Position numbers and translations under genes: made by a program | The notes under the pieces: generated by a model | The model's database searches: none | What the model was told of the DNA's origin: nothing | The model's input: the letters and a program-made list of their open reading frames with translations, nothing else | Assembly: GCA_017992605.1 (NCBI GenBank) | Contig: JAGOOG010000006.1 | Span: 55,276-119,275 of the forward strand | Reading direction: 5' to 3' | From: Deltaproteobacteria bacterium | GTDB taxonomy: Bacteria > Desulfobacterota > Desulfomonilia > UBA1062 | Length of the DNA: 64,000 nucleotides | Shown: positions 1-64,000 of the stretch, piece by piece | How positions within the stretch are numbered: position 1 is the stretch's first letter | Layout: each line of letters opens with the position of its first letter

Positions 1-228
1 GGAATGTAAGTCTGCAGCATCGCCCGCGTTCCCGGAAAGGCTGTGCTGTATGGCGTTCACCAGTTCCTGTTCCCTCGGTTCCGGCGGACGTGTCTGACAC
101 TCCTTCTCGCTTCTTGACGCCCTGGCCCGTCGTCTGTTAAGTCATCTCTACCTCGTAAGGACCGTACTGCTCACGTGCGGGATATCCATTCAGGGGCGCG
201 GGAAGACATGACCAGGAAAACCGGATCG

Positions 229-1041
229 ATGAAGGTGCAGTTCACCAAGATGGAGGGCACCGGGAACGACTTCATCATGGTGAACGCCGTTCCCGGATCC
301 CTGGATATGGACTGGCCGTCCTTTGCTGCACGCTTCTGTCCCGTGAAGACAGGCATAGGGGCCGACGGGGTCATCGTGCTCTCCCCTGATACGCTCACGG
401 ACTTCCGCTTCCGCATCTTCAACGCCGATGGCAGCGAGGCCGAGATGTGCGGCAACGGCGCCCGCTGCGCCGCCCTGTTTGCATACCGGCAGGGTATCGC
501 AGGAAAGGCCCTGCGGTTCAGCACCATGGCCGGTATCGTCGAGGCCAGGGTTCACAACGACGGCGCCGCCGTCCAGATGACCGTGCCATTCGGGCTGGAC
601 ACGGGGATCGTCATTCCCGTCCACGGGTCCGAAAGGACCGTGCACTTCGTCAACACCGGCGTGCCGCACACCATCGTCTTCACCGACCACGTCGATGAGG
701 AGCCCGTGTTCGAACACGGGCGTCTCATCCGTTATCACGATCGTTTCGCTCCTTCGGGGACCAACGTGGATTTCGTGGAAAAGGTAGGCAGCGGCTGCAT
801 CCGTGTCCGCACCTACGAGCGGGGTGTCGAGGGGGAGACCCTTGCCTGCGGCACCGGGGCCGTGGCATCGGCCATCGTATCGTACCACCTCGGCACGGTC
901 AGGGACCTCCCGGTTACGGTCCGCATGAGGGGTGGTGACCTGAAGATAGACTTCACCCCGGATGGTGGCGCCTACGCCGATGTCTGGCTCACGGGCCCGG
1001 TCACCACGGTCTTCACGGGCGAGGCCATGGTGAGCCTGTGA
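229..1041 (+). CDS. dapF: diaminopimelate epimerase
   Basis: Translation MKVQFTKMEGTGNDFIMV... matches the DapF N-terminal GNDF motif and has both catalytic Cys regions. The start was moved to the internal ATG at 229. Confidence 0.9.
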   Translation: MKVQFTKMEGTGNDFIMVNAVPGSLDMDWPSFAARFCPVKTGIGADGVIVLSPDTLTDFRFRIFNADGSEAEMCGNGARCAALFAYRQGIAGKALRFSTMAGIVEARVHNDGAAVQMTVPFGLDTGIVIPVHGSERTVHFVNTGVPHTIVFTDHVDEEPVFEHGRLIRYHDRFAPSGTNVDFVEKVGSGCIRVRTYERGVEGETLACGTGAVASAIVSYHLGTVRDLPVTVRMRGGDLKIDFTPDGGAYADVWLTGPVTTVFTGEAMVSL

Positions 1042-1086
1042 TGAACGGCCACATCACTTCATCGACGAACCACGGAGTCCTCATTC

Positions 1087-2625
1087 ATGCGTGAACTCGT
1101 AGCCGTGCTTGACTTCGGTTCTCAGTACGCCCAGCTCATCTCCCGGCGCATCCGCGAGTGCGGGGTCTACTGCGAGATTCTCCCCCACGATACCACGGCC
1201 GCTGACCTGGACGGCCTGGGCCCCAAGGCCATCGTCCTGTCCGGAGGCCCGGCATCGGTCCTCGAAAAAGGCCATCCCGGCATCGAGGAAGGCGTTTTCG
1301 ACCTCGGCATACCCGTGCTCGGTATCTGCTACGGCCTGCAGCTCACCGCCAAGGTGCTCGGCGGCAGTCTCGAGCGAGGCCGTGCCAGGGAGTACGGCCC
1401 GGCGACCATCGATGTGGACGATCGGGGCAAGCTCTTCGTGGGCCTGCCGGACATGCTCGATGTCTGGATGAGCCACGGCGATCACGTCTCAATTCCCCCG
1501 GCCGGGTTCACGGTCCTGGCCCGCACGCCCACCTGCGGGGTGGCGGCCATGGGCAATGCGTCCAGAAAGATCTACGGGGTCCAGTTCCACCCCGAGGTGG
1601 TCCACACCCCCAGGGGGAAAGACATCCTCGGGAACTTCCTCTTCGGCATTGCAGGCTGCAGCGGCGGCTGGACCATGAAGGGCTTCATCGAGGAGTCCAT
1701 AGGGGCGATCAGGAACAAGGTGGGAACCGGCAGGGTGATCTGCGGCATGTCGGGCGGCGTGGACTCTGCCGTGGTGTCGGCCCTCATCGACAGGGCCATC
1801 GGTGACCGCATGACCGCCATCTTCGTGGACAACGGGGTTCTGCGGGCCGGCGAGGCCGAACAGATCAGGAAAACCTTCACCGAGACATATCCCCTGAATC
1901 TCGACATCGTCGATGCGTCCGACCGGTTCATCGATGCGCTGGTGGGCGTCACCGAGCCCGAGGAGAAGCGCAAGATCATCGGCCGCACCTTCATCGACGT
2001 GTTCTACGGCGAGGCAGCACGCATCGGCGGTGCCGATTTCCTGGCCCAGGGAACGCTCTACCCGGATGTCATCGAAAGCCGATCCGCCAAGGGCGGCCCG
2101 TCTGCGACCATCAAGAGCCACCACAACGTGGGTGGTCTGCCTCAGGACCTGAAGTTCAAGCTCGTCGAGCCACTCAAGGAGCTTTTCAAGGACGAAGTGC
2201 GCATGCTGGGCAGGGAACTCGGCATGCCGGAATCAATCCTGACGCGCCAGCCATTCCCTGGGCCCGGTCTTGCCGTGCGCATCCTGGGCGAGGTTACCAG
2301 GGAGAACGTGTCCATCCTCCAGGAGGCCGACCGGCGGGTGCAGGAGGAGATCGTCAGGTGGGAGGGATACCGTGACGTCTGGCAGTCCTTTGCCGTGCTG
2401 CTGCCGGTCAAGACCGTCGGGGTCATGGGAGACGAGCGGACCTATGCCAATGTCATCGCCATCCGTGCCGTGAACAGCATGGACGGGATGACGGCTGACT
2501 GGATCAAGATGCCCTACGAACTGCTGGCGAGGATCTCCACGCGTATCATCAACGAGGTCAAGGGTGTGAACCGTGTGGTCTACGACATCAGTTCCAAGCC
2601 CCCGAGCACCATCGAGTGGGAGTGA
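1087..2625 (+). CDS. guaA: GMP synthase (glutamine-hydrolysing)
   Basis: Class I GATase N-terminus ([17 protein letters not shown]) plus a PP-loop SGGVDS and the C-terminal GMP synthase dimerisation region, 512 aa. Confidence 0.95.
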
Positions 2626-2794
2626 GAAAAATACCGTGACGGGAGGTATCCGGCCTGCTCAATCCATGCATCCCGCACCACGGCATACCTGCCGCGAGCT
2701 CTGCGGGATGTGCGCATTGAGCGGGTCCGGTTCTCTCTCGAGCATCACGACCATGTACCAGACAGCACTATCATCGACCTGAGGAGGTGCCCCC

Positions 2795-4198
2795 ATGGGC
2801 GGACTGTTCGGCATAGCTTCCAGGCAGGACTGCGTGAAGGATCTCTTCTACGGCACCGACTACCACTCGCATCTCGGCACACGCCGCGCAGGGCTTGCCG
2901 TGGTGAACGAGAAAGGCTTCACGCGGTCCATTCACTCCATCGAGAGCTCCTACTTCCGCTCGAAATTCGAGCCTGACCTGACCATCTTCCAGGGGAACAT
3001 GGGCATCGGCGTCATCAGTGACACCGACTCCCAGCCGCTCATCATCAACTCCCACCTGGGCACCTTCGGCATCGTCACCGTGGGCAAGATCAATAATCTG
3101 GTCGAGCTCGGCAAGCTGGCCTTCTCCCAGAAGAAGTACTTCTCCGAGACATCGGGCTACGACATCAACCCCACCGAGCTCATCGCCATGCTCATCTGCG
3201 AGCAGGACAACTTCGTCAACGGCATCCGGCACGTCAACGAGTCCGTCAGGGGGTCGTGCACCATACTCCTCCTGACGCGGGATGGAATCTATGCCGCCCG
3301 GGACAGATACGGCAGGACACCCATCGTCATCGGCAGAAAGGACGGTGCCTTGGCCGCGTCATCCGAATCGAGCGCCTTCCCCAACCTCGGATACGAGACA
3401 GAGTACTACGTAGGTCCTGCCGAGATAGTGCACATCACCCCCGACGGGTATGAGCAGGTCAGCACCCCGGTCGAGAAGATGCAGGTGTGCTCGTTCCTGT
3501 GGGTATATTACGGCTACCCGCCTTCATGCTACGAGGGCATCAACGTGGAGGAGGTGCGGTACAGGTGCGGCAGGGCCCTGTCCAGGGACGATACGGTGGA
3601 GGTGGACTTCGTCTCGGGCATCCCGGATTCGGGCATCGGTCATGCGCTGGGCTATGCCACAGGCAAGGGCATCCCCTACATGCGACCATACGTCAAGTAC
3701 ACCCCCACGTGGCCACGGAGCTTCATGCCCCAGAATCAGTCCGTGCGCGACCTGGTGGCCAAGATGAAGCTGATCCCCAACCGTGCCATCATCAACGGCA
3801 GGCGCATCGTGTTCTGCGACGACTCCATCGTGCGGGGCACCCAGCTCCAGGACAACATCCAGATCCTCTATGAGTACGGGGCCAGGGAGGTGCACATGCG
3901 GGTGGCCTGCCCAACGCTCATCTACCCCTGCGAGTTCCTGAACTTCTCGAGCTCACGCTCCCAGCTCGACCTTGCCGGCAGAAAGGCCATCAAGGCACTG
4001 GAGGGGAAGGATGACGTCCACCTGGAGGAGTATGCCCGGGCGGGTTCAGAGAAGAACAGGGCCATGGTGGAACAGATCCGCAAAACCCTGGGCATGACCT
4101 CGCTGAAGTACCAGACCATCGACGATCTGGTGGAGGCCATCGGACTCCCGAAGGAGCGCCTGTGCACCCACTGCTGGGACGGGACGAGCTACTGCTGA
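2795..4198 (+). CDS. amidophosphoribosyltransferase (PurF)-like paralog with degenerate glutaminase domain
   Basis: PRTase motif IVFCDDSIVRGTQ and a C-terminal Cys cluster as in [4Fe-4S] PurF. The N-terminus reads MGGLFG (no Cys1) and the RYxTTG/HNGN glutaminase motifs are missing. GGAGG RBS 8 nt upstream; the in-frame codon triplet upstream is a stop. Confidence 0.75.
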   Translation: MGGLFGIASRQDCVKDLFYGTDYHSHLGTRRAGLAVVNEKGFTRSIHSIESSYFRSKFEPDLTIFQGNMGIGVISDTDSQPLIINSHLGTFGIVTVGKINNLVELGKLAFSQKKYFSETSGYDINPTELIAMLICEQDNFVNGIRHVNESVRGSCTILLLTRDGIYAARDRYGRTPIVIGRKDGALAASSESSAFPNLGYETEYYVGPAEIVHITPDGYEQVSTPVEKMQVCSFLWVYYGYPPSCYEGINVEEVRYRCGRALSRDDTVEVDFVSGIPDSGIGHALGYATGKGIPYMRPYVKYTPTWPRSFMPQNQSVRDLVAKMKLIPNRAIINGRRIVFCDDSIVRGTQLQDNIQILYEYGAREVHMRVACPTLIYPCEFLNFSSSRSQLDLAGRKAIKALEGKDDVHLEEYARAGSEKNRAMVEQIRKTLGMTSLKYQTIDDLVEAIGLPKERLCTHCWDGTSYC

Positions 4199-4217
4199 GA
4201 CACCCCGGGCGGATGCT

Positions 4218-7200
4218 CTAGGGCCGTTCACCCAGCAGCGTTGCGAGCACCCGGACCTCGTACCCCGATGCATCGACCACATGTCTGAGCTCGGCGGCCG
4301 CATCCGATGCCTCGCGCAGGGCCCTCTTCATCGCCCCTGCGGTCTTCTTCCCTGCCAGACGGCGCAGGGCCGTACAGAGGGCGAGCCACGAGATCAGGGT
4401 ATCCATGGACTCCTTGTTGAACCACCACCTGTCGCCGAAGAGATTGAACCCCAGGAAGTCCCTCACGGTGGAATCCACGAGCATGTCCCTCAGCAGAATA
4501 CCCATGTCGCGCATGGTCGATACACCCTGATGCCTGGCGAGGATGCCTATGAGCGTGACTTCGTACCGGGCCCTGGACTCGTCCGCGCCGAGCTCGACAA
4601 AGGTCCTGGTTACGGCATGCCCGAGCATCCAGTCGTCCATGAGCGAAGCGGAACGTGCCGCGGCACCCTCGTCGCCGGCGAGCCTGCCGAGCGGCGCCAC
4701 GATCGCCCAGAGCAGGGGGATCCGCCATGCCCACAGATCGGACGACGGCGTTTCCGGAATCAGGCAGAGCAGGTCACCGATGTGTTCATCCCCCTCCCAG
4801 GACGGCTTGTGCCGGTGCCTGTTCACGGTGAAGAGGGCGTCCAGGAGCAGGCACGTCTCGTCGCCCGCGACCTTGTCCCGGGCAGGCCAGCCCGCGAACT
4901 CCCGTGCATTCTTCAGGAATGAGGACAGCCTCCCGCTGAAGACCGCAGGGGTCGTTCCCGTGCGCATCCCCCCGGACACGAGCACGGGCAGGGCATCCCC
5001 CGCGATCATCTCGCCGAAGGGCCTGAGCACCTTTTCCACGGAGAGTTCACGGAGCGCGGTCGTCACATCGGGCACGCCCCTGCCCATGAGCCGCTGTTCA
5101 AGCTCGGCACACCTCCCGTCAAAATCGTGGATCTCGCCGAACGAAGAGAAGACGTGGCACTTGAAGGCGCCCAGGCGGATCGCGAGTCCGTCGCGCCAGA
5201 TGCCCCGGCTGCTCCTGAGGTATTCGAGGCCTCCACGCTCGTCTCGCAGGACGTAGTAGGCGGCATCTTCGTTCTTCAGCGCGAGACCCTCTCCCAGAGA
5301 TTTGTGAACGATATGACGTCTGGTGCCCTGCTCCACGTTCATGCCCACGGACCTGGAGATGGTACCGACTGCCTCTGAGAACCTGTTGTTGTAGACCACC
5401 AGGGACCTCTCGTCCCCGTACCTGTTGGAATAGGCAAACACGTCCTCGTTCACGTGGCCTTCAGGGGTGCGGAAGTCGTAGAGCACGAAGTGTTCCACCC
5501 CGGAGAACATCCTGCGCTTCTTGAACAGCGGGAAGATCTCCTGCTCGTGGCGCCACACGAGGTGACTGTCTACCGGTTCGTCCCAGTAGGATCGCCGGTA
5601 CTCCATGCCGTATTTTTCCGAGAAGCCCTCGACCTGTCCGTGACCGAACATGGGAAGCCCCGGCAGGGTGGCCATGAGCGTGGCAACCCCGAAATACTTG
5701 TCGTCCTTGCCGAAACCGTGCACCGCAGGTTCCTCGTCGGGGTTGTTCATGAAGTTCACGAAGCGCCTGAGGATCTCGGGATTGAAGCGGAGCACGTTCT
5801 TCATGACATCCCGGTACTTGCTGTTCTCCTCGGCCTTGAGCATGTTCATGAAGGCCGAGTTGTACACCCGGTGCATACCCAGGCTCCGAACGAAGTACCC
5901 CTCCATGAGCCAGAAGGCCTCGGCCAGGAGGAGCGTGTTGGGTGCTTCGGCTGCGATGCGGTCCACGAGCTCGCGCCAGAACTCCACCGGAAAGAGCCGC
6001 TCGAAATCGTCGGGGGACACGCTGTGGCCTGCCCTCGACGGGATGTCGCCGCCGTAGCCGGGCGCCGGATACCAGAGGCGCTGGAAGTGTCGCTTGGCAA
6101 GGGTCATGGCCGCATCGAAGCGTATGATGGGGAACCTCTTCGCAATGGCGATGGTCTGGCCGATCACGGCCTGGCGAACCTCGTGCTTGAGAAAGTCGAG
6201 CTGCGCCGTGTCGTTCCAGGGCATGCTCGTCCCGTCGTTCCCGTGGTAGATGTAGCGGTCCTGGCCGGTCCACCGGTCATGCCTGCGGAAGACCACGGCC
6301 GCGTCGGTGCGGTTCCAGTACCCGTCCTCGATCTGGATGACCACCCGGTCGTCCTGCGAGAGATTTGTTCCGGTGAACCGGTATGCCGGGAACGGCGGGT
6401 GATCTAGCTGGATGAACCAGTCCGGGTGCTCGATGACCCAGCGTGAGTAGATGCCCATGTGGTTGGGCACCATGTCCGTGGCCATGCGTATGCCGTAGCG
6501 CAGGGCCCGGTCCTTGAGGTTCTCGAAGGCATCATCGCCCCCGAGCTCGGATGCGATGATGTAGTCGTAGAGGGAATAGGCTGAGGATTCGGCCTCGGGG
6601 TTGCCGGTCATCCTCTTGATCGTCTTCGAGGCCGGGCTGCGCTCCCATATGCCGATGAGCCAGAGACCCGTGAAACCCCAGCGGGACAGGATCTCGAGCT
6701 CCTCGTCCGGTATCCGGTCGAGGCGGCTGATGTCGCGGTTGTACTTCACCGAGAGCTGGTGAAGCCATACGTACACGCTCTTGGCCATGAGCACGAGGCT
6801 GGGCATCCAGTCCTCGTCGGGGCTGAACCGCTCGATGTCCTCGTAATCCCTCAGGCCGAACGTGATCACGGGCGCGTACCCCTTGCCGATGAACCGTGCC
6901 CTGGTTTCCTCCTTGATGAGGTCGAGGCTGCTCAGGAGCCTTATGTAGAGTTCGGCCAGGAGATAGCCCCAGTGCTTGCGGATGTACTCGAGCTGTTCGA
7001 AGAGGGAATGCGGCGCGGCCCGCAGAGGCGCCAGGAGCAGGTCGAGGAGCGTCTGGCCGAAGGGCCCGAAGGGTGTTATGCTCCTGAAGAGTTCGTCGAT
7101 GAACGAGATGATGTCGAGGTACGGCGTTTCCTTCCTGAGCGCGGTGTCGTCGAAGAGTTCGTGGTAGTTCGACAGTGCTCTGTTCTCGTTGGAGATGTAG

Positions 7201-7643
7201 AGCAGCAGCATCTCCTCCATGGCGATGAGCCTGTTTGACACCCCACCGGTGCGGGAGGCCACGTATTCCTGCACCGTCATGTTGCCCGTGTACACGTCCC
7301 GCGGCGGGAACTGGTGGAGGAACTGCTCGATGGTGCGGTCCACGTCAGGGAGCCTTGTCGATGCGTAGTCGTAGGCGTCCCTCATGATATTGGGGTTCAC
7401 CTGCCTTCGGTAGAGCTCGATCATAAAGTGCATGATCTCGTCGATGAGCCCCATGGCGTTGATGTCGGATGCCCGCGCAGCCCTTTCCGGATGGCTGGCT
7501 GCATCGCGGATGCGGTTCATCCTGTCCGCGAAGTCCCGGGCAGCCTGGGGACTGGCCAGGATGACATTGCCCGTGGTGGTGAACAGGGCCTGGTCGAAGC
7601 TGTAGAGGTCTCTCGCCTTGCGGGAGATATGAAATTCGTACAT
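4218..7643 (-). CDS. alpha-amylase family (GH13-like) large multidomain glycosidase/glycosyltransferase
   Basis: Central region carries GH13 signatures: GIRMATDMVPNH (region I), IIRFDAAMTL (region II catalytic Asp), LLLAEAFW (region III Glu), FVNFMNNPDE (region IV-like). About 270 aa N-terminal and about 440 aa C-terminal extensions have no family I recognise. Confidence 0.65.
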   Translation of the reverse strand: MYEFHISRKARDLYSFDQALFTTTGNVILASPQAARDFADRMNRIRDAASHPERAARASDINAMGLIDEIMHFMIELYRRQVNPNIMRDAYDYASTRLPDVDRTIEQFLHQFPPRDVYTGNMTVQEYVASRTGGVSNRLIAMEEMLLLYISNENRALSNYHELFDDTALRKETPYLDIISFIDELFRSITPFGPFGQTLLDLLLAPLRAAPHSLFEQLEYIRKHWGYLLAELYIRLLSSLDLIKEETRARFIGKGYAPVITFGLRDYEDIERFSPDEDWMPSLVLMAKSVYVWLHQLSVKYNRDISRLDRIPDEELEILSRWGFTGLWLIGIWERSPASKTIKRMTGNPEAESSAYSLYDYIIASELGGDDAFENLKDRALRYGIRMATDMVPNHMGIYSRWVIEHPDWFIQLDHPPFPAYRFTGTNLSQDDRVVIQIEDGYWNRTDAAVVFRRHDRWTGQDRYIYHGNDGTSMPWNDTAQLDFLKHEVRQAVIGQTIAIAKRFPIIRFDAAMTLAKRHFQRLWYPAPGYGGDIPSRAGHSVSPDDFERLFPVEFWRELVDRIAAEAPNTLLLAEAFWLMEGYFVRSLGMHRVYNSAFMNMLKAEENSKYRDVMKNVLRFNPEILRRFVNFMNNPDEEPAVHGFGKDDKYFGVATLMATLPGLPMFGHGQVEGFSEKYGMEYRRSYWDEPVDSHLVWRHEQEIFPLFKKRRMFSGVEHFVLYDFRTPEGHVNEDVFAYSNRYGDERSLVVYNNRFSEAVGTISRSVGMNVEQGTRRHIVHKSLGEGLALKNEDAAYYVLRDERGGLEYLRSSRGIWRDGLAIRLGAFKCHVFSSFGEIHDFDGRCAELEQRLMGRGVPDVTTALRELSVEKVLRPFGEMIAGDALPVLVSGGMRTGTTPAVFSGRLSSFLKNAREFAGWPARDKVAGDETCLLLDALFTVNRHRHKPSWEGDEHIGDLLCLIPETPSSDLWAWRIPLLWAIVAPLGRLAGDEGAAARSASLMDDWMLGHAVTRTFVELGADESRARYEVTLIGILARHQGVSTMRDMGILLRDMLVDSTVRDFLGFNLFGDRWWFNKESMDTLISWLALCTALRRLAGKKTAGAMKRALREASDAAAELRHVVDASGYEVRVLATLLGERP

Positions 7644-7793
7644 CGGTTCAGGCCCTCACCGTATGCGGGTCACGTGGGACGGAGCACTCCATCTTCATCT
7701 ATGATAATTCCATTCCAACGCCCATCCAAGGTTGTAGCAGAATGTAGGGGAACAGATCCTGCCAGTCAAGACAAAAGCGAGGCAGCGTCGGTA

Positions 7794-8936
7794 CTATTCA
7801 ATCCTTTCGAGGGCGTCCCTGATTTCCTGCCGGACCTTGTCCGCGTCCGGTGACACGTGGCACCTCCGGTGGCAGTTGGGACACAGGGCCACGGTGTTCT
7901 CGACGGTGTCCGGCCCGCCTTCAGCGAGGGGCAAGACATGGTGCGTCTCCAGATACCATGATCCCCGCACGTCCCGGAAAGGACCCGGTTTCCGACACAG
8001 CTCGCAGATCCCCCGTGCCTGCTGCAACACCCAGGCTCTGACCAGGGGGTCCTTCTCATACTCCGACCGCGTGGACTGCAGTCTGTTCGGGTGAGGATAT
8101 CCCTTCGGCGCGCCGGCGAGTTTCTTGCCGAGCAGATTGCCCGTCCTCCTGTCCAGTTCGAACGGGTCCGCAGTCGAGGTATAGTCCCGCCCGTTGAGGA
8201 ACTTCCTCCCGAAGATGATCCTCCTGATCCTCTCCGATGTCTCCGGGCTGATGTTTGTCCTTGGTGGATAGGCCTGTACGGTCGGGTGACACAGCTCCTG
8301 GAGCACCGAAGAGATGTTCTGCAGCCTGAACTCGACGGACCCCCTGCTCCTGTTGATGAGCTCGAAGCTGAGAAACTGCCTGATGACCTCGGCCCTGTTG
8401 AACTTCTTCCCCTTGAGCTCCCTGTTCAGCATGGTGAAGTACGCATAGACAGCGGCCTCGAGTTCCTGGTCCGCCCAGTCGGTGAAGTCCGGATCGACGT
8501 CTTCATGGCAGGCTGCCGATTCGATCAGGTCGACCCGGTACACATCCTTCCCGATTCGTTCGAACCTCATCACCGGCCGCTCCTCGTCGAACTCCTCGTT
8601 CAAGGCATATTTTCTGTATACGTACGGAAACCGGTCTATGATCTGCTCAGAGAAGTCGGTCTTCCAGAGAAGCCGGTAGCGGGACCCCATCTGATCCATG
8701 TGAATGTGGGCGTCATAGGCGACAGAACCGAGCACAAGCTGGACAGGCATCGGTTCAGAAAGGCCTTTCGCAGGCAGGCCAAAGAAGGAGACGATCTCTC
8801 TGGGGACGCTCATCTCCCGGTGCAGGAACGTGGACCTGTCCATGTGCTTCAGGGCGACATCTTCGGATAAGACATCCCAGGAGTAGGCAGAAGACGGATA
8901 GTTCATGTCGTGTCCATTTCTGTCGGATTGCTCCAT
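7794..8936 (-). CDS. McrA/COG3183-like HNH endonuclease fusion (unassigned N-terminal domain + C-terminal HNH)
   Basis: C-terminus LETHHVLPLAEGGPDTVENTVALCPNCHRRCH is a canonical HNH ββα-Me zinc-finger motif. The N-terminal ~300 aa match no family I recognise. Flanking intergenic DNA is AT-richer than the window. Confidence 0.7.
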   Translation of the reverse strand: MEQSDRNGHDMNYPSSAYSWDVLSEDVALKHMDRSTFLHREMSVPREIVSFFGLPAKGLSEPMPVQLVLGSVAYDAHIHMDQMGSRYRLLWKTDFSEQIIDRFPYVYRKYALNEEFDEERPVMRFERIGKDVYRVDLIESAACHEDVDPDFTDWADQELEAAVYAYFTMLNRELKGKKFNRAEVIRQFLSFELINRSRGSVEFRLQNISSVLQELCHPTVQAYPPRTNISPETSERIRRIIFGRKFLNGRDYTSTADPFELDRRTGNLLGKKLAGAPKGYPHPNRLQSTRSEYEKDPLVRAWVLQQARGICELCRKPGPFRDVRGSWYLETHHVLPLAEGGPDTVENTVALCPNCHRRCHVSPDADKVRQEIRDALERIE

Positions 8937-9148
8937 ATAAGAACCATCGTGACAGTGCTGTCAATCCGATTGATGCTCAAGGGAGGGGATGACAGTCACT
9001 TTTCGTACGCACGGTTACAAATATTTCCAGAGCCGGACATTACGATCGCCATAACATGCTGACATCACGGAGTCATATCCTCTGGCACGTAGATTGTAAG
9101 CTTCACTTCCAGTGGTCCATTTCATGGAATGGGGAAAGAAGGTATGCC

Positions 9149-9379
9149 ATGATCACATTGCGGTATTCCCTCAACCACGGTTTATCATGTCAGGTCTACG
9201 ATGACAACCGTCTCATCGGGCGTGTTCGCATCGAAAAGAAGATGACCAGCGACAAATTCCTTGCCATCATACTCGGAGATGCAAAAGACGCCCAGGAGTG
9301 CCTACAGAGGGAGTTCGACACCATCTTCGATGCACTGGACTGGCTGGAGGAACGAAGGGGGAAGAGCACGTCTGCCTGA
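9149..9379 (+). CDS. hypothetical small protein (76 aa)
   Basis: ORF MITLRYSLNHGLSCQVYDD... with AGAAGG RBS 7 nt upstream of the ATG. The long ORF-track call starting at 9056 is trimmed to this start. Confidence 0.4.
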   Translation: MITLRYSLNHGLSCQVYDDNRLIGRVRIEKKMTSDKFLAIILGDAKDAQECLQREFDTIFDALDWLEERRGKSTSA

Positions 9380-9489
9380 CAGTAAGGGGCCTCCGTAGGA
9401 GACATCCTCCCCCTCCGACACGACCCGCCGTGGCATGCCGGAAGGGGTGATGAAGAAGGCTCCCCCTTTGCCATTCATCCGTGAACGGC

Positions 9490-10269
9490 TCAGTTGCCCC
9501 TCCACCTTTTTCCATTCCCTTTGTCGTTGTGCACATACGCCTGCTTCGCCTTCCCGTTGCCCTGCTTGAACTTGTTGTCATTCGGCCTTGCCAGTTTCTG
9601 TACGCCCTCATTCGGCCTGACTTTCTTCTGCCTGTTCTGGTCCACCTTCATATCGTTCCTGTTCCTGCTGATCCGATCCCTGTCCTTCACATTTCTTTCA
9701 CGGCTGATGTCACGGTCTATGACCCGGAAGCTCCGCCCCTCGTTGCGGTACCTCATGATCTTTCCCGGTGCATACCGGTGATGCTCCGACATGAACTTCA
9801 GGTTCACCTGGTTCACGATGTCCCGATCCCGCAGGTCTCCCCTCTTCCATGTGCCCCTCGGGTGACTGTTATAGTACCCGTATGCAGGTACGTAGCGGTG
9901 AACGACCACGGGAACGTAGTAGACGTCAGGCCTCAACCCGAAATAGTACGTAATGTCCATCCAGCTCATGCCCCTCATGCGGAGGTCCGCCACGAGACCC
10001 GGATCGACACCCGCCATCCGCGCAATGAAGAACACCACCGGAAGCTCTTCCTCATAGATCCCGCGCTCGCGGATGACCACAATGTCCCTCTCGGGTACGC
10101 CGTAATACTGGCCCATGGAGAAGATGAATCCGTCAATGCCCCCGCTGCCTCCGGATATCCCGACGTTCCACTCGGTCTGCGCAAACGAGGGGGATACCAT
10201 GGACATGAGCAGGAGAAACAATCCTGTGGTCGCACCGATCAATGCCGGCCTGATCTTCACTGTCTTCAT
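9490..10269 (-). CDS. secreted hypothetical protein with K/R/N/D-rich low-complexity C-terminal tail
   Basis: AAAGGAG RBS 8 nt before MKTVKIRPALIGATTGLFLLLMSMVSPSFAQ, a signal-peptide-like start with an A-Q|T cleavage. Tyr/Pro-rich core and a basic repetitive tail. Confidence 0.55.
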   Translation of the reverse strand: MKTVKIRPALIGATTGLFLLLMSMVSPSFAQTEWNVGISGGSGGIDGFIFSMGQYYGVPERDIVVIRERGIYEEELPVVFFIARMAGVDPGLVADLRMRGMSWMDITYYFGLRPDVYYVPVVVHRYVPAYGYYNSHPRGTWKRGDLRDRDIVNQVNLKFMSEHHRYAPGKIMRYRNEGRSFRVIDRDISRERNVKDRDRISRNRNDMKVDQNRQKKVRPNEGVQKLARPNDNKFKQGNGKAKQAYVHNDKGNGKRWRGN

Positions 10270-10341
10270 CTCTGGATCTCCTTTCTTACCCACTCAGACG
10301 ATCCGGAGACGGCCTTTGTTTACATGCGGGGTTCGATGAAA

Positions 10342-11196
10342 TCACGTACCGTTGTTGAAGCAGGCCAGCGCGCTTCCCTCTTCCACGCCCACCTCGACGC
10401 TGATGACAGGACACTTGGCCACGAAGAGGTGGAATATGTCACGCGCCTCCTCGTGAAGGCTCTCGTAATTGCCTTGCCCCTTGGCTATGACGAGGTCGGC
10501 CTCGCGGAACATCTCCTTGAAGGCGTCGGAGCATATGGCGACCGGGGTGCCCGAGGCGGCCGATCCGCTGGAGACAACCCTGCACACGTCGATGAGGCCC
10601 GTACGCTCGGCATCCTCCATGGTCACGTCGTTGATGATGGGCTCACCCCTGACCACTGCGATGACCTTGTCCGGGCCGATCTCTTCGATGAACAATCGGT
10701 CGAAAACGATCTCGCCGGCATTGTCAAGGATGTAGAGGACTTCTCGAGCAGCTCGGACTTCCTCGCGCAGCCTCGCCCTGTGGTCTCTGGCGAAGGAGAC
10801 ATTCTGGAAGTGCTCCACCACCATGTCCATGTCCAGCCCGTCAGCTGCGTTTCTGCCGTAGTCGATCATGTTCCCGGCCAGGGCGATGCGGAGGGCCGTG
10901 TCGAAGGGATCAGGAGAAGCTGTGACCCGGCTCTTCAGACCGGGGTACATGGCAAGTGCCTTGGCATTCGAGATCTGCTTGACCCGGGCGAAGGGGTCGT
11001 CGATGCCCGTAATGCGCCTGAGCATGGCATACATGTCCCGGGCTGCCAGAGGGGGAACCTGGTCGTAGTTCAGGCTCGATGCCCATGCGAGGATCTCCCG
11101 CATGAAACGCTCACGCACCGCGCGATCAGCGGTCTGGGCGGAGATGTCAAAGCCATGCCTGATGAGGCAGGGTATGCATTCGAGGTGAAGGCGCAT
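10342..11196 (-). CDS. DUF89 (ARMT1-like damage-control phosphatase/methyltransferase) family protein
   Basis: N-terminal MRLHLECIPC motif and overall DUF89 architecture, 284 aa. Confidence 0.7.
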   Translation of the reverse strand: MRLHLECIPCLIRHGFDISAQTADRAVRERFMREILAWASSLNYDQVPPLAARDMYAMLRRITGIDDPFARVKQISNAKALAMYPGLKSRVTASPDPFDTALRIALAGNMIDYGRNAADGLDMDMVVEHFQNVSFARDHRARLREEVRAAREVLYILDNAGEIVFDRLFIEEIGPDKVIAVVRGEPIINDVTMEDAERTGLIDVCRVVSSGSAASGTPVAICSDAFKEMFREADLVIAKGQGNYESLHEEARDIFHLFVAKCPVISVEVGVEEGSALACFNNGT

Positions 11197-11207
11197 GGCG
11201 GTGCCTG

Positions 11208-12053
11208 TCAGAACATCTTCTCGATCTTCTCCACGATCCGCTGGAAGGCCATGCCTGCCGCGCAGCTCATGTCATAGAGCATGAAGGGCTTTCCCTCGTC
11301 CGTGTCCTTGACCACCTTCGGATCGATGGGCACGGCGCCGAGAAACGGCACCTTGAGGTCGATCGCTGCACGCTCGCCCCCGCCCACCTTGAAAAGGTCG
11401 ATGGCATGGCCGCAGTGGGGGCATGAGAAGCTGCTCATGTTCTCGATGATGCCCAGCATCTTGAGGTCGAGGGTCCTCGCGAACTCCACGCTCTTGCGCG
11501 AATCCAGCAGGGCGACGTCCTGGGGTGTCGTCACCACGAGTGCGTACGGCGTCATGCCGGCCTTGGCGTCCCGGATGAGCTGGGCGATGGAAAGGGGTTC
11601 GTCCCCTGTCCCCGGGGGCAGGTCCACGATGAGGAAGTCGAGCTCTCCCCAGGCCACGTTGGCGAGGAAATGGCGCATGATGGAATGTTTCATGGGTCCC
11701 CGCCATATGATCGGCTGATCCTGGTTCTCCAGCAGGTTGCCGACCGATACCACGCTCAGGTTCTTGTAGACCTCGATGGGGAGCATGTTGCCCCCGTCAT
11801 CACCACGAAGCGGCCTGCCCTCGACACCGAGGATCTTGGGTATGTTGGGCCCGTGGATGTCACCATCGAGGATTCCCACCGCATATCCCTGGCGGGCGAG
11901 ACCGGCGGCCAGGTTGGCTGCCACGGTGGACTTGCCGACACCCCCCTTGCCGCTCATGACCATGATGGTGTGCCTGATGCGGGATAGCCTCTCGCTGAGC
12001 TTCTGCTCTTCTTCCTGCTTTTCTTTCGCAGGGATTTTCTCTTTTATCTTCAT
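11208..12053 (-). CDS. mrp: Mrp/ApbC/NBP35 family Fe-S cluster carrier ATPase
   Basis: Deviant Walker [11 protein letters not shown] and C-terminal CPHCG Fe-S binding motif, 281 aa. Confidence 0.9.
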
Positions 12054-12129
12054 GTGCGGCCTCGCATGCGGTCTGTTCGTTCACTATGATGCCTAGCACA
12101 GAATCAGTATGACCACAAGCGGTGCGGCC

Positions 12130-13692
12130 TCATGGGGCGAGGTTCACCACCTTTGCCTCGGGTCTGATTCTGCCCGCTGCCGCATAGGCGTAATCCCTCA
12201 CGTACCATGCAGGGTCCTCGCGCATGACCCTCCGCAGAACCTCCAGTGAGCGGGGCGTTCCCACCCTTCCCAGGGCCCAGCATGCCTTGGTCCGCACGTT
12301 CAGCTGAGGATCTGTGGTGCATGCGGCCACGGCGTCCAGCAGGGACCCGTCGCGGCGCTCGCCCGCCTCTATGAGGGCGTTGATGCGTATCCTCGCACTG
12401 GGATCATTCATCAAGACCGCCAGGGTCTCCGTGGACAGGGCCCCCGGATAGGTGACGACGGCGAGGTAACGCTCCTTCTCTTCCGTTGAGCCTGCATAGT
12501 CCACGATCCTGTCCGGACCATGCCGGAGCAGATACTGCAGGTATGCCCCGTGAAAGGCCGGGGCAAAGAGCGCCAGGTAGGCGATGACCGCCACCAAGGC
12601 TGCGGCTGCGCTTTTTGCGGCCATGCGTTCCAGACCAATGGCGAGCCAGGCCAGGAGCAGGGCGGTCATGAACAGCATGGGTCCGGAATAGAAGAAGATG
12701 CCGAGGCCGCCGCGCATGAGGCGGTTGGAGTCAAACCGTGACCCGAACTGCTCGAAGACCCTGTTCTCATGGTTCGCCGGTCTGTCGTCGGGCAGCCTCA
12801 CCGAGTCACAGGAGAGCTCTTCCCTGGCCAGGACCACCCTGGCGCCTTTCACCCTGCAGGGGTCCTGGGTGCGCACCCACAGGGTGCCGTGGGGTATGTG
12901 GCCGACCCTGTCTATCTCCCGGGACAGCGCGATCACGTTCTGGGACCGTGCCGCTATGGGCTTGATGACATCCGCGGCCAGGAGGGTGTGCTCGTAGTAG
13001 AAGTCACTGATGTCGCGGATGACGGGCAGGGTTACCATGGCATCGCGCGCATTGAGAAAGGATGATCCCGGCAGCAGGGTCAGGGCCAGGGGCGAGACGA
13101 GCGCCACCGCGAAAATGGCCCACCTTCCCCACCGGACGCTCCTGCCCGCCCCGGTCCTGAGCACGAGGGCCCAGGGCAGGACGAAGAACACCGGGCAGAG
13201 AAGGCCTGCCGCGAGCGACACCACCGGCAGTTCCCTGCCGAAGCTGAAACAGGTGCAGGCGATGCCGCCGCAGAGCATGGCGATCCAGTCGAACAGGATG
13301 ATGCGGCCCGACAGCCAGGCAGGCAATGTCACGACCATGCAGATGAGGCCGCCCAGCACACCAAGGGTCATCCCGAAGAACAGGGCGCTCGAAAGCTGGT
13401 GTCCGATCCCTACCAGATGGACGTCCCCCGGCGTTATGAGAGGGGTCATGCCGGAGGCTGCCATGAGGGTCATCTCATCGGAGATCAGGCGGGCGTGAAG
13501 CCTGACAAAGAAGAATCCGAAGACGGTGTAGACCAGTATGCATGCGCAGTTCCCTGCAAACGATGCGAGGAACCAACGGGGGATGTCTCGGGGCCTGCCG
13601 GATGGTCTCAGGTATATGCCCGTGCCGGGGGCCGGAGGCTCGCAACCCTCTTGGAGTTCACGACCCGCCACGAGTCCCCCCTGATCAGCCAA
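12130..13692 (-). CDS. polytopic membrane protein with C-terminal HEAT/PBS-lyase-like repeats
   Basis: Multiple hydrophobic helices in the N-terminal two thirds. The C-terminus has HEAT-like repeats (PSARIRINALIEAG..., DPQLNVRTKACWALGRVG..., DPAWYVRDYAYAAAGRI). Start codon uncertain. Confidence 0.5.
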   Translation of the reverse strand: MADQGGLVAGRELQEGCEPPAPGTGIYLRPSGRPRDIPRWFLASFAGNCACILVYTVFGFFFVRLHARLISDEMTLMAASGMTPLITPGDVHLVGIGHQLSSALFFGMTLGVLGGLICMVVTLPAWLSGRIILFDWIAMLCGGIACTCFSFGRELPVVSLAAGLLCPVFFVLPWALVLRTGAGRSVRWGRWAIFAVALVSPLALTLLPGSSFLNARDAMVTLPVIRDISDFYYEHTLLAADVIKPIAARSQNVIALSREIDRVGHIPHGTLWVRTQDPCRVKGARVVLAREELSCDSVRLPDDRPANHENRVFEQFGSRFDSNRLMRGGLGIFFYSGPMLFMTALLLAWLAIGLERMAAKSAAAALVAVIAYLALFAPAFHGAYLQYLLRHGPDRIVDYAGSTEEKERYLAVVTYPGALSTETLAVLMNDPSARIRINALIEAGERRDGSLLDAVAACTTDPQLNVRTKACWALGRVGTPRSLEVLRRVMREDPAWYVRDYAYAAAGRIRPEAKVVNLAP

Positions 13693-14185
13693 TGGATGAT
13701 GCGCCGGTTTTCTTGTAGGTGTTCAGCAGGCCGGAGATCTCTTCTATGGACTTGACGCTCTTCCTCCCCCGTACCGCCTCCACGTCGGACCGCGATGTCC
13801 ATATGTTCTTGAAGTTCTTCGAATGCTTGGTGAATGCGATGAAATTCGCAATGGCGTCGTCGCACACGTGGGTGAACCTACGGTTGTCCAGGCATGCAAT
13901 ATCCCTGATCCTTTCCACCAGGTTCCTGTCGAGCCGCATCACGTAGCGGACACGCTTCTCCGATGTGTCGTTCCTCGGACCGACGTACCTCTTTCTCTGG
14001 CGCTGGGGGATGGTCCCGCCGAGTTCGCTCTCCTTCTTGAATATATATGCCTCCAGGGCCGCTCCCACGAAATCGACCATGGCGATGTTCAGCATGCGGG
14101 AGATCACCCTGAGCTCGCTCAGGTTGTTCGGCCTGAAATACATCATGAACCGTGACGGCATCTTTCCTTCTGGTACGCGAATCAA
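13685..14185 (-). CDS. hypothetical protein
   Basis: 166-aa ORF overlapping the downstream membrane/HEAT gene by 8 nt, which suggests co-transcription. No recognisable motif. Start may be the internal Met (MPSRF...). Confidence 0.4.
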   Translation of the reverse strand: MIRVPEGKMPSRFMMYFRPNNLSELRVISRMLNIAMVDFVGAALEAYIFKKESELGGTIPQRQRKRYVGPRNDTSEKRVRYVMRLDRNLVERIRDIACLDNRRFTHVCDDAIANFIAFTKHSKNFKNIWTSRSDVEAVRGRKSVKSIEEISGLLNTYKKTGASSIG

Positions 14186-14291
14186 CGATGCACCTCCTAG
14201 CTGTATGCGGCCGCACGGCTCTCCCGCGGCCAGTGTCGGGCTCCGGCAGTACCGACAAGGTCCGTCCCGTGTATGGCCCGGTCGAACCTGA

Positions 14292-14849
14292 TCAGACCTC
14301 CATGATCTCCTTTTCCTTGGCGGCGAGCAGCTCGTCGATCTGCTTGATGGATCCGTCCGTCAGCTCCTGGACCTTGTCCTGGGCGACCTTCAGCTCGTCC
14401 TTGTTGATTTCCTTTTCCTTCTCGAGATCCTTCAGCAGTGCATTGGCATCCCTGCGGTGATTGCGGACCTCGATGCGGTAGTCCTCGGCATTCTTCTTGA
14501 CCATCTTCACGAGGTCCCGCCTGCGCTCCTCGTTCAGCGGCGGAATGGGAATACGGATGATCCTGCCGTCGTTGTTGGGTGTGAGCCCGAGTTCGGACTT
14601 CAGGATCGCCTTTTCGATGGGTGACAGGGCACCCTTGTCCCACGGCTGAATGGTGATGAGCCTTGCCTCGGGAACCGCCAGGGAGGCCAGCTGGTTCAGC
14701 GGTGTGAGCGTGCCGTAATAATCCACCATGATGCCGTCCAGGATGCCTATGGACGCACGGCCCGTGCGCACCTTCTGCTGCGAGGCCTTCATGGCCTCGA
14801 TGGTCTTGTTCATATCGCGCTTCATATCGTTGATGATCTCGTCAACCAT
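14292..14849 (-). CDS. frr: ribosome recycling factor
   Basis: 185 aa, typical RRF sequence (VRTGRASIGILDGIMVDYYG...). Confidence 0.95.
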   Translation of the reverse strand: MVDEIINDMKRDMNKTIEAMKASQQKVRTGRASIGILDGIMVDYYGTLTPLNQLASLAVPEARLITIQPWDKGALSPIEKAILKSELGLTPNNDGRIIRIPIPPLNEERRRDLVKMVKKNAEDYRIEVRNHRRDANALLKDLEKEKEINKDELKVAQDKVQELTDGSIKQIDELLAAKEKEIMEV

Positions 14850-15564
14850 TCCGAGTCCTCCTCACTCTGACGACGGATCCGACCGCTTCGCCATCAAGCA
14901 GCCGCGAGAGTCCATCCTGCTCGAATATGTTGATCACCCTCACCTCGAGATCGTTGTCACGGCACAGGGACACGGCCGTTGCATCCATGACCCCGAGGTT
15001 CAACCCGAGCACGGTGTCGAAGTCGAGCTCCGCGAAGAACCGTGCATCCTCGTGTTTTACCGGGTCCTTGTCGTAGACGCCGTTCACCTTGGTGGCCTTT
15101 ATGAGGACATCCGCTCTGATCTCCAGTGCCCTCAGGGCGGCGTTCGTGTCGGTGGTGAAGAACGGGTTGCCCGTACCGCCCGCAAAAATGACGACCACGC
15201 CTTCTTCGAGGTATCGCACGGCCTGGTGGGTTGCCATGGGCTCGGCAACGCCCGTCATGGGGATGGCGCTCATGACCCGGCACGCCACACCCTGGTTCAC
15301 GAGCGCTCCTCTGAAGGCCAGTGCGTTCATGACCGTGGCCAGCATGCCCATATGGTCGGCGCTCACCCGGTCGATGACGCTCGATGCGCCGACGCCCCTG
15401 AAGAAGTTGCCGCCGCCGATGACGAGCCCGACCTGGATGCCGCGGGCAGCCGCTGCCTTCACCGGGACGACGAAGCGCTGAAGCGTCGCCTCGTCGATAC
15501 CGTTACCGCTGCCCCCTGACAGGGCCTCGCCGCTCAGCTTGAGAAGTATGCGCCGATAGAGCAA
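14842..15564 (-). CDS. pyrH: UMP kinase
   Basis: MLYRRILLKLSGEAL... amino-acid kinase fold, 240 aa, inside the rpsB-tsf-pyrH-frr synteny. Confidence 0.95.
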   Translation of the reverse strand: MLYRRILLKLSGEALSGGSGNGIDEATLQRFVVPVKAAAARGIQVGLVIGGGNFFRGVGASSVIDRVSADHMGMLATVMNALAFRGALVNQGVACRVMSAIPMTGVAEPMATHQAVRYLEEGVVVIFAGGTGNPFFTTDTNAALRALEIRADVLIKATKVNGVYDKDPVKHEDARFFAELDFDTVLGLNLGVMDATAVSLCRDNDLEVRVINIFEQDGLSRLLDGEAVGSVVRVRRTRNG

Positions 15565-15573
15565 GAACGACCC

Positions 15574-16173
15574 CTAGAGCTCTTCTCCCACCTGGTAACG
15601 TGCAAACCTTCTGATCAGGCATTTCTCTCCGGTCTTAGCCATGAGCTCATCCAGGAGCTGCTTGATGGTCTTGTCCTGGTCCTTCACGAAGTGCTGGTCC
15701 ATGAGGCAGCGCTCGGAGTAGAACTTGCCGAGCTTGCCCTCCACGATCTTGTCGAGGACCTTCTCGGGCTTGCCTGTCTTGAGGGCCTGCTCCTTGAGGA
15801 TCTCCTTCTCCTTGCTGAGGACATGCTCGGGGACCTCGTCACGGGTGACCCAGTCCGGGCTTGCAGCCGCTATCTGCATGGCCACGTCCTTGACGAAGTT
15901 GTTGAAATCGTCGGACTTGGCTACGAAATCGCTCTCGCAGTTCACCTCGAGGAGCACGCCGATCTTCCCGCCCATGTGTATGTACGATGCCACAGTTCCC
16001 TGGCTGGCCGCCCTCCCTGATCGCTTGTTGGCGACCTCTATGCCTTTCTTTCTGAGGATCTCGACCGCCTTGTCGAAGTCCCCGCCCGTCTCTTCCAGGG
16101 CCTTCTTGCAGTCCATCATGCCTACACCGGTCTTGTCCCTGAGTTTCTTGACTGTTTCAGATGTTATCTGCAC
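15574..16173 (-). CDS. tsf: translation elongation factor Ts
   Basis: N-terminal UBA-like LRDKTGVGMMDCKKAL signature of EF-Ts, 199 aa. Confidence 0.95.
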   Translation of the reverse strand: MQITSETVKKLRDKTGVGMMDCKKALEETGGDFDKAVEILRKKGIEVANKRSGRAASQGTVASYIHMGGKIGVLLEVNCESDFVAKSDDFNNFVKDVAMQIAAASPDWVTRDEVPEHVLSKEKEILKEQALKTGKPEKVLDKIVEGKLGKFYSERCLMDQHFVKDQDKTIKQLLDELMAKTGEKCLIRRFARYQVGEEL

Positions 16174-16205
16174 GACTCCCTCCGTTGCATGAACTATGCG
16201 TGGTC

Positions 16206-17081
16206 TTATTCTCCCGCGTTGTTGCCGGCGGCCTCGTCGGCAGCATCGCCCTGATCGGCAGGCGTGCTGTCCTTGACGATGATCTCGATCTCACCCTCGA
16301 GACCCTTTCCCATGGTCTCGCCCCTGGGGGCCTTGCCCTTCGGCTGTCCCGCATCCACGGCCGCCGCCTCCTTCACCTCGGTGGCAAGCTTTTCCTGCCA
16401 GATCTGGCTGCCCTGGTCCACCGCATCGGCAACCTTGGAGGTGAAGAGCCTGATAGCCCTGATGGCGTCGTCGTTGCCCGGGATGACATAATCGATGAGC
16501 GTCGGGTCACAGTTCGTGTCGACGATGGCGACAATGGGTATCCTGAGCTTCTTCGCCTCCTGGACAGCGATGTACTCGCGTGACGGGTCAACGATATACA
16601 GGACGTTGGGGAGGCCGTTCATGTCCTTGATGCCGTGCAGGGAGCGCTCGAGCTTCATCTTGTGGCGCTTCATGCTGATCTGTTCCTTCTTGGGGTAGTT
16701 CTCGATGGTGCTGTTGTCGATGATCGACTCGAGCCACTTGAGCTTGTCCACGCTCTTGCGGATGGTCGAGAAGTTGGTCAGCGTGCCGCCGAGCCAGCGG
16801 AAATTCACGTAGAACGCCCCGACACGGCCCGCTTCTTCCTCTATGGCATCCTGGGCCTGCTTCTTTGTCCCTACGAAAAGCACCTTGCCGCCGTTGGCAG
16901 CGGTTTCGCGGATGACATCGCAGGCCTTTTCGAAGAGCTTTTCGGTCTTCTGCAGGTCTATGATATGGATGCCGTTGCGGGAACCGAAAATGTAGGGTTT
17001 CATCTTGGGATTCCACCTCGGTGTCTGGTGACCGAAATGGACCCCGGCCTCGAGAAGCTGCTTCATGGTGACGACTGACAT
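16206..17081 (-). CDS. rpsB: 30S ribosomal protein S2
   Basis: [27 protein letters not shown]... canonical S2 N-terminus, with an acidic C-terminal extension. Confidence 0.95.
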
Positions 17082-17265
17082 GTACTACCTCCTTGGTTTT
17101 TCCTCCGTCCTGCGGTCCCGATCCCTGCACAACAGGGACACCTGCGGTCCCGTCATGGTACCGGACGTGTGTGCTGGTTGAGCGGTTTACCATACCATTG
17201 TCTCTGTTTCAAGGGATTAAATGCTGTAACTTGTGACATGGAGGTGAAATACTCTGCGGCATCGT

Positions 17266-17311
17266 CCCGCACCATGCATCACGGTCATTCTTCCGGGATG
17301 CATGGTGCGGG
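17266..17311. repeat. perfect 15-bp inverted repeat (CCCGCACCATGCATC / GATGCATGGTGCGGG) with 16-nt spacer
   Basis: Read directly from the sequence. It lies between the isochorismatase-family stop (17326) and the rpsB start (17081). No U-tract follows on the minus strand. Confidence 0.8.
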
Positions 17312-17325
17312 AAGGGCAGGAAATC

Positions 17326-17880
17326 TCATTTAAAGAGCGGGGAAAGAGCCTTGAATTCAGGCGTTCCAGCCTTCTCCATGAGCATGAAGGCGATCGTTTC
17401 GGTGGGGTAGACCAGGACGCCGAGCCGTGCCATGGCGTCCAAGGCCGCGGCCCGGTCGTGGGAACGGCGGGAGCACACCGCGTCGGAGGCTATGACCGAC
17501 CGGTATCCGGCATCCACCAGGTCCAGTGCGGTCTGCATGACGCACACGTGCGCCTCGATGCCGATGAGCACCGCCGTCCTCCTGCCGGTCTCCTCGAAGG
17601 CATTCCGGATAGCCTCATCGCGCAGGCAGCTGAACGAAAGCTTCTCCATGCGGGGGATGCCCTCGATGCGGGAGGCAACCTCTTCGATGGTCTTCCCGAG
17701 GCCCCTCGGATACTGCTCTGACACGATGAGCGGCATGCCCAGGACCCTGGTGCTCTCGACGAGGATGACGCCGTTCTTCACGTATGCATCCCTGTGTGCC
17801 TCTTCCATGGCTGCGTGGAGCCGCTCCTGGATGTCCACGACCATCAGAAGGCATTCGTCCCTGTTCAGGAAAGCGCTCAT
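17326..17880 (-). CDS. isochorismatase-family cysteine hydrolase
   Basis: 184 aa. Has the catalytic Cys region (EAHVCVMQTALD) and overall isochorismatase-like pattern. Confidence 0.8.
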   Translation of the reverse strand: MSAFLNRDECLLMVVDIQERLHAAMEEAHRDAYVKNGVILVESTRVLGMPLIVSEQYPRGLGKTIEEVASRIEGIPRMEKLSFSCLRDEAIRNAFEETGRRTAVLIGIEAHVCVMQTALDLVDAGYRSVIASDAVCSRRSHDRAAALDAMARLGVLVYPTETIAFMLMEKAGTPEFKALSPLFK

Positions 17881-17894
17881 CTTCGTCCCTCCCT

Positions 17895-18572
17895 CTACCT
17901 GAAAATCAACGGATAGACAGCGGCGTAGACCAGGGCCGGGATCAGGTTGCCGACCCGGATGGAGGTCAGCCCGAGCAGGTTGATGCCTATGCCCAGGATG
18001 ATCATGCCGCCCATGGTTGTGATGGAGCTCAATACGGCAGGCTCCTGGAGAAACGCGAGGTGGGTGGCCAGCACCGTCATGGAACCCTGGACCACGAACA
18101 CGCTCACGGCAGAGAAGATGACGCCGATGCCCAGGGTGGAGGCCAGGGCGATGGAGGCCACACCGTCGAGCAGCGATTTCAGAAAGAGCGTGTCCGGGTT
18201 GCCTGCAGTACCGTCCTGGATGCAGCCGATTATGGTCATGGCCCCGGTGATGTACAGCAGGGTGGCGCTGACGAACCCCTGGACAAAGGTGGATGACCCC
18301 GAATCGAAACGTTCCTTCAGATATTCACCGATGCGCTCCACACCACGTTCGATCCGCAGGAGTTCACCGGTGAGTGCGCCGAGGAGGAGGCATGCCACCG
18401 AGGGGATGAGGTTCTCCCCGGACAGGGCCATCTTCAGTGCGATGACGGTCACCGCAAGCCCTAAGGCCTGCATGATGATCTGCTTCAACCCCTCTTTGAT
18501 ATGTCTGCCCGCCGAGACCCCTATCATGGACCCGACGACCACGGCGACCGTGTTGGCAACGGTCCCTATCAC
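17895..18572 (-). CDS. DUF554 family inner membrane protein (YdfK/YqgA-like)
   Basis: 225 aa, Gly/Ala-rich polytopic membrane protein with the typical DUF554 N-terminus MIGTVANTVAVVVGSMIG. Confidence 0.7.
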   Translation of the reverse strand: MIGTVANTVAVVVGSMIGVSAGRHIKEGLKQIIMQALGLAVTVIALKMALSGENLIPSVACLLLGALTGELLRIERGVERIGEYLKERFDSGSSTFVQGFVSATLLYITGAMTIIGCIQDGTAGNPDTLFLKSLLDGVASIALASTLGIGVIFSAVSVFVVQGSMTVLATHLAFLQEPAVLSSITTMGGMIILGIGINLLGLTSIRVGNLIPALVYAAVYPLIFR

Positions 18573-18782
18573 GGAAGCCCCCCGTATCCGGGACGGAAAA
18601 TATCGTTCATAGAGGAATCAACTACCGGATGCCCATGGCCTGGTCAATGGGAAAGAGATACGGGAACCCGTTGCTCCCCATCAGGAACAATACCCATATC
18701 ATCGAGAAAAGACTTATGCTTTCGGGAAAAAATGACGAACATACTATGCAATGCGCTGATGTAACCGGAAGGCATGTGAGCG

Positions 18783-19901
18783 ATGTGGCATATCATACCC
18801 CATGACGACCATAACCAGTCGCTGAGGATCAAGAGGTTCCTCATAGCCTGTGCTTCCTACCTTATGTGGATTCTCCTCATCTGGTACTGCTCCATCCAGG
18901 GTATGATCAGGCTGGGTCCCAAGGAGATACTCCTCGTCTTCGCCATGGTTCTTGTCATGAACCTGGTGCTCTATGCCATCTTCCGCACCGGCCTGAACAG
19001 GCGGCTGAAGGACCCGAGCTTGACCATGGTGCAGATGAGCCTCGCCACGGCCTGGATCATGATCGTGGCATACAACCTCAACGAGGCACGGGGGATCATG
19101 CTTCAGCTCTATCTGGTGGTCTTCATCTTCGGGGCGTTCCGCCTCAACCTGCGCCAGTTCATCATGCTCTCGATCCTCGCCGCCCTGAGCTACGGTCTCG
19201 TCATCCTGTCCCTGCTCGAGAACCACCCGGAGACGGTCAACTTCAAGGTCGAGCTTCTTTACCTGGTGATACTGACCGCGGTGCTCTTCTGGTTCTCGTT
19301 CGTCGGGAGCTACATAAACACGCTGCGAGAGAAACTGAGCAGGGCCAACTCCGAGCTGAATCACGCCGTGGAGATCATCAGGCAGAAGGCCATCCGTGAC
19401 GACCTCACCGACGTGTACACGAGAGGGTACCTCTTCCAGATCCTGGCCCGCGAGAAGTCCCTGGCCGACAGGGAGGGCCTGATATTCTCGGTGTGCATCT
19501 TCGACCTGGACGATTTCAAGAAGGTCAACGACAGCTTCGGCCATCATGTCGGGGACATGGTGCTGAAAACGCTCTCTGGCATCATCCGCGACAACATCCG
19601 CCAGCAGGATTATATCGCGCGGTATGGCGGGGAAGAGTTCGTGCTTGTCCTTGCCTACCCTGACATGCACGACGCGCTCGCATGCGTGGAGAGGATCCGG
19701 ACCCTCATATCCGAGGCTTCCTTCCCGGGTCTGCCCGGGGACTACCCGGTCACCGTGTCCATGGGTCTCACACGCTACCAGCCCGAAGAAACCATCGACT
19801 CGCTGCTCATCAGGGCCGACGATGCACTGTACCGGGCAAAAAGGTCCGGCAAGAACGCAACGGCCTGCGAACCCTCCTCTCTCCTCCAGCCTGCCGCTTG
19901 A
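18783..19901 (+). CDS. membrane-anchored diguanylate cyclase (GGDEF domain)
   Basis: Six predicted TM helices, then the GGDEF domain with RYGGEEF active-site motif and DxLT/DDFK elements. Confidence 0.9.
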   Translation: MWHIIPHDDHNQSLRIKRFLIACASYLMWILLIWYCSIQGMIRLGPKEILLVFAMVLVMNLVLYAIFRTGLNRRLKDPSLTMVQMSLATAWIMIVAYNLNEARGIMLQLYLVVFIFGAFRLNLRQFIMLSILAALSYGLVILSLLENHPETVNFKVELLYLVILTAVLFWFSFVGSYINTLREKLSRANSELNHAVEIIRQKAIRDDLTDVYTRGYLFQILAREKSLADREGLIFSVCIFDLDDFKKVNDSFGHHVGDMVLKTLSGIIRDNIRQQDYIARYGGEEFVLVLAYPDMHDALACVERIRTLISEASFPGLPGDYPVTVSMGLTRYQPEETIDSLLIRADDALYRAKRSGKNATACEPSSLLQPAA

Positions 19902-19908
19902 GTATTCC

Positions 19909-20571
19909 TCACGGGAAATACCCGAGCAGTTCCCTGGGGTCGGATATCAGGATCCCTGCACCGCCCGCCATGAGACGCTCTCTGTCCTGATAGCCCCACA
20001 GAGCCCCGACAGGGACCATACCGGCACTCACCGCGGTCTGCATGTCAATGGCGCTGTCACCGACGAGGATGCATTGCCCGGGGTTCACACCCATGGATTC
20101 GGCACAGAGCAACGCCCCGGCAGGGTCAGGTTTCCTCGGGCAGTCCGGGGTCAGACCACGGACCTCGTCGAAGCTCCAGTCCGGCAGAAGCCTTGCCGCC
20201 ATTGCCTTGGCGAATGCATCGATCTTGTTGGTGAGGATGGAGATCCTGATACCCTTCTCCTCGAGTCCGTCGAGCAATTCCGCGATCCCGTCAAAGGCCC
20301 TGGATGTGTTCGACCAGCGGGAGGCATACTCCTCCCTCATGGCATTGACGGCATGTATCATGGTCTGAGGGCTCCTCTTCATTTCAGGAAGGGCCTTCAT
20401 GGCCATGACCTCGATGCCCTCTCCGATGAAATCGAGGTACCGCGCAACGGGATGGGCGGGGAGGCCAAGCTTCCGCAGGGCCTGATTCATGGAGTCGGCA
20501 ATATCATCGATGGTGTCCAGCAGGGTGCCGTCCATATCGAAGATCACTGCCCGGTACGCGTGTGTTTCCAT
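19909..20571 (-). CDS. HAD-superfamily hydrolase (phosphoglycolate phosphatase-like)
   Basis: Motif I VIFDMDGTLLDT, motif III K, motif IV GDSAIDM. Start moved to the internal Met (METHAYRAVIFD). Confidence 0.8.
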   Translation of the reverse strand: METHAYRAVIFDMDGTLLDTIDDIADSMNQALRKLGLPAHPVARYLDFIGEGIEVMAMKALPEMKRSPQTMIHAVNAMREEYASRWSNTSRAFDGIAELLDGLEEKGIRISILTNKIDAFAKAMAARLLPDWSFDEVRGLTPDCPRKPDPAGALLCAESMGVNPGQCILVGDSAIDMQTAVSAGMVPVGALWGYQDRERLMAGGAGILISDPRELLGYFP

Positions 20572-20585
20572 GGGTCTTCTTGTTG

Positions 20586-21143
20586 TCAGAGCTCCTTGCC
20601 GACCTGGAAGGCCTGGCCGACGACCTGCCCGAGCCTGTGGTATGTCTCCGAAGAGGTGGCATAGATGAGGGGATCCACAAGCAGAGGATCCACTGTCTTC
20701 CCCTGCAGGCAATCCTCCCTCACATATGTCTGTGTGATCTGACCTATGATGAGGGTATGGCTCCCAAGATCCAGGGAATGGAGGAAATTGCATTCGAGGT
20801 TCACCGGGCATTCGTTGATGAGCGGGATGTGCGGGTTCTCTCCCTTCCCGATGGTGAAAAGTTTCGACTTGTCCCGGTCCTTGCCGGAGTAGATGCCGCA
20901 GAAATCAACGACCTTCACCATCCTGCTCGTGGGGACGTTCACCGAGAAACACCTCACCGCATCGATGCCCCTGAGGGTGTGGCGACCTTTGCGGATGGCG
21001 ACCGAGACCGTGGGAGGCTGGTGGGAGGCGATACCGCACCAGGCCACGGTCATGAAATTGGCCTTTCCCTCCACCTCGGCGCCTATCAGTACCGACGGCA
21101 TGGGGAACAGGAGCGTACGGGGACCCTGCTTGACCTTGTTCAT
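20586..21143 (-). CDS. flavin reductase-like / flavoredoxin family protein
   Basis: FMN-binding split-barrel pattern (ANFMTVAWCG..., PLINECPVNLEC). Start trimmed to MNKVKQG. Confidence 0.75.
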   Translation of the reverse strand: MNKVKQGPRTLLFPMPSVLIGAEVEGKANFMTVAWCGIASHQPPTVSVAIRKGRHTLRGIDAVRCFSVNVPTSRMVKVVDFCGIYSGKDRDKSKLFTIGKGENPHIPLINECPVNLECNFLHSLDLGSHTLIIGQITQTYVREDCLQGKTVDPLLVDPLIYATSSETYHRLGQVVGQAFQVGKEL

Positions 21144-21622
21144 CCTCCACCTCCTTGATAGATGTACTCCACGACCTTGAGATATACCGGGTAGCTCGCC
21201 TGCACGAGGGAGATGATCTCGTCCCTGGTGAAGAGACGGCCCTTTCCTATGCCGGGACATCTGGCACGGGCTTCTTCCCAGGCCGCCACAGACCTCATGT
21301 TCTGGAACCAGAAGGGGAAGGTCAGGCACTGGACAGGCCTGACGGGATAGATGACGCACCCGTTCTCATAGAAGATGCACCTGCCCTGCTCTGCCTCGCG
21401 CACGGTGAACCCGTCCTTGAAGGGATCGAGCATCCTTTCCGTGAGAACCCCGAAAGGAATGTCGAGGAAGGCGGCTATCCGTTCCGCCTCACGCTCATCA
21501 ACGTAGACCATGCCGGGCTCTCCGGTGCAGCACAGGCCACACTGCGTGCAACCGAACCGCAGCCCTTCATCGAAGAAATATCTCCTTTTCGAGAGTGATT
21601 CGAGCACCTCATCCCTGCTCAT
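21140..21622 (-). CDS. YkgJ family Fe-S/zinc cysteine-cluster protein
   Basis: CTQCGLCCTGEPG motif diagnostic of the YkgJ (UPF0153) family. The 4-nt overlap with the flavoredoxin gene suggests an operon. Confidence 0.8.
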   Translation of the reverse strand: MSRDEVLESLSKRRYFFDEGLRFGCTQCGLCCTGEPGMVYVDEREAERIAAFLDIPFGVLTERMLDPFKDGFTVREAEQGRCIFYENGCVIYPVRPVQCLTFPFWFQNMRSVAAWEEARARCPGIGKGRLFTRDEIISLVQASYPVYLKVVEYIYQGGGG

Positions 21623-21817
21623 GGTTCAACCGCTCCTGACTGTCCCATAATGGAGAATACAGATGGAACAGTCAACCCATTCCGTCTGTTTCCCACTCAT
21701 CCGACGACCGAGGAGACGCGCGCCCGCGGGTAGCTGTCGATGCCAAAAAAATACTTGCCATTTCATGATAATTCCTATACCACCCAATCAGGAAACCAGG
21801 AAAGGAGAGGTGCTACA

Positions 21818-21991
21818 ATGGCTTACGTTATTTCTGACGAATGCATATCATGTGGAACATGTGCTGATGAGTGTCCCGTTGATGCGATCAGCGAGGGAGA
21901 GGACAAGTATGTCATCGACCCGGAACTGTGCACCGACTGCGGTGCCTGCGCTGACGTGTGCCCCACTGAGGCCATCAGCCCCGGGGAATAA
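21818..21991 (+). CDS. 2x[4Fe-4S] clostridial-type ferredoxin
   Basis: Two CxxCxxCxxxCP motifs (CISCGTCADECP, CTDCGACADVCP), 57 aa. AGGAGAGG RBS before MAYVISDE; the long ORF-track call is trimmed to this start. Confidence 0.9.
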   Translation: MAYVISDECISCGTCADECPVDAISEGEDKYVIDPELCTDCGACADVCPTEAISPGE

Positions 21992-22246
21992 GGCCATCTC
22001 GTCACAGGGCCCGGAGGACCCCACCTGCCGGGCCTTTCGTCGAAGGAACCCTCACCCTCTCTTCAACTATCTGTTTTAATTCCTTATATTTTGTCCAGTG
22101 CCAAAATTCTGTACACAAAGAACCACTGCACTCGGATGACCCAGGCGAGGAATACCTGGAGGATGGATCATCTCCCCTGCCTCGTGTCGGGGACCCTTCA
22201 GAGACCACCCACTCATGCGGCCGGAGAGCGGAGCCAAGCCGTGATA

Positions 22247-22537
22247 TCAGGCCCTGCTCGTCAACTTGGCCCTGAGAACATTGGAAAGGGAGAAGGTGAC
22301 CACCCTCCTCGGAGAGATGGTTATCTCCTCGGCCGTCTTGGGATTGCGCCCGCGGCGTGCGCTCTTTTCCCTTATCTTCCACTTCCCGAAACCGGAGATG
22401 CTCACCGGCTCGGTCTTGGCGAGATTTCCCTTGATGATATCGATGAAGGTCTCGATCCCTTCACTGGCCTCTTTCCTGGACAGACCGGTATTCAGAACGA
22501 TCTCGTCAATGATACCGCTTTTCGTGAGGGTCCCCAT
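22247..22537 (-). CDS. ihfA: integration host factor / HU family DNA-binding protein (IHF-alpha-like)
   Basis: SGFGKWKIREKSARRGRNPKTAEEITI matches the IHF/HU arm motif (GFG...R.GRNP.TGE). Confidence 0.85.
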   Translation of the reverse strand: MGTLTKSGIIDEIVLNTGLSRKEASEGIETFIDIIKGNLAKTEPVSISGFGKWKIREKSARRGRNPKTAEEITISPRRVVTFSLSNVLRAKLTSRA

Positions 22538-22612
22538 ACGGCACCTACCTCCTTTGTTCTCAAAGAGAGATATATAACTACATAAAATTATTAATGCGGA
22601 TACCCGCCCGTG

Positions 22613-22960
22613 TCAATATCCGAATGGACGATACGATGATCTCGGGAACTTGAGCAGCCCCATATCACGGGTCAGGATAAGCCTGAGGTCGGACATCCTT
22701 ACCATCTGAACCTCGTGATTCACGCCGTAGGTGAAGGGGAAGAGGTGGATCTTGCCGGGCAGGTCCTCCTCCTCGATAGGGGAAATCTTCAGTTTCCATC
22801 TCTGTCTTCTCATGTGCGGGACCACCGTCTTCAAGTCATCCCACGTGAAGCACTCGTTGAAGTAGTCTTCCTCCTGGACGCCGGTGGGGCTCATGTTCTC
22901 CTTGATGACCTCGTACCTTCCCAGTGATGGTACGATTACCTGAATGTTGTACCTTCTCAT
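22613..22960 (-). CDS. hypothetical protein
   Basis: 115-aa ORF with a GGAAGAG RBS before MRRYNIQVIV. No recognisable family. Confidence 0.4.
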   Translation of the reverse strand: MRRYNIQVIVPSLGRYEVIKENMSPTGVQEEDYFNECFTWDDLKTVVPHMRRQRWKLKISPIEEEDLPGKIHLFPFTYGVNHEVQMVRMSDLRLILTRDMGLLKFPRSSYRPFGY

Positions 22961-23090
22961 GCTCTTCCTATCGTCACCAGACAAGTCGTTCTTGAGCCTG
23001 CCGGCTGGATATTCTACTCCTAAGGGTAACGGCCGGGCTGTGAAAGTCAATGGATGCGGACGATCAGTGGCAGGCAGGCATGGAGTGCAA

Positions 23091-24443
23091 TCAGGAAATG
23101 ATTTTCAGGGCGGACGACACATCCGGCAGCGCCCTGACTTCAGCGCCGTCGGCCCGTGAAAGGGAATCGCGGTTTGCCTCGGGGATGATGATACGGGTAA
23201 ACCCCATCTTGAGGGCCTCCCGTACACGCGACTCCATGTGGCTCACCGGCCTGAGTTCCCCGGACAACCCTATTTCGCCTATGAAGACCATACCCCTGGG
23301 CACTGGCCTGTCGAAGGCGCTTGAAACGATGGCCATGACCAGGGAAAGGTCAACCGCTGGTTCGGTGACCCTGAAACCGCCGGCGATGTTCACCACGATG
23401 TCGGACTGTGCGAGGTAGACGCCCGCCCTCTTCTCCATGACGGCGAGGAGCACCGCGAGACGAGAGGGGTCGGACCCCATGGTGATCCTCCTCGGCATAC
23501 TGTAGGTCGTCCTGCTCACCAGGGCCTGGACCTCCACGACGAAGGCCCTGCTTCCTTCGCAGGTCGCCATGACTGCACTGCCGGGAGACTCGCCGCCGAG
23601 GCCGTGGATGAAGATGGCCGAAGGGTCCTTCACCTCGTGGAGCCCGGTCTGTTTCATCTCGAAGACCCCGATCTCGCCGGACGTTCCGAAACGGTTCTTG
23701 GATGTCCTCACGATCCGATACGCCCCGGTGTCATCCCCCTCGAATGACAGCACCGTGTCCACCATATGTTCAAGCATCTTGGGCCCTGCTACAAGCCCTT
23801 CCTTGGTGACGTGCCCGACGATGAACACGGTCACGCCCCTCGCCTTGGCGATCTCCATAAGGACTCCCGCACAGTGGCGTATCTGTGACACGCTCCCCGG
23901 CGGGGCGCCCACAGACTCGGAATACACCGACTGGATGGAATCGATGATGGCCAGGTCGTATACCCCTCCGTCTACCTCCTCGCGGATGCTCTCCATGAGG
24001 ACCTCGGGGAATACCACGATGCCGCTTGCAGCGAGGCCCAGCCTCTGAGCGCGCAGCCTGATCTGCGGGGCCGATTCCTCGCCGCTCACGTAGAGCACCT
24101 TGAGTCCCGACGAATCAAGGCTGTGCGCCATCTGGAGCATGAGGGTCGACTTTCCGATCCCCGGGTCGCCGCCGATGAGCACGAAGGACCCCTGCACCAC
24201 CCCACCCCCGAGCACCCGGTCGAGCTCACCGATGAGGCTGGTTCTCCTCACGGTCATGTCCGCCGTGATCTCGTTGAGCACCATGGGTTTCACCCTGCTG
24301 CTGCGGGACGGGGAAGGTCTTTCTTCGACGATCACGTCTTCCTCGAGGGTATTCCAGAGGCCGCACTGGTTGCACCTGCCCATCCACTGGTAATGGAGAA
24401 ACCCGCACGAGCTGCAGCGGAAGACCTTCCTCGGCCTGGCCAT
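23091..24443 (-). CDS. radA: DNA repair protein RadA/Sms
   Basis: N-terminal C4 zinc finger (CSSCGF...CNQCGLW), RecA-like Walker A GDPGIGKST, KNRFG motif and a C-terminal Lon-like domain. Confidence 0.95.
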   Translation of the reverse strand: MARPRKVFRCSSCGFLHYQWMGRCNQCGLWNTLEEDVIVEERPSPSRSSRVKPMVLNEITADMTVRRTSLIGELDRVLGGGVVQGSFVLIGGDPGIGKSTLMLQMAHSLDSSGLKVLYVSGEESAPQIRLRAQRLGLAASGIVVFPEVLMESIREEVDGGVYDLAIIDSIQSVYSESVGAPPGSVSQIRHCAGVLMEIAKARGVTVFIVGHVTKEGLVAGPKMLEHMVDTVLSFEGDDTGAYRIVRTSKNRFGTSGEIGVFEMKQTGLHEVKDPSAIFIHGLGGESPGSAVMATCEGSRAFVVEVQALVSRTTYSMPRRITMGSDPSRLAVLLAVMEKRAGVYLAQSDIVVNIAGGFRVTEPAVDLSLVMAIVSSAFDRPVPRGMVFIGEIGLSGELRPVSHMESRVREALKMGFTRIIIPEANRDSLSRADGAEVRALPDVSSALKIIS

Positions 24444-26140
24444 TACTGCTGGGTCACCCTCAGGACTTCCTCGATGGTGGTGACCCCGTCCTCCACCTTG
24501 CGGGCGCCGTCTTCCCTCAGAGTATGGAGACCTTCCTCGATGGCCTGTTTCTTGATGATGTTCGAGTCGGAGGTCTTGAGGATGGTGGTCTTGATGGCAT
24601 CGCTCATGAGAAGAATCTCATAGATGCCGGTCCTTCCCTTGTACCCGGTGTTGATGCACTCCTTGCATCCTGCCCCGCGCCAGAGATACCCCTCCCTGCC
24701 GAGCATGTCCTGGGACAGCCCGACCTCCAGGAGACTCTCGCTCTCGGGGAAATACTGCTGTCTGCAGTTCGGGCAAATCTTGCGCGTCAACCTCTGGGCG
24801 ACAATGGCGTTCACGGACGAGGTGACCAGGAACGGCTCGATCCCCATGTCGATGAGCCTTGTCACGGCGCTGGCGGAGTCGTTGGTGTGCAGGGTGGAAA
24901 AGACCAGGTGGCCGGTGAGTGCGGCCTGGATCGCGATCTCCGCGGTCTCCAGGTCACGGATTTCGCCCACCAGGATCACGTCCGGGTCCTGGCGCACAAT
25001 GGAGCGCAGCCCCGACGCAAAGGTGAGCCCGACCTTCGCGTTGACCGGTATCTGCCCGATGCCCTTGAGCTGGTATTCAATGGGATCCTCGATGGTCAGT
25101 ATGTTTTTGTCCGGCGAGTTGATCCTGCTCAGCATGGAGTAGAGCGACGTGGTCTTGCCGGATCCCGTTGGCCCTGTCACGAGGATGATGCCGTGTTCCT
25201 GCCTGGTGAGACGCTCGATGATGGCGAGGTCGTCGGGGTAGAATCCGAGCTCTTCGAGACCAAGCAGCACCGACGACTTGTCGAGGATCCTCATGACCAC
25301 CCGCTCGCCGTTCACCGTGGGCACCGTGGAGATTCTCAGGTCCACCGAGTGGTCGCCGAGCTTGATTCCGATCCTGCCGTCCTGGGGGAGGCGCTTCTCC
25401 GCGATGTTCAGGGTGGCCATGACCTTGATGCGCGAGACCACCGCAGGGTGGAGTCGTTTGGGAAGGCTCAACACGTCATGGAGGATGCCATCCACCCGGA
25501 ACCTTATCTTCACATCGCTCTGGTAGGGTTCCACGTGGATGTCCGAGGCCTTCTCCCGGAATGCCTGGACCATGAGCCGGTTGACCAGGCGGATGATGGG
25601 TGCCTCGGTCTCCATGGCCGTGATGTCCTGGATGCTCTCCAGGTCTTTGAGGATCTCGTCTTCTTCTTCCTCGATGTCCCCCATGATGTCCTTGGCGCTC
25701 TCGTCCTTCATCTCGACCAGGCGGTTGATGGCGGCCAGGATCTCCTGCTTCGGGGCGAGGACTCGCCTTATGTCCTTGAGGTGCAGCGTCCGGGAGATGT
25801 CGTAGAACGCCTCCTGCTCAACGGGATCGTGGACCGCCACGATCATGACATCGCCCTGCTGTTTGACCGGGACCATGGAGTATTTCCTGAGATAACTGAC
25901 CGGCAGCTTGTCCAGGACGGCCGGGTCGACCTCAAGGTCGCCGATCGTCTGCAGGACAGGGAGATCCCACTGCCTGCCGAGGGCTATCGCCATATCGTGA
26001 TCGCCAACCATGCCGGCCGACACCAGCGTCTCCCTCAGGGGAACACCCCGCTCCACGCTGATCTCCCTGGCCCGTTCCAGGGAGGAGGAGTCCACGGCCT
26101 GCATTTCGAGCAGGACCTGTTCGAGGTCTGTCCTTCTCAT
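24443..26140 (-). CDS. gspE: type II secretion / type IV pilus assembly ATPase GspE/PilB family
   Basis: N-terminal T2SSE_N domain, Walker [10 protein letters not shown], and the tetracysteine motif CPNC...CKEC, 565 aa. Confidence 0.9.
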   Translation of the reverse strand: MRRTDLEQVLLEMQAVDSSSLERAREISVERGVPLRETLVSAGMVGDHDMAIALGRQWDLPVLQTIGDLEVDPAVLDKLPVSYLRKYSMVPVKQQGDVMIVAVHDPVEQEAFYDISRTLHLKDIRRVLAPKQEILAAINRLVEMKDESAKDIMGDIEEEEDEILKDLESIQDITAMETEAPIIRLVNRLMVQAFREKASDIHVEPYQSDVKIRFRVDGILHDVLSLPKRLHPAVVSRIKVMATLNIAEKRLPQDGRIGIKLGDHSVDLRISTVPTVNGERVVMRILDKSSVLLGLEELGFYPDDLAIIERLTRQEHGIILVTGPTGSGKTTSLYSMLSRINSPDKNILTIEDPIEYQLKGIGQIPVNAKVGLTFASGLRSIVRQDPDVILVGEIRDLETAEIAIQAALTGHLVFSTLHTNDSASAVTRLIDMGIEPFLVTSSVNAIVAQRLTRKICPNCRQQYFPESESLLEVGLSQDMLGREGYLWRGAGCKECINTGYKGRTGIYEILLMSDAIKTTILKTSDSNIIKKQAIEEGLHTLREDGARKVEDGVTTIEEVLRVTQQ

Positions 26141-28455
26141 TCGGGTTGTGCCTTCCCGGGGGTGGTCATGTTCCGCAGCATCTTGTCCGCTTCACCCGAT
26201 TTCTCCTTGAAGAGCGCCTGGGTCTTCTCCTCCGTGTCGATGATCATGGGGGTGAGGAAGATGTAGAGATTGGTCTTTTCCCTGCTCCTTCCATAGGACT
26301 TGAACAGCCATCCGATGAGCGGGATATCGCCGAGAAGCGGCACCCGGTAGTCGCTCAGGGTCAGGGTATCGCCGATGAGGCCGCCGATGACCATGGTTGA
26401 TCCGTCCTTGATGTTCACCGTGGTGGAGGCGGACCGTTTCAGGGTGGAGGGTGCGTACTCGTCTCCCGTACTGCCCGGGACCAGGGTGGTGATTTCCTGG
26501 AAGAGATCCATCCTGATATTGCCCTGCTGGTTGATCTGCGGGGTGAGCTTGAGGGTGACGCCGACGTCGCGGTAGTCATAGGTGCGCACGGTCCTGTCGA
26601 TGTTCGTCGAATCCGTGTCCTCCCGGGTGACATAGGGGATGTTGGCGCCGACCTTGATCTCGGCCTCCTTGTTGTCCATGGTGAGGATCTGGGGTGTGGA
26701 GATTATGTTCACGTCCGAGTCCTGTGCCATGGCATTGATGAAGGACGACATGTTCGGGAAGGTGAGCTTGGTGCTGCCGCTCGTGACGGTAATGGCTTCG
26801 CCGATCACCCCGACGAGGGGACCGCTGGGCAGATCGCTCGGGCTGGCAATGAAGTTCTGGCCGGTCCTGCCGATGACCGCACCGATCCTCTCGCCGCTGT
26901 CATACTTGAAGTCTTCCGCAAAGGTCCACTCTACCCCCACCTTGAAGTCCTTGGTGGTATTGACCTCCATGATGGCGGCCCTGACATAGACCTGCTTGCG
27001 AGGGATATCGAGGAATTTTATGGTATCGATGATGTTCTTGTACTGGTAGGGGTCTGCATAGATGATCAGGGAGTTGGTCTCCTTGTCAGGGCTGATCTTT
27101 ATGTTCTGTTCCTTCAGGGCCGGGTTCACGACCGTCCTTGCCCGTGTCTGGGCGGCAGCGGTCTGCCCGGCGGCAGGGGCGGCAGCGGCCTGAGCCTGGG
27201 CATCGGGGCTCTCCGGGGTGGGAATCTCGGTCAGGACCTTCGCCAAATCCTCGGCGTTGGCGTACTGGAGGTAGTAGACATGGATGTCCTCTTTGCCGCT
27301 GGGGGTGGGTATGTCGAGCTTTTTTATAAGTCCCTCGATACCGGCGAGATCCTGGGGCGGCGCCATGACGATAATGGCATTGGTCCGCTCGTAGGGGATG
27401 ATCTTGGTGACGGTCTTGGTGCCGACGCTCTCGGGCTGACGGACGTTTCTCAAGCGCTGCAGCTGCTCCTGCCTCTCCTCGGTCATGATCTCACCGAGCT
27501 TCGCTGCCAGGTCAGTGGCGGAGGCATAGGTCAACGGAATGATCTTGACCTCCTGGGCAAACCCTGCCACATCGATGACCTTGAGGATGTCCATGATCTT
27601 CTTGATATTGGACTTGCTGTCGGTGACGATGAGGACATTGCTCTGGGGATAGGACAGGAGCTGGGAAGAGGCCTTGGACATGAGCGGGCTCAGGAGGTTC
27701 CGCATGTCGTTGGCATCGGAGTATCTGAGCTGGATGATCTGGGTGATCATGGTGTCGTCCCTGATCATGGGTGCTTCCGTCGTTGTCTCCAGGCTCTTGG
27801 TGATGGCATCGGCTGCCTTCACTATCTTGGTGACACCCCCCATATCCACCGTCCCGAAACCGTTCACCTCGAGAACGCTGAGGAAAACCCTGTATGCCTC
27901 GTCCATGGTCATCTTCCGGGGAGAGATGACCGTTATCTTGCCGGAGACCTTCTCATCGATGATGAAGTTCTTTCCCGTTATGTCGGCTATGAACTTGATG
28001 AACACCTTGATGTCCACCCCATCGAAGTCCATGGTGATGAACTGTCCGCTTTCGTCCACCTCCATCTTGGGCGGGGACTGCGTCGCCGTCTGATTCCCTG
28101 ACTTCACCGAGGGGGCTGGCGACGGCGACGACGCCCCCTGTTGCCCTGCGTTGACGTCATCTCCAGAGGGCTCTCCGGGGCCACTGTTCGTCGGGGTTCT
28201 CACGTTCGGATTGTTGCCAAAGTATTGCATCTGTTCCTGTTGTTTCCTGAACTCTCTGAGGGGTATCACCTTCTCCTTCTGGGTGGTGCCGGGCTGCTGA
28301 GGGGTCGTTGCCTGCTGTCTTGCAGGGGTGGTCTGCGTGCCCTGTTTCTTCACCGGCAGCGGGGCCTCATCCTGGATCAGCCGGGCTCCCCAGGTACCGG
28401 AAACACACAGAAGCACGATCAGAACAGCTCCCCCCATAACCCTGCGAATATCCAT
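26137..28455 (-). CDS. gspD: secretin (GspD/PilQ family outer-membrane channel)
   Basis: Signal peptide, N0/N1-like repeats, and the C-terminal secretin domain (VIGGLIGDT...VPLLGDIPLIGWLF). Ala/Gln/Thr-rich linkers. Confidence 0.9.
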   Translation of the reverse strand: MDIRRVMGGAVLIVLLCVSGTWGARLIQDEAPLPVKKQGTQTTPARQQATTPQQPGTTQKEKVIPLREFRKQQEQMQYFGNNPNVRTPTNSGPGEPSGDDVNAGQQGASSPSPAPSVKSGNQTATQSPPKMEVDESGQFITMDFDGVDIKVFIKFIADITGKNFIIDEKVSGKITVISPRKMTMDEAYRVFLSVLEVNGFGTVDMGGVTKIVKAADAITKSLETTTEAPMIRDDTMITQIIQLRYSDANDMRNLLSPLMSKASSQLLSYPQSNVLIVTDSKSNIKKIMDILKVIDVAGFAQEVKIIPLTYASATDLAAKLGEIMTEERQEQLQRLRNVRQPESVGTKTVTKIIPYERTNAIIVMAPPQDLAGIEGLIKKLDIPTPSGKEDIHVYYLQYANAEDLAKVLTEIPTPESPDAQAQAAAAPAAGQTAAAQTRARTVVNPALKEQNIKISPDKETNSLIIYADPYQYKNIIDTIKFLDIPRKQVYVRAAIMEVNTTKDFKVGVEWTFAEDFKYDSGERIGAVIGRTGQNFIASPSDLPSGPLVGVIGEAITVTSGSTKLTFPNMSSFINAMAQDSDVNIISTPQILTMDNKEAEIKVGANIPYVTREDTDSTNIDRTVRTYDYRDVGVTLKLTPQINQQGNIRMDLFQEITTLVPGSTGDEYAPSTLKRSASTTVNIKDGSTMVIGGLIGDTLTLSDYRVPLLGDIPLIGWLFKSYGRSREKTNLYIFLTPMIIDTEEKTQALFKEKSGEADKMLRNMTTPGKAQPE

Positions 28456-28474
28456 GATTCCCCCTTGATTCCGC

Positions 28475-29197
28475 TTATTCTTTCGGGTGCACTATGCTCT
28501 CGAAGTCCCTGTCTCCCCTGAGGGAGACCAGATCCGGATCCCTGCTGGCCCACAGCCTCACCTCGGGCTGCATCTCTGCGGCCTGACGCAGAGACGAAAG
28601 CGCGGCGTCCTTCTTCTTCAGCTTCGCATAGGCACAGGCCATGTTGTAAAGGGGCTCCACATAGTCCGCCGAGTTCCTTCTCGCCTGGACGAAGTAGTTC
28701 AGTGCCTCTGCAGCATTATCCTTTGCTAATAACACACTCCCCATATTATTCAATAACCTGGCGTCATCCGGCCTGAGTTTCTGGGCCTTGGCCATGGCGG
28801 CAAATGCCTCGTCGAAGCGCCCGGCGCCGTAGAAGAGCTCCCCCAGCTGGAGGTGGGCTTCCGCATAATCGGGCGTCTCCTTGATCACCTCCTGGTAGGC
28901 CGCAACGGCTCCCTCCAGGTCGTTCTTCCTGCGCAGCCGATCTCCCTTGTTCATGAGCTCCAGGGTGCGGACCGGCCCCGGCGTGACAGGCTGAGCGGCA
29001 ACCGTCTCGACGGACCGCTCTCCCCTTTCGGGTGCCATCCAGAAGATAGCGGCGGCGGTGAGCGCGGAACTGATCAGAACGGCTGCCGCGACGATCCAGT
29101 AGATCCTTCGTCCCCTGACGATATACGGCGTATTGGAACGAGACTGCTCGGGGCTGCTCGCCTGTGATCTCTTAAGGGCCTCGTAGATGGAACTCAT
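28475..29197 (-). CDS. TPR-repeat protein with N-terminal membrane anchor
   Basis: A hydrophobic segment, then tetratricopeptide repeats (AEAHLQLGELFYGAGRFDEAFAAMAKA...). Lies between the exeA-like and secretin genes. Confidence 0.7.
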   Translation of the reverse strand: MSSIYEALKRSQASSPEQSRSNTPYIVRGRRIYWIVAAAVLISSALTAAAIFWMAPERGERSVETVAAQPVTPGPVRTLELMNKGDRLRRKNDLEGAVAAYQEVIKETPDYAEAHLQLGELFYGAGRFDEAFAAMAKAQKLRPDDARLLNNMGSVLLAKDNAAEALNYFVQARRNSADYVEPLYNMACAYAKLKKKDAALSSLRQAAEMQPEVRLWASRDPDLVSLRGDRDFESIVHPKE

Positions 29198-30744
29198 GGC
29201 AGGCGCTCCCGTATGTTCTGCACGAGAACCATGGTTTCAGGTCCCACGATACCGTCCCGTCTCAACCCGAAGACCTCCTGGAACATCTCCACTCCCTGCG
29301 ATGTTTCGATGCCGTAAACCCCGTCGGGTTCGATAGTCAGGAGATCAAGGCGGGACAGGACATTCTGGATATCCATCACCCTGTCTCCGGTCATGTTGAG
29401 GGTGTAGACGGTCTCATGCAAGGCCTTCGCATAAGGTATCATGACGTTCCACCGGTAGAGCTCCTCGAATTCATCCAGAGGGATCTCGATGACGGCCCGG
29501 TCCCCTCCCACTACCTGGACGAATGTCGCATCAGCCTTGAGCATGACCATGTATCCGCCGTCCATGGACACGACGGCCGGCATGGGCAGGTATTTCAAAT
29601 AGGCCGGCCGGGGATGGAGATTCATGGCATCAGGCCCCGCGATACCCTCGGGCAGCCGGGCCATGATCTCCAGGGCTGTATTGTAGTCACGGATGCTCCA
29701 CCCCCTGATATCATGCCTCCGTGTCTCCTGGGCCTGCCGATCCTGGTCCGGAGTCCCCTGTGGCACGACGGCAGACTGATCGAGAGAAGCGGCCATCTGC
29801 CGGTCCCTGGCTATCCCCTTGGACCCTATCAGGTCGATGAGGTTCCCGGGCAGACCGGGCCGGATCATGAGCGCGGCCAGGACGGCAAGCACGCCCACGA
29901 CGGCCGAGACGAAGGCAGGGCTCACCCTCCTGCGCGTGTAATTGCCCTCGAGCTCACGTATGGCGCCCATCACGATGCGGGCGCCTATTCTCCTGGTCGA
30001 ACGCAGGTAGGCAATGAGCAGAGATCGCTCGGCCACGGCATTGATCCTCCTCGGTACGCCCCGGGAGTACCGGTAGACGAATCTCAGCGCCAGGGGGGAG
30101 AAGGAGATGTCACCATGGGCCCCCGATATGATAAGCCGGTGGTTGATGTAACTCTTCGTATCCCAGAGGTTCAGCGGCCAGATGTGGTACCTCAGAACGA
30201 TCCGGTCGTCGATCTGTTTCATGGCCGGCGATGAAAGAAGCTTGACCAGCTCGGGCTGGCCCACGAGCACAATCTGAAGGAGCTTTTCCTTTTCCGTTTC
30301 CAGGTTCGAAAGCATCCGGATCTGCTCCAGTACGTCCGGCGAGAGGTTCTGGCACTCGTCGATGATGAGCACGGCGTTCTCGCCGTTCACAAAGGCGCGG
30401 ATGAGAAACTCATAGAGTTCATCGAGCAGAGCCTTCTTGGATGCGGTCGACGCATTGATGCCGAAGTCCTGGTTGATGGCCTGCAGCAGCTCGATGTCGG
30501 AAAGGGCCGGATTCAGTATGAGGGCCGTTCTGACAGTCTTGGGCAGAGTTGCCAGCAAGGCCCTGCAGATGGTCGTCTTGCCCGCCCCCACCTCGCCGGT
30601 TATCATGATGAAACCCTTGCGCTGCTCGATGCCGTACCGCAGGTATGACAGGGCCTCGTCGTGGGCCTTGGAGAGGAACAGGAATTTCGGGTCGGGCGTG
30701 ACGTTGAAGGGGTTTTCTGATAGTCCGAAGAACTGCTCAAACAT
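29194..30744 (-). CDS. ExeA/GspA-family AAA+ ATPase with C-terminal peptidoglycan-binding domain
   Basis: N-terminus FGLSENPF...ITGEVGAGKTT is typical of ExeA/GspA. The C-terminal GIETSQGVEMFQEVFGLRRDGIVGPET resembles a PG_binding_1 domain. Confidence 0.85.
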   Translation of the reverse strand: MFEQFFGLSENPFNVTPDPKFLFLSKAHDEALSYLRYGIEQRKGFIMITGEVGAGKTTICRALLATLPKTVRTALILNPALSDIELLQAINQDFGINASTASKKALLDELYEFLIRAFVNGENAVLIIDECQNLSPDVLEQIRMLSNLETEKEKLLQIVLVGQPELVKLLSSPAMKQIDDRIVLRYHIWPLNLWDTKSYINHRLIISGAHGDISFSPLALRFVYRYSRGVPRRINAVAERSLLIAYLRSTRRIGARIVMGAIRELEGNYTRRRVSPAFVSAVVGVLAVLAALMIRPGLPGNLIDLIGSKGIARDRQMAASLDQSAVVPQGTPDQDRQAQETRRHDIRGWSIRDYNTALEIMARLPEGIAGPDAMNLHPRPAYLKYLPMPAVVSMDGGYMVMLKADATFVQVVGGDRAVIEIPLDEFEELYRWNVMIPYAKALHETVYTLNMTGDRVMDIQNVLSRLDLLTIEPDGVYGIETSQGVEMFQEVFGLRRDGIVGPETMVLVQNIRERLP

Positions 30745-30767
30745 GCTCGGTCGCCCCCGGTTCCTGC

Positions 30768-31604
30768 CTACCTGAGTGGTACGCTGATCGAAGTCGTCGT
30801 GCCCTGACGCTCGACCTCGAGCTGCACGGTGGAGCTGCTCTGCAGCTCCTGATACGCGCTCAGGGCATCCTGCGGTGTCCGGATGGGTACGCCATTGACT
30901 GATCTGATGATGTCTCCGGTGCGCATGCCGTACTCATGGATCTGAGATCCTTCGACGACGTCACTCACCCGGAAGCCGTAGGGTTGCCCCCCGCGATAGT
31001 AGGGTACCACCCGTGCATTCCCGATGAGCTGGTCCATGTTCCTCATGGCCGCCGGAACGCCCCCTGCCGCCGCAGTCCGGGGACGCCTGGGTTCCCTGAC
31101 ACCGGAAGTCCGGGACGCAACCGTCGTTGTCGAGGGAGTCTCCTCCACCACGAGCATCTGCTGCTGGCCGTTCACTTCCATGATCACCTTGTTCCTGAAT
31201 ATGGCGATGAGGGTGGCTTCCTTGACGTTCTCTCCGATGCGGAAAAGCTTCTGCTCACCCGCCTCTTCGATGATCGCACGTGCGATCTCGCTGGGACCCG
31301 TGATGGTTCCCCGGAGCGTGATTCCCATCTGGGCCAGAGGTCTTTCCACGTCACCCGAGAGGCGCTGATCACCGGCCGGCCGGGCCTTGTTCACCTTGAG
31401 AAGGTCACGGCTCGCGATGACAGCGTACTCGCTCTTGCTCCTGGGCTGCCTGTCCTTGTTGATCGCGGTAATCTCGACCGTTCTCACCGGTCCTGGCGGC
31501 TCGTAGAGTATGTGACCGATGACCCCGGTGACGATCCCGGCAATCACCCAGATGAACAGGGTTATCATCGCGATGACCGCGATCAGTTTATAGCGTCTGT
31601 CCAT
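30768..31604 (-). CDS. gspC: GspC-like type II secretion protein (TM + PDZ domain)
   Basis: N-terminal TM helix, central region, C-terminal PDZ-like domain (YGFRVSDVVEGSQIHEYGMRTGDIIRSVNGVPI). Confidence 0.7.
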   Translation of the reverse strand: MDRRYKLIAVIAMITLFIWVIAGIVTGVIGHILYEPPGPVRTVEITAINKDRQPRSKSEYAVIASRDLLKVNKARPAGDQRLSGDVERPLAQMGITLRGTITGPSEIARAIIEEAGEQKLFRIGENVKEATLIAIFRNKVIMEVNGQQQMLVVEETPSTTTVASRTSGVREPRRPRTAAAGGVPAAMRNMDQLIGNARVVPYYRGGQPYGFRVSDVVEGSQIHEYGMRTGDIIRSVNGVPIRTPQDALSAYQELQSSSTVQLEVERQGTTTSISVPLR

Positions 31605-31611
31605 CTCCCCC

Positions 31612-33627
31612 CTAGACCCTGTCGAATCCGGAGAACCTCATGCTGAAGCTCCCTCTACCCCGGGTCAGGGACCTCAGGGCAGTTGAATAGCCGAAGGTGT
31701 TCGAGAGCGGAACATATGCCTTGACCAGGTGCTGCTTCCCCTTCGTCACGACGCCCTCGATACTCGCCTTCCTGGCGGAAAGGTCCCCCACCACGTCTCC
31801 CACATAGTCTTCCGGGGACAATGCGTCAAGTTCCATGATGGGCTCAAGCTGGACCACGCCTGCCTTCTTCATGGCATCCTGAAGGGCCATCTGGGAAGCT
31901 ATCTTGAGTCCCTGCCCTGTTGTCTTGTCCGTCATGACTACCCTGTTCACCAGCACATCGATATCAACAACCTCGTAGCCGAATTCGGGATCGGCCAGGC
32001 AGGCCTCCTCGAGGCCGTTCATGATGTGTCCCTTGAGGCCGTCTTCAAGGGCCTGATCGATGTGGAACGCGTTCCCGCTTCCTCGCCTGGAGGGTTTCAC
32101 GGTAAGCTCCACATGGCCGTGATGCAGCGTCTCTCCGATGAGCTTGTCGAAGACCTTCTCGGCCTGGGTGGTTCTTTCCACGGTGGCACAGTAGAGGACC
32201 TGGGGCTTGCCCACGTTGATCTCCACCCCGAAGGCCGTTCGGAAGCGATCGAGCGCGATCTCGAGGTGGAGTTCCCCCATGCCCGCGAGGATGACCTGGC
32301 CGGTGTCCGGATCTTCGTGGACCTTGATGGTAGGGTCCTCCTCCATGATCTTTCGCATGGCCTCCTGGAGCCTCTCGGTGTATTCCGTGCTCTTGGGCTC
32401 GATGGCCATGGATATGACCGGTTTCTGTATGTCGATGGCCTCAAGGACGATGGACTCGCCAGCCATTGCCAGTGTGTCCCCGGTTACCGAGTCCTTCAGG
32501 CCCACCGCGGCCACGATATCTCCCGCCGATGCCTGCTCGATGCGCTGCTTCACGTGGGCATGCATGGCGAAGAGACGGGCTACCTTTTCCGACACGCCCC
32601 TGGTGGTGTTGTACACCTCACCGCCCACCTGGAGAACACCCGAGTAGATCCTCAGGTACACCATCCTCCTGCCCTCATCCATGTAGACCTTGAAGACGTA
32701 GGCGACAAGAGGCCCCTTGGAATCAGGACTGACGGGTATCGTCTCCATGGTGGTCTTGTCGTGTGCGAGTACGGGTTTCACCTCGAGCGGCGAGGGAAGA
32801 TAGTCGATGATGCCGTCTATGAGAAGCTGGATCCCCTTGTTTCTCAGGGCCGATCCGCAGAGAACCGGGATGAGGCGCTCTTCCACCGTGACCTTGCGAA
32901 CAGCCTGCCTGATCTTCTTCTCGTCGATCCGCTCTCCTGCAAGGAACAGCTCCATGATCTCGTCGTCGAAGTCCGCGAGATGCTCGACCATCCGCTCGCG
33001 CTCCTTCATGGCTTCCTCGAGCCGGTCGGCGGGTATGGAGACGACGTCATAACTGGACCCCATGGTCTCGTCCCAGAGCATGAGCTTCATGGAGATGAGA
33101 TCGATCACGCCCCGGAAGACGTCGCCTTCATAGAATGGGACCTGCAGAGGGAGCGGTGTCACCTCCAGGCGCGTCTTGATCTGGCCGAGCACTGATTCGA
33201 AGTCGGCACCGACCCTGTCGAGCTTGTTGACGAATGCCATGGCCGGGACATGGTATTTTCTGCACTGCTGCCAGACCGTTTCGGTCTGGGCCTGGACCCC
33301 TCCCACGGCGCACAGGATCACCACCGCCCCATCGAGTACGCGGAGGCTGCGCTCGACCTCGATGGTGAAATCAACGTGCCCGGGCGTATCGATGATGTGT
33401 ATCTCGTGGTTGTTCCACTCGCAGGTGGTGACCGCCGACGTGATGGTGATGCCGCGCTCCTGCTCCTGCGGCATCCAGTCCATGGTGGCCTGGCCGTCGT
33501 GGACCTCACCCATGCGGTGGATCTTGCCGGTGTAGAAGAGCACCCGCTCCGTCACCGTGGTCTTGCCGGCGTCGATGTGGGCGACAAAGCCCATGTTTCG
33601 AACCCTGGAGAGGTTCTTCGTCTTCAT
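31612..33627 (-). CDS. fusA: translation elongation factor G (second EF-G paralog)
   Basis: G-domain motifs [21 protein letters not shown] plus EF-G domains II-V, about 672 aa. The start is ambiguous (33627 or 33657). Confidence 0.9.
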
Positions 33628-33647
33628 CGGACCCTTCACACTCCCTA

Positions 33648-34445
33648 TTATACACAAAGATCTATATCATATACATATTTCATTTCACGGCCGAGGAAGT
33701 GTTCACCGAGTTCTACGAACCTCGGCGATGAATCCGAAAGGTAGAATGACACTCTTCGATCTTCATCACGGCCTTGTCCTGGACCAGCAAGACTCTTCAC
33801 CACGCGTGCCGTGGACATCGCCGAGTCGACGATGGTAACCCCCTCTCCCATGATCCGTGCGAGAATCGCCTCGATCAGAGGGTAGTGCGTACATCCCAGC
33901 AGCAGTGTGTCGACGTCTTTGTCTACGAGCCCCTGCAGATAGCGTCGAGCGACCAGGGCGGTGATCTCATCGTCGTACCACCCCTCCTCCACCAGCGGCA
34001 CGAAGAGCGGACATGCCTGGGTGAAGATGGCTGCATCGGGTTTCAGTGCCCGGATGGTCTCCTCGTAGGCCCGGCTCTTGATGGTGGAGGGGGTTCCTAT
34101 CACCCCTATCCTGGAGCCGCCCGCCTCGACGGCCGCACTGGCGCCGGCTTCCACCACGCCTATGACCGGGATACGGAACTCGTCTCTCAGCTCCGGGATT
34201 GCGTGTGCGCTGGCCGTATTACAGGCCACGACGAGGAGGTCGATATCCTTCGACGTCAGGAAACGTGCGCACTGGATGCTATACCGGATAATGGTGCGTG
34301 GAGACTTGGTCCCGTAGGGAAGCCGTGCCGTGTCCCCCAGATAGACCACATCCACCCCGGGTACCATTTCCAGGAGGCTCTTCAGGACGGTGAGTCCACC
34401 GATGCCGGAGTCGAAAACCCCTATGCGTGAGATCTCTGCCTGCAT
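33648..34445 (-). CDS. murI: glutamate racemase
   Basis: [14 protein letters not shown] and the two catalytic Cys regions (VACNTAS, LGCTHYP), 265 aa. Confidence 0.95.
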
Positions 34446-34478
34446 GAAAATCCAGCTTTCGTGGTGTTCTTTTGTTCG

Positions 34479-35066
34479 TCAGAAACCGGTATCCTGTCTA
34501 GTGCTTTTGCCTGGAGCTGTCAAGCCGAGCCGCAGGTTGATGCCGGCAGTGTAGAGGAAGTTGTGCGTCATGTCGCCTCCAGGGAAATCCAGGACGTACC
34601 GCACATCGGTCCTGATCGCAATGTTGCTGGTGAGAAAGTATTTCAGCCCGAGGGCTGCATTGAGCAGCAGATCGGAGTCCTTCTTGAACTCCGGCTGATC
34701 GTTGTTGAAGGTGGCCATGCCGATACCTGCCGCCACATAGGGGACGATGCTCTCGGGAAGACGGCCTGTCAGGTGATACACCAGATCCAGCTTGTAGAGC
34801 AGTATCTGTGCATCGTAGCCCTTATATTCGGAGTCCACGGCATGGAAGGAGAATTCGGTACCGATCTTCTCGCTGAGATTCAATCCTATGCCGAGACCCC
34901 AGGCGAGGCCATTGTCATACCCTTCCTTGTCCAGGGCATACAAACCCATCGAGGAGGACAGGTCAATGGATTGATCAGGATGTTCTGCCAGGGCCCCCGT
35001 CGGAACGCAGACGACCAGAAGGTACGTCATGACGATCATGACCCGAAGGGTAAAAAGGTGCTTCAT
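34479..35066 (-). CDS. outer-membrane beta-barrel protein (OmpW/OmpA-like porin family)
   Basis: Signal peptide, alternating amphipathic beta strands, C-terminal aromatic residue (…DTGF). Confidence 0.6.
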   Translation of the reverse strand: MKHLFTLRVMIVMTYLLVVCVPTGALAEHPDQSIDLSSSMGLYALDKEGYDNGLAWGLGIGLNLSEKIGTEFSFHAVDSEYKGYDAQILLYKLDLVYHLTGRLPESIVPYVAAGIGMATFNNDQPEFKKDSDLLLNAALGLKYFLTSNIAIRTDVRYVLDFPGGDMTHNFLYTAGINLRLGLTAPGKSTRQDTGF

Positions 35067-35243
35067 GGCTCATGCCCTCCCCTGCTCATATCATATGCAC
35101 TCCATCCACGGTCTTGTATAGCATATTATCCGTTCGATATCACTTCCTTTTCTCCGCTGAAGACTGCTTCTACTTTCTGGTGGCACGCACCTGTCGCAAT
35201 GAGCTATAGGAGGCGGTAACCATCTCGTTCTGGCGGAGGAAGA

Positions 35244-36500
35244 ATGGATCACCGTATAGCAGTCATCGGGCTTGGGTATGTCGGGCTCCCGCTGGCCGTG
35301 GAGTTCGGCAAGAAATACCATACCGTGGGTTTCGACATCAACGAAAAGAGAATAGCCGAGTTGAAGTCCTTCACCGACAGGACCCTCGAGGTAAGCGGCG
35401 AGGAGCTCCGGGCAGCCGCCCTGCTGAAGTGCTCCACCAGCATCGAGGACCTGCGGACGTGCACCATCTATATCGTGACCGTGCCCACCCCCATCGATGG
35501 GTACAACAGGCCGGACCTCCGCCTGCTCCTGGCGGCCAGCGAGACCGTGGGAAAGGTCATCGGGATCGGAGCCATCGTGATCTTCGAGTCCACGGTCTAT
35601 CCGGGCTGCACCGAGGAGGACTGCGTACCGGTCATCGAACGGGTGTCGGGCCTGAAATACAACACGGACTTTTTCTGCGGCTACAGCCCGGAGCGCATCA
35701 ACCCGGGAGACAAGGCGCACCGGGTGACCAGCATCAGGAAGGTCACCTCGGGATCCACCCCGCAGACGGCACGGACCGTCGACGAACTCTACCGCTCCAT
35801 CATCACCGCCGGCACCCACCTGGCGCCGTCCATCAGGGTGGCCGAGGCGGCCAAGGTCATCGAGAACGCCCAGCGGGACATCAACATCGCCTTCGTGAAT
35901 GAACTCGCCCTGATCTTCGCCCGCATGGACATCAGGACCTCGGACGTCCTGGCCGCAGCCGGGACCAAGTGGAACTTTCTCCCCTTCTCGCCGGGCCTGG
36001 TTGGAGGGCACTGTATCGGGGTCGACCCGTACTACCTGACCCACAAGGCCGAGAGCCTCGGCTACATCCCCCAGGTCATCCTCTCGGGCCGCCGGATCAA
36101 CGACGGCATGGGCAGGTACGTGGCCACCCAGCTCATCAAGATGATGGTCAAGAAAAGCCACCGCATCACGGACACAAAGATCCTGGTGCTGGGCATCACC
36201 TTCAAGGAGAACTGCCCGGACATCAGAAACTCGAAGGTCATCGACATCATCCACCAGCTCGGGGACTTCGACTGCACGGTGGAGGTCTTTGACCCCGTGG
36301 CAGACCCCGAGGAGGTCAGGCACGAGTACGGTATCGACATCATGACGAGTCCTGATCAGCTCACGTCGACCTACGAGGGGATCATGGTGGCGGTGGCCCA
36401 CGATGCCTTCAGGTCCCTCGACCTCAACAGACTCAAGGGGAGGAACTGTCTGGTATACGACGCGAAGAATCTCTACCCCGATGCGGATGCCTATCTCTGA
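35244..36500 (+). CDS. nucleotide-sugar dehydrogenase (UDP-N-acetyl-hexosamine dehydrogenase, TviB/WbpO/Cap5O-like)
   Basis: N-terminal Rossmann motif [14 protein letters not shown] and catalytic Cys in [11 protein letters not shown], 418 aa. Confidence 0.85.
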
Positions 36501-36518
36501 AGGGAGCCGGAAAGGGCC

Positions 36519-37007
36519 ATGAAACGGATCGGCGTGATTTCCGACACGCATCTTCACGGACCGGATCCCGGTCTCGGGGAACTCGCGGCCCAGCACTTTT
36601 CCGATGTGGATCTCATCATCCATGCCGGAGACATGGTGCATCTCTCCGTGCTCGATGTGTTCGCCGGACTCGACAGGGAGGTTCTCGCCGTGTGCGGCAA
36701 CATGGACGGACCGGATGTGCAGTCCTCATACCCTGCACAACACACCATCCAGGTCGAGGGGCTCAAGATAGGTGTCATGCATGGCTGGGGCTCACCCCAC
36801 GGCATAAGACAGCGGATACTCAATACCTTCGAGCGTGTCGACGCCATCGTCTACGGTCACACGCACGAGGCGTTCTCGGGGAACGAATCCGGCATCTTCT
36901 TCTTCAATCCGGGATCGCCTACGGACTCTCGATTTACAAGATCGAGGTCAATGGGTATAATCACTGTCCGTGGAAACTCCATCGAGGGAGAGATCTTGAC
37001 CCTATGA
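36519..37007 (+). CDS. YfcE/MJ0936-family metallophosphoesterase
   Basis: Motifs ISDTHLHG, AGDMV, GNMD, GHTH. Confidence 0.8.
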   Translation: MKRIGVISDTHLHGPDPGLGELAAQHFSDVDLIIHAGDMVHLSVLDVFAGLDREVLAVCGNMDGPDVQSSYPAQHTIQVEGLKIGVMHGWGSPHGIRQRILNTFERVDAIVYGHTHEAFSGNESGIFFFNPGSPTDSRFTRSRSMGIITVRGNSIEGEILTL

Positions 37008-37471
37008 AAACCATATGGGCTCCGTGGAGGATTGATTATATCCTTTCCGAAAAGGGCGGTTCGTGCGTCTTCTGCACTTCGCCGGGCGAGGATGACGGAC
37101 TGATAATCACCAGGGGCGACCTGTGCTTCGCCATCATGAACCGCTTCCCCTACACGACCGGCCACTGCATGGTTGCCCCGTACCGGCACGTCGGCGCTCT
37201 CGACGATCTTTCCGGCGAGGAACTCTCCGAGATGATGGCCATGGTGCAGCGCGTCGTTTCGGCATGCCGGGCTGCCATGCATCCCGAGGGTTTCAACATC
37301 GGGTGCAACATGGGCGCCGTGGCAGGCGCAGGGATTGCAGATCACCTGCACATGCACGTTGTGCCCCGGTGGAAGGGTGATACCAACTTCATGCCCGTGA
37401 TCGGGGACGTGCATGTCATTTCCGAGCACATCGCCAAGACGCTCGAAAGGATCAAGGTGAAGCTGGCTTGA
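37004..37471 (+). CDS. HIT-family (histidine triad) nucleotide hydrolase/transferase
   Basis: HLHMHVVPR histidine-triad motif. Start ATG at 37004 overlaps the upstream stop (ATGA). Confidence 0.8.
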   Translation: MKTIWAPWRIDYILSEKGGSCVFCTSPGEDDGLIITRGDLCFAIMNRFPYTTGHCMVAPYRHVGALDDLSGEELSEMMAMVQRVVSACRAAMHPEGFNIGCNMGAVAGAGIADHLHMHVVPRWKGDTNFMPVIGDVHVISEHIAKTLERIKVKLA

Positions 37472-37788
37472 GATATGCGAAGGCTTTGCTCTTCATCGCC
37501 CTGGCCGTGGCCGGCATCCTGTTCGGCGTGTCCAACCAGGGAACCGCCACTGTTCACTTCTACTGGTTCTTCTCGAAGTCCTACCCCCTCTACATCGTCC
37601 TGTTCGCCTGTTTTATCGCAGGGACCATGACCGCCATCCTGTTCAGCTTCATATACGGCGGCCATCATGGCGATGAAGAACGTCGCCTGACCAAACGCCG
37701 GGACGATCTGGAGGAAAGGTTCAGGAAGGCCCAGCCTTCGCTCGATCATCAAGGAAAAGCAGATGGGGCATCCGGTCGGGCCCGCTGA
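37468..37788 (+). CDS. LapA-like (DUF1049) small inner-membrane protein
   Basis: Two TM helices followed by a charged C-terminal tail. 4-nt overlap with the upstream gene. Confidence 0.55.
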   Translation: MRYAKALLFIALAVAGILFGVSNQGTATVHFYWFFSKSYPLYIVLFACFIAGTMTAILFSFIYGGHHGDEERRLTKRRDDLEERFRKAQPSLDHQGKADGASGRAR

Positions 37789-38704
37789 GCACAGCGCACG
37801 GCTGCCCGAATGGCTCAGGAAGACCAGGGATCTCAAATCCCTGCACGTCCTGAAGAAGCGGCTCCGATGCGCGGGACTCTCCACTGTCTGCGAGGAGGCC
37901 AGGTGCCCCAACATCTCGGAATGCTTCGGCGCCCCGACGGCAACCTTTCTCATCCTCGGCGACAGGTGCACCAGGGACTGCATGTTCTGTTCGGTGGCCA
38001 ACGGTACCCCATCACCGCCTGATCCTGATGAACCTGCCAGAATCGCGTCGGCGGTCTCGGAATTAGGCCTGACCCATGCCGTCGTCACCTCGGTGACCAG
38101 GGATGATCTGCCCGACCATGGCGCCGGAGTTTTTGCTGCAACCATCAGGGCCATCAGGGATGCGGTGCCGGGGTGCACCGTGGAAGTTCTCACCCCGGAC
38201 TTCTGCGGGAAGCAAGACCCCCTTGAGACCGTTCTTGCCGAGAAACCGGACGTGTTCGGCCACAACGTGGAGACGGTACGGAGGCTCCAGGGGACCCTTC
38301 GGCCCAGGGCTGACATGACCAGGAGCCTGGCCCTTCTCAAGACCGCAAAGGGCGTGGCGCAGGATATCGTAGTCAAGTCGGGGTTCATGGTCGGCCTTGG
38401 CGAGAGTGAAGAGGAGATCAAGGAACTGCTGCTTTCCCTTGTGGATGCCCAGTGCGATGTCGTGACCATTGGCCAGTATCTCAGGCCCACGAGACACCAG
38501 GTCCCGGTACGGAAGTACTGGGAGCCCGGGGCCTATGAGAGATGGTCCAATCTTGCGAGATCACTCGGCATAGTATATTGTGTGGCAGGTCCTTTCGTGA
38601 GAAGTTCGTACCGTGCGGGAGAGGTCCTGGACGCGATGCGGTCCGTCCGAAGGGAACAGGCATGCTTACTGAACAAGGAGATCCCATGGACAAGATTCAG
38701 ATAG
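37763..38704 (+). CDS. lipA: lipoyl synthase
   Basis: Auxiliary cluster CEEARCPNISEC and radical-SAM CTRDCMFC motifs. Confidence 0.95.
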   Translation: MGHPVGPAEHSARLPEWLRKTRDLKSLHVLKKRLRCAGLSTVCEEARCPNISECFGAPTATFLILGDRCTRDCMFCSVANGTPSPPDPDEPARIASAVSELGLTHAVVTSVTRDDLPDHGAGVFAATIRAIRDAVPGCTVEVLTPDFCGKQDPLETVLAEKPDVFGHNVETVRRLQGTLRPRADMTRSLALLKTAKGVAQDIVVKSGFMVGLGESEEEIKELLLSLVDAQCDVVTIGQYLRPTRHQVPVRKYWEPGAYERWSNLARSLGIVYCVAGPFVRSSYRAGEVLDAMRSVRREQACLLNKEIPWTRFR

Positions 38705-40011
38705 GCCTCATTGGATTGGGCACCATCGGCACCGGGGTTGCCAAGACCCTGCTCGAAAACGGCGCCCTGCTCGAAGACAGGCTCGGGTTTGCACTGAACC
38801 TCAAGGGCATCGCCGACATCGATATCACGAAGGATCACGGGGTGAAGATCCCCAAGGGCATGCTCACCACAGATGCCGGTGCCCTGATCAATGACAGGGA
38901 GATCGACATCATCATCGAGCTCATAGGTGGTACCGAGCCGGCGAAGACGTTCATCCTGGACGCACTCAAGAAGGGCAAGCATGTCGTCACCGCCAACAAG
39001 GCCCTTCTGGCCTCCCATGGGAAACAGCTCTTCGACGCGGCCCAGACCTACGGCAAGGATCTCTACTACGAGGCTGCGGTGGGGGGCGGCATACCTATCA
39101 TCAAGACGCTCCGCGAGGCACTGGTCGCCAACAACTACACCTTCATCTACGGCATCCTCAACGGCACCTGCAATTACATCCTCACGGAGATGGGAGAGAA
39201 AGGGTCGAGCTTCAGCGAGGCGCTTTCCCAGGCTAAGGACCTCGGATACGCCGAGGCCGACCCCACCCTGGACATCGAGGGTATCGACGCGGCTCATAAG
39301 CTGGCGCTGGTGACCAGCCTGGCATACGGTGTGCCGCCTGATTTGAAGAGTGTCTATGTGGAGGGCATCACCAACCTCGACCAACTGGATGTGACCTTTG
39401 CCAGGGAGCTTGGGTACAAGGTGAAGCTCCTGGGACTCACCATAGACCGGGGAGACAGGGTCGAATCGCGGGTCCATCCGACACTCATCCCCTTCAACTA
39501 CCTGCTCTCCAAGGTGGACGGTGTCTTCAACGCCTTTTACGTGCGCGGTGACATCGTCGACTCGACCCTCTTCTATGGCAGGGGCGCGGGCATGATGCCC
39601 ACCGCCTCCGCAGTGGTGAGCGACCTTGCAGACATAGGGAGAAACATCCTGGCCGGCATCGCGGGCCGCATCCCCCATCTGGGCTACCGAAAGGGCAGTT
39701 CGGTCCCGAAGAAGTACCTGTCGATAGACGACGTCGTGACCAACTACTACATAAGGATCAACGCGCTGGACAAACCGGGCGTCCTCGCAAAGGTCGCAGG
39801 GATTCTCGGAGAAAAGGAGATCTCCATCGTGTCGGTAATTCAGAAGGCACCTGAGAACGGCGCGTTCGTGCCCGTGGTGATGCTCACCCACGAGGCCAGG
39901 GAGTCGAATGTGAGGAACGCGGTACAGGCCATAGCCAAGCTCACCGACGTGAGCGGAACGCCCGTGGTCATCCGCGTGGAGGACAAGAACCTCAAGAATG
40001 CCCCTTCCTGA
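38686..40011 (+). CDS. hom: homoserine dehydrogenase
   Basis: AAGGAG RBS before MDKIQIGLIGLGTIGTGV (NAD-binding), central catalytic domain, C-terminal ACT domain. Confidence 0.9.
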   Translation: MDKIQIGLIGLGTIGTGVAKTLLENGALLEDRLGFALNLKGIADIDITKDHGVKIPKGMLTTDAGALINDREIDIIIELIGGTEPAKTFILDALKKGKHVVTANKALLASHGKQLFDAAQTYGKDLYYEAAVGGGIPIIKTLREALVANNYTFIYGILNGTCNYILTEMGEKGSSFSEALSQAKDLGYAEADPTLDIEGIDAAHKLALVTSLAYGVPPDLKSVYVEGITNLDQLDVTFARELGYKVKLLGLTIDRGDRVESRVHPTLIPFNYLLSKVDGVFNAFYVRGDIVDSTLFYGRGAGMMPTASAVVSDLADIGRNILAGIAGRIPHLGYRKGSSVPKKYLSIDDVVTNYYIRINALDKPGVLAKVAGILGEKEISIVSVIQKAPENGAFVPVVMLTHEARESNVRNAVQAIAKLTDVSGTPVVIRVEDKNLKNAPS

Positions 40012-40061
40012 GAACTGCTCCCTGTGTGGGTACCCACACCGCTGACTCGGAGGACATACAC

Positions 40062-41261
40062 GTGAAGACCATTATCCTGCTCGGTGACGGCATGGCCGAC
40101 GAACCCGTCGGGGAACTCGGTGGAAAGACCCCCCTCGAGGTCGCTCATATCCCCGTCATGGACAGCCTTGCCTCGAGGGGTGAACTGGGCATGGCACGGA
40201 CCGTCAAGAAGGGGTTCCCCCCGGGAAGCGATGTGGCGAACATGGCAGTGCTCGGTCTCGATCCGAGTACGTGTTATACAGGCAGGGCGCCGATCGAGGC
40301 CGTGAGCATGGGCGTTGATCTCCGGGCGGACGATACCGCATTCAGGATCAACCTGGTGACCATATCGTCCAGGGACGGCCGTCATGTCATGGAGGACTAC
40401 TGTTCGGCCCACATCTCCACGGAGGAGGCCCGCGTCCTCATCGAGGATCTCAGGGCCATCGTGGACGACAAGCCTGCCATAGTCATGTACCCAGGCATCG
40501 AATACCGCCATCTCATGGTCATAAACGGATATGACAGGCCCGGTCTCAGGACCACACCGCCGCATGATATCACGGGCGAATTCATCGAGGAGTACCTGCC
40601 GAACGATCCGCAGCTGGTGGACATAATCCACAGGTCCATGTCACTTCTCGAGGACCACCCGGTCAACCGATCCCGCAGGGAGAGAGGCACGCGCCCGGCC
40701 ACATCATTGTGGCCCTGGGGAGAGGGAAAGGCCATGCAGGTTCCTACGCTCCTCGATGAACACGGGGTCTCCGGGGCCATGATATCCGCGGTGGACCTTC
40801 TGAAAGGCCTGGGCAAGCTCAGGGGCATGGAAGTCATCGATGTTCCGGGGGCAACGGGCTGGATAGACACCAACTACGAGGGAAAGGCCGAGGCAGCCGT
40901 CGGCGCGCTGAAACGTCATGACCTCGTCTATGTACATGTGGAAGCGCCGGACGAGGCAGGCCACGGTGGATTCATCGACAAGAAGATCAAGGCGATCGAA
41001 GACTTCGATACCAGGATCGTCGGCCATATCCTTTCCCGCATGGAAGCGGGCGGGACACCCTTCAGGATGCTGGTCATGCCCGACCACCCTACCCCCATCT
41101 GCAAGAAAACCCACACAGACGATCCTGTACCTTTCATCATCTATGACAGCGCCGGCAGGTCTGTCCATGAAAGGCGCTTCACCGAACACGATGCCCGCAT
41201 GACAGGCCTGTTCGTAGAGGAAGGTTTTTCCCTGCTGGGGAGGCTTCTGAAAAGAAGCTGA
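40062..41261 (+). CDS. archaeal-type cofactor-independent phosphoglycerate mutase (ApgM) family protein; candidate non-orthologous homoserine kinase
   Basis: KTIILLGDGMADEP metalloenzyme N-terminus of the ApgM family. GTG start with a GGAGGA RBS. Lies immediately downstream of hom. Confidence 0.75.
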   Translation: MKTIILLGDGMADEPVGELGGKTPLEVAHIPVMDSLASRGELGMARTVKKGFPPGSDVANMAVLGLDPSTCYTGRAPIEAVSMGVDLRADDTAFRINLVTISSRDGRHVMEDYCSAHISTEEARVLIEDLRAIVDDKPAIVMYPGIEYRHLMVINGYDRPGLRTTPPHDITGEFIEEYLPNDPQLVDIIHRSMSLLEDHPVNRSRRERGTRPATSLWPWGEGKAMQVPTLLDEHGVSGAMISAVDLLKGLGKLRGMEVIDVPGATGWIDTNYEGKAEAAVGALKRHDLVYVHVEAPDEAGHGGFIDKKIKAIEDFDTRIVGHILSRMEAGGTPFRMLVMPDHPTPICKKTHTDDPVPFIIYDSAGRSVHERRFTEHDARMTGLFVEEGFSLLGRLLKRS

Positions 41262-41268
41262 ATCTCCT

Positions 41269-42168
41269 TCAGGTTCTTTTGAATGCGGTCATGAAGCTGC
41301 TCTGACGGTCGATCTCAATGTCGAGCTGACCCATGAGCGAGCCGATCTCTTCGGTGGAGAAGCTGCTGCGGTATTCCTGAACAATGGGCACGATATCCTG
41401 GTTGATCGTGGTGAAGTGATGGTCCCTCATGGGGGTGATTCCCTTGGCCGTGCACAGAACATCGGCCAGATGCACGCATACGGCGAACACCTGATGGTTC
41501 CTGGATGATGCCGGGTCGTGATGACAGGCCACCGCATCCACCACGTCAGCCGGGAACATCCACGAGGTCAGCAGCATGCGTCCCACCTCCTGGTGCGTAA
41601 TGCCAAGTATCCTTTCCTCGAGCGCGTGGTACCCGTAGAGATTCCCATCCTCTTCCATGGCGGTCAGAAGATAGTGGAAGGTCTCGCTCATGTACTGGGA
41701 GATGAAGATCTTGCCAACATCATGGAGGAGCCCTCCCACGAAGAATTTGCCGTCCACCTTCATGTTCAGGTACTTGGCAACCATGCGTGTTCCCACGCCA
41801 ACGGAGAACGAGTGTCTCCACAACTGTTCAGAGAAATCAGTTCCCTTCCGGTCGAACATCTGGAGAACGGACATGCTCAGGGCGATATTCTGTATCTCCT
41901 GGAATCCGAGGACCACCACTGCATGGGAGACATTGGAGATCTTCTTCACGAAGCCATAATAGGGTGAATTTGCAACCGTGAGGATCCTCGTCGTGAGTGC
42001 CGGATCGCTCTCTATGATGTTCGTGAGGTCGATGGCGGACGAGTTCTTCCTCGAGATCACCTCAATGATTTCATGAATGATGCTGGGCAGAGTCAGGATA
42101 TCCGGGGCTCTGGTCAAGATACCCACGATGCGTTCACGCTCGGTCGCAGAATCTCTGTACTCGTACAC
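41269..42168 (-). CDS. HDOD domain signalling protein
   Basis: HDOD pattern (LPSIIHEIIEVI..., ILTVANSPYYG, VVLGFQEI, HDVGKI). Confidence 0.8.
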   Translation of the reverse strand: MYEYRDSATERERIVGILTRAPDILTLPSIIHEIIEVISRKNSSAIDLTNIIESDPALTTRILTVANSPYYGFVKKISNVSHAVVVLGFQEIQNIALSMSVLQMFDRKGTDFSEQLWRHSFSVGVGTRMVAKYLNMKVDGKFFVGGLLHDVGKIFISQYMSETFHYLLTAMEEDGNLYGYHALEERILGITHQEVGRMLLTSWMFPADVVDAVACHHDPASSRNHQVFAVCVHLADVLCTAKGITPMRDHHFTTINQDIVPIVQEYRSSFSTEEIGSLMGQLDIEIDRQSSFMTAFKRT

Positions 42169-42267
42169 ATAGAATCAGTCGGTAGGACCGGCATCTTTCT
42201 TAAATATGCAGGCGTGGCCATTCCTGCATACCCATGACCCACCAGACCCCGCGCGGGTGTTCTCATA

Positions 42268-43392
42268 ATGAAATTGGACTCAAGAGTGAAGTCCTTGATC
42301 CCGATAAGATCGGTGATGGAAACGAGTGTTATTCTCTGGGTTATCATCATTCTGGCCGCGGGCGTTGTCATGACGATCGTCCTGACAAACTCCAGAAAGG
42401 AAGACAGGAAGCCTGTACTGAAAAAGTCTCCTGCCAGGTACGTGACCGTATCCTCCAGCGAGGACATACAGACGTTCATGGATGTCTACAGTCTCGAATG
42501 GAAGCCTGACCGCGACAAAGAGCCGGAGATTCCCCCGCAGGTCGAAGAGATCATCGACAAGATAGACAACATATCCCCGCTTGTCACGGAACTCTCATCC
42601 AAGCTGAACGATCCGGACATCAACCCGAAGGAAATCAGCAAGATCATCATACAGGACCAGGGGCTTACCTCTTTCATCCTCCGCCGGGTCAATTCACCCT
42701 TCTATGGCCTCCTCCAGAAGGTCGACAATATCTTCAATGCCATCGTTATCCTCGGTTATAACGAGATCTACCGGATCGTCATGGAGGAACGGACCCGGAA
42801 GATCGGTATCCAGCCTGACAAGACAGAATGGGTCCACGCCAATCTCACCTCGAATATTGCGGCGTACCTCGCCGGTGTCAGCCGCCTCGGGGTTCCGGGC
42901 GGCACCATGGTCACCCTGGGAATGCTCCATGACATCGCTCGGACAGTCATGACCAGGTCACTGCCCCAGCCCGAGACAGGATTTTCCGTTGACCCGCGAC
43001 AACACCTCAAGCAGGAGATCGACCTCTACGGCATCGACCATGCAACCCTCGGCGGCATCCTTGCACAGCGGTGGGGCATGCCCCCCAGACTCGTGTCATG
43101 CATAGCAAGACATCACTGGCCCATGTTCTGGCCATTGAGGGACATCGGCCAGTCCAACAATGACACCATCAAGGAGCTTTCCATTCTCGCCGTCTCTGAT
43201 ATCGCAGCAAAGAACTTCACCCAGGAGATCACCGGAGCCTATATCGGCGACGATTATTATCGCTACATCAACAAGCCTCCCAGGATGGACAGCATCCTGA
43301 TCCCGGAGATCACCAAGGATCTCAAACGTATCCGCAGGATCATGCTTAATACCGACGAGGAAAGCCAGGATCTTCTCGAGAAGGTCCAGTAG
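42268..43392 (+). CDS. membrane-anchored HDOD domain protein
   Basis: N-terminal TM helix, then the HDOD core (ILRRVNSPFYGLLQKVDNIFNAIVILGYNEI, GMLHDIARTV). Confidence 0.75.
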   Translation: MKLDSRVKSLIPIRSVMETSVILWVIIILAAGVVMTIVLTNSRKEDRKPVLKKSPARYVTVSSSEDIQTFMDVYSLEWKPDRDKEPEIPPQVEEIIDKIDNISPLVTELSSKLNDPDINPKEISKIIIQDQGLTSFILRRVNSPFYGLLQKVDNIFNAIVILGYNEIYRIVMEERTRKIGIQPDKTEWVHANLTSNIAAYLAGVSRLGVPGGTMVTLGMLHDIARTVMTRSLPQPETGFSVDPRQHLKQEIDLYGIDHATLGGILAQRWGMPPRLVSCIARHHWPMFWPLRDIGQSNNDTIKELSILAVSDIAAKNFTQEITGAYIGDDYYRYINKPPRMDSILIPEITKDLKRIRRIMLNTDEESQDLLEKVQ

Positions 43393-43414
43393 TCTTGTTC
43401 CCCCGATCGACACG

Positions 43415-43453
43415 AAAAGAAAGGCCGGGAATAACCCGGCCTTTCACCTTTTC
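43415..43453. terminator. bidirectional rho-independent terminator
   Basis: GC-rich hairpin AAAGGCCGGG-aataa-CCCGGCCTTT flanked by an A-tract on one side and a T-tract on the other. Sits between convergent genes. Confidence 0.75.
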
Positions 43454-43473
43454 TGAGGTAATGATCTGCCTGG

Positions 43474-43740
43474 TCAACTGATTATTTGCGAGATACGATG
43501 CTCATTGAGGTTGTATAATCCCAAAGAGGCGTTCTCCATGTCTCTGGTCACGTGGCAGAGGATCTTCTTTGCCTCCTCCACGGTCTCTACCCGCGATCGT
43601 GAAGCCTGCTTATTCTCCACGGAGACGATGTCCTCCACCTGTTTCCTGGACCGCGTATCCTGGACCTTTCTGGCAAACTGGTCCTCTTTGTCCTTTGTGA
43701 CCATGTTGATTACATTCCCCAATTCAGGATTGACCTTCAT
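43474..43740 (-). CDS. hypothetical small protein (88 aa)
   Basis: Charged, helical-looking ORF downstream of rsmI. No confident family assignment. Confidence 0.4.
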   Translation of the reverse strand: MKVNPELGNVINMVTKDKEDQFARKVQDTRSRKQVEDIVSVENKQASRSRVETVEEAKKILCHVTRDMENASLGLYNLNEHRISQIIS

Positions 43741-43791
43741 AATGGTCCCCCTTCAGAAAATATACATAACACGTATCGGAAGGCTTCATAT

Positions 43792-44628
43792 TTACTTGAG
43801 AGTTTTTTTCACATCGAGGATCATCGGGTATAGTTCATTCCTGTTGATGCCGGTTTCCCGGGAGAGCATCAGGAGGGCGTCCCTCACGGAACAGCCTCTT
43901 TCAAGAAGCTTGCCGGCCATCTCTCGCAGGGTGTCGGCCTGGAAAGACTCTTCATGCGTGGCGCTGTTCACGAGCACCGTGACCTCGCCTCTGACCGGGG
44001 AGTCCTGCACTGCACCGAGGACCTTTTCAACCGTGCCGACCAGATACTGTTCATGAATCTTGGTGAGTTCCCTGGCCAGGCATATCTCCCGGTCTGGAAC
44101 CCGACGGTGAATCATAAAGAGCGTCCGCTCGATTCTCCTGGGTGATTCATAGAAGATCGTCACCTCATCAGAGAGGCCCATCCTCTGGATCTCCTTTTCC
44201 ATGGCCTCCTTTTTCCTCGGGAAGAAGCCAATGAACCGAAAAGGATGCGTGAAGCCCGATGCCGAAAAGGCTGTAATAAGGGCGGAAGGTCCAGGAAGCG
44301 CGACTACGGGGATGCCACGAGACCTCGCCAGACCGATTACCCGTGAGCCCGGATCAGACACTGCAGGGGTACCGGCATCGCTGACCAGGGCCACGTGTTT
44401 CCCTTCTTCCAGCTGATCGATGATATATGCCGACCGTCTGGCCTCGCTGAACTTTTCACAGGACACGAGCTGTTTGGAGATACTGTAGTGACTCAGCAGC
44501 TTCCTGGTGTGTCTGGTGTCTTCGCAGAAAATGATATCCACATCCCGGAGCACATCGAGTGCACGCAGCGTGATGTCCCTGAGGTTTCCCAGTGGCGTAG
44601 GAACGATATACAAGGTCGGTTTCCCCAT
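43792..44628 (-). CDS. rsmI: 16S rRNA (cytidine1402-2'-O)-methyltransferase
   Basis: LYIVPTPLGNLRDITLRALDVL...DIIFCEDTRHT tetrapyrrole-methylase-fold N-terminus typical of RsmI. Confidence 0.9.
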   Translation of the reverse strand: MGKPTLYIVPTPLGNLRDITLRALDVLRDVDIIFCEDTRHTRKLLSHYSISKQLVSCEKFSEARRSAYIIDQLEEGKHVALVSDAGTPAVSDPGSRVIGLARSRGIPVVALPGPSALITAFSASGFTHPFRFIGFFPRKKEAMEKEIQRMGLSDEVTIFYESPRRIERTLFMIHRRVPDREICLARELTKIHEQYLVGTVEKVLGAVQDSPVRGEVTVLVNSATHEESFQADTLREMAGKLLERGCSVRDALLMLSRETGINRNELYPMILDVKKTLK

Positions 44629-44713
44629 GGAAGGCAGACACTTTCTCCTTTTTCACCAGCTTTTGTTATGATATATATGATTATTACCGTTAAGGGAAGG
44701 AAGAGGCCTGTCC
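44629..44713. promoter_or_regulatory. AT-rich divergent promoter region
   Basis: TTGTTATGATATATATGATTATTACC lies between divergent rsmI and the decarboxylase gene. It contains -10-like TATGAT/TATATA hexamers. Confidence 0.3.
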
Positions 44714-46426
44714 ATGGAGTCTTTGAAGCTCGACGGCATGCTGCACGACAAGAACATCGAGAGCACTCCCGAGTACATGCGTAAGCTCTTCATAATGCCC
44801 GACTCATCGGACAGGTTCGTGGAATTCGGGGTTCATCTCCTCGACATGATCCATGACTTCTTCAAGGAAAAAGGCGGCATCCATTCTTCCATATCCATGG
44901 AAGACCTTGCCAATATCTTCTGCAACATAGAGATGCCCTCTCATCCCCAGCTCATAAAAGACGTACTCAACGAGATCAAAAACAACATAATCAAACATTC
45001 GGTGAAGGTGGCCAACCCCTATTACATTGGCCACATGACCAGCGCAGTTCCCTACTTCATGATTCTTCTCGAGATGATCGCAGTGAGCCTCAACCAGAAC
45101 CAGGTGAAGATCGAGAGCGCCAAGGCATCGACCTTTGTGGAACGGGAGTTTCTGTGCTGGATCCACCATCTCATCTATGACAACATCCCCGAGTTCTACA
45201 GGAAACATATCCAGAACCCCAAGATAGCTCTGGGAAACATAACCTCCGACGGCACCATGGCCAACCTCACGGCACTGACTCTGGCCATGGCGAAGGCATT
45301 TCCGCCCGACACGAGAGGCTTCAGGGGGGTCCGCGTGGAGGGGCTTGCCCGTGCCCTCGACCACTACGGATACCGCCAGGCTCTGTTCCTCGTATCCAGA
45401 CGCGGGCACTATTCCATCTGCAAGGCCGGAACCATCCTGGGCATCGGTGAGCACGGGGTCGTCCACGTACCGGTTCAGCCCTGCCTGAACACCATCGACA
45501 TAAGCAAGTTGCTGTGTATCATTGACAAGATACGGAAAGAGGACAAGGCGGCAGGCCTACCCACGAAGTTCGTCGCCCTTGTCGGCATAGCCGGGACCAC
45601 GGAGACAGGCAACATCGATGACCTGGACTCCCTTGCGGAGATCGCCCGCGACCTGGGCGCCCATTTCCACGTGGACGCTGCATGGGGTGGAGGGGCATTG
45701 CTCATGGAGGGGGCGCGGCCCATGATGAAGGGCATCGAGAAGGCCGACTCCGTGACCATGGACGCACACAAGCTGCTCTACGCGCCGAACAGCATGGGCA
45801 TCTGCGTATTCAGAAACGGGGATGATTCACGTCACCTCTACCATACATCCAATTACATCATCCGCGAGGGTTCCGTGGATCAGGGCCGGTTCACCATCGA
45901 AGGTTCGCGTTCGTTCTCGTGTCTCAAACCGTGGGCAGCCATCAAGATTATCGGCAGACACGGGTACAGGCTCATCTTCGACCATGCCCGCGACCTGCAG
46001 AATACCTTTGTGGAGTTCATAGAGCGCGATCCGCTTTTCGAACTCATGAACAAACCCGAGCTCTTTATCATAAACTACCGTTTCGTCCCCGAGGAGCTCA
46101 GGTCACAGCTCAAGAACCTCATGAAGAACCCGAAGAAGAACTCCGACCGCATCACCCTCATCAACAAGATAATCAACACCATCAACATCGAGCTACACAA
46201 GACCATCAGGGACCATGACACGTCCTTCGTGTCTCGCACCAGGCTGGAGTCCACCCCGTATGCCCCGAGAAAGATCGTCGTGCTCCGGGCCATTACCATC
46301 AATCCGAACACGGAGCGCTACATGCTCAAGCAGGTCCTGAACGAGCACAGGAGCATGGGCATCAGGATTTGGAACGACATGAAGAAGACCAGCGGCGACT
46401 CCAGAGAAGTCCTCGGCTCTTCATGA
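44714..46426 (+). CDS. group II PLP-dependent amino-acid decarboxylase
   Basis: HVDAAWGGG and the PLP-lysine motif SVTMDAHK. Fold-type I decarboxylase architecture, 570 aa. Confidence 0.8.
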   Translation: MESLKLDGMLHDKNIESTPEYMRKLFIMPDSSDRFVEFGVHLLDMIHDFFKEKGGIHSSISMEDLANIFCNIEMPSHPQLIKDVLNEIKNNIIKHSVKVANPYYIGHMTSAVPYFMILLEMIAVSLNQNQVKIESAKASTFVEREFLCWIHHLIYDNIPEFYRKHIQNPKIALGNITSDGTMANLTALTLAMAKAFPPDTRGFRGVRVEGLARALDHYGYRQALFLVSRRGHYSICKAGTILGIGEHGVVHVPVQPCLNTIDISKLLCIIDKIRKEDKAAGLPTKFVALVGIAGTTETGNIDDLDSLAEIARDLGAHFHVDAAWGGGALLMEGARPMMKGIEKADSVTMDAHKLLYAPNSMGICVFRNGDDSRHLYHTSNYIIREGSVDQGRFTIEGSRSFSCLKPWAAIKIIGRHGYRLIFDHARDLQNTFVEFIERDPLFELMNKPELFIINYRFVPEELRSQLKNLMKNPKKNSDRITLINKIINTINIELHKTIRDHDTSFVSRTRLESTPYAPRKIVVLRAITINPNTERYMLKQVLNEHRSMGIRIWNDMKKTSGDSREVLGSS

Positions 46427-46504
46427 CCGATCCTTCTCTTGCCTGCTCTGCACCCCTGTCTTTTCTCATCAGCCGATTGACAACCTTCGTTCCAGCCTCT
46501 ATCT

Positions 46505-48397
46505 TTGATACTAATCATGATCCACGACTGGCAGACAACCTATCATAAGAAACTGACCGATGCCAGAACGGCCCTGTCCCGCATCAACAGAGGCGCCCGG
46601 ATATTCATCGGATCTGCCTGCGGAGAGCCGCAGCTCCTGGTCAAAACCCTCATCGATGTTGCGGAGAATCTTGCCGATACCCAGATCATACACTTTCTCG
46701 ATCTCGGGATCGCGCCCTACACCGATGAGAAATTCGACGACAACTTCCGCCACAACGCCCTCTTCATAGGGGCCAGTACCCGCAAGGCCATCAAGGAAGG
46801 CAGGGCAGACTATACCCCCATATTCCTTTCCGAGATACCACTCCTCATGGTGCGGGGAAGCATGCCCATCGACGTTGCGCTCATAACCGTCTCGCCTCCG
46901 GACAACAACGGTTATGTGAGCTGCGGCATATCCGTGGACATCACCAAGACCGCAGCGGAGGTCGCCCGGTACGTCGTCGCAGAGGTCAACCCGAACATGC
47001 CCCGGACGCTCGGCGACAGCTTCCTTCACGTCAACGAGATCGACGCTTTCGTGGAGAACGACATACCCCTGCTGGAATTCGAGCAAAAGGCACCCGGTGA
47101 CATTGCCCGCACCATCGGCGAACACCTGGCCGATCTCATCGAGAACGAGGCCACCATTCAGACGGGAGTGGGAAGGATCCCCAACTCCGTCTTTCCCTAC
47201 CTCATGAAGAAGAGAGACCTCGGCATCCACACTGAGACCTTCACCGAGGGCATCATCGACCTCATCGAGGCCGGTGTGGTCACCTGCAGGAAGAAGACCC
47301 TGCACCCCGGCAAGATCGTGGCGGCGTTCTGCATGGGGACGAAGAAACTCTACGACTATGTTCATAACAATCCCCTCTTCGAATTTCAGCCCTGCAGGTA
47401 TGTCAACGACCCCTATGTGATCGCACGGAACGACAGGATGATCTCCATCAATTCCGCGCTCACCGTTGACCTCACCGGCCAGGTCTGTTCAGACTCCCTC
47501 GGTTTCCTCTTCTACAGCGGCATAGGCGGTCAGGTGGACTTCGTTCGCGGTTCATCCATGTCCAGGAGGGGGAAATCCATCATGGTCCTGCCCTCCACCA
47601 CCGACGACGGGGAGAAGTCGAGGATCGTTCCCTACCACTACCCGGGCAGCGGGGTCGTGGTCACGAGGGGAGACATCCATTACGTGGTCACGGAATACGG
47701 TGTAGCCTATGTACACGGCAAGTCGATCCGTGAACGGGCCATGGCGCTCATCAGCATTGCCCACCCGAAGTTCAGGGACGAATTGCTCGAGGCCGCAAAG
47801 AATCAGGGCTACGTCTTCAAGGACCAGATTCTTCCCGTGGTCCTCTACCCCAAGGAGTACGAGACATACTGGACCGACAACAGGGGCACGGAGATTTTCT
47901 TCCGACCGGTCAAATCCACCGATGAACGGGCGATCCAGGACATGATCTATGCCCTTCCGGAGCAGGACGTCTACACCCGCTTCTTCCAGAACCTCAAGTC
48001 CTTCTCACACAGGCTCGCCATGCCGCTGGCCGCCATAGACTACAACGACAAGATGGCCATCGCCGCAGTCACCGGAAGGGAAGAGCCTGAAAGCAGGGAG
48101 GAGATCGTCGCGGTCGGCCACTATATTCGGGATCCCCAGACCAATTTCGCCGAGGTCGCGTTCACCACGCACCACGGGTGGCAGAGCCGCGGGATAGGAA
48201 CCTTTCTGCTTCGGTATCTCATCCGCATCGCGAGAGAAAAGAACATCTCAGGGTTCACGGCGGACGTGCTCGCGCGGAACACCCCCATGATGAAGGTGTT
48301 CACCAGAGCCGGTTATCAGGTCAAGACACATCTGGAATACGGCATATACGAACTCGAAATACCTTTCGGCGATGGAGAGGATGCACCGTCGACCTGA
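46505..48397 (+). CDS. fused acetyl-CoA hydrolase/transferase family protein + GNAT N-acetyltransferase
   Basis: The N-terminal ~430 aa resemble 4-hydroxybutyrate/acetyl-CoA CoA-transferases. The C-terminal ~170 aa have GNAT motifs (AVGHYIRD..., QSRGIGTFLLRYLIRIAREKNI). Confidence 0.75.
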   Translation: MILIMIHDWQTTYHKKLTDARTALSRINRGARIFIGSACGEPQLLVKTLIDVAENLADTQIIHFLDLGIAPYTDEKFDDNFRHNALFIGASTRKAIKEGRADYTPIFLSEIPLLMVRGSMPIDVALITVSPPDNNGYVSCGISVDITKTAAEVARYVVAEVNPNMPRTLGDSFLHVNEIDAFVENDIPLLEFEQKAPGDIARTIGEHLADLIENEATIQTGVGRIPNSVFPYLMKKRDLGIHTETFTEGIIDLIEAGVVTCRKKTLHPGKIVAAFCMGTKKLYDYVHNNPLFEFQPCRYVNDPYVIARNDRMISINSALTVDLTGQVCSDSLGFLFYSGIGGQVDFVRGSSMSRRGKSIMVLPSTTDDGEKSRIVPYHYPGSGVVVTRGDIHYVVTEYGVAYVHGKSIRERAMALISIAHPKFRDELLEAAKNQGYVFKDQILPVVLYPKEYETYWTDNRGTEIFFRPVKSTDERAIQDMIYALPEQDVYTRFFQNLKSFSHRLAMPLAAIDYNDKMAIAAVTGREEPESREEIVAVGHYIRDPQTNFAEVAFTTHHGWQSRGIGTFLLRYLIRIAREKNISGFTADVLARNTPMMKVFTRAGYQVKTHLEYGIYELEIPFGDGEDAPST

Positions 48398-48412
48398 AGA
48401 CCGGATCCTGTT

Positions 48413-48838
48413 CTACCCTGACCGTTCCCCGCGGAGATGCCTTATCAGGTAGTTCATGAGATCCGAGATCGTTATGATCCCCACGAGCCTGCCGCCGTCA
48501 ACGACCGGCAGCCCGCCTATCTTGTTGCGCTCCATGATTTCTGCCGCCTTGAGAATATCATCCTCAGGACTTGTGGTGAGCGGGTTGTTCGTCATGCTGC
48601 TGCCGACCGTGACGCTGTCGAGGAGGTATTCATCTGCGGACCGCTCGCGAATGACCACGGGTGAGTTCAGCGCCTGCCTGATGTCCCTGTCCGTGACGAT
48701 CCCGACAAGAGTCCCCTCTCTCACAACGGGTATCCGCCTGAACCTGCCCGCTGACATCATTCTGATGGCTTCCCTCAGTGTGTCGACGGTCCTTATGGTG
48801 ACGACGTTGGTGGTCATGAGATCCTTGACCTGATCCAT
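48413..48838 (-). CDS. CBS domain pair protein
   Basis: Two CBS motifs (LMTTNVVTI..., GGLPVVDGGRLVGIITISDLM). Confidence 0.85.
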   Translation of the reverse strand: MDQVKDLMTTNVVTIRTVDTLREAIRMMSAGRFRRIPVVREGTLVGIVTDRDIRQALNSPVVIRERSADEYLLDSVTVGSSMTNNPLTTSPEDDILKAAEIMERNKIGGLPVVDGGRLVGIITISDLMNYLIRHLRGERSG

Positions 48839-48940
48839 GCGAACGGGTACCTCCTCCCATGCTTATGCATCACCCAATACCACAGCACGGCCCCATGTGG
48901 AAGGCCGCGCTGGGATAAGGCGTATTGGTGAAGGAGGATT

Positions 48941-50167
48941 CTACGGGCAGACAGAGGAAATGAAGCACCCACCGCCGCCTCCGCTGGCAGCGGGCGCTGT
49001 TTCCTGTTCGGCGCTCACCTTGAATTTCCCGAACTCGATGGTCGAAAAGTTCACCAGGCCGTCGGCGCAACTGGCCCCTGCGATGGTCTCCCAGGCGCCC
49101 GATTCCTCGTCATACCTCTCGACCACGGGATTTTCCCCGTCTATCTCGACGCTGACCGTTGCCGGCTCAGCGAGGACAAGGCCATAGGGCAACAGATCGA
49201 ACTCGACACTTTCCACGTCGCCGTAACTCACGGCCGAAGCGGCACCCGTGAACGACGTCCCGATACCGACGGGCACATCCCTGAGAATCGCCCTGCCGCT
49301 GATCTGAATGGTTATGCCCATGAGAAGTTCATCGAGATTCATGGGTGCACCCGGTTCGTAAGCCCCCATTGCACTCAGATTGGCGGTGATCGATATCCTT
49401 ACCCGGTAGACGAGGTAACCGTTCGTGTCGTACACATTGTACAGGTAGGCTCCCGGCTCGGTCGCTGTGACCGTATTGTCCAGGACATCCGGCATGGTGG
49501 CCATGAGAGGGTGGAAGGTCAGATCACCGTTCGCGTTGAGCCATGAAAGGTCTATGACATCGCCCACCTGGCCGATCACGTCCTTGAAGATGTCGTCTGA
49601 CCCCGGACAGTTCGCCGGATCCAGGGGATCGGTCCCGGCCATGTACTCGACCAGGTTCACCGCACCATCGGCATCGTCGTCCAGCGAAGAGTCGAAGGGG
49701 TCGTCGGGGTTGAGTCCCCACATCAGCTCCACGTTGTCCGGGATGCCGTCGCTGTCTGAATCTGCCAGGGGCTCAAGTCCGGAATCGGTGTCATCGATGG
49801 TGCCTCCCTGGTCGCCGGTGCTCTTGTCGACATCTCCGGGCTCCTCAACGGGTGTATGCTCGGGGATGGCGATGGAGACCTCCTGCGAATAACCGCTCTC
49901 ATTGCCGTTCACGTCGTATGCGGTGACTGCGAAATAGTAGGTCAGCCCTTCTCCGAGATTGCTGACATCGACTGAGGTCGTATCGCCGACATCGAGAGAG
50001 CCGAGGTATTGCTGGCTGCTATTTCCATAATATACCTTGTAGCCATCGAGATCGCTTTCCGTGTTTCCGGACCAGCTGATCCTTACGACCGCGCCGAAGG
50101 CTGTCTCGGTGAACGCCAGGATGCCGATGATGAGTAAGGTTGCAACAGAGTATATGCGCAGTTTCAT
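48941..50167 (-). CDS. secreted protein with fibronectin-III-like domain and thrombospondin-type-3/calcium-binding Asp-rich repeats
   Basis: Signal peptide, an FN3-like segment (RISWSGNTESDLDGYKVYYG...YYFAVTAYDVNGNES), DxDxDG repeats (DSDSDGIPDN), and a Gly-Cys-rich C-terminus. Confidence 0.6.
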   Translation of the reverse strand: MKLRIYSVATLLIIGILAFTETAFGAVVRISWSGNTESDLDGYKVYYGNSSQQYLGSLDVGDTTSVDVSNLGEGLTYYFAVTAYDVNGNESGYSQEVSIAIPEHTPVEEPGDVDKSTGDQGGTIDDTDSGLEPLADSDSDGIPDNVELMWGLNPDDPFDSSLDDDADGAVNLVEYMAGTDPLDPANCPGSDDIFKDVIGQVGDVIDLSWLNANGDLTFHPLMATMPDVLDNTVTATEPGAYLYNVYDTNGYLVYRVRISITANLSAMGAYEPGAPMNLDELLMGITIQISGRAILRDVPVGIGTSFTGAASAVSYGDVESVEFDLLPYGLVLAEPATVSVEIDGENPVVERYDEESGAWETIAGASCADGLVNFSTIEFGKFKVSAEQETAPAASGGGGGCFISSVCP

Positions 50168-50340
50168 GCCTTCGATGAGGGCAAGACATGTGCCATTGTA
50201 AATTAACTGGTTATATCGTCAGGTTATGAGTATTACGTATTGTTTAGAAGGCAAATATTGTGACCATGGTTACATTATGAACATTCCTAAGAACGCTCGG
50301 CGGCCCTATCTCATTGATTCGCTGATGGATATGGAAAAAC

Positions 50341-50369
50341 GGAAGGGAGGCAATTCTTGCCCCCCTTCC
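50341..50369 (-). terminator. rho-independent terminator downstream of secF
   Basis: Hairpin GGAAGGGAGGCAA-ttc-TTGCCCCCCTTCC. On the minus strand a T-tract follows (GTTTTTCC). Confidence 0.6.
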
Positions 50370-50375
50370 GGTGAG

Positions 50376-51281
50376 CTATTTCTTGACCCTGCTGAACAGC
50401 AGGACGATCGGGCTCGCGATATACATGGATGAATAGGTCCCGACCACCACGCCGACCAGCATGGCGAAGGCGAAGTCATGGATCACGTTCCCGCCTAGGA
50501 GAAACAGGCAGAGCGCCACCAGGAACACGGTCAGGGCAGTGAGGACAGTCCTGCTCAGGGTCTGGCTGATACTGTCGCTCATGAGGCTGGCCAGATCGAA
50601 GGAACCGGTCTGTTTCTTGATGTTTTCCCTGATGCGGTCGAAGATCACGATGGTGTCGTTCAGGGAGTATCCGACGATGGTGAGCAGGGCCGCGATGATG
50701 GTCAGGCTCATCTCCTTCTGGAGGAGGGAGAAGAGACCCATCGTTATGATCACGTCGTGCACCAGGGCAGCGATGGCCCCGACCGAGTAGCTCAGCTCGA
50801 AGCGTATCCAGATGTAGACAAGCAGCCCGATGCAGGCATAGAGGATGGACAGCAGGCCCTTGGTCTTCAGGTCCTTGCTCACCGCAGCGCCGACCACCTC
50901 GGCCCGCCGTATATCCACCTTTTCCTTGCCGAAGGCCTGGAACAAGGCGTTCTCGGCCACGGTCGAGATGCTCTTGGTGGGGTCTTCCTCGATCTGGTGC
51001 ATCCTGATCAGGAACTCGTTGGCCTCCCCACCGCTGACGCTCTGGATGGCCGCCTGTTCGAGGCCCACCGTCCTCATGGCGTTCCTGACATCCCCTGTCT
51101 CAACGCTATCCTTGAAGGCAACCTGCAGTTCGAGACCGCCCGCGAAGTCAATGCCGTAGTTGAGCCCGCGTATGAAAAAGAGAGAGGCGAGGCTGATGGC
51201 GATCAATATCCCTGAAAGGATGTATGCATATTTTCTATAACCGATAAAGTCTACGCGAAATCCCGGTCGAATGAGTTCCAT
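50376..51281 (-). CDS. secF: protein translocase subunit SecF
   Basis: 301-aa polytopic membrane protein with the SecF N-terminus and periplasmic domain. Confidence 0.9.
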   Translation of the reverse strand: MELIRPGFRVDFIGYRKYAYILSGILIAISLASLFFIRGLNYGIDFAGGLELQVAFKDSVETGDVRNAMRTVGLEQAAIQSVSGGEANEFLIRMHQIEEDPTKSISTVAENALFQAFGKEKVDIRRAEVVGAAVSKDLKTKGLLSILYACIGLLVYIWIRFELSYSVGAIAALVHDVIITMGLFSLLQKEMSLTIIAALLTIVGYSLNDTIVIFDRIRENIKKQTGSFDLASLMSDSISQTLSRTVLTALTVFLVALCLFLLGGNVIHDFAFAMLVGVVVGTYSSMYIASPIVLLFSRVKK

Positions 51282-51294
51282 CGCAACCTCCCCT

Positions 51295-52887
51295 TCAAAT
51301 GCTGATCTGCTCGACCTTGAGACTGTCCACTACCCACTCCTGTATCCACTTGGAGACGACGAGGGTGGTGAAGAGCGTGGTCAGTATACCGACACTCAGG
51401 GTCACAGCGAACCCTTTGATGGGGCCGGTGCCGAACTGGAACAGGACAACCGCGGCGATGAGCGTGGTTACGTTCGCGTCGACAATGGTCCAGAAGGCGT
51501 TCTTGTATCCTGCCTCCAGGGCCATCTTGGCAGTCCTGCCGAGACGTATCTCTTCTCGTATCCGTTCAAAAACCAGGATATTGGCGTCCACCGCCATGCC
51601 GATGGTGAGACCGATGCCTGCAATGCCCGGCAGGGTGAGCACCGCATGGAACAGGGACATGATGGCCACCAGGATGACGATGTTCGCAACGAGGGCGATA
51701 TTGGCAATGATGCCCGACCCCTTGTAGTAGACCACCATGAACACGATGACCAGCAGGGCCCCGATCAGCGATGCGAAGACCCCCTTCCTGATGGAATCCT
51801 CACCGAGAGACGGGCCCACGGTGCGTTCCTCGATGATGTCCACCGGGGCAGGCAGGGCACCGGACCTCAGAACGAGGGCAAGATCGCGTGCCTCGTCGTC
51901 GGTGAACCTCCCCTCGATGATGGCCTTGCCGCCGGAGATGGCGTCCCTGATGACGGGCGCCGAGTTGACCTTGCCGTCCAGGACGATGGCGAGGCGTCTG
52001 CCAACATTCTCGCTGGTAACCCGCTCGAACACCCGTGCCCCATCGGGGTTGAACGACAGGGCCACATAGGGCATGTTGTCCGAGGGGCTGATCCTTCCCT
52101 GTGCGTCATTGAGCATGCCGCCAGTCAGGACGGTGGCCTCCTTGAGGAGGATGGGCTGGCGGGTGTCCCTCATGTAGGCGATGTAACTGCCCTCGGGAAC
52201 CTTGCCCTGGACCGCATCGTCTACCGAGTGTTCCTCGTCCACCAGCTTGAACTCTAGTACCGCGGTCCTGCCGATGAGTCGTTTGGCCCTCTCGGGATCG
52301 GTGATACCGGGCAGCTGGAGCACGATCTTCTCGTCGGCCTGCGGTATGATGGAGGGTTCGTTTACGCCGAACTGGTCTATGCGGTTCCGGATAGTCTCCA
52401 GGGCCTGCTCCACAGACTGCTCCCGGATGTTCTTCATTTCGACGGGTTTCATCTGGTAGGTAACCTGGGTGGTGTCCCCGCTGTCCTTCTTATCGGTTTC
52501 GACCAAGTCCGGGTAGGAATCGGCCATGAGTCTTGCAAGGGCGTCGTACTCATCACTGCTTCTGAGCCCCACGACAATCTTGTCGGGTGCCTCATAGGAA
52601 ACCTTGCTGTACCTGATCCTGTTTTCGATCATGTGCGGCTTGAGATCGCCCGCCAGGGTGTTGAGCCTGTTTTCCACCGCCTTGATGGAGTCGACCTTCA
52701 ACACCATATGGATGCCGCCCTGCAGGTCGAGGCCCAGCCTGAGCTTCGACTTGGGGCCTATCCACCCCTTGGGCAGCTCCGTCTTTCCGAGGAAGCTGGG
52801 GATCGCAAGAAAGAGCGCAACCACCAGGACGACCAGGATGAGGATGCCCTTGATCTTGAACTTGTCCATTACAGTAAACCCCCGCAC
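51295..52887 (-). CDS. secD: protein translocase subunit SecD
   Basis: 530 aa, SecD periplasmic domain plus a C-terminal six-TM bundle. Likely GTG start adjacent to the yajC stop. Confidence 0.9.
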   Translation of the reverse strand: MRGFTVMDKFKIKGILILVVLVVALFLAIPSFLGKTELPKGWIGPKSKLRLGLDLQGGIHMVLKVDSIKAVENRLNTLAGDLKPHMIENRIRYSKVSYEAPDKIVVGLRSSDEYDALARLMADSYPDLVETDKKDSGDTTQVTYQMKPVEMKNIREQSVEQALETIRNRIDQFGVNEPSIIPQADEKIVLQLPGITDPERAKRLIGRTAVLEFKLVDEEHSVDDAVQGKVPEGSYIAYMRDTRQPILLKEATVLTGGMLNDAQGRISPSDNMPYVALSFNPDGARVFERVTSENVGRRLAIVLDGKVNSAPVIRDAISGGKAIIEGRFTDDEARDLALVLRSGALPAPVDIIEERTVGPSLGEDSIRKGVFASLIGALLVIVFMVVYYKGSGIIANIALVANIVILVAIMSLFHAVLTLPGIAGIGLTIGMAVDANILVFERIREEIRLGRTAKMALEAGYKNAFWTIVDANVTTLIAAVVLFQFGTGPIKGFAVTLSVGILTTLFTTLVVSKWIQEWVVDSLKVEQISI

Positions 52888-53208
52888 TTATTTTTGCACA
52901 ACATCTGCGCCCTTCTTCTGGGTGATGAACTCCCTGGACACCTTGATCTTGACCTTTTCCCCCACATCCAGGGTAAGCACGTTGTCCGTTATGCCCACCA
53001 CCTTCCCATGTATGCCGCCGCTCGTGATGACGTCGTCACCCTTCTGGAGGCTCTCCAGCATCTTCTTGTGCTCCTGGGCCTTCTTTTTCTGGGGCAGAAT
53101 GAGGAGGAAGTAGAACACGACAAAGATGAGGACAAGGGGGGCCACGCTCATGAGAAGGCTCATGGTGTCTCCGCCGCCCGGTCCCGCCGCATATGCAACG
53201 CTAATCAT
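52888..53208 (-). CDS. yajC: preprotein translocase subunit YajC
   Basis: PLVLIFVVFYFLLILPQKKK signature. AGGAG RBS before the ATG. Confidence 0.9.
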   Translation of the reverse strand: MISVAYAAGPGGGDTMSLLMSVAPLVLIFVVFYFLLILPQKKKAQEHKKMLESLQKGDDVITSGGIHGKVVGITDNVLTLDVGEKVKIKVSREFITQKKGADVVQK

Positions 53209-54316
53209 CGAACATCTCCTTGACCCTTTTTTTCAATTCGGTGAATTTTCGTTCCCTAATGGAATGCCGTATATCAGACATTAATTCAAGATAGAAATGC
53301 AAGTTATGGATGGTATTCAGGACGGAGCTCAAAATCTCCCCCGAGACGTAGAGGTGTCTCAGGTATGCCCGGGAGAAATTCCGACAGGTGTAGCAGGCGC
53401 AGGAATCGTCGGGGGGCTGCGGATCATGCCGGAACCTGGCCTGCTTCAGAGACATTTTCCCATGCCGGGTGAAAAGCATGCCGTTGCGCGCATTCCGTGT
53501 CGGCAGGACACAGTCGAACATGTCGACACCCAGGGCTACCGCCTCCACGATGTCAAGGGGCGTGCCCACACCCATGAGGTAACGGGGTTTGTCCACGGGC
53601 AGATGGACGACGGTCTCCGCCAGCACCTGCAGCATGATCTCGTGCCCCTCTCCGACGGAGAGCCCGCCGATGGAGAACCCGTCGAAGGGCAGCACCGTGA
53701 GTTCCCGGGCGCTCCGCTCCCTCAGATCGAATTCCATGCCACCCTGGACGATACCGAACAGTGCCGCGTCGCTCTTCCTCGCCTCCAGACACCGGCGGGC
53801 CCACATGCTCGTCCTGGCGACCGATTCCTCGACATAGTCTCTCGTGCTCGGGTATGCCACGCATTCATCGAGGCACATCATGACATCCGACCCCAAGTCC
53901 TCCTGGATGGCTATGGCCTTCTCCGGGGTGAGTGTCCGGCGGCTTCCGTCGATGTGCGAGGCGAACTGGACGCCCTCGTCGTTGATCCTGACCAGGGTGG
54001 CAAGGCTGAAGACCTGATAACCACCGCTGTCAGTCAATATGGGGCCGTCCCAGCCCATGAATGAGTGCAGGCCTCCGAGTGCCTTTATGAGTTCCTCTCC
54101 TGGTCTCAGGTGAAGATGGTACGTGTTACCCAGTATGATCCTGGCCCCTGCATGCCTGAGCTGTTCCGGTGTCATGGCCTTGACGGTGGCTGCCGTTCCC
54201 ACGGGCATGAATGCTGGGGTATCGACCGGTCCACGGCGCGTTTCGAGCATGCCGCAGCGTGCTTCACCGTCGGTGCACGAGAGCCGGTAGCTAGATGATG
54301 AGCATTGTATCGCCAT
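53201..54316 (-). CDS. tgt: queuine tRNA-ribosyltransferase (tRNA-guanine transglycosylase)
   Basis: TPAFMPVGT, LGGLHSFMGW, the zinc subdomain CxCxxC...H, 371 aa. Confidence 0.95.
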   Translation of the reverse strand: MAIQCSSSSYRLSCTDGEARCGMLETRRGPVDTPAFMPVGTAATVKAMTPEQLRHAGARIILGNTYHLHLRPGEELIKALGGLHSFMGWDGPILTDSGGYQVFSLATLVRINDEGVQFASHIDGSRRTLTPEKAIAIQEDLGSDVMMCLDECVAYPSTRDYVEESVARTSMWARRCLEARKSDAALFGIVQGGMEFDLRERSARELTVLPFDGFSIGGLSVGEGHEIMLQVLAETVVHLPVDKPRYLMGVGTPLDIVEAVALGVDMFDCVLPTRNARNGMLFTRHGKMSLKQARFRHDPQPPDDSCACYTCRNFSRAYLRHLYVSGEILSSVLNTIHNLHFYLELMSDIRHSIRERKFTELKKRVKEMFDD

Positions 54317-55298
54317 AACTGAAGAACCTGTATCTTTTTTGAATAGCCTCCTCGTAGGCCTTCATGATGAGCTCGTGCCCTGCAAAGGCACTCGCCAGCA
54401 TGAGCAGGGTTGAGCATGGGAGGTGGAAGTTGGTGATCATGGCGCCCACAGCCTGAAAAGAGAATCCGTTGTGGATGAAGATGTCCGTGGAACCTTTGCC
54501 CTGTTCTATACGGCCACATACCTGCATGAGATGCTCGAGCACACGCGTGACCGTGGTTCCTACCGCAACGATCCTCCTGCGCTCTCTTCTGGCCTGTTCG
54601 ATGAGGCGGGCCGCCTCCTTTGACACCGCGTAGTCCTCGGAGTGCATCACGTGGTCTTCAATCCGCTCGGTGCGGACAGGCAGAAAGGTCCCTGTCCCGA
54701 CGTGCAGCGTGACGGGGACCACGCTGACACCCCTCGACGATATGCCGGCGAGCATCTCCATGGTGAAATGGAGGCCTGCCGTGGGTGCCGCCACCGACCC
54801 GTCGTGCCTTGCGTAGACGGTCTGGTAGGCACGAACGTCCGATTCCTCGGCGTCTCTCTCGAGATAGGGCGGCAACGGCATCTTGCCCTGCTCCAGGATA
54901 CGGACGGGGTCGGACAACGACACGACGTACTCGTTTCCCGCGCACTCTTCAACGCATGCCGAAAGATTGCCGTCGAACACGACACGCATGCCGGTGCGCA
55001 TGCGCTTGGATGTCCTGATGAGACAGCTCCACCGTGCAGGACCAAGCTCCCGGAGGAGGAAGACTTCGGCCGCGCCACCCGTTTCCTTCTTCCCCAGAAG
55101 GCGTGCCCGTATCACCCTGGTGTCATTGAGGACCAGCACGTCTCCTGGGTTCAGGTAGGTGATGATGTCGCTGAACCGCCGGTGAGTCAGGTCACCGCTT
55201 CGACGGTCCACCACGAGCAGCCGGGATGTCCCTCTCGGCAAGGGATATTTCGCGATGAGATCCCTTGGCAGGCGATATGAGAACCGCGCCGTTTCCAC
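54291..55298 (-). CDS. queA: S-adenosylmethionine:tRNA ribosyltransferase-isomerase
   Basis: FSYRLPRDLIAKYP N-terminus and VLVLNDTRVIRARL. Start assigned to an internal GTG. Confidence 0.85.
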   Translation of the reverse strand: METARFSYRLPRDLIAKYPLPRGTSRLLVVDRRSGDLTHRRFSDIITYLNPGDVLVLNDTRVIRARLLGKKETGGAAEVFLLRELGPARWSCLIRTSKRMRTGMRVVFDGNLSACVEECAGNEYVVSLSDPVRILEQGKMPLPPYLERDAEESDVRAYQTVYARHDGSVAAPTAGLHFTMEMLAGISSRGVSVVPVTLHVGTGTFLPVRTERIEDHVMHSEDYAVSKEAARLIEQARRERRRIVAVGTTVTRVLEHLMQVCGRIEQGKGSTDIFIHNGFSFQAVGAMITNFHLPCSTLLMLASAFAGHELIMKAYEEAIQKRYRFFSYGDTMLII

Positions 55299-55303
55299 CG
55301 GTG

Positions 55304-55501
55304 CTACATCCCTGCCATGCCCCTGCCCAGGGAGATGATGAGCAGGCCTATGAAGGCTGCGACTATTCCTGCAGCCTGAAGTCTTCCGGTGCGCACCTCC
55401 TGTATGAAGAGCGCAAAGGACTTCACCTTCCCCGGGAAGAGGATGTAGGGAACGGCCTCGATGACGAACACCATCCCCAGAACGCACAAGAAGTAGCTCA
55501 T
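55304..55501 (-). CDS. DUF2065-like small membrane protein
   Basis: 65-aa two-TM ORF, MSYFLCVLGMVFVIEAVPYILFP. The long ORF-track call is trimmed to the internal Met. Confidence 0.5.
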   Translation of the reverse strand: MSYFLCVLGMVFVIEAVPYILFPGKVKSFALFIQEVRTGRLQAAGIVAAFIGLLIISLGRGMAGM

Positions 55502-55536
55502 AGGTGTGGTCTTATAGCCAAATTGGCCCACGGACG

Positions 55537-56574
55537 TCAATCCTGCAGCGTTCGACAATATTCTTCGGTCAGAACCGGGGCCTCGATGGATTCGGTCATG
55601 TCGGCGGGGTCCGCCCCGTACTCGGCTGCATGCCCGGGGACTCCCCGTGCCTTCCCGTATCTGAGACAGACGCCTGCAGCCGTGCGCAGGTTCTCGTCGC
55701 TCACCTTCCCCCTGATGACGCACAGCGGTCCGGAGACATCGACCATTTTGAGAAAGACGTTTCCCGGGTCGGTGAACGTCGAGATCACCTGGTTTTCACC
55801 GTCGTCCCGTGCCACGACAAGAACCGTTGAATCATCGAGCAGGTATTTCCTGCCCATGATGTCCATCAGGAGATCCGCCTTGCCGGGGAGTCCCGGGGAA
55901 CAGCGATCGAACGTCCCTCTCACCTTGCGCGAGATCTGTTCGTCGGTGAGCAGGCAGCCCCCGGCAGGTGTGGGGATCGTGTCTTCGTCCATGCCGTAGT
56001 CCAGGGCTCTCTCTATCTGTTTCTTTCTGCCCCTGCCGCTTATGTCCCACAAGGCATTCCGCTCAACGACACCGAGGCGTTCCGGGAGCGTCTCGGGCAG
56101 CTTCCTGGCACAGAGAGGCCTCAGGAGAATGCCTTCGAGCCCGGATTGCCTCTCTATGGCACGCATGATGGATCTGCGCTGTGACATGGGCCTCTGGCCC
56201 ACGACCTCCCCGGTGATGACGAATGTGGCATGCATGGTCTCGAGGAGCGAACGAGCCCTCTTGAGCATCCCGATCTTGCAGTCAATGCACGGGTTCATGT
56301 GTCGGCCGAAGCCGTGTCGGGGTGCCTTCAGGATCGATATGAGGTCTTCAGTGTAGTCGACGATACGGATGTCCAATCCATGCCGCGCTCGATGGTCATG
56401 TTTGAATGCCTCGGGGTCTCTCAGGGCATCGAAACCGAAGAAAGGGGTGCAGAAATACAGCGGGATGACCTCTACCCCCTGCCCCTGAAGTATCCTGATG
56501 GCAAGTATGCTGTCCAGCCCCCCCGAATACAGGGCGAGGCATCGCCTCTCATTCGTGTCTGTCATAGCATTCAT
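55537..56574 (-). CDS. PP-loop superfamily ATP pyrophosphatase (MnmA/ThiI-like; tRNA thiolation-type, function unassigned)
   Basis: N-terminal PP-loop ALYSGGLDS, then NPCIDCK, which resembles the MnmA NPDxxCN catalytic-Cys motif. 345 aa, adjacent to queA/tgt. Confidence 0.55.
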   Translation of the reverse strand: MNAMTDTNERRCLALYSGGLDSILAIRILQGQGVEVIPLYFCTPFFGFDALRDPEAFKHDHRARHGLDIRIVDYTEDLISILKAPRHGFGRHMNPCIDCKIGMLKRARSLLETMHATFVITGEVVGQRPMSQRRSIMRAIERQSGLEGILLRPLCARKLPETLPERLGVVERNALWDISGRGRKKQIERALDYGMDEDTIPTPAGGCLLTDEQISRKVRGTFDRCSPGLPGKADLLMDIMGRKYLLDDSTVLVVARDDGENQVISTFTDPGNVFLKMVDVSGPLCVIRGKVSDENLRTAAGVCLRYGKARGVPGHAAEYGADPADMTESIEAPVLTEEYCRTLQD

Positions 56575-56679
56575 GTCTTCGTGTACGAGATGATCAAACC
56601 TGCACGATATATACTGGAAGATGCGCCATTGGAAGAGAAGGATTCGTCGGAGTGCGTTATATTCTGTAAAGAAAATAAA

Positions 56680-56709
56680 GTCTATACCTCACACCCGTGA
56701 GGTATAGAC
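56680..56709 (-). terminator. rho-independent terminator downstream of tRNA-Asp
   Basis: Perfect 13-bp inverted repeat GTCTATACCTCAC-accc-GTGAGGTATAGAC. On the minus strand it is followed by TTTATTTTCTTT. Confidence 0.8.
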
Positions 56710-56715
56710 TTCGCA

Positions 56716-56793
<78 letters not shown>

Positions 56794-56810
56794 TTACTTT
56801 CTTATCAGTA

Positions 56811-56886
56811 TGGTAGGCGGAACAGGGATTGAACCTGTGACCTTCGGCTTGTAAGGCCGACGCTCTCCCGACTGAGCTACCCGCCC
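56811..56886 (-). tRNA. tRNA-Val (anticodon UAC)
   Basis: Reverse complement GGGCGGGTAGCTCAGTCGGGAGAGC...CUUACAA anticodon loop...GGTTCAATCC T-arm, CCA end. Confidence 0.9.
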
Positions 56887-56893
56887 TGAGTTG

Positions 56894-57169
56894 TTACTTG
56901 TTTACGACTTCCTTGAAGGCCTTGCCTGGCCTGAAGCGAGGAGTCTTGGACGCCTTGATCTTGATGGTCTCTCTGGTCCTGGGGTTGACACCCTGCCGTG
57001 CAGCCCGCTGAGCAACGTCAAACGTTCCGAAACCTACCAGTGTGACCTTGTCCCCCTTCTTGAGTGCCTGCTGAATGGCATCTGTGGCGGCATTGATCGC
57101 CTTCTCCGCAGCCGCTTTGGGGATGCCCGCCTTATTTGCCACAACGGATATCAATTCTGTCTTAGTCAA
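56894..57169 (-). CDS. hupB: DNA-binding protein HU
   Basis: TTG start after an AGGAGG RBS. LTKTELISVVANKAG...GFGTF...RQGVNPRT is an HU signature. Lies in the conserved position downstream of lon. Confidence 0.85.
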   Translation of the reverse strand: MTKTELISVVANKAGIPKAAAEKAINAATDAIQQALKKGDKVTLVGFGTFDVAQRAARQGVNPRTRETIKIKASKTPRFRPGKAFKEVVNK

Positions 57170-57255
57170 AGCATACCTCCTATAAAAAGATATTGTTTTT
57201 TTCCATGCCCAAGTGCCTTCGAACGGTAACAATATTTAGAATGGCTGTCAATAGG

Positions 57256-59565
57256 TCAATTGAGGGCCCATGCGATTATTTCGTCCATATGTTCCACGAG
57301 ATGAACCCGGATTCCGCGTAGTATATCCTTGGGTGTCTCGTCCAGATCTTTCTCGTTCTCCACCGGTATGAGGACCGTGTTCACACCCGCTTCCTTCGCG
57401 GCCAGGAGCTTCTCCTTGAGCCCGCCCACAGGGAGGACCCTGCCGCCGAGCGTGAGTTCACCCGTCATGGCGAGCTCGCTCTTGACGCTCCTCCTCGTCA
57501 GGGCCGAGACGAGGGCCGTTGCCATGGTGATCCCGGCAGAAGGACCATCCTTGGGGACCGCCCCCTCGGGGATGTGGATATGGATATCGAGGTGGTCATA
57601 GAAATCCTTGTCGAGACCGAACTCACAGGCCCGGGAACGGACATAGCTCATTCCGGCCTGAGCCGACTCCTGCATGACATCACCCATCTTCCCTGTCAGC
57701 AGGAGTTTGCCCTTTCCCGGCACCACGGTGGTCTCCACCCTGAGCAGGACGCCGCCGGCCTCTGTCCACGCGAGACCGTTCACGACGCCGACAATGTCTT
57801 TCTTGTCCCGTTGTGATCTGCGGAATCGGGGAACACCGAGCAGGTCATGGACTGCCTTCTTCGATATGATCCTGCGCGGTCGGGTTTCACCTGAAACGAT
57901 CTCCTTGACGAGTTTGCGGCAGATGGACGAGATCTCCTTCTCCATGTTCCGGACACCTGCCTCGCGGGTATACTCGTGGATGACGGTGGTGATGGCCCTG
58001 GTGGAAAACTGGACTCCCCGGTCGGCCAGGCCGTGGAGCGCTATCTGCTTCGGCACGATGTGGCCGGTCGCGATCTTGAGCTTGTCGTAAGAGGTGTAGC
58101 CCTCGAGGTGGATCAACTCCATCCGGTCGAGGAGGGGGGGTGGAATGGAGTGCGTGGTGTTTGCCGTGGTGACGAACATCACCCTGGACACATCGTAATC
58201 CGCGTCCAGGTAGTGGTCATTGAAGGCATTGTTCTGTTCCGGGTCGAGGGCCTCCAGCAGGGCGGCCGAGGGATCGCCCCGGAAATCCACGCTCATCTTG
58301 TCCACCTCATCCAGCAGGAACACGGGGTTCGAGGTGCCCGAGCGCCTGATGCCCTGGATAATTTTGCCCGGCATGGCCCCGATGTATGTCCGGCGGTGGC
58401 CTTTGATCTCGGCTTCATCCCGCACGCCGCCCAGCGAAACCCGTACGAATTTTCTTCCAACCGCCCGTGCAATGGACTTGCCGAGGGAGGTCTTGCCCAC
58501 GCCGGGAGGACCGACGAGGCACAGGATCGGCCCCCTCATGGATCCGACCATCTGCTGGACCGCCAGGTATTCGAGGATCCTGTCCTTGACCTTGTCCAGA
58601 CCGTAGTGGTCCTCGTCCAGGACCTGCTGGGCAAACGCGATATCCTTCTTGTCCTCGGTGATATCGTTCCATGGCAGCACGAGGAACCAGTCGATGTAAT
58701 TCCTGATCACCGTGGCCTCGGCGCTCATGGGGGGCATCATGCGCAACCGCTTGAGCTCGACCAAGGCCTTCTCCCGTGCGTGGACCGGCATGTTTTTGGA
58801 CCTGAGCTGCTTCTCGAGGGTGGAGACTTCGTCTTCCGAGTTCTCCATGGGTACCCGCTGGGACTGCATCTGTTCCAGTGGCGAGGCCTTCTTGGCTGCA
58901 GAGGACTTCTGCCGGGCCTGGTCCTTCATGCTGGCTTGTATCCTGGCGATTTCGATCTCTGCCTGGAGAAATTCATAGAGCCTTTCCAGCCTGGACTCGA
59001 TGTGGTTGTTCTCCAGTATCTCCTGCTTCTTCTCGGTCTTGAGGGTGGTGTAGGAAACCATGATATCGGACACCATGCCGGGGTCTTCCTGGGATTCCAT
59101 CTTCTCCAGGACCTCGGCAGCGATGTCGACGGAATAGAGCTCGGCATATTCCTTGAATGAATCGAGGACGAGCCTGCGCAGTGCCTCCGCCTCCCGTTCG
59201 TCCGCGATGACGTCGATGAAGGGCTCGGTGGCCGCGAAGAGGTAGTCGTCCCGATTGTGGACCGCCTTGACGTTCTGCCTGCTTTTTCCCTCGATGAAGA
59301 CCTTGATCGACCCATTGGGCAGCCTGAGCAGCTGGATGATGGAGGACGACACCCCGACGGAATGAATGCTGTCCTGCCGGGTCTCGTCCTTTGCCTGCTG
59401 TCTCCTGCAGCATACGAGGACGTCTTCCTTCTCCTCGAAGGCCGTGCTCACCACCTCGACGGTCTTGTCGTTTTCTATGAAGAGGGGAATGATGGTGTGC
59501 GGGAAGACAACGATGTCCTTCAGAGACAGAAGGGGAAAGACATGCTCTGATGCCTCGATCTTCAT
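57256..59565 (-). CDS. lon: ATP-dependent Lon protease
   Basis: Lon N-domain, AAA+ GPPGVGKTS, and a C-terminal S16 protease domain with the PKDGPSAG catalytic-Ser motif. Confidence 0.95.
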
Positions 59566-59578
59566 ACGCTAACGGGTG

Positions 59579-60832
59579 TTACGCCTGAGAGGTCTTCCTC
59601 TCGTATACGATGATGGGCGGTTTCCCTTTGAATACCACGTCCTGGCTGATGATGCACTCCTTGACGCCTTCCATGTCGGGAATCTCATACATGATGTCGA
59701 GCATGATTCCTTCCATGATGGAGCGCAGTCCTCTCGCGCCCGACTTCCGCTTCGTGGCCTCGGCCGCTATGGCCTTCAGGGCATCCTTGGTGAAGGTGAG
59801 ATCAACCCCTTCGAGCTTGAGGAGCGCCTGGTACTGTTTGACCAGCGCATTCTTCGGCTCGGTGAGGATGGCGATCAATGCGTCCTCGTCGAGTTCGTGG
59901 AGCGTCGAGACTACCGGCATACGGCCGACGAACTCGGGGATGAGCCCGAATTTGATGAGGTCTTCAGGTTGAATGTTCTTGAGGATCTCACCGATGTCCT
60001 TTTCCTTTTTGCCCGTGATCTCGGCGACGAAACCGATGGTCTTCTTGTCGAGCCGCTGCGAAATGATCTTGTCGAGCCCCACAAAGGCCCCGCCGCATAT
60101 GAAGAGGATGTTGGTGGTGTCGATCTGGATGAACTCCTGCTGGGGGTGCTTGCGTCCGCCCTTGGGGGGTATGGACGCCATGGTGCCCTCGATCATCTTG
60201 AGCAGGGCCTGCTGGACGCCTTCACCCGAGACGTCGCGGGTGATGGATGGATTGTCTCCCTTGGAGGCGATCTTGTCGATCTCGTCGATATAGACGATGC
60301 CCTTCTGGGTGCGCTCGACGTCATAGTCGGCATTCTGGAGAAGGTTCACGATGATGTTCTCAACGTCCTCACCGACGTACCCGGCTTCCGTCAGGGTGGT
60401 GGCATCCGCAATGGTGAACGGGACATCGAGGATCTTGGCCAGGGTCTGCGCGAGCAGGGTCTTGCCTGACCCCGTCGGGCCGATGAGCATGATGTTGCTC
60501 TTGCTGATCTCCACACCGCCGATGCTGGTGTTTGATTCGATGCGCTTGTAATGATTGTGCACGGCCACCGACAGGACGCGCTTCGTCATCTCCTGCCCGA
60601 TGACATACTCGTCAAGGACTTCCTTGATCTCGGATGGTTTCGGGATGCTGGACGAGGTGCTGAAATGTCGGTATTCACCCTCCTCTTCGGCGAGGATCTC
60701 GTTGCACAGGGCGATGCATTCGTCGCAGATGTACACGTCAGGACCGGCGATGAGCTTACGCACCTCCTCCTGGGATTTTCCGCAGAAGGAGCACCGCAGG
60801 CCGGGCCTGTAGTGGTCGTTAATTTTTGGCAT
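59579..60832 (-). CDS. clpX: ATP-dependent Clp protease ATP-binding subunit ClpX
   Basis: Zinc-binding N-domain CSFCGKSQ...CDEC and Walker A GPTGSGKT. Start set at MPKIND after a GAAGGGGAGAAGG RBS. Confidence 0.95.
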
Positions 60833-61442
60833 CCGCCTTCTCCCCTTCTTTTTCCCTGGCAGGTCTCTTTGCAATCACATGGTCGATTATACCATACTTC
60901 TGCGCTTCGGTCACGGCCATGAAATAATCTCGCTCGGTGTCTACCGATACTTTATCTATAGGCTGGCCGGTGTGCTTTGACAAGATCTTCGTGAGAGCCT
61001 CCTTGAGGCGAAGCATCTCGTTGACCTGTATATTCACGTCAGTGACCTGCCCCTGAACTCCTCCCAGGGGCTGATGTATGAGGATACGCGCATGCGGCAG
61101 TCCGTAGCGCATTCCGGTCTCTCCTGCGGCCAGGAGCAGTGCGGCCATGGATGCCGCCTGCCCGATGCAGATGGTGCTGACCTTGGGCTTGATGTACTGC
61201 ATGGTGTCGTAGACCGCCAGGCCGGCCGTCACCGATCCGCCTGGAGAATTGATGTAGAAGAAGATGTCATTGTCCGGATCCTCGGATTCCAGGAAGAGGA
61301 ACTGCGCCACGAGCAGGTTTGCAATATCGTCGTCGATCTCCGTGCCCAGCATGACGATCCGGTCCTTGAGCAGGCGGGAGTAGATATCGTAGGACCGCTC
61401 CCCCCTGCTGGTCTGTTCCACTACGATGGGAACCAGGGTCAT
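60819..61442 (-). CDS. clpP: ATP-dependent Clp protease proteolytic subunit ClpP
   Basis: Ser protease region GQAASMAA and His/Asp regions, 207 aa. Confidence 0.95.
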
Positions 61443-62743
61443 TCAGTCTTCTCCTCTGTGCTGTCCACCTCGACAACGGTGGACTTCTCTATGATATGGT
61501 CATACACCTTCTTCTCGAGAATTCCGTACTTCATCTCCTCCAGGCTGCCCCGCTCCTCGAAGTTCTTACGGACCGCCTCAGGGGTCATGGAGTACTTTTC
61601 GGCAAGTAATGCGATTTCCTTTTCCACATCGTCGTCGGTGGCCTCGATGGTGTTGATTTTCGCGATGGCCTCCACGAGCAGCGACGTCCTCACGAGCTTA
61701 TCGGCGGATGCCATGGATTCCTCGCGAAGCGCGTCGCCATCAGGATAGATGTCCTGGAGCCTGACCCCCTGGGCCGACAGCCGCTGGGACATGCCCTGGA
61801 GCATCATGATGGCCTGGAGCCTGACCATGGACTCGGGGACCTCGAAGGTATTCGCCTCCAGGAGCTTCTCCGATATCTGCCGCTCCATGAAGGTCCGGGC
61901 ATCGGCCTCGAGCCTTGCCGTGAGGTCTTCCCTGATGGCCTTCTTCAGCTCCTCCACGGTCTGGACGCCTGCATGCACCATCTTCGCGAACTCGTCATTC
62001 AGCTCGGGGAGCTCCCGGTTCTTGATACCGTGCACGAGGATCTTCATGTGCGCCGTCTTTCCCCGCATGTCCTCCAGGAAGTGGGTGTCCGGGAAGGTGA
62101 CGTCAGCCTCACTGCCATCCCCGGTCTTCAGCCCGATGACCTCCTGCTCGAGTCCCGGGAAGGCGCTCCGTACCCCTGCTTCCACGGTAATCTTGTCACG
62201 GTTGAGCGATTCGTTCTCTTCACAGGTGACACCCAGGATCACGTAGTCACCGCGGGCTGCCCGATAGGACGCGTCCTGGACGTCCTTGACCTCAGCATAG
62301 GTCTCCTGCAGCTTGCCGATGACCTCGTCCACGTTCTTGTTTTCCACGGCCGCCTTCGGCTTCTTCAGTTCGAATCCGGTATAGACCTGGGGGGTTACCT
62401 CTGGCTTCACATCGAACTTCGCGGCAAAGGTGAAGTCTTCGTTCTCCTTCGGTTCGTCGTTGACGAACTCGGGCATGGACACCACGAAGAGGTTCTGCTC
62501 CTTGACGGCCTCCTCGAACTTCTCGCGCACGAGCTTGCGGGAGAGTTCCTCGGTGATGTAGTCCTGGTAATACATCCTGATAATATGCCTCGGGGCCTTG
62601 CCCTTCCGGAACCCCTTTATGGCGACCCCCTGCGCGATCTCGCGGTAGATTCCATCCGAAACGGATTTCACGTCTTCTTGGGGGATAACCACCTTCATCT
62701 CTTTTTTCGTGCTGCCCACGTCAGTGATCTCGACCTTCATCAT
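61439..62743 (-). CDS. tig: trigger factor
   Basis: [20 protein letters not shown]... ribosome-binding GFRxGxxP motif (GFRKGKAP), a PPIase domain and a C-terminal arm. Confidence 0.95.
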
Positions 62744-62797
62744 GAATCCTTTCTGTCAGAGCCTATGCGTGCGTATCCTTTCTCATGTATGGCATCG

Positions 62798-63553
62798 TCA
62801 GGTCAATGCCTTTTTCGAGAACGACAGGTCTTGAAACACTGGCTCCATGGTACTGTGATACGAGCCGTCTTCATTGAAAATGAACAGCGGCCGTTCCATG
62901 ACCATCTCCTTCCCGCCCCCGCTCGTTCCACAGACCAGGCAGAGCTCGGCGGTCCTGTGCGGTGCCGTGTAGGCACAGCACATGCGTTTCGGTTCCAGCC
63001 CGCTGACGCGCATCGCGCACAATAGGTCGGGGAGCCTCCTCGACGGATACACGATATAGAACCTTCCTGCCGGTTTGAGGAGCTCGCGAGTCCTTTTCGT
63101 GAGGGTGTCCAGATCCAGCGAGATTTCGTGCCGGGCGACAGCCTTCTCTTCGTGCGGGTTCACCCTGCCGGTCGTCAGCGGTCTGTAGGGGGGATTCGTC
63201 ACGACGGCGTCCACCCGGGGGCCCTGGTAATCCCTTATGTCCGAGCGGATGACCGTGATCCTGTCATCGAGGCCTGCGAGCTCCACCGAGCGCCTGGACA
63301 TCTCGGCCAGGTCTTCCTGGATTTCGACGCCTGTCACGATGAGACCTTTCATGGCCGCAAGCAGTATCGAAACGACCCCGGACCCTGATCCGATCTCGAT
63401 CACTCTGGTCCCAGGGTCTTCTTCGACAAAGGCCCCGAGAAGGTAGGCATCGAGCGAGTACCGGTACCCTTTCTTTTTCTGGAAAATGGAAAGGCTGCCG
63501 CAGGAAAGGCGATCGAGGGTCTCATCCCTGCCTGGTATGAAACGTTCTCTCAT
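62798..63553 (-). CDS. SAM-dependent methyltransferase, tRNA1(Val) m6A37 methyltransferase (TrmN6/YfiC)-like
   Basis: SAM-binding VIEIGSGSGVVS and the amino-methyltransferase NPPY motif. Confidence 0.7.
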   Translation of the reverse strand: MRERFIPGRDETLDRLSCGSLSIFQKKKGYRYSLDAYLLGAFVEEDPGTRVIEIGSGSGVVSILLAAMKGLIVTGVEIQEDLAEMSRRSVELAGLDDRITVIRSDIRDYQGPRVDAVVTNPPYRPLTTGRVNPHEEKAVARHEISLDLDTLTKRTRELLKPAGRFYIVYPSRRLPDLLCAMRVSGLEPKRMCCAYTAPHRTAELCLVCGTSGGGKEMVMERPLFIFNEDGSYHSTMEPVFQDLSFSKKALT

Positions 63554-63589
63554 CCCCCTCTTTCCAGCTGCTCGGTGTATTTCCCCGTA

Positions 63590-64000
63590 TCACCGGTCAA
63601 GCGCGCCGTCACCTTGTTGCAGATAATCCTCAAACAGGGTGGGAGCTACGGCCATGGCATGGTTGAACATCAGGTATGCCAGCCGCCGGATCTCCCACTC
63701 GGCCGACCTTTCCAGCCGGAGTCCGAAAAAATGCCTCAGGGAACGGGCATTGACATACACGTAGGCAGCGGTGGACCACCCCACGGGCATGAGCCTCCTG
63801 AGCTCCTGGTTACGCACCCCGAGCTTCTGGAGTTCGTCGTAGACTTCCATGGCATGCCGGTGCTCCCTGTCGTAGGCCTGGTAGATCGACTCAACCTTCT
63901 CTTCCGAGTCGAGGTACTCCAGGGCCGGGTAGATGAACATGTTCTTGTTCGCCTTGACGTACCGGGTGGAGCGGAAGGTCCACCCGATGCCGATGCGGTG
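63590..64000 (-). CDS. thyX: FAD-dependent thymidylate synthase ThyX (3' portion; gene continues past window end)
   Basis: The reading frame stays open to the window edge. It contains the ThyX signature ...FRSTRYV... (RHRxxSxxxxSxRY-like) and SLRHFFGLRLERSAEWEIRRLA. Confidence 0.7.
   Translation of the reverse strand, partial: HRIGIGWTFRSTRYVKANKNMFIYPALEYLDSEEKVESIYQAYDREHRHAMEVYDELQKLGVRNQELRRLMPVGWSTAAYVYVNARSLRHFFGLRLERSAEWEIRRLAYLMFNHAMAVAPTLFEDYLQQGDGALDR

Follow-up and report, generated by a model that had tools for sequence, protein, structure and literature searches.

A Cys-less PurF homologue from anaerobic bacteria as a candidate ammonia-dependent phosphoribosylamine synthase

The purF' locus and its start site

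The window analysed here is a 64,000-nucleotide (64-kb) stretch of DNA from a deltaproteobacterium, and the gene under study, which encodes a Cys-less PurF homologue of the PurF' type, lies at positions 2795..4198 on the + strand (467 amino acids plus a stop codon). An earlier note, made from the sequence alone, had described a PurF homologue at 2795-4198 starting MGGLFG; the open reading frame was confirmed at this position, with the N-terminus MGGLFGIA. The ribosome-binding site GGAGG is found at 2783..2787 (+), 7 nt before the ATG, which is the right distance, as the earlier note had it, and it is conserved in one of the two closest relatives (L013). The stop codon that had been placed immediately before the ATG is in fact further away: the in-frame TGA, read directly from the sequence, lies five codons 5' of the ATG, at 2780..2782 (+). 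The four codons that separate it from the ATG at 2795 are GGA GGT GCC CCC, none of which is ATG, GTG or TTG, and an N-terminal extension bearing a Cys is therefore impossible. The earlier note had named an upstream start giving a Cys N-terminus as the observation that would overturn its reading; neither an alternative start nor a Cys propeptide was found upstream here or in the best 80 species loci of at least 598.

The gene directly upstream is guaA (1087..2625, +), encoding a GMP synthase with GATase and GMP_synt_C domains, which is itself preceded by dapF at 175..1041. The class-I glutaminase motifs GICYG and HPE are intact in GuaA, so the organism has not given up glutamine in general. The spacer between guaA and purF' measures 169 nt and is much shorter in relatives; no riboswitch or leader was matched within it in Rfam at either the gathering or a permissive threshold, and no terminator-like site was found in it. 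On the other side, a convergent gene of 1141 codons' worth of protein (1141 aa) begins 19 nt past the purF' stop codon. Searches by tblastn within the 64-kb window found neither a second purF nor any other pur gene, leaving guaA as the only purine-related neighbour. The adjacency to guaA that the earlier note pointed out is real, but it carries little functional weight because, outside the window, only the two closest relatives (L013 and L014) share it; it is missing at the other 78 of the best 80 loci and in Desulforhabdus amnigena. The linkage was accordingly rejected as a functional clue, being lineage-specific and incidental. The label 'paralog' that had been given to the window gene is likewise unproven.

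Domain architecture and active-site residues

The only Pfam match of the 467-aa protein is to GATase_7 (aa 74-195). This match, together with residue mapping, dN/dS and the structural model, places an N-terminal Ntn-fold domain at aa 1-225 (2795..3469, +). The NCBIfam purF equivalog TIGR01134 matches the window protein from end to end but scores it at 200.7 bits, below the curated equivalog cut-off of 350. This profile separates the Cys-less family cleanly from canonical PurF, with Cys-less members scoring 169-208 bits and the canonical PurFs that lie beside two of them scoring 431 and 491. Among solved structures, the window protein comes closest to B. subtilis PurF (1ao0, E 2.5e-46), Arabidopsis ASE2 and E. 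coli PurF. An AlphaFold (AF2) model of the window protein, built on 20 family members (pLDDT 91.6, pTM 0.91), was matched by Foldseek to 1ao0, 6lbp and 1ecb over its full length and across both domains (TM 0.83-0.85), and the model thus predicts a two-domain architecture in which an N-terminal Ntn glutaminase fold is followed by a C-terminal type I phosphoribosyltransferase (PRTase) fold. Neither the fold nor the active-site motifs correspond to any PRTase other than PurF.

The residues on which glutamine hydrolysis depends were located by alignment to B. subtilis PurF (1ao0); they are given in E. coli numbering (Arg26, Arg73, Tyr74, Asn101-Gly102 and Asp127), and for both the glutaminase and the PRTase residues we take their roles to be those established for the E. 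coli and B. subtilis enzymes. Opposite the nucleophile Cys1 stands Gly2 (codon 2798..2800, +), in agreement with the claim that the nucleophile is missing. The canonical HRGQ has become HLGT, where Leu27 replaces Arg26, and the L-x-x-Q-H of LQHRGQ has given way to a family motif, D22-Y23-H24-S25-H26 (2858..2872, +). The glutamine loop, canonically RYxTxG, reads ISDT and is eight residues shorter than in B. subtilis PurF, with Arg73 and Tyr74 gone; the shortened loop, GIGVISDTDSQP, occupies aa 70-81 (3002..3037, +), and S75 and D76 within it are conserved in the family. HNGN is represented by TVGK, in which the Gly alone is kept (Val96-Gly97 for Asn101-Gly102), and SDTE by NPTE, in which Pro126 takes the place of Asp127. 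The loss of RYxTTG and HNGN had already been remarked upon, and the same pattern of replacement at the glutamine and oxyanion positions, with the glycines alone retained, was seen over 104 family members. With neither the nucleophile nor any of the side chains that contact glutamine left, the Ntn domain is predicted to be unable to hydrolyse glutamine by the known mechanism, as the earlier note had concluded; it would, in that sense, be glutaminase-dead. The protein also falls outside the curated PurF equivalog TIGR01134, because nucleophile, glutamine residues and score all fail.

The PRTase half and the C-terminal Cys cluster are conserved, and here too the first description was accurate. 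The PRPP/Mg-binding motif IVFCDDSIVRGTQ is found at aa 338-350 (3806..3844, +), with D343, S344, R347 and Q350 invariant and the whole of DDSIVRGTQ (aa 342-350) invariant or nearly so among family members. The PPi-binding loop of the type I PRTase fold is G275-I-P-D-S-G280 (3617..3634, +; VPDSS in B. subtilis), and the flexible-loop region, canonically GRTF...K, is the conserved K301...R308-S-F...K325 (3695..3769, +). All three elements have been retained across the family, invariant or nearly so. The [4Fe-4S] ligands of B. subtilis PurF, which we take to be Cys236, 382, 437 and 440 (1gph/1ao0), have counterparts in Cys232 (3488..3490, +; equivalent to Cys236), Cys379 (3929..3931, +; invariant, equivalent to Cys382) and the C-terminal CxxC pair C457-T-H-C460 (4163..4174, +; placed by alignment to the Arabidopsis protein), the last lying within the sequence CTHCWDGTSYC. 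These four predicted ligands, Cys232, Cys379, Cys457 and Cys460, are invariant or nearly invariant. The protein very probably retains the function of PurF's PRTase half. A further feature of this half is a largely helical, family-specific insertion of about 27-32 residues at aa 392-423 (3968..4063, +), recognized from the gap between the two HMMER domains, from alignment columns 470-520 and from helices in the model; neither canonical PurF nor the near relatives that bear the Cys have it.

Family distribution, selection and genomic context

At least 8000 homologues were retrieved in a search of 5.8 billion proteins, and the best 120 of these, all about 467 aa in length, carry the name 'amidophosphoribosyltransferase' and nearly all begin with MGG[LFIV]FG. 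Among the 150 best matches from an exhaustive search of representatives clustered at 50% identity, 54 reach a length of 430 aa or more; some 45 of the 54 start MGG, MSG, MTG or MAG, and a Cys together with HRG occurs in just four, lower-scoring, members of the set, three of which carry it behind a clear propeptide. When one genome per GTDB species was considered, confirmed relatives were present in at least 598 species from many phyla. The best 80 of these come from Thermodesulfobacteriota, Eubacteriales, Planctomycetota, Verrucomicrobiota, Kiritimatiellae, Bacteroidales (Bacteroides, Prevotella, Parabacteroides, Muribaculaceae and Rikenellaceae), Acidobacteriota, Gemmatimonadota, Anaerolineae, Spirochaetes and one Asgard archaeon. 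Position 2 across the window gene and the best 80 species loci of the at least 598 is Gly in 62 cases, Ser in 18, Val in one and Cys in none. Since MGG or MSG is found at the start of practically every close homologue and of the proteins at the 80 loci, the Cys-less N-terminus is a trait of the family and not a product of chance or of sequencing error. The source contigs of Cys-less members come from digester-type and gut metagenomes and MAGs.

The N-terminal domain has not been left to decay. For the N-domain and the PRTase domain alike, omega was about 0.02-0.13 in those pairs of 78-95% identity for which a dS estimate was possible, and mean pairwise identity was 57.7% for the former and 61.6% for the latter (3321 pairs); purifying selection on the N-domain is almost as strong as that on the PRTase domain. 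Alongside this general constraint, a set of N-domain residues that are absent from B. subtilis PurF is near-invariant in 104 Cys-less sequences, namely C13 (92%), D22 (97%), Y23 (98%), S25 (91%), T29 (90%), H47 (93%), F54 (99%), S75 (98%), D76 (90%) and N125 (91%), and H26 is conserved in 99% of the same 104. Most of the family-specific N-domain residues align to segments that line the glutamine pocket in canonical PurF. The old glutamine pocket has been remodelled and maintained, not merely broken. A decaying-relic model of the N-domain was rejected on the basis of dN/dS and of the family-specific conservation, and a simple 'dead domain' model would likewise make both the conserved family-specific residues and the insertion at aa 392-423 superfluous.

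For the function of the gene, the pur-operon context of the more distant members is decisive. A gut Firmicute-type member with 51% identity lies in the order purE-purC-[Cys-less gene]-purM-purN-IMP cyclohydrolase-purH-purD-purL, a second Firmicute-like member (49% identity) sits in the same kind of pur operon, and a member with 42% identity belongs to a purF'-purD-purN / purM-purE-purC-purB-purQ-purL cluster. Cys-less members from Muribaculaceae come after purL, and others adjoin purL, purD or purE/purC. No second PurF-like gene was found within the pur loci of the 51%, 49%, 42% and Muribaculaceae members. Most of the best 80 species loci (of at least 598) have no pur neighbour. The Cys-less variant is widespread in anaerobic bacteria and sometimes occupies the purF slot of the purine operon. 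The earlier note had also named, as grounds for refuting its reading, evidence that the true purF of this organism itself starts in this way and yet depends on glutamine: the first part of this is approached by the sole-purF operons found elsewhere, and the second is not.

A canonical purF is adjacent to the Cys-less gene in 2 of 96 related loci (L052 and L076). An Anaerolineae genome has the order purQ-purC-purE-purF-purF', in which the first purF is fully canonical (a propeptide, then CGISG, HRGQ, NRYSTTG, HNGN and SDSE), and on a contig from Hermodarchaeota (Asgard) a canonical purF and the Cys-less gene converge with 5 nt between them. In such genomes the variant does not stand in for canonical PurF, and it might have a separate or accessory function; taken together with the sole-purF operons, these neighbours mean that replacement and co-occurrence both exist.

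Proposed function and relation to known systems

The best-supported reading, and in our judgement a probable one, is that the window gene encodes an NH3-dependent phosphoribosylamine synthase of the Cys-less 'PurF-prime' type. The scaffold would be that of a B. subtilis-like PurF containing a [4Fe-4S] cluster, as predicted from the Cys ligands, in which the type I PRTase domain would bind PRPP and convert PRPP and NH3 to 5-phosphoribosylamine and PPi without hydrolysis of glutamine. The nitrogen would most likely come from free cellular NH3/NH4+, because the Ntn domain, as far as its residues indicate, can no longer release ammonia from glutamine. The N-domain would have been retained to cap the PRTase site and to form both the oligomer and the path for ammonia, and the remodelled pocket, which has a shorter loop and conserved Asp, Tyr, His, Phe, Ser and Asn residues that are new, may let ammonia in or trap it, which would make it an ammonium-binding or entry site. 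In genomes with both purF and purF' it is plausible that the two would act as a high-ammonium/low-ammonium isozyme pair, by analogy with AsnA/AsnB. Direct use of ammonia would spare the ATP of glutamine synthesis and could suit ammonium-rich anoxic habitats. Whereas the fold, the loss of all glutaminase residues, the retention of the PRTase and Fe-S residues, the strong selection on both domains and the place of family members in pur operons are observations, the reaction, the ammonia donor and the role of the pocket are inferred, and so would be any sole-PurF status of the window gene. A library search of the full-text literature found no biochemical study of a Cys-less PurF, and only Brown et al. 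(2011; PMC3261824) to be relevant; such a search is not proof of absence.

Other readings of the N-domain have to be set against this one. Phosphoribosylamine might be made with a different donor, be it another amide, a carbamoyl compound or ammonia from a separate glutaminase protein, and the conservation of D22, Y23, H26, H47, F54, S75, D76 and N125 in precisely the pocket-lining segments would suit such an enzyme, as would an N-domain omega as low as that of the catalytic domain. The best candidate for a partner is carB, which adjoins the gene in 6 of 80 loci; however, clustering of ORFs in the 5-kb flanks of the best 80 species loci found no conserved partner gene such as a separate glutaminase, Gly2 leaves most members without an Ntn nucleophile (Ser2 is present in 18 of 81 only), and none of the Cys, Ser or Thr residues that might serve as a new nucleophile is invariant, and we regard this alternative as unlikely. 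It is barely credible that the protein is still a glutamine amidotransferase acting through an unconventional nucleophile or a processed N-terminus. Ser, a possible Ntn nucleophile, is indeed at position 2 in those 18 of 81 sequences, and some representatives start MSG or MTG, but the residue is Gly in the window gene and in most members, the counterparts of Arg26, Arg73/Tyr74, Asn101 and Asp127 have all been replaced, and an upstream in-frame Cys propeptide is absent here and in the 80 loci. Moreover, E. coli PurF with Cys1 changed to Ser is inactive with glutamine, as far as it is described in PMC3261824.

The remaining alternatives question whether the protein catalyses the first step of purine synthesis. 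A non-catalytic or regulatory pseudo-enzyme, serving as a mixed-oligomer partner of a canonical PurF encoded elsewhere or sensing purine nucleotides or PRPP, could explain why a canonical purF lies directly beside the Cys-less gene in the Anaerolineae and Hermodarchaeota genomes, why Crenarchaeota carry PurF together with PurF' (PMC3261824) and why the N-domain is conserved though catalytically dead. A pure regulator would not need the PRTase catalytic and PRPP-binding motifs and the four Fe-S ligands that are invariant or nearly so, and the Cys-less gene is the sole purF at the locus in several pur operons; this makes the pseudo-enzyme decidedly improbable. We consider it more improbable still that the protein is a phosphoribosyltransferase for a different reaction, misnamed by homology. 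Such a function would be in keeping with the 200.7 bits on TIGR01134 against its cut-off of 350, with the family-specific insertion at aa 392-423 and with the position of the window gene outside any pur cluster, but family members from unrelated lineages repeatedly fill the purF slot of pur operons, and the fold and active-site motifs match PurF and no other PRTase.

The ammonia-dependent phosphoribosylamine synthase can be extended, tentatively, into a single broader proposal, which is possible but which we would not expect to hold in full. The family would be a distinct and ancient class of ammonia-specific phosphoribosylamine synthase, not a crippled PurF, in which the pocket (D22, Y23, H26, H47, F54, S75, D76, N125 and the shortened loop) would be a site of ammonium capture and deprotonation that feeds the channel. 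Much of the anaerobic world, gut Bacteroidales, many Clostridia, Desulfobacterota and Planctomycetota among them, would depend on it as the chief or sole way into purine synthesis, with high- and low-ammonium isozymes where a canonical PurF co-occurs.

PurF catalyses the committed, regulated step of purine synthesis and is both taught and annotated (EC 2.4.2.14) as a glutamine amidotransferase. The Cys-less variant is widespread, yet everywhere it is annotated as an ordinary member of that class. If many anaerobes do use an ammonia-only enzyme, current annotations and metabolic models charge them with glutamine, and with its ATP, that they do not spend. Such an enzyme would be in keeping with the dependence of Bacteroides and rumen bacteria on ammonia for their nitrogen, which Varel and Bryant are said to have reported in 1974. 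The conserved, remodelled N-domain would then serve as a case study of how an amidotransferase becomes ammonia-dependent, gut anaerobes could be targeted selectively through this enzyme, and the archaeal PurF' hypothesis of 2011 would become testable in tractable bacteria.

Amongst characterized proteins, the closest are the [4Fe-4S]-class enzymes B. subtilis PurF (1ao0, 1gph) and Arabidopsis ASE2 (6lbp), with which the Cys-less protein has in common the two-domain fold (TM 0.83-0.85), the PRPP motif, the PPi loop, the flexible loop and the four Fe-S Cys positions. It differs from them in having neither Cys1 nor a propeptide, in a glutamine loop shorter by eight residues, in the replacement of the Arg26, Arg73/Tyr74, Asn101 and Asp127 equivalents, in the helical insertion on the C-terminal side and in RGTQ in place of RGTT; identity is merely 26-27%, and the Cys-less protein lies below the TIGR01134 cut-off. 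Beta-lactam synthetase and carbapenam synthetase (1jgt, 1mbz), which are homologues of asparagine synthetase B, are distant fold matches of the model. In these enzymes a vestigial, inactive Ntn domain has lost its Cys nucleophile whilst the synthetase domain is active, but the C-terminal catalytic domain and the chemistry are different, and the likeness is one of analogy only.

The biochemical precedent for the proposed NH3-dependent synthesis of phosphoribosylamine comes from E. coli PurF, in which replacement of Cys1 abolished the use of glutamine and left NH3-dependent activity in place (Mei and Zalkin 1989, as summarized in PMC3261824). These are laboratory point mutants of an enzyme that has no Fe-S cluster and whose glutamine site is otherwise intact, whereas in the Cys-less family evolution has remodelled the whole pocket and conserved it. 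The nearest natural parallel is crenarchaeal PurF', a set of Cys-less PurF homologues that cluster with pur genes and for which an NH3-dependent PRPP aminotransferase activity has been proposed, as a proposal only (Brown et al. 2011, Biol Direct 6:63, PMC3261824). By this published description, the crenarchaeal proteins are, like the window protein, full-length PurF homologues without the N-terminal Cys, and the tandem arrangement of purF and Cys-less purF recurs in the bacterial and Asgard family at the two loci noted above (L052 and L076). Clustering with pur genes is seen in some family members, whilst the window has guaA alone and most of the best 80 loci are without it. In the crenarchaeal proteins the Cys is reported to be replaced by Ala or Val, and a canonical PurF is always present as well (PMC3261824); compared with that description, the present family has Gly or Ser at this position, is mainly bacterial and spread over many phyla, provides the sole purF in some operons, and has pocket residues and an insertion of its own.

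A family-specific insertion and Cys-bearing relatives

The protein encoded by purF', the Cys-less purF homologue, carries a largely helical insertion at residues 392–423 (window positions 3968–4063, plus strand) that is kept across the Cys-less family, where its consensus reads ELAARRAI..EG......EYLDP.S.KY..MV. This insertion is found neither in canonical PurF nor in the Cys-bearing near relatives of the family. The nearest of these relatives in a search of 50%-identity representatives were the proteins P0188, P0226 and P0259, all three of which retain the propeptide-Cys arrangement and the HRGQ motif; they appear to lack equivalents of Arg73/Tyr74, Asn101 and Asp127 (E. coli numbering), and may represent an intermediate or differently wired glutaminase. 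P0188 scores 342 bits on the PurF equivalog model TIGR01134, which is borderline against the cut-off of 350. Related intermediates without the Cys (P0238 and P0261) were also identified, their sources being Woesearchaeota and Patescibacteria.

Fusions of Cys-less PurF-like proteins to TIR and TPR domains are rare, and are represented by P0202 (665 aa, with a C-terminal TIR domain) and P0122 (556 aa, with TPR repeats). These fusions could be real, hinting at a role in conflict or signalling, or else artefacts of assembly or gene calling.

Surroundings of purF' in the window

The spacer between guaA and purF' (positions 2626–2794) is 169 nt long, compared with approximately 50–70 nt in the two closest relatives (L013 and L014), and neither an Rfam match nor a terminator-like site was found in the additional ~100 nt. 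Convergent with purF', with 19 nt between the gene ends, lies a gene for a 1141-aa protein (4218–7643, minus strand) that is conserved in all four sibling contigs (L001–L004); its only match is a weak one to alpha-amylase (PF00128), and an atypical, large glycoside hydrolase or an enzyme of glucan metabolism is a possible identity. This amylase-like gene is adjoined by one for a 380-aa protein (7794–8936, minus strand) whose C-terminal part is an HNH nuclease domain and whose N-terminal region is uncharacterised. Further along, the minus strand between 23091 and 33657 carries genes for a RadA/Sms-like protein and an EF-G-like GTPase as well as a type II secretion cluster, which comprises a GspE ATPase, a secretin, an AAA_22/PG-binding protein and a GspC-like PDZ protein. 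Two tRNA genes lie beyond it (56719–56886, minus strand), and all of these are ordinary housekeeping context.

Neighbours of purF' in other species

Among the best 80 of at least 598 species loci, the sole recurrent neighbour seen was carB, encoding the carbamoyl-phosphate synthase large subunit, which immediately adjoins the Cys-less purF in six (L015, L016 and four others). A fully canonical purF directly adjoins purF' in two loci, in tandem in an Anaerolineae MAG (L052:8559–11398) and convergently in a Hermodarchaeota MAG (L076:10001–12936). Both canonical genes encode the Cys after a propeptide together with HRGQ and RYxTTG, accompanied by HNGN/SDSE in L052 and FNGT/TDTE in L076, and they score 491 and 431 bits, respectively, on TIGR01134. 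This side-by-side arrangement of purF and purF' resembles the PurF/PurF' pairs of Crenarchaeota (PMC3261824).

Follow-up and report, generated by a model that had tools for sequence, protein, structure and literature searches.

Between a glycosidase gene and the genes for a DUF89 and an Mrp protein, the window (the whole stretch of 64,000 nucleotides that was analysed) contains three genes. On the reverse strand (7794-8936) lies an open reading frame of 380 codons, counted from the first ATG, which encodes a three-domain HNH nuclease. A divergent intergenic region of 212 bp (8937-9148), AT-rich with a GC content of 0.472, separates it from a forward-strand gene (9149-9379) for a conserved 76-aa protein without known function. 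The promoters of both genes are presumably located in this region, in which a consensus scan gave no sigma-70 match. The mechanical call of the small ORF is 107 aa long and begins at 9056, and GAAAGAAGG stands directly ahead of the ATG at 9149. The third gene (9490-10293, reverse strand) encodes a secreted protein with a signal peptide (259 aa from the ATG at 10269) and a Lys/Arg/Asn-rich tail, the final 85 aa having a pI of 11.3, 31% Lys plus Arg and 14% Asn. Both neighbours of the nuclease gene, as named in the original prediction, are real.

Homologues of the HNH protein are numerous (484 were found), but only a few dozen of those recovered are full-length. The full-length ones mostly begin at MNYP, and because this corresponds to M11 of the window protein, the product may be 370 aa long with its start at 8906. 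The gene evolves with a dN/dS of 0.20 against its orthologue in L002, and values of 0.16-0.22 apply to each of the three domains. The N-terminus had been described as about 300 aa matching no recognised family; this holds at the level of Pfam, where aa 1-300 have no match at E <= 0.01 (B3 and EcoRII-N included), but the segment comprises two folded domains, followed by residues that extend the McrA-type nuclease domain on its N-terminal side.

The C-terminal part of the earlier description, a textbook HNH motif, is confirmed: HHVLPLAEGGPDTVENTVALCPNCHRRCH lies near the C-terminal end of the 380-aa protein with the motif intact, and Pfam HNH matches aa 311-360, the catalytic core of the domain (7857-8006, reverse strand), at 8.9e-11. 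The zinc ligands of the CxxC...CxxC pattern (C311, C314, C352 and C355) are invariant among 32 homologues, as are H332/H333, N347, H356 and H360. The domain as a whole (aa 256-380; 7797-8171, reverse strand) is a beta-beta-alpha-Me, Zn-finger nuclease of the McrA-type HNH family and a true homologue of EcoKMcrA, with which it shares both sequence and structure from about aa 252 to 380 (hhalign E 2e-40; EcoKMcrA residues about 149-276). EcoKMcrA is the Type IV, 5mC/5hmC-dependent HNH endonuclease of the e14 prophage of E. coli K-12 (PDB 6GHC). The nuclease domain is common to both proteins, but the first 250 aa of the window protein are not alignable to McrA. An NEco-like 5mC/5hmC reader is ruled out, as hhalign gave no alignment to EcoKMcrA ahead of aa 252 and a B3-like barrel and a tri-helical domain stand in its place. 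A more distant relationship (2e-7) connects the HNH domain with that of ScoMcrA (PDB 5ZMM), a head-SBD-SRA-HNH enzyme dependent on phosphorothioate or 5mC, but the window protein has no head domain, and domain searches found neither SRA nor SBD matches in it. The NCBIfam model PT-DNA_restrict scored 20 bits against a cutoff of 180, with the HNH part only.

The first of the two N-terminal modules (aa 11-140; 8517-8906, reverse strand) is predicted to be a B3-like pseudobarrel, one of the folds proposed in advance as candidates for the N-terminus. Specifically, it has the open beta-barrel of about seven strands with two helices that is found in solved B3-like domains. Its residues S19, W20, K30, D33, S35, F37, P45, F52, R88 and W91 are invariant. 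K30, D33, K34, S35 and F37, all invariant, sit on the strand-helix element equivalent to the B3 N-arm (N-arm and C-arm as defined in PMC3973309), and the invariant R86 and R88 lie on a subsequent strand; these putative contact residues are retained down to about 26-30% identity. Such a domain would be expected to bind DNA, so that, at the level of fold only, the N-terminus is not the non-DNA-binding domain that would have spoken against a reader. The domain is acidic, with a pI of 5.3 and a family median of 5.6. An acidic pI is atypical of DNA binders.

A search with the N-domain alone returned five candidates, with one 116-aa fragment as the sole homologue, and a scan of viral contigs for the N-domain gave zero true relatives, whereas a hand-built degenerate DNA motif of the subfamily, used to scan metagenomes, recovered 53 loci. 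In every locus found, the B3-like domain is joined to a nuclease or to another module that binds DNA. Its fusion partners include McrA-type HNH, HNH_2 and NOV_C/DUF3883 nucleases, and two loci also carry DUF3427, in the orders DUF3427-B3-HNH_2 and B3-DUF3427-NOV_C. In a sister branch of the family, the ScoMcrA_N head domain (PF26345) precedes the B3-like domain.

The second module (aa 152-255; 8172-8483, reverse strand) consists of three helices (156-174, 181-189 and 198-214), the third of which carries a conserved R..E.R.QNIS motif, and is putatively of the homeodomain/Myb-like tri-helical type, a fold through which it too may bind DNA. A profile of the domain found nothing among PDB sequences. 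It is the same module, of about 95 aa, as the N-terminus of the PADLOC candidate PDC-S36 (2.2e-22), and is very widespread, with more than 1700 clusters. The likeness ends there: only positions 5-94 of the 280 in the PDC-S36 profile match the HNH protein, which is therefore not a full-length member, and the remainder of the profile (about 100-280) describes a Shedu/DUF4263-like nuclease where the window protein has the McrA-type HNH. P0177, a genuine PDC-S36-like protein, matches positions 5-184 and SduA_C. The middle domain was also considered as an SBD-type phosphorothioate reader, for which the searches gave no support.

Fold and architecture thus support the central idea of the original prediction, a reader joined to an HNH nuclease as in Type IV enzymes. 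The gene is best explained as encoding a stand-alone McrA-family restriction-type endonuclease made of a single chain, most likely of Type IV and modification-dependent, a reading to which we assign a probability of roughly 0.58. According to this model, the C-terminal HNH/Zn-finger domain would cut DNA with a divalent metal and, by analogy with EcoKMcrA, would probably also dimerise the protein, while the choice of target would be left to the B3-like pseudobarrel and the tri-helical domain. In known enzymes, a B3-like pseudobarrel grips the major groove with its N-arm and C-arm. Host DNA would be spared if cleavage required something peculiar to foreign DNA, for which a modified base or backbone is the most plausible candidate. 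Such a requirement is the likeliest arrangement, since the gene, like most of its relatives, has no methyltransferase beside it and since the B3-like subfamily also occupies the reader position in further architectures of Type IV style; cleavage would then depend on modification and the enzyme would act in defence.

The modular Type IV enzymes described by Lutz et al. 2019 (EVE/SRA-HNH, the DUF3427-DUF3883 enzyme McaZI and the EVE-DUF3427-PD-(D/E)XK enzyme YenY4I) likewise place an N-terminal reader ahead of a C-terminal HNH or DUF3883 nuclease, mostly with no methyltransferase nearby, and proteins of the DUF3427-DUF3883 and EVE-DUF3427-PD-(D/E)XK types have been established experimentally as modification-directed restriction enzymes (PMC6765204). 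The B3-like subfamily occurs in arrangements resembling theirs, as B3-NOV_C(DUF3883) and in the two DUF3427-containing fusions above, but the reader of the window protein is neither a PUA-superfamily nor a DUF3427 domain, and in the literature searched no characterised member with the B3-like reader was found.

With regard to methyltransferases, none adjoins the HNH gene, whose neighbours encode the glycosidase, the small and secreted proteins, DUF89 and Mrp, and within 50 kb there are no methyltransferase motifs except for a small MTS-type methyltransferase at 62.8 kb of the window. Across the family, a crude motif scan detected a methyltransferase motif in the flanks of 4 of 36 loci, and only two of the Pfam-annotated neighbourhoods contain such enzymes. 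Several relatives are found in the company of defence genes, either Zorya, or SIR2, Mrr_cat, FRG and a DUF4011 helicase, or AbiTii and DUF4411/M78; in Vibrio phage L9-1, a core gene with the middle and HNH domains follows immediately after the CI repressor gene. As the gene of the window itself lies among housekeeping genes and has native GC, a defence role in this genome would be extrapolated from these relatives.

What counts against the Type IV reading is the B3-like domain itself, which is acidic and has no Pfam B3 or EcoRII-N match, as well as the precedent set by its kind: all B3-like domains characterised in restriction enzymes (EcoRII, BfiI, NgoAVII, UbaLAI and LlaJI) read an unmodified, specific site, with a methyltransferase present. 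Alternatively, the protein could be a sequence-specific nuclease acting on unmodified DNA, of Type II/IIS-like character, with the B3-like domain reading a fixed motif and the host kept safe by an unlinked methyltransferase or by avoidance of the motif. We consider this unlikely. The domains of EcoRII-N, BfiI-C, NgoAVII, UbaLAI and LlaJI.R1-N sit on PD-(D/E)XK, PLD or McrBC-type machinery, whereas that of the window protein is solitary and sits on a McrA-type HNH, so that neither the machinery nor the adjacent methyltransferase of a Type II B3 enzyme is found, and most relatives likewise have no methyltransferase in their flanks. Type II specificities normally diversify, but here the putative contact residues are constant over the whole range of identity covered, and both the nuclease and the fusion partners are those of Type IV-style architectures.

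A second alternative is that the gene encodes, in this lineage, a domesticated housekeeping factor for DNA processing (repair, recombination, or a regulated nuclease or nickase) and not an anti-phage enzyme. Its position between housekeeping genes is stable and syntenic in two lineages, close homologues in L008 and L094 are similarly located between housekeeping genes, its GC (0.587) and GC3 (0.787, against 0.789 for the neighbouring DUF89 gene) are native, and it is under purifying selection with a dS like that of its neighbours. However, the distribution of the family is patchy, with different flanking genes in L007, L008 and L086-L093, several relatives occupy defence-island or prophage contexts, and a housekeeping factor fits poorly with the few dozen full-length members. 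Furthermore, Type IV enzymes are themselves frequently chromosomal singletons, and domestication is therefore judged quite unlikely.

A third possibility concerns the B3-like domain alone, which, instead of reading DNA, could serve regulation or autoinhibition, or sense a protein or ligand, and thereby gate a non-specific HTH-HNH nuclease in an effector resembling those of abortive infection. The family-wide acidity of the domain would fit such a role, as would two further observations: minimal proteins of 230-260 aa with only the middle and HNH domains are widespread without it, and the middle domain is also paired with KAP NTPase and Shedu-type effectors. On the other hand, the domain has the fold of domains dedicated to DNA binding, with invariant basic residues on the presumed N-arm, and its consistent fusion to nucleases or other DNA-binding modules also speaks against gating, which we regard as improbable.

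Reader-plus-nuclease Type IV enzymes act in defence and are also used to map DNA modifications, and the reader folds known so far are those of the PUA superfamily (SRA, EVE, YTH and ASCH), NEco, winged helix, SBD and DUF3427. In the role of such a reader, the B3-like pseudobarrel would add a new fold to these, and one known from the reading of unmodified sequences by plant transcription factors and Type II enzymes would have been recruited into solitary McrA-type nucleases. A broader and more tentative proposal is that the B3-like subfamily (SW...K-x-[ML]-D-K-S-x-F...GIP...R-x-R-L-F-W) is a hitherto unrecognised type of reader that targets modified or other non-self DNA, interchangeable with EVE, SRA and DUF3427 ahead of the HNH or DUF3883 nucleases of single-chain Type IV enzymes, and that the PDC-S36-N domain is a second DNA-sensing module of defence effectors; this is possible, though we would not regard it as probable. 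In any case, the uncharacterised N-terminal module of PDC-S36 can now be given a tentative fold and a series of fusion partners.

The remaining idea of the original prediction, that the HNH gene, the 76-aa ORF and the secreted-protein gene form one horizontally acquired defence or accessory islet, is almost certainly wrong: the three genes are indeed adjacent here and in L002-L006, and the region is slightly poorer in GC with an AT-rich intergenic stretch, but the deviation is small, the nuclease gene is native in composition, mobility signals are lacking, the gene order, glycosidase included, is conserved in a diverged relative at matching dS values, the secreted-protein family is found elsewhere without HNH, and other HNH-family loci have neither the small ORF nor the secreted protein. 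Specifically, region 7644-10341 has a GC content of 0.563, about 1.1 sd below the mean of the window (0.587, sd 0.022), and 9.7% of same-size windows are equal or lower. The AT-richer flanks that had been noted are real only in 8937-9148 and in the small ORF (0.524). No meaningful direct or inverted repeats, tRNA, Rfam element or terminators were detected around the region, and no integrase marks it as an island. The order secreted protein, small ORF, HNH and glycosidase recurs in a Thermodesulfobacteriota relative (identities of 55%, 78%, 74% and 86%, respectively), with comparable dS over the four genes and dN/dS of 0.15-0.26, indicating purifying selection. Conservation of the locus at native GC, which had been named as evidence against an islet, is thus largely what is observed.

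Nor do the two neighbours belong to the nuclease system. The secreted protein is a member of a lineage-typical envelope family, with 122 homologues in Syntrophaceae/deltaproteobacterial MAGs (0 with a Pfam domain), and occurs without an HNH neighbour in the related genomes L096-L099. The 76-aa protein is a neighbour only; it is 72-78% identical in L002-L006 (dN/dS 0.15), its homologues are confined to the same clade, and it has zero matches in Pfam, NCBIfam and PADLOC. Neither gene was found at any other HNH-family locus examined. A function of the small protein as controller or immunity protein of the nuclease was considered and rejected, as it has no family match and no counterpart beside other family members. 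The annotation is corrected accordingly: the nuclease gene is an old, vertically inherited singleton, long resident between housekeeping genes and not part of a recently acquired island, and the other two are unrelated genes of the lineage. As a side observation, the lowest GC of the window is found at about 41.6-45 kb, which was rejected as a real island; this part encodes ordinary HDOD, tetrapyrrole methylase and PLP-decarboxylase proteins.

The HNH nuclease gene at 7794-8936 (minus strand; 380 aa, C-terminal end HHVLPLAEGGPDTVENTVALCPNCHRRCH) is, on sequence and model evidence, a real, intact gene under selection, encoding a solitary McrA-family HNH endonuclease built from a B3-like barrel, a tri-helical, HTH-like module and an HNH domain. 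That it is a stand-alone restriction-type nuclease against foreign, probably modified, DNA is given a probability of about 0.58 for the statement as a whole; modification dependence as such is less probable than that. ORF calling placed this gene, the small ORF and the signal-peptide protein where they had originally been described. The mechanical call for the small ORF is 9056-9379 (plus strand), its start most likely being the ATG at 9149 (76 aa), with GAAAGAAGG just upstream, and the secreted protein (9490-10293, minus strand) does carry a basic, Asn-rich tail (last 85 aa: pI 11.3, 31% Lys+Arg, 14% Asn). By Pfam, the flanks of the HNH gene hold an alpha-amylase-like glycosidase of 1141 aa on one side and, on the opposite side, DUF89 (ARMT1-like) and Mrp/NUBPL. 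The glycosidase (4218-7643, minus strand) has a weak and partial alpha-amylase match (aa 315-409, 3.2e-7) and is largely without annotation, yet 86% conserved in a relative.

The sole Pfam match in the nuclease is HNH (aa 311-360, 8.9e-11). The N-terminal 300 or so residues, originally assigned to no known family, indeed lack a Pfam match, but are predicted to form two folded domains, B3-like and tri-helical. A search of a large protein collection returned 484 relatives, about 35 of them full length, and in most of these the first residue corresponds to M11 (MNYP...). With 32 homologues as input, AlphaFold2 gave a model (mean pLDDT 84.8; low confidence only at aa 1-10 and 141-151) that implies three domains. 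The first (aa 11-140; pLDDT 89.5 and pTM 0.82 when modelled by itself) is assigned by the model and by Foldseek to the B3-like fold, one of the candidates named in the original prediction; neither SRA, EVE, YTH or ASCH nor NEco, the N-terminal reader of McrA, appeared in the model or in Foldseek. The middle domain (aa 152-255) has no counterpart among Pfam families or PDB sequences, but matches the PADLOC candidate defence system PDC-S36 over the first 94 positions (2.2e-22). All-helical matches would fit its helices at 156-174, 181-189 and 198-214, and the weak Myb matches that 2 of 23 stand-alone members give are consistent with this. The module occurs widely, in 1746 clusters at E <= 1e-3, and its fusion partners are HNH, KAP NTPase (QatA/PifA-like), the Shedu SduA_C nuclease, N6 DNA methylase and sigma/HARE-HTH proteins. 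The C-terminal domain (aa 252-380) has invariant zinc ligands and an invariant catalytic His/Asn/His; N-terminal of aa 252 nothing aligns to McrA.

Metagenome contigs were scanned with a degenerate DNA motif for W-x9-K-x-[ML]-D-K-S-x-F-x7-P-x-[DE]-x4-F, and 53 of the 55 loci found encode the B3-like domain. The domain is joined to McrA-type HNH plus the middle domain (the architecture in the window), more divergent HNH, HNH_2, NOV_C/DUF3883 nucleases and DUF3427 combinations (DUF3427-B3-HNH_2 and B3-DUF3427-NOV_C). DUF3427-DUF3883 (McaZI group) and EVE-DUF3427-PD-(D/E)XK (YenY4I) enzymes restrict T4gt and bind or cut DNA carrying 5mC/5hmC (PMC6765204). Partners shared with such modification-directed enzymes place the B3-like domain in the reader position of architectures of the Type IV style, and the predicted reader-HNH arrangement is supported by both fold and fusion partners. 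The order-swapped form mid-B3-HNH (L109:203-1978, plus strand, and the metagenomic relatives L114 and L116) shows independent shuffling of the two putative DNA-binding modules. The domain also opens a 1112-aa HTH-rich protein (L105:2528-5863, minus strand; contig MTKZ01002430.1, sharing the assembly prefix MTKZ01 with the window-matching contig), followed by the same tri-helical middle domain, RNA_pol_A_CTD, Sigma70_r4 and HARE-HTH/WH_Rok, and this protein has no recognisable nuclease; the protein P0162 (1107 aa) shares both this C-terminal set and the tri-helical module.

Against modification dependence, the B3-like domains so far characterised in restriction enzymes all recognise unmodified sites and come with cognate methyltransferases. 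That the enzyme cuts unmodified sites, with an unlinked methyltransferase, is unlikely: candidate methyltransferase motifs flank only 4 of 36 B3-like loci (in a crude, insensitive scan that missed one Pfam-identified methyltransferase), and Lutz et al. likewise argued for modification dependence from the absence of a nearby methyltransferase (PMC6765204). The window has a single methyltransferase with an xPPY motif, a 251-aa MTS/small-domain protein (62798-63553, minus strand); it is of RNA or protein type by Pfam, lies 54 kb from the nuclease gene and is unlikely to be its cognate DNA methyltransferase. Proteins of 373 aa in three contigs (L113:3984-5102, minus strand; L125; L144) have the B3-like domain at aa 108-234 between regions without Pfam match, with a C5 methyltransferase motif about 4 kb away in L125 and L144. 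No description of a B3-like/HNH fusion or of PDC-S36 was found in the limited library searched, which is not proof of novelty.

At larger distance the gene is a mobile singleton, homologues of 66-67% identity having differing neighbourhoods (one genome with 43% GC). Some family members adjoin Zorya genes, others AbiTii and DUF4411/M78, and others lie among PIN and PLD genes; one sits inside a SIR2/Mrr_cat/FRG/resolvase/DUF4011-helicase island, and a Geomonas member adjoins a Dcm-Vsr-HNH cluster. The B3-like domain, its signature residues included, recurs in a Bacillus thuringiensis plasmid protein (hhalign 99.8%). Pseudomonas and Massilia commonly carry the minimal mid+HNH form (about 230-260 aa). 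In the P2-like temperate Vibrio phage L9-1 (OR762784.1), a 228-aa gene for the middle domain and McrA-type HNH (L101:4007-4693, plus strand) lies directly 3' of the CI repressor gene, whose end it overlaps, and is annotated merely as a hypothetical protein. The slot downstream of the CI repressor is typical for prophage defence genes, and this gene probably gives the prophage a restriction or exclusion function. Domestication of the window's nuclease to a non-defence function is quite unlikely.

Within the B3-like domain, the invariant residues K30, D33, K34, S35 and F37 are placed on the strand-helix element corresponding to the N-arm of EcoRII-N and BfiI-C; R86 and R88, likewise invariant, are on a later strand. 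All these residues are kept down to about 26-30% identity, which suggests that the ligand is one and the same across the family and that sequence specificity has not diversified. With a pI of 5.3 (family median 5.6) the domain is acidic, which speaks for a non-DNA regulatory role, a reading that is quite unlikely.

A horizontally acquired three-gene islet of HNH gene, small ORF and secreted protein, as originally predicted, is hardly tenable, being contradicted by synteny in the Thermodesulfobacteriota MAG lineage L002-L006, by dS and dN/dS and by the native GC of the HNH gene (0.587; GC3 0.787; neighbour-like values). The AT-richness of 7644-10341 is weak: its GC is 0.563 where the window averages 0.587 (sd 0.022), and 9.7% of windows of that size have as low a value or a lower one. 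It is confined to the small ORF (0.524) and the divergent intergenic region of 212 bp (0.472); searches around 7644-10341 turned up neither flanking repeats nor a tRNA, an Rfam element or terminators. The stretch with the lowest GC in the window (41269-46426, about 0.52-0.53) codes for two HDOD-domain proteins, a tetrapyrrole methylase and a PLP-dependent decarboxylase; with this ordinary content and no mobile-element or defence genes seen, it is no sign of an island either.

A contig of metagenome assembly GCA_002049765.1 matches the window at 99.9% over 13.1 kb. From secreted protein through small ORF and HNH to glycosidase, gene order is kept in L002-L006 (identities 55%, 78%, 74% and 86%; dS 1.02, 1.17, 0.84 and 0.58; dN/dS 0.26, 0.15, 0.20 and 0.15, respectively, with 0.16-0.22 in each of the three domains of the HNH protein), and a ferredoxin gene replaces DUF89/Mrp on the outer flank. 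Conserved order, dS and dN/dS together argue that the four-gene block is vertically inherited and all four genes functional. The secreted-protein family (122 hypothetical proteins in Syntrophaceae/deltaproteobacterial MAGs) occurs elsewhere in envelope or housekeeping contexts with no HNH gene, small-ORF homologues are confined to L001-L006 (L001 being the window-matching contig), and neither was seen beside other nuclease-family members; the three genes are thus neighbours, not one system. In L002, a phosphoglucomutase-like gene (449 aa) and a 394-aa gene (14762-17307) separate the glycosidase from a GATase_7 gene, whereas the two directly adjoin in the window (4199-4218), and therefore an indel distinguishes the lineages. 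Between its secreted-protein gene and its small ORF, L002 also has an additional 107-aa gene without Pfam match (9203-9526, minus strand); the window, where the two flanking genes are spaced by only 110 bp, lacks a counterpart.
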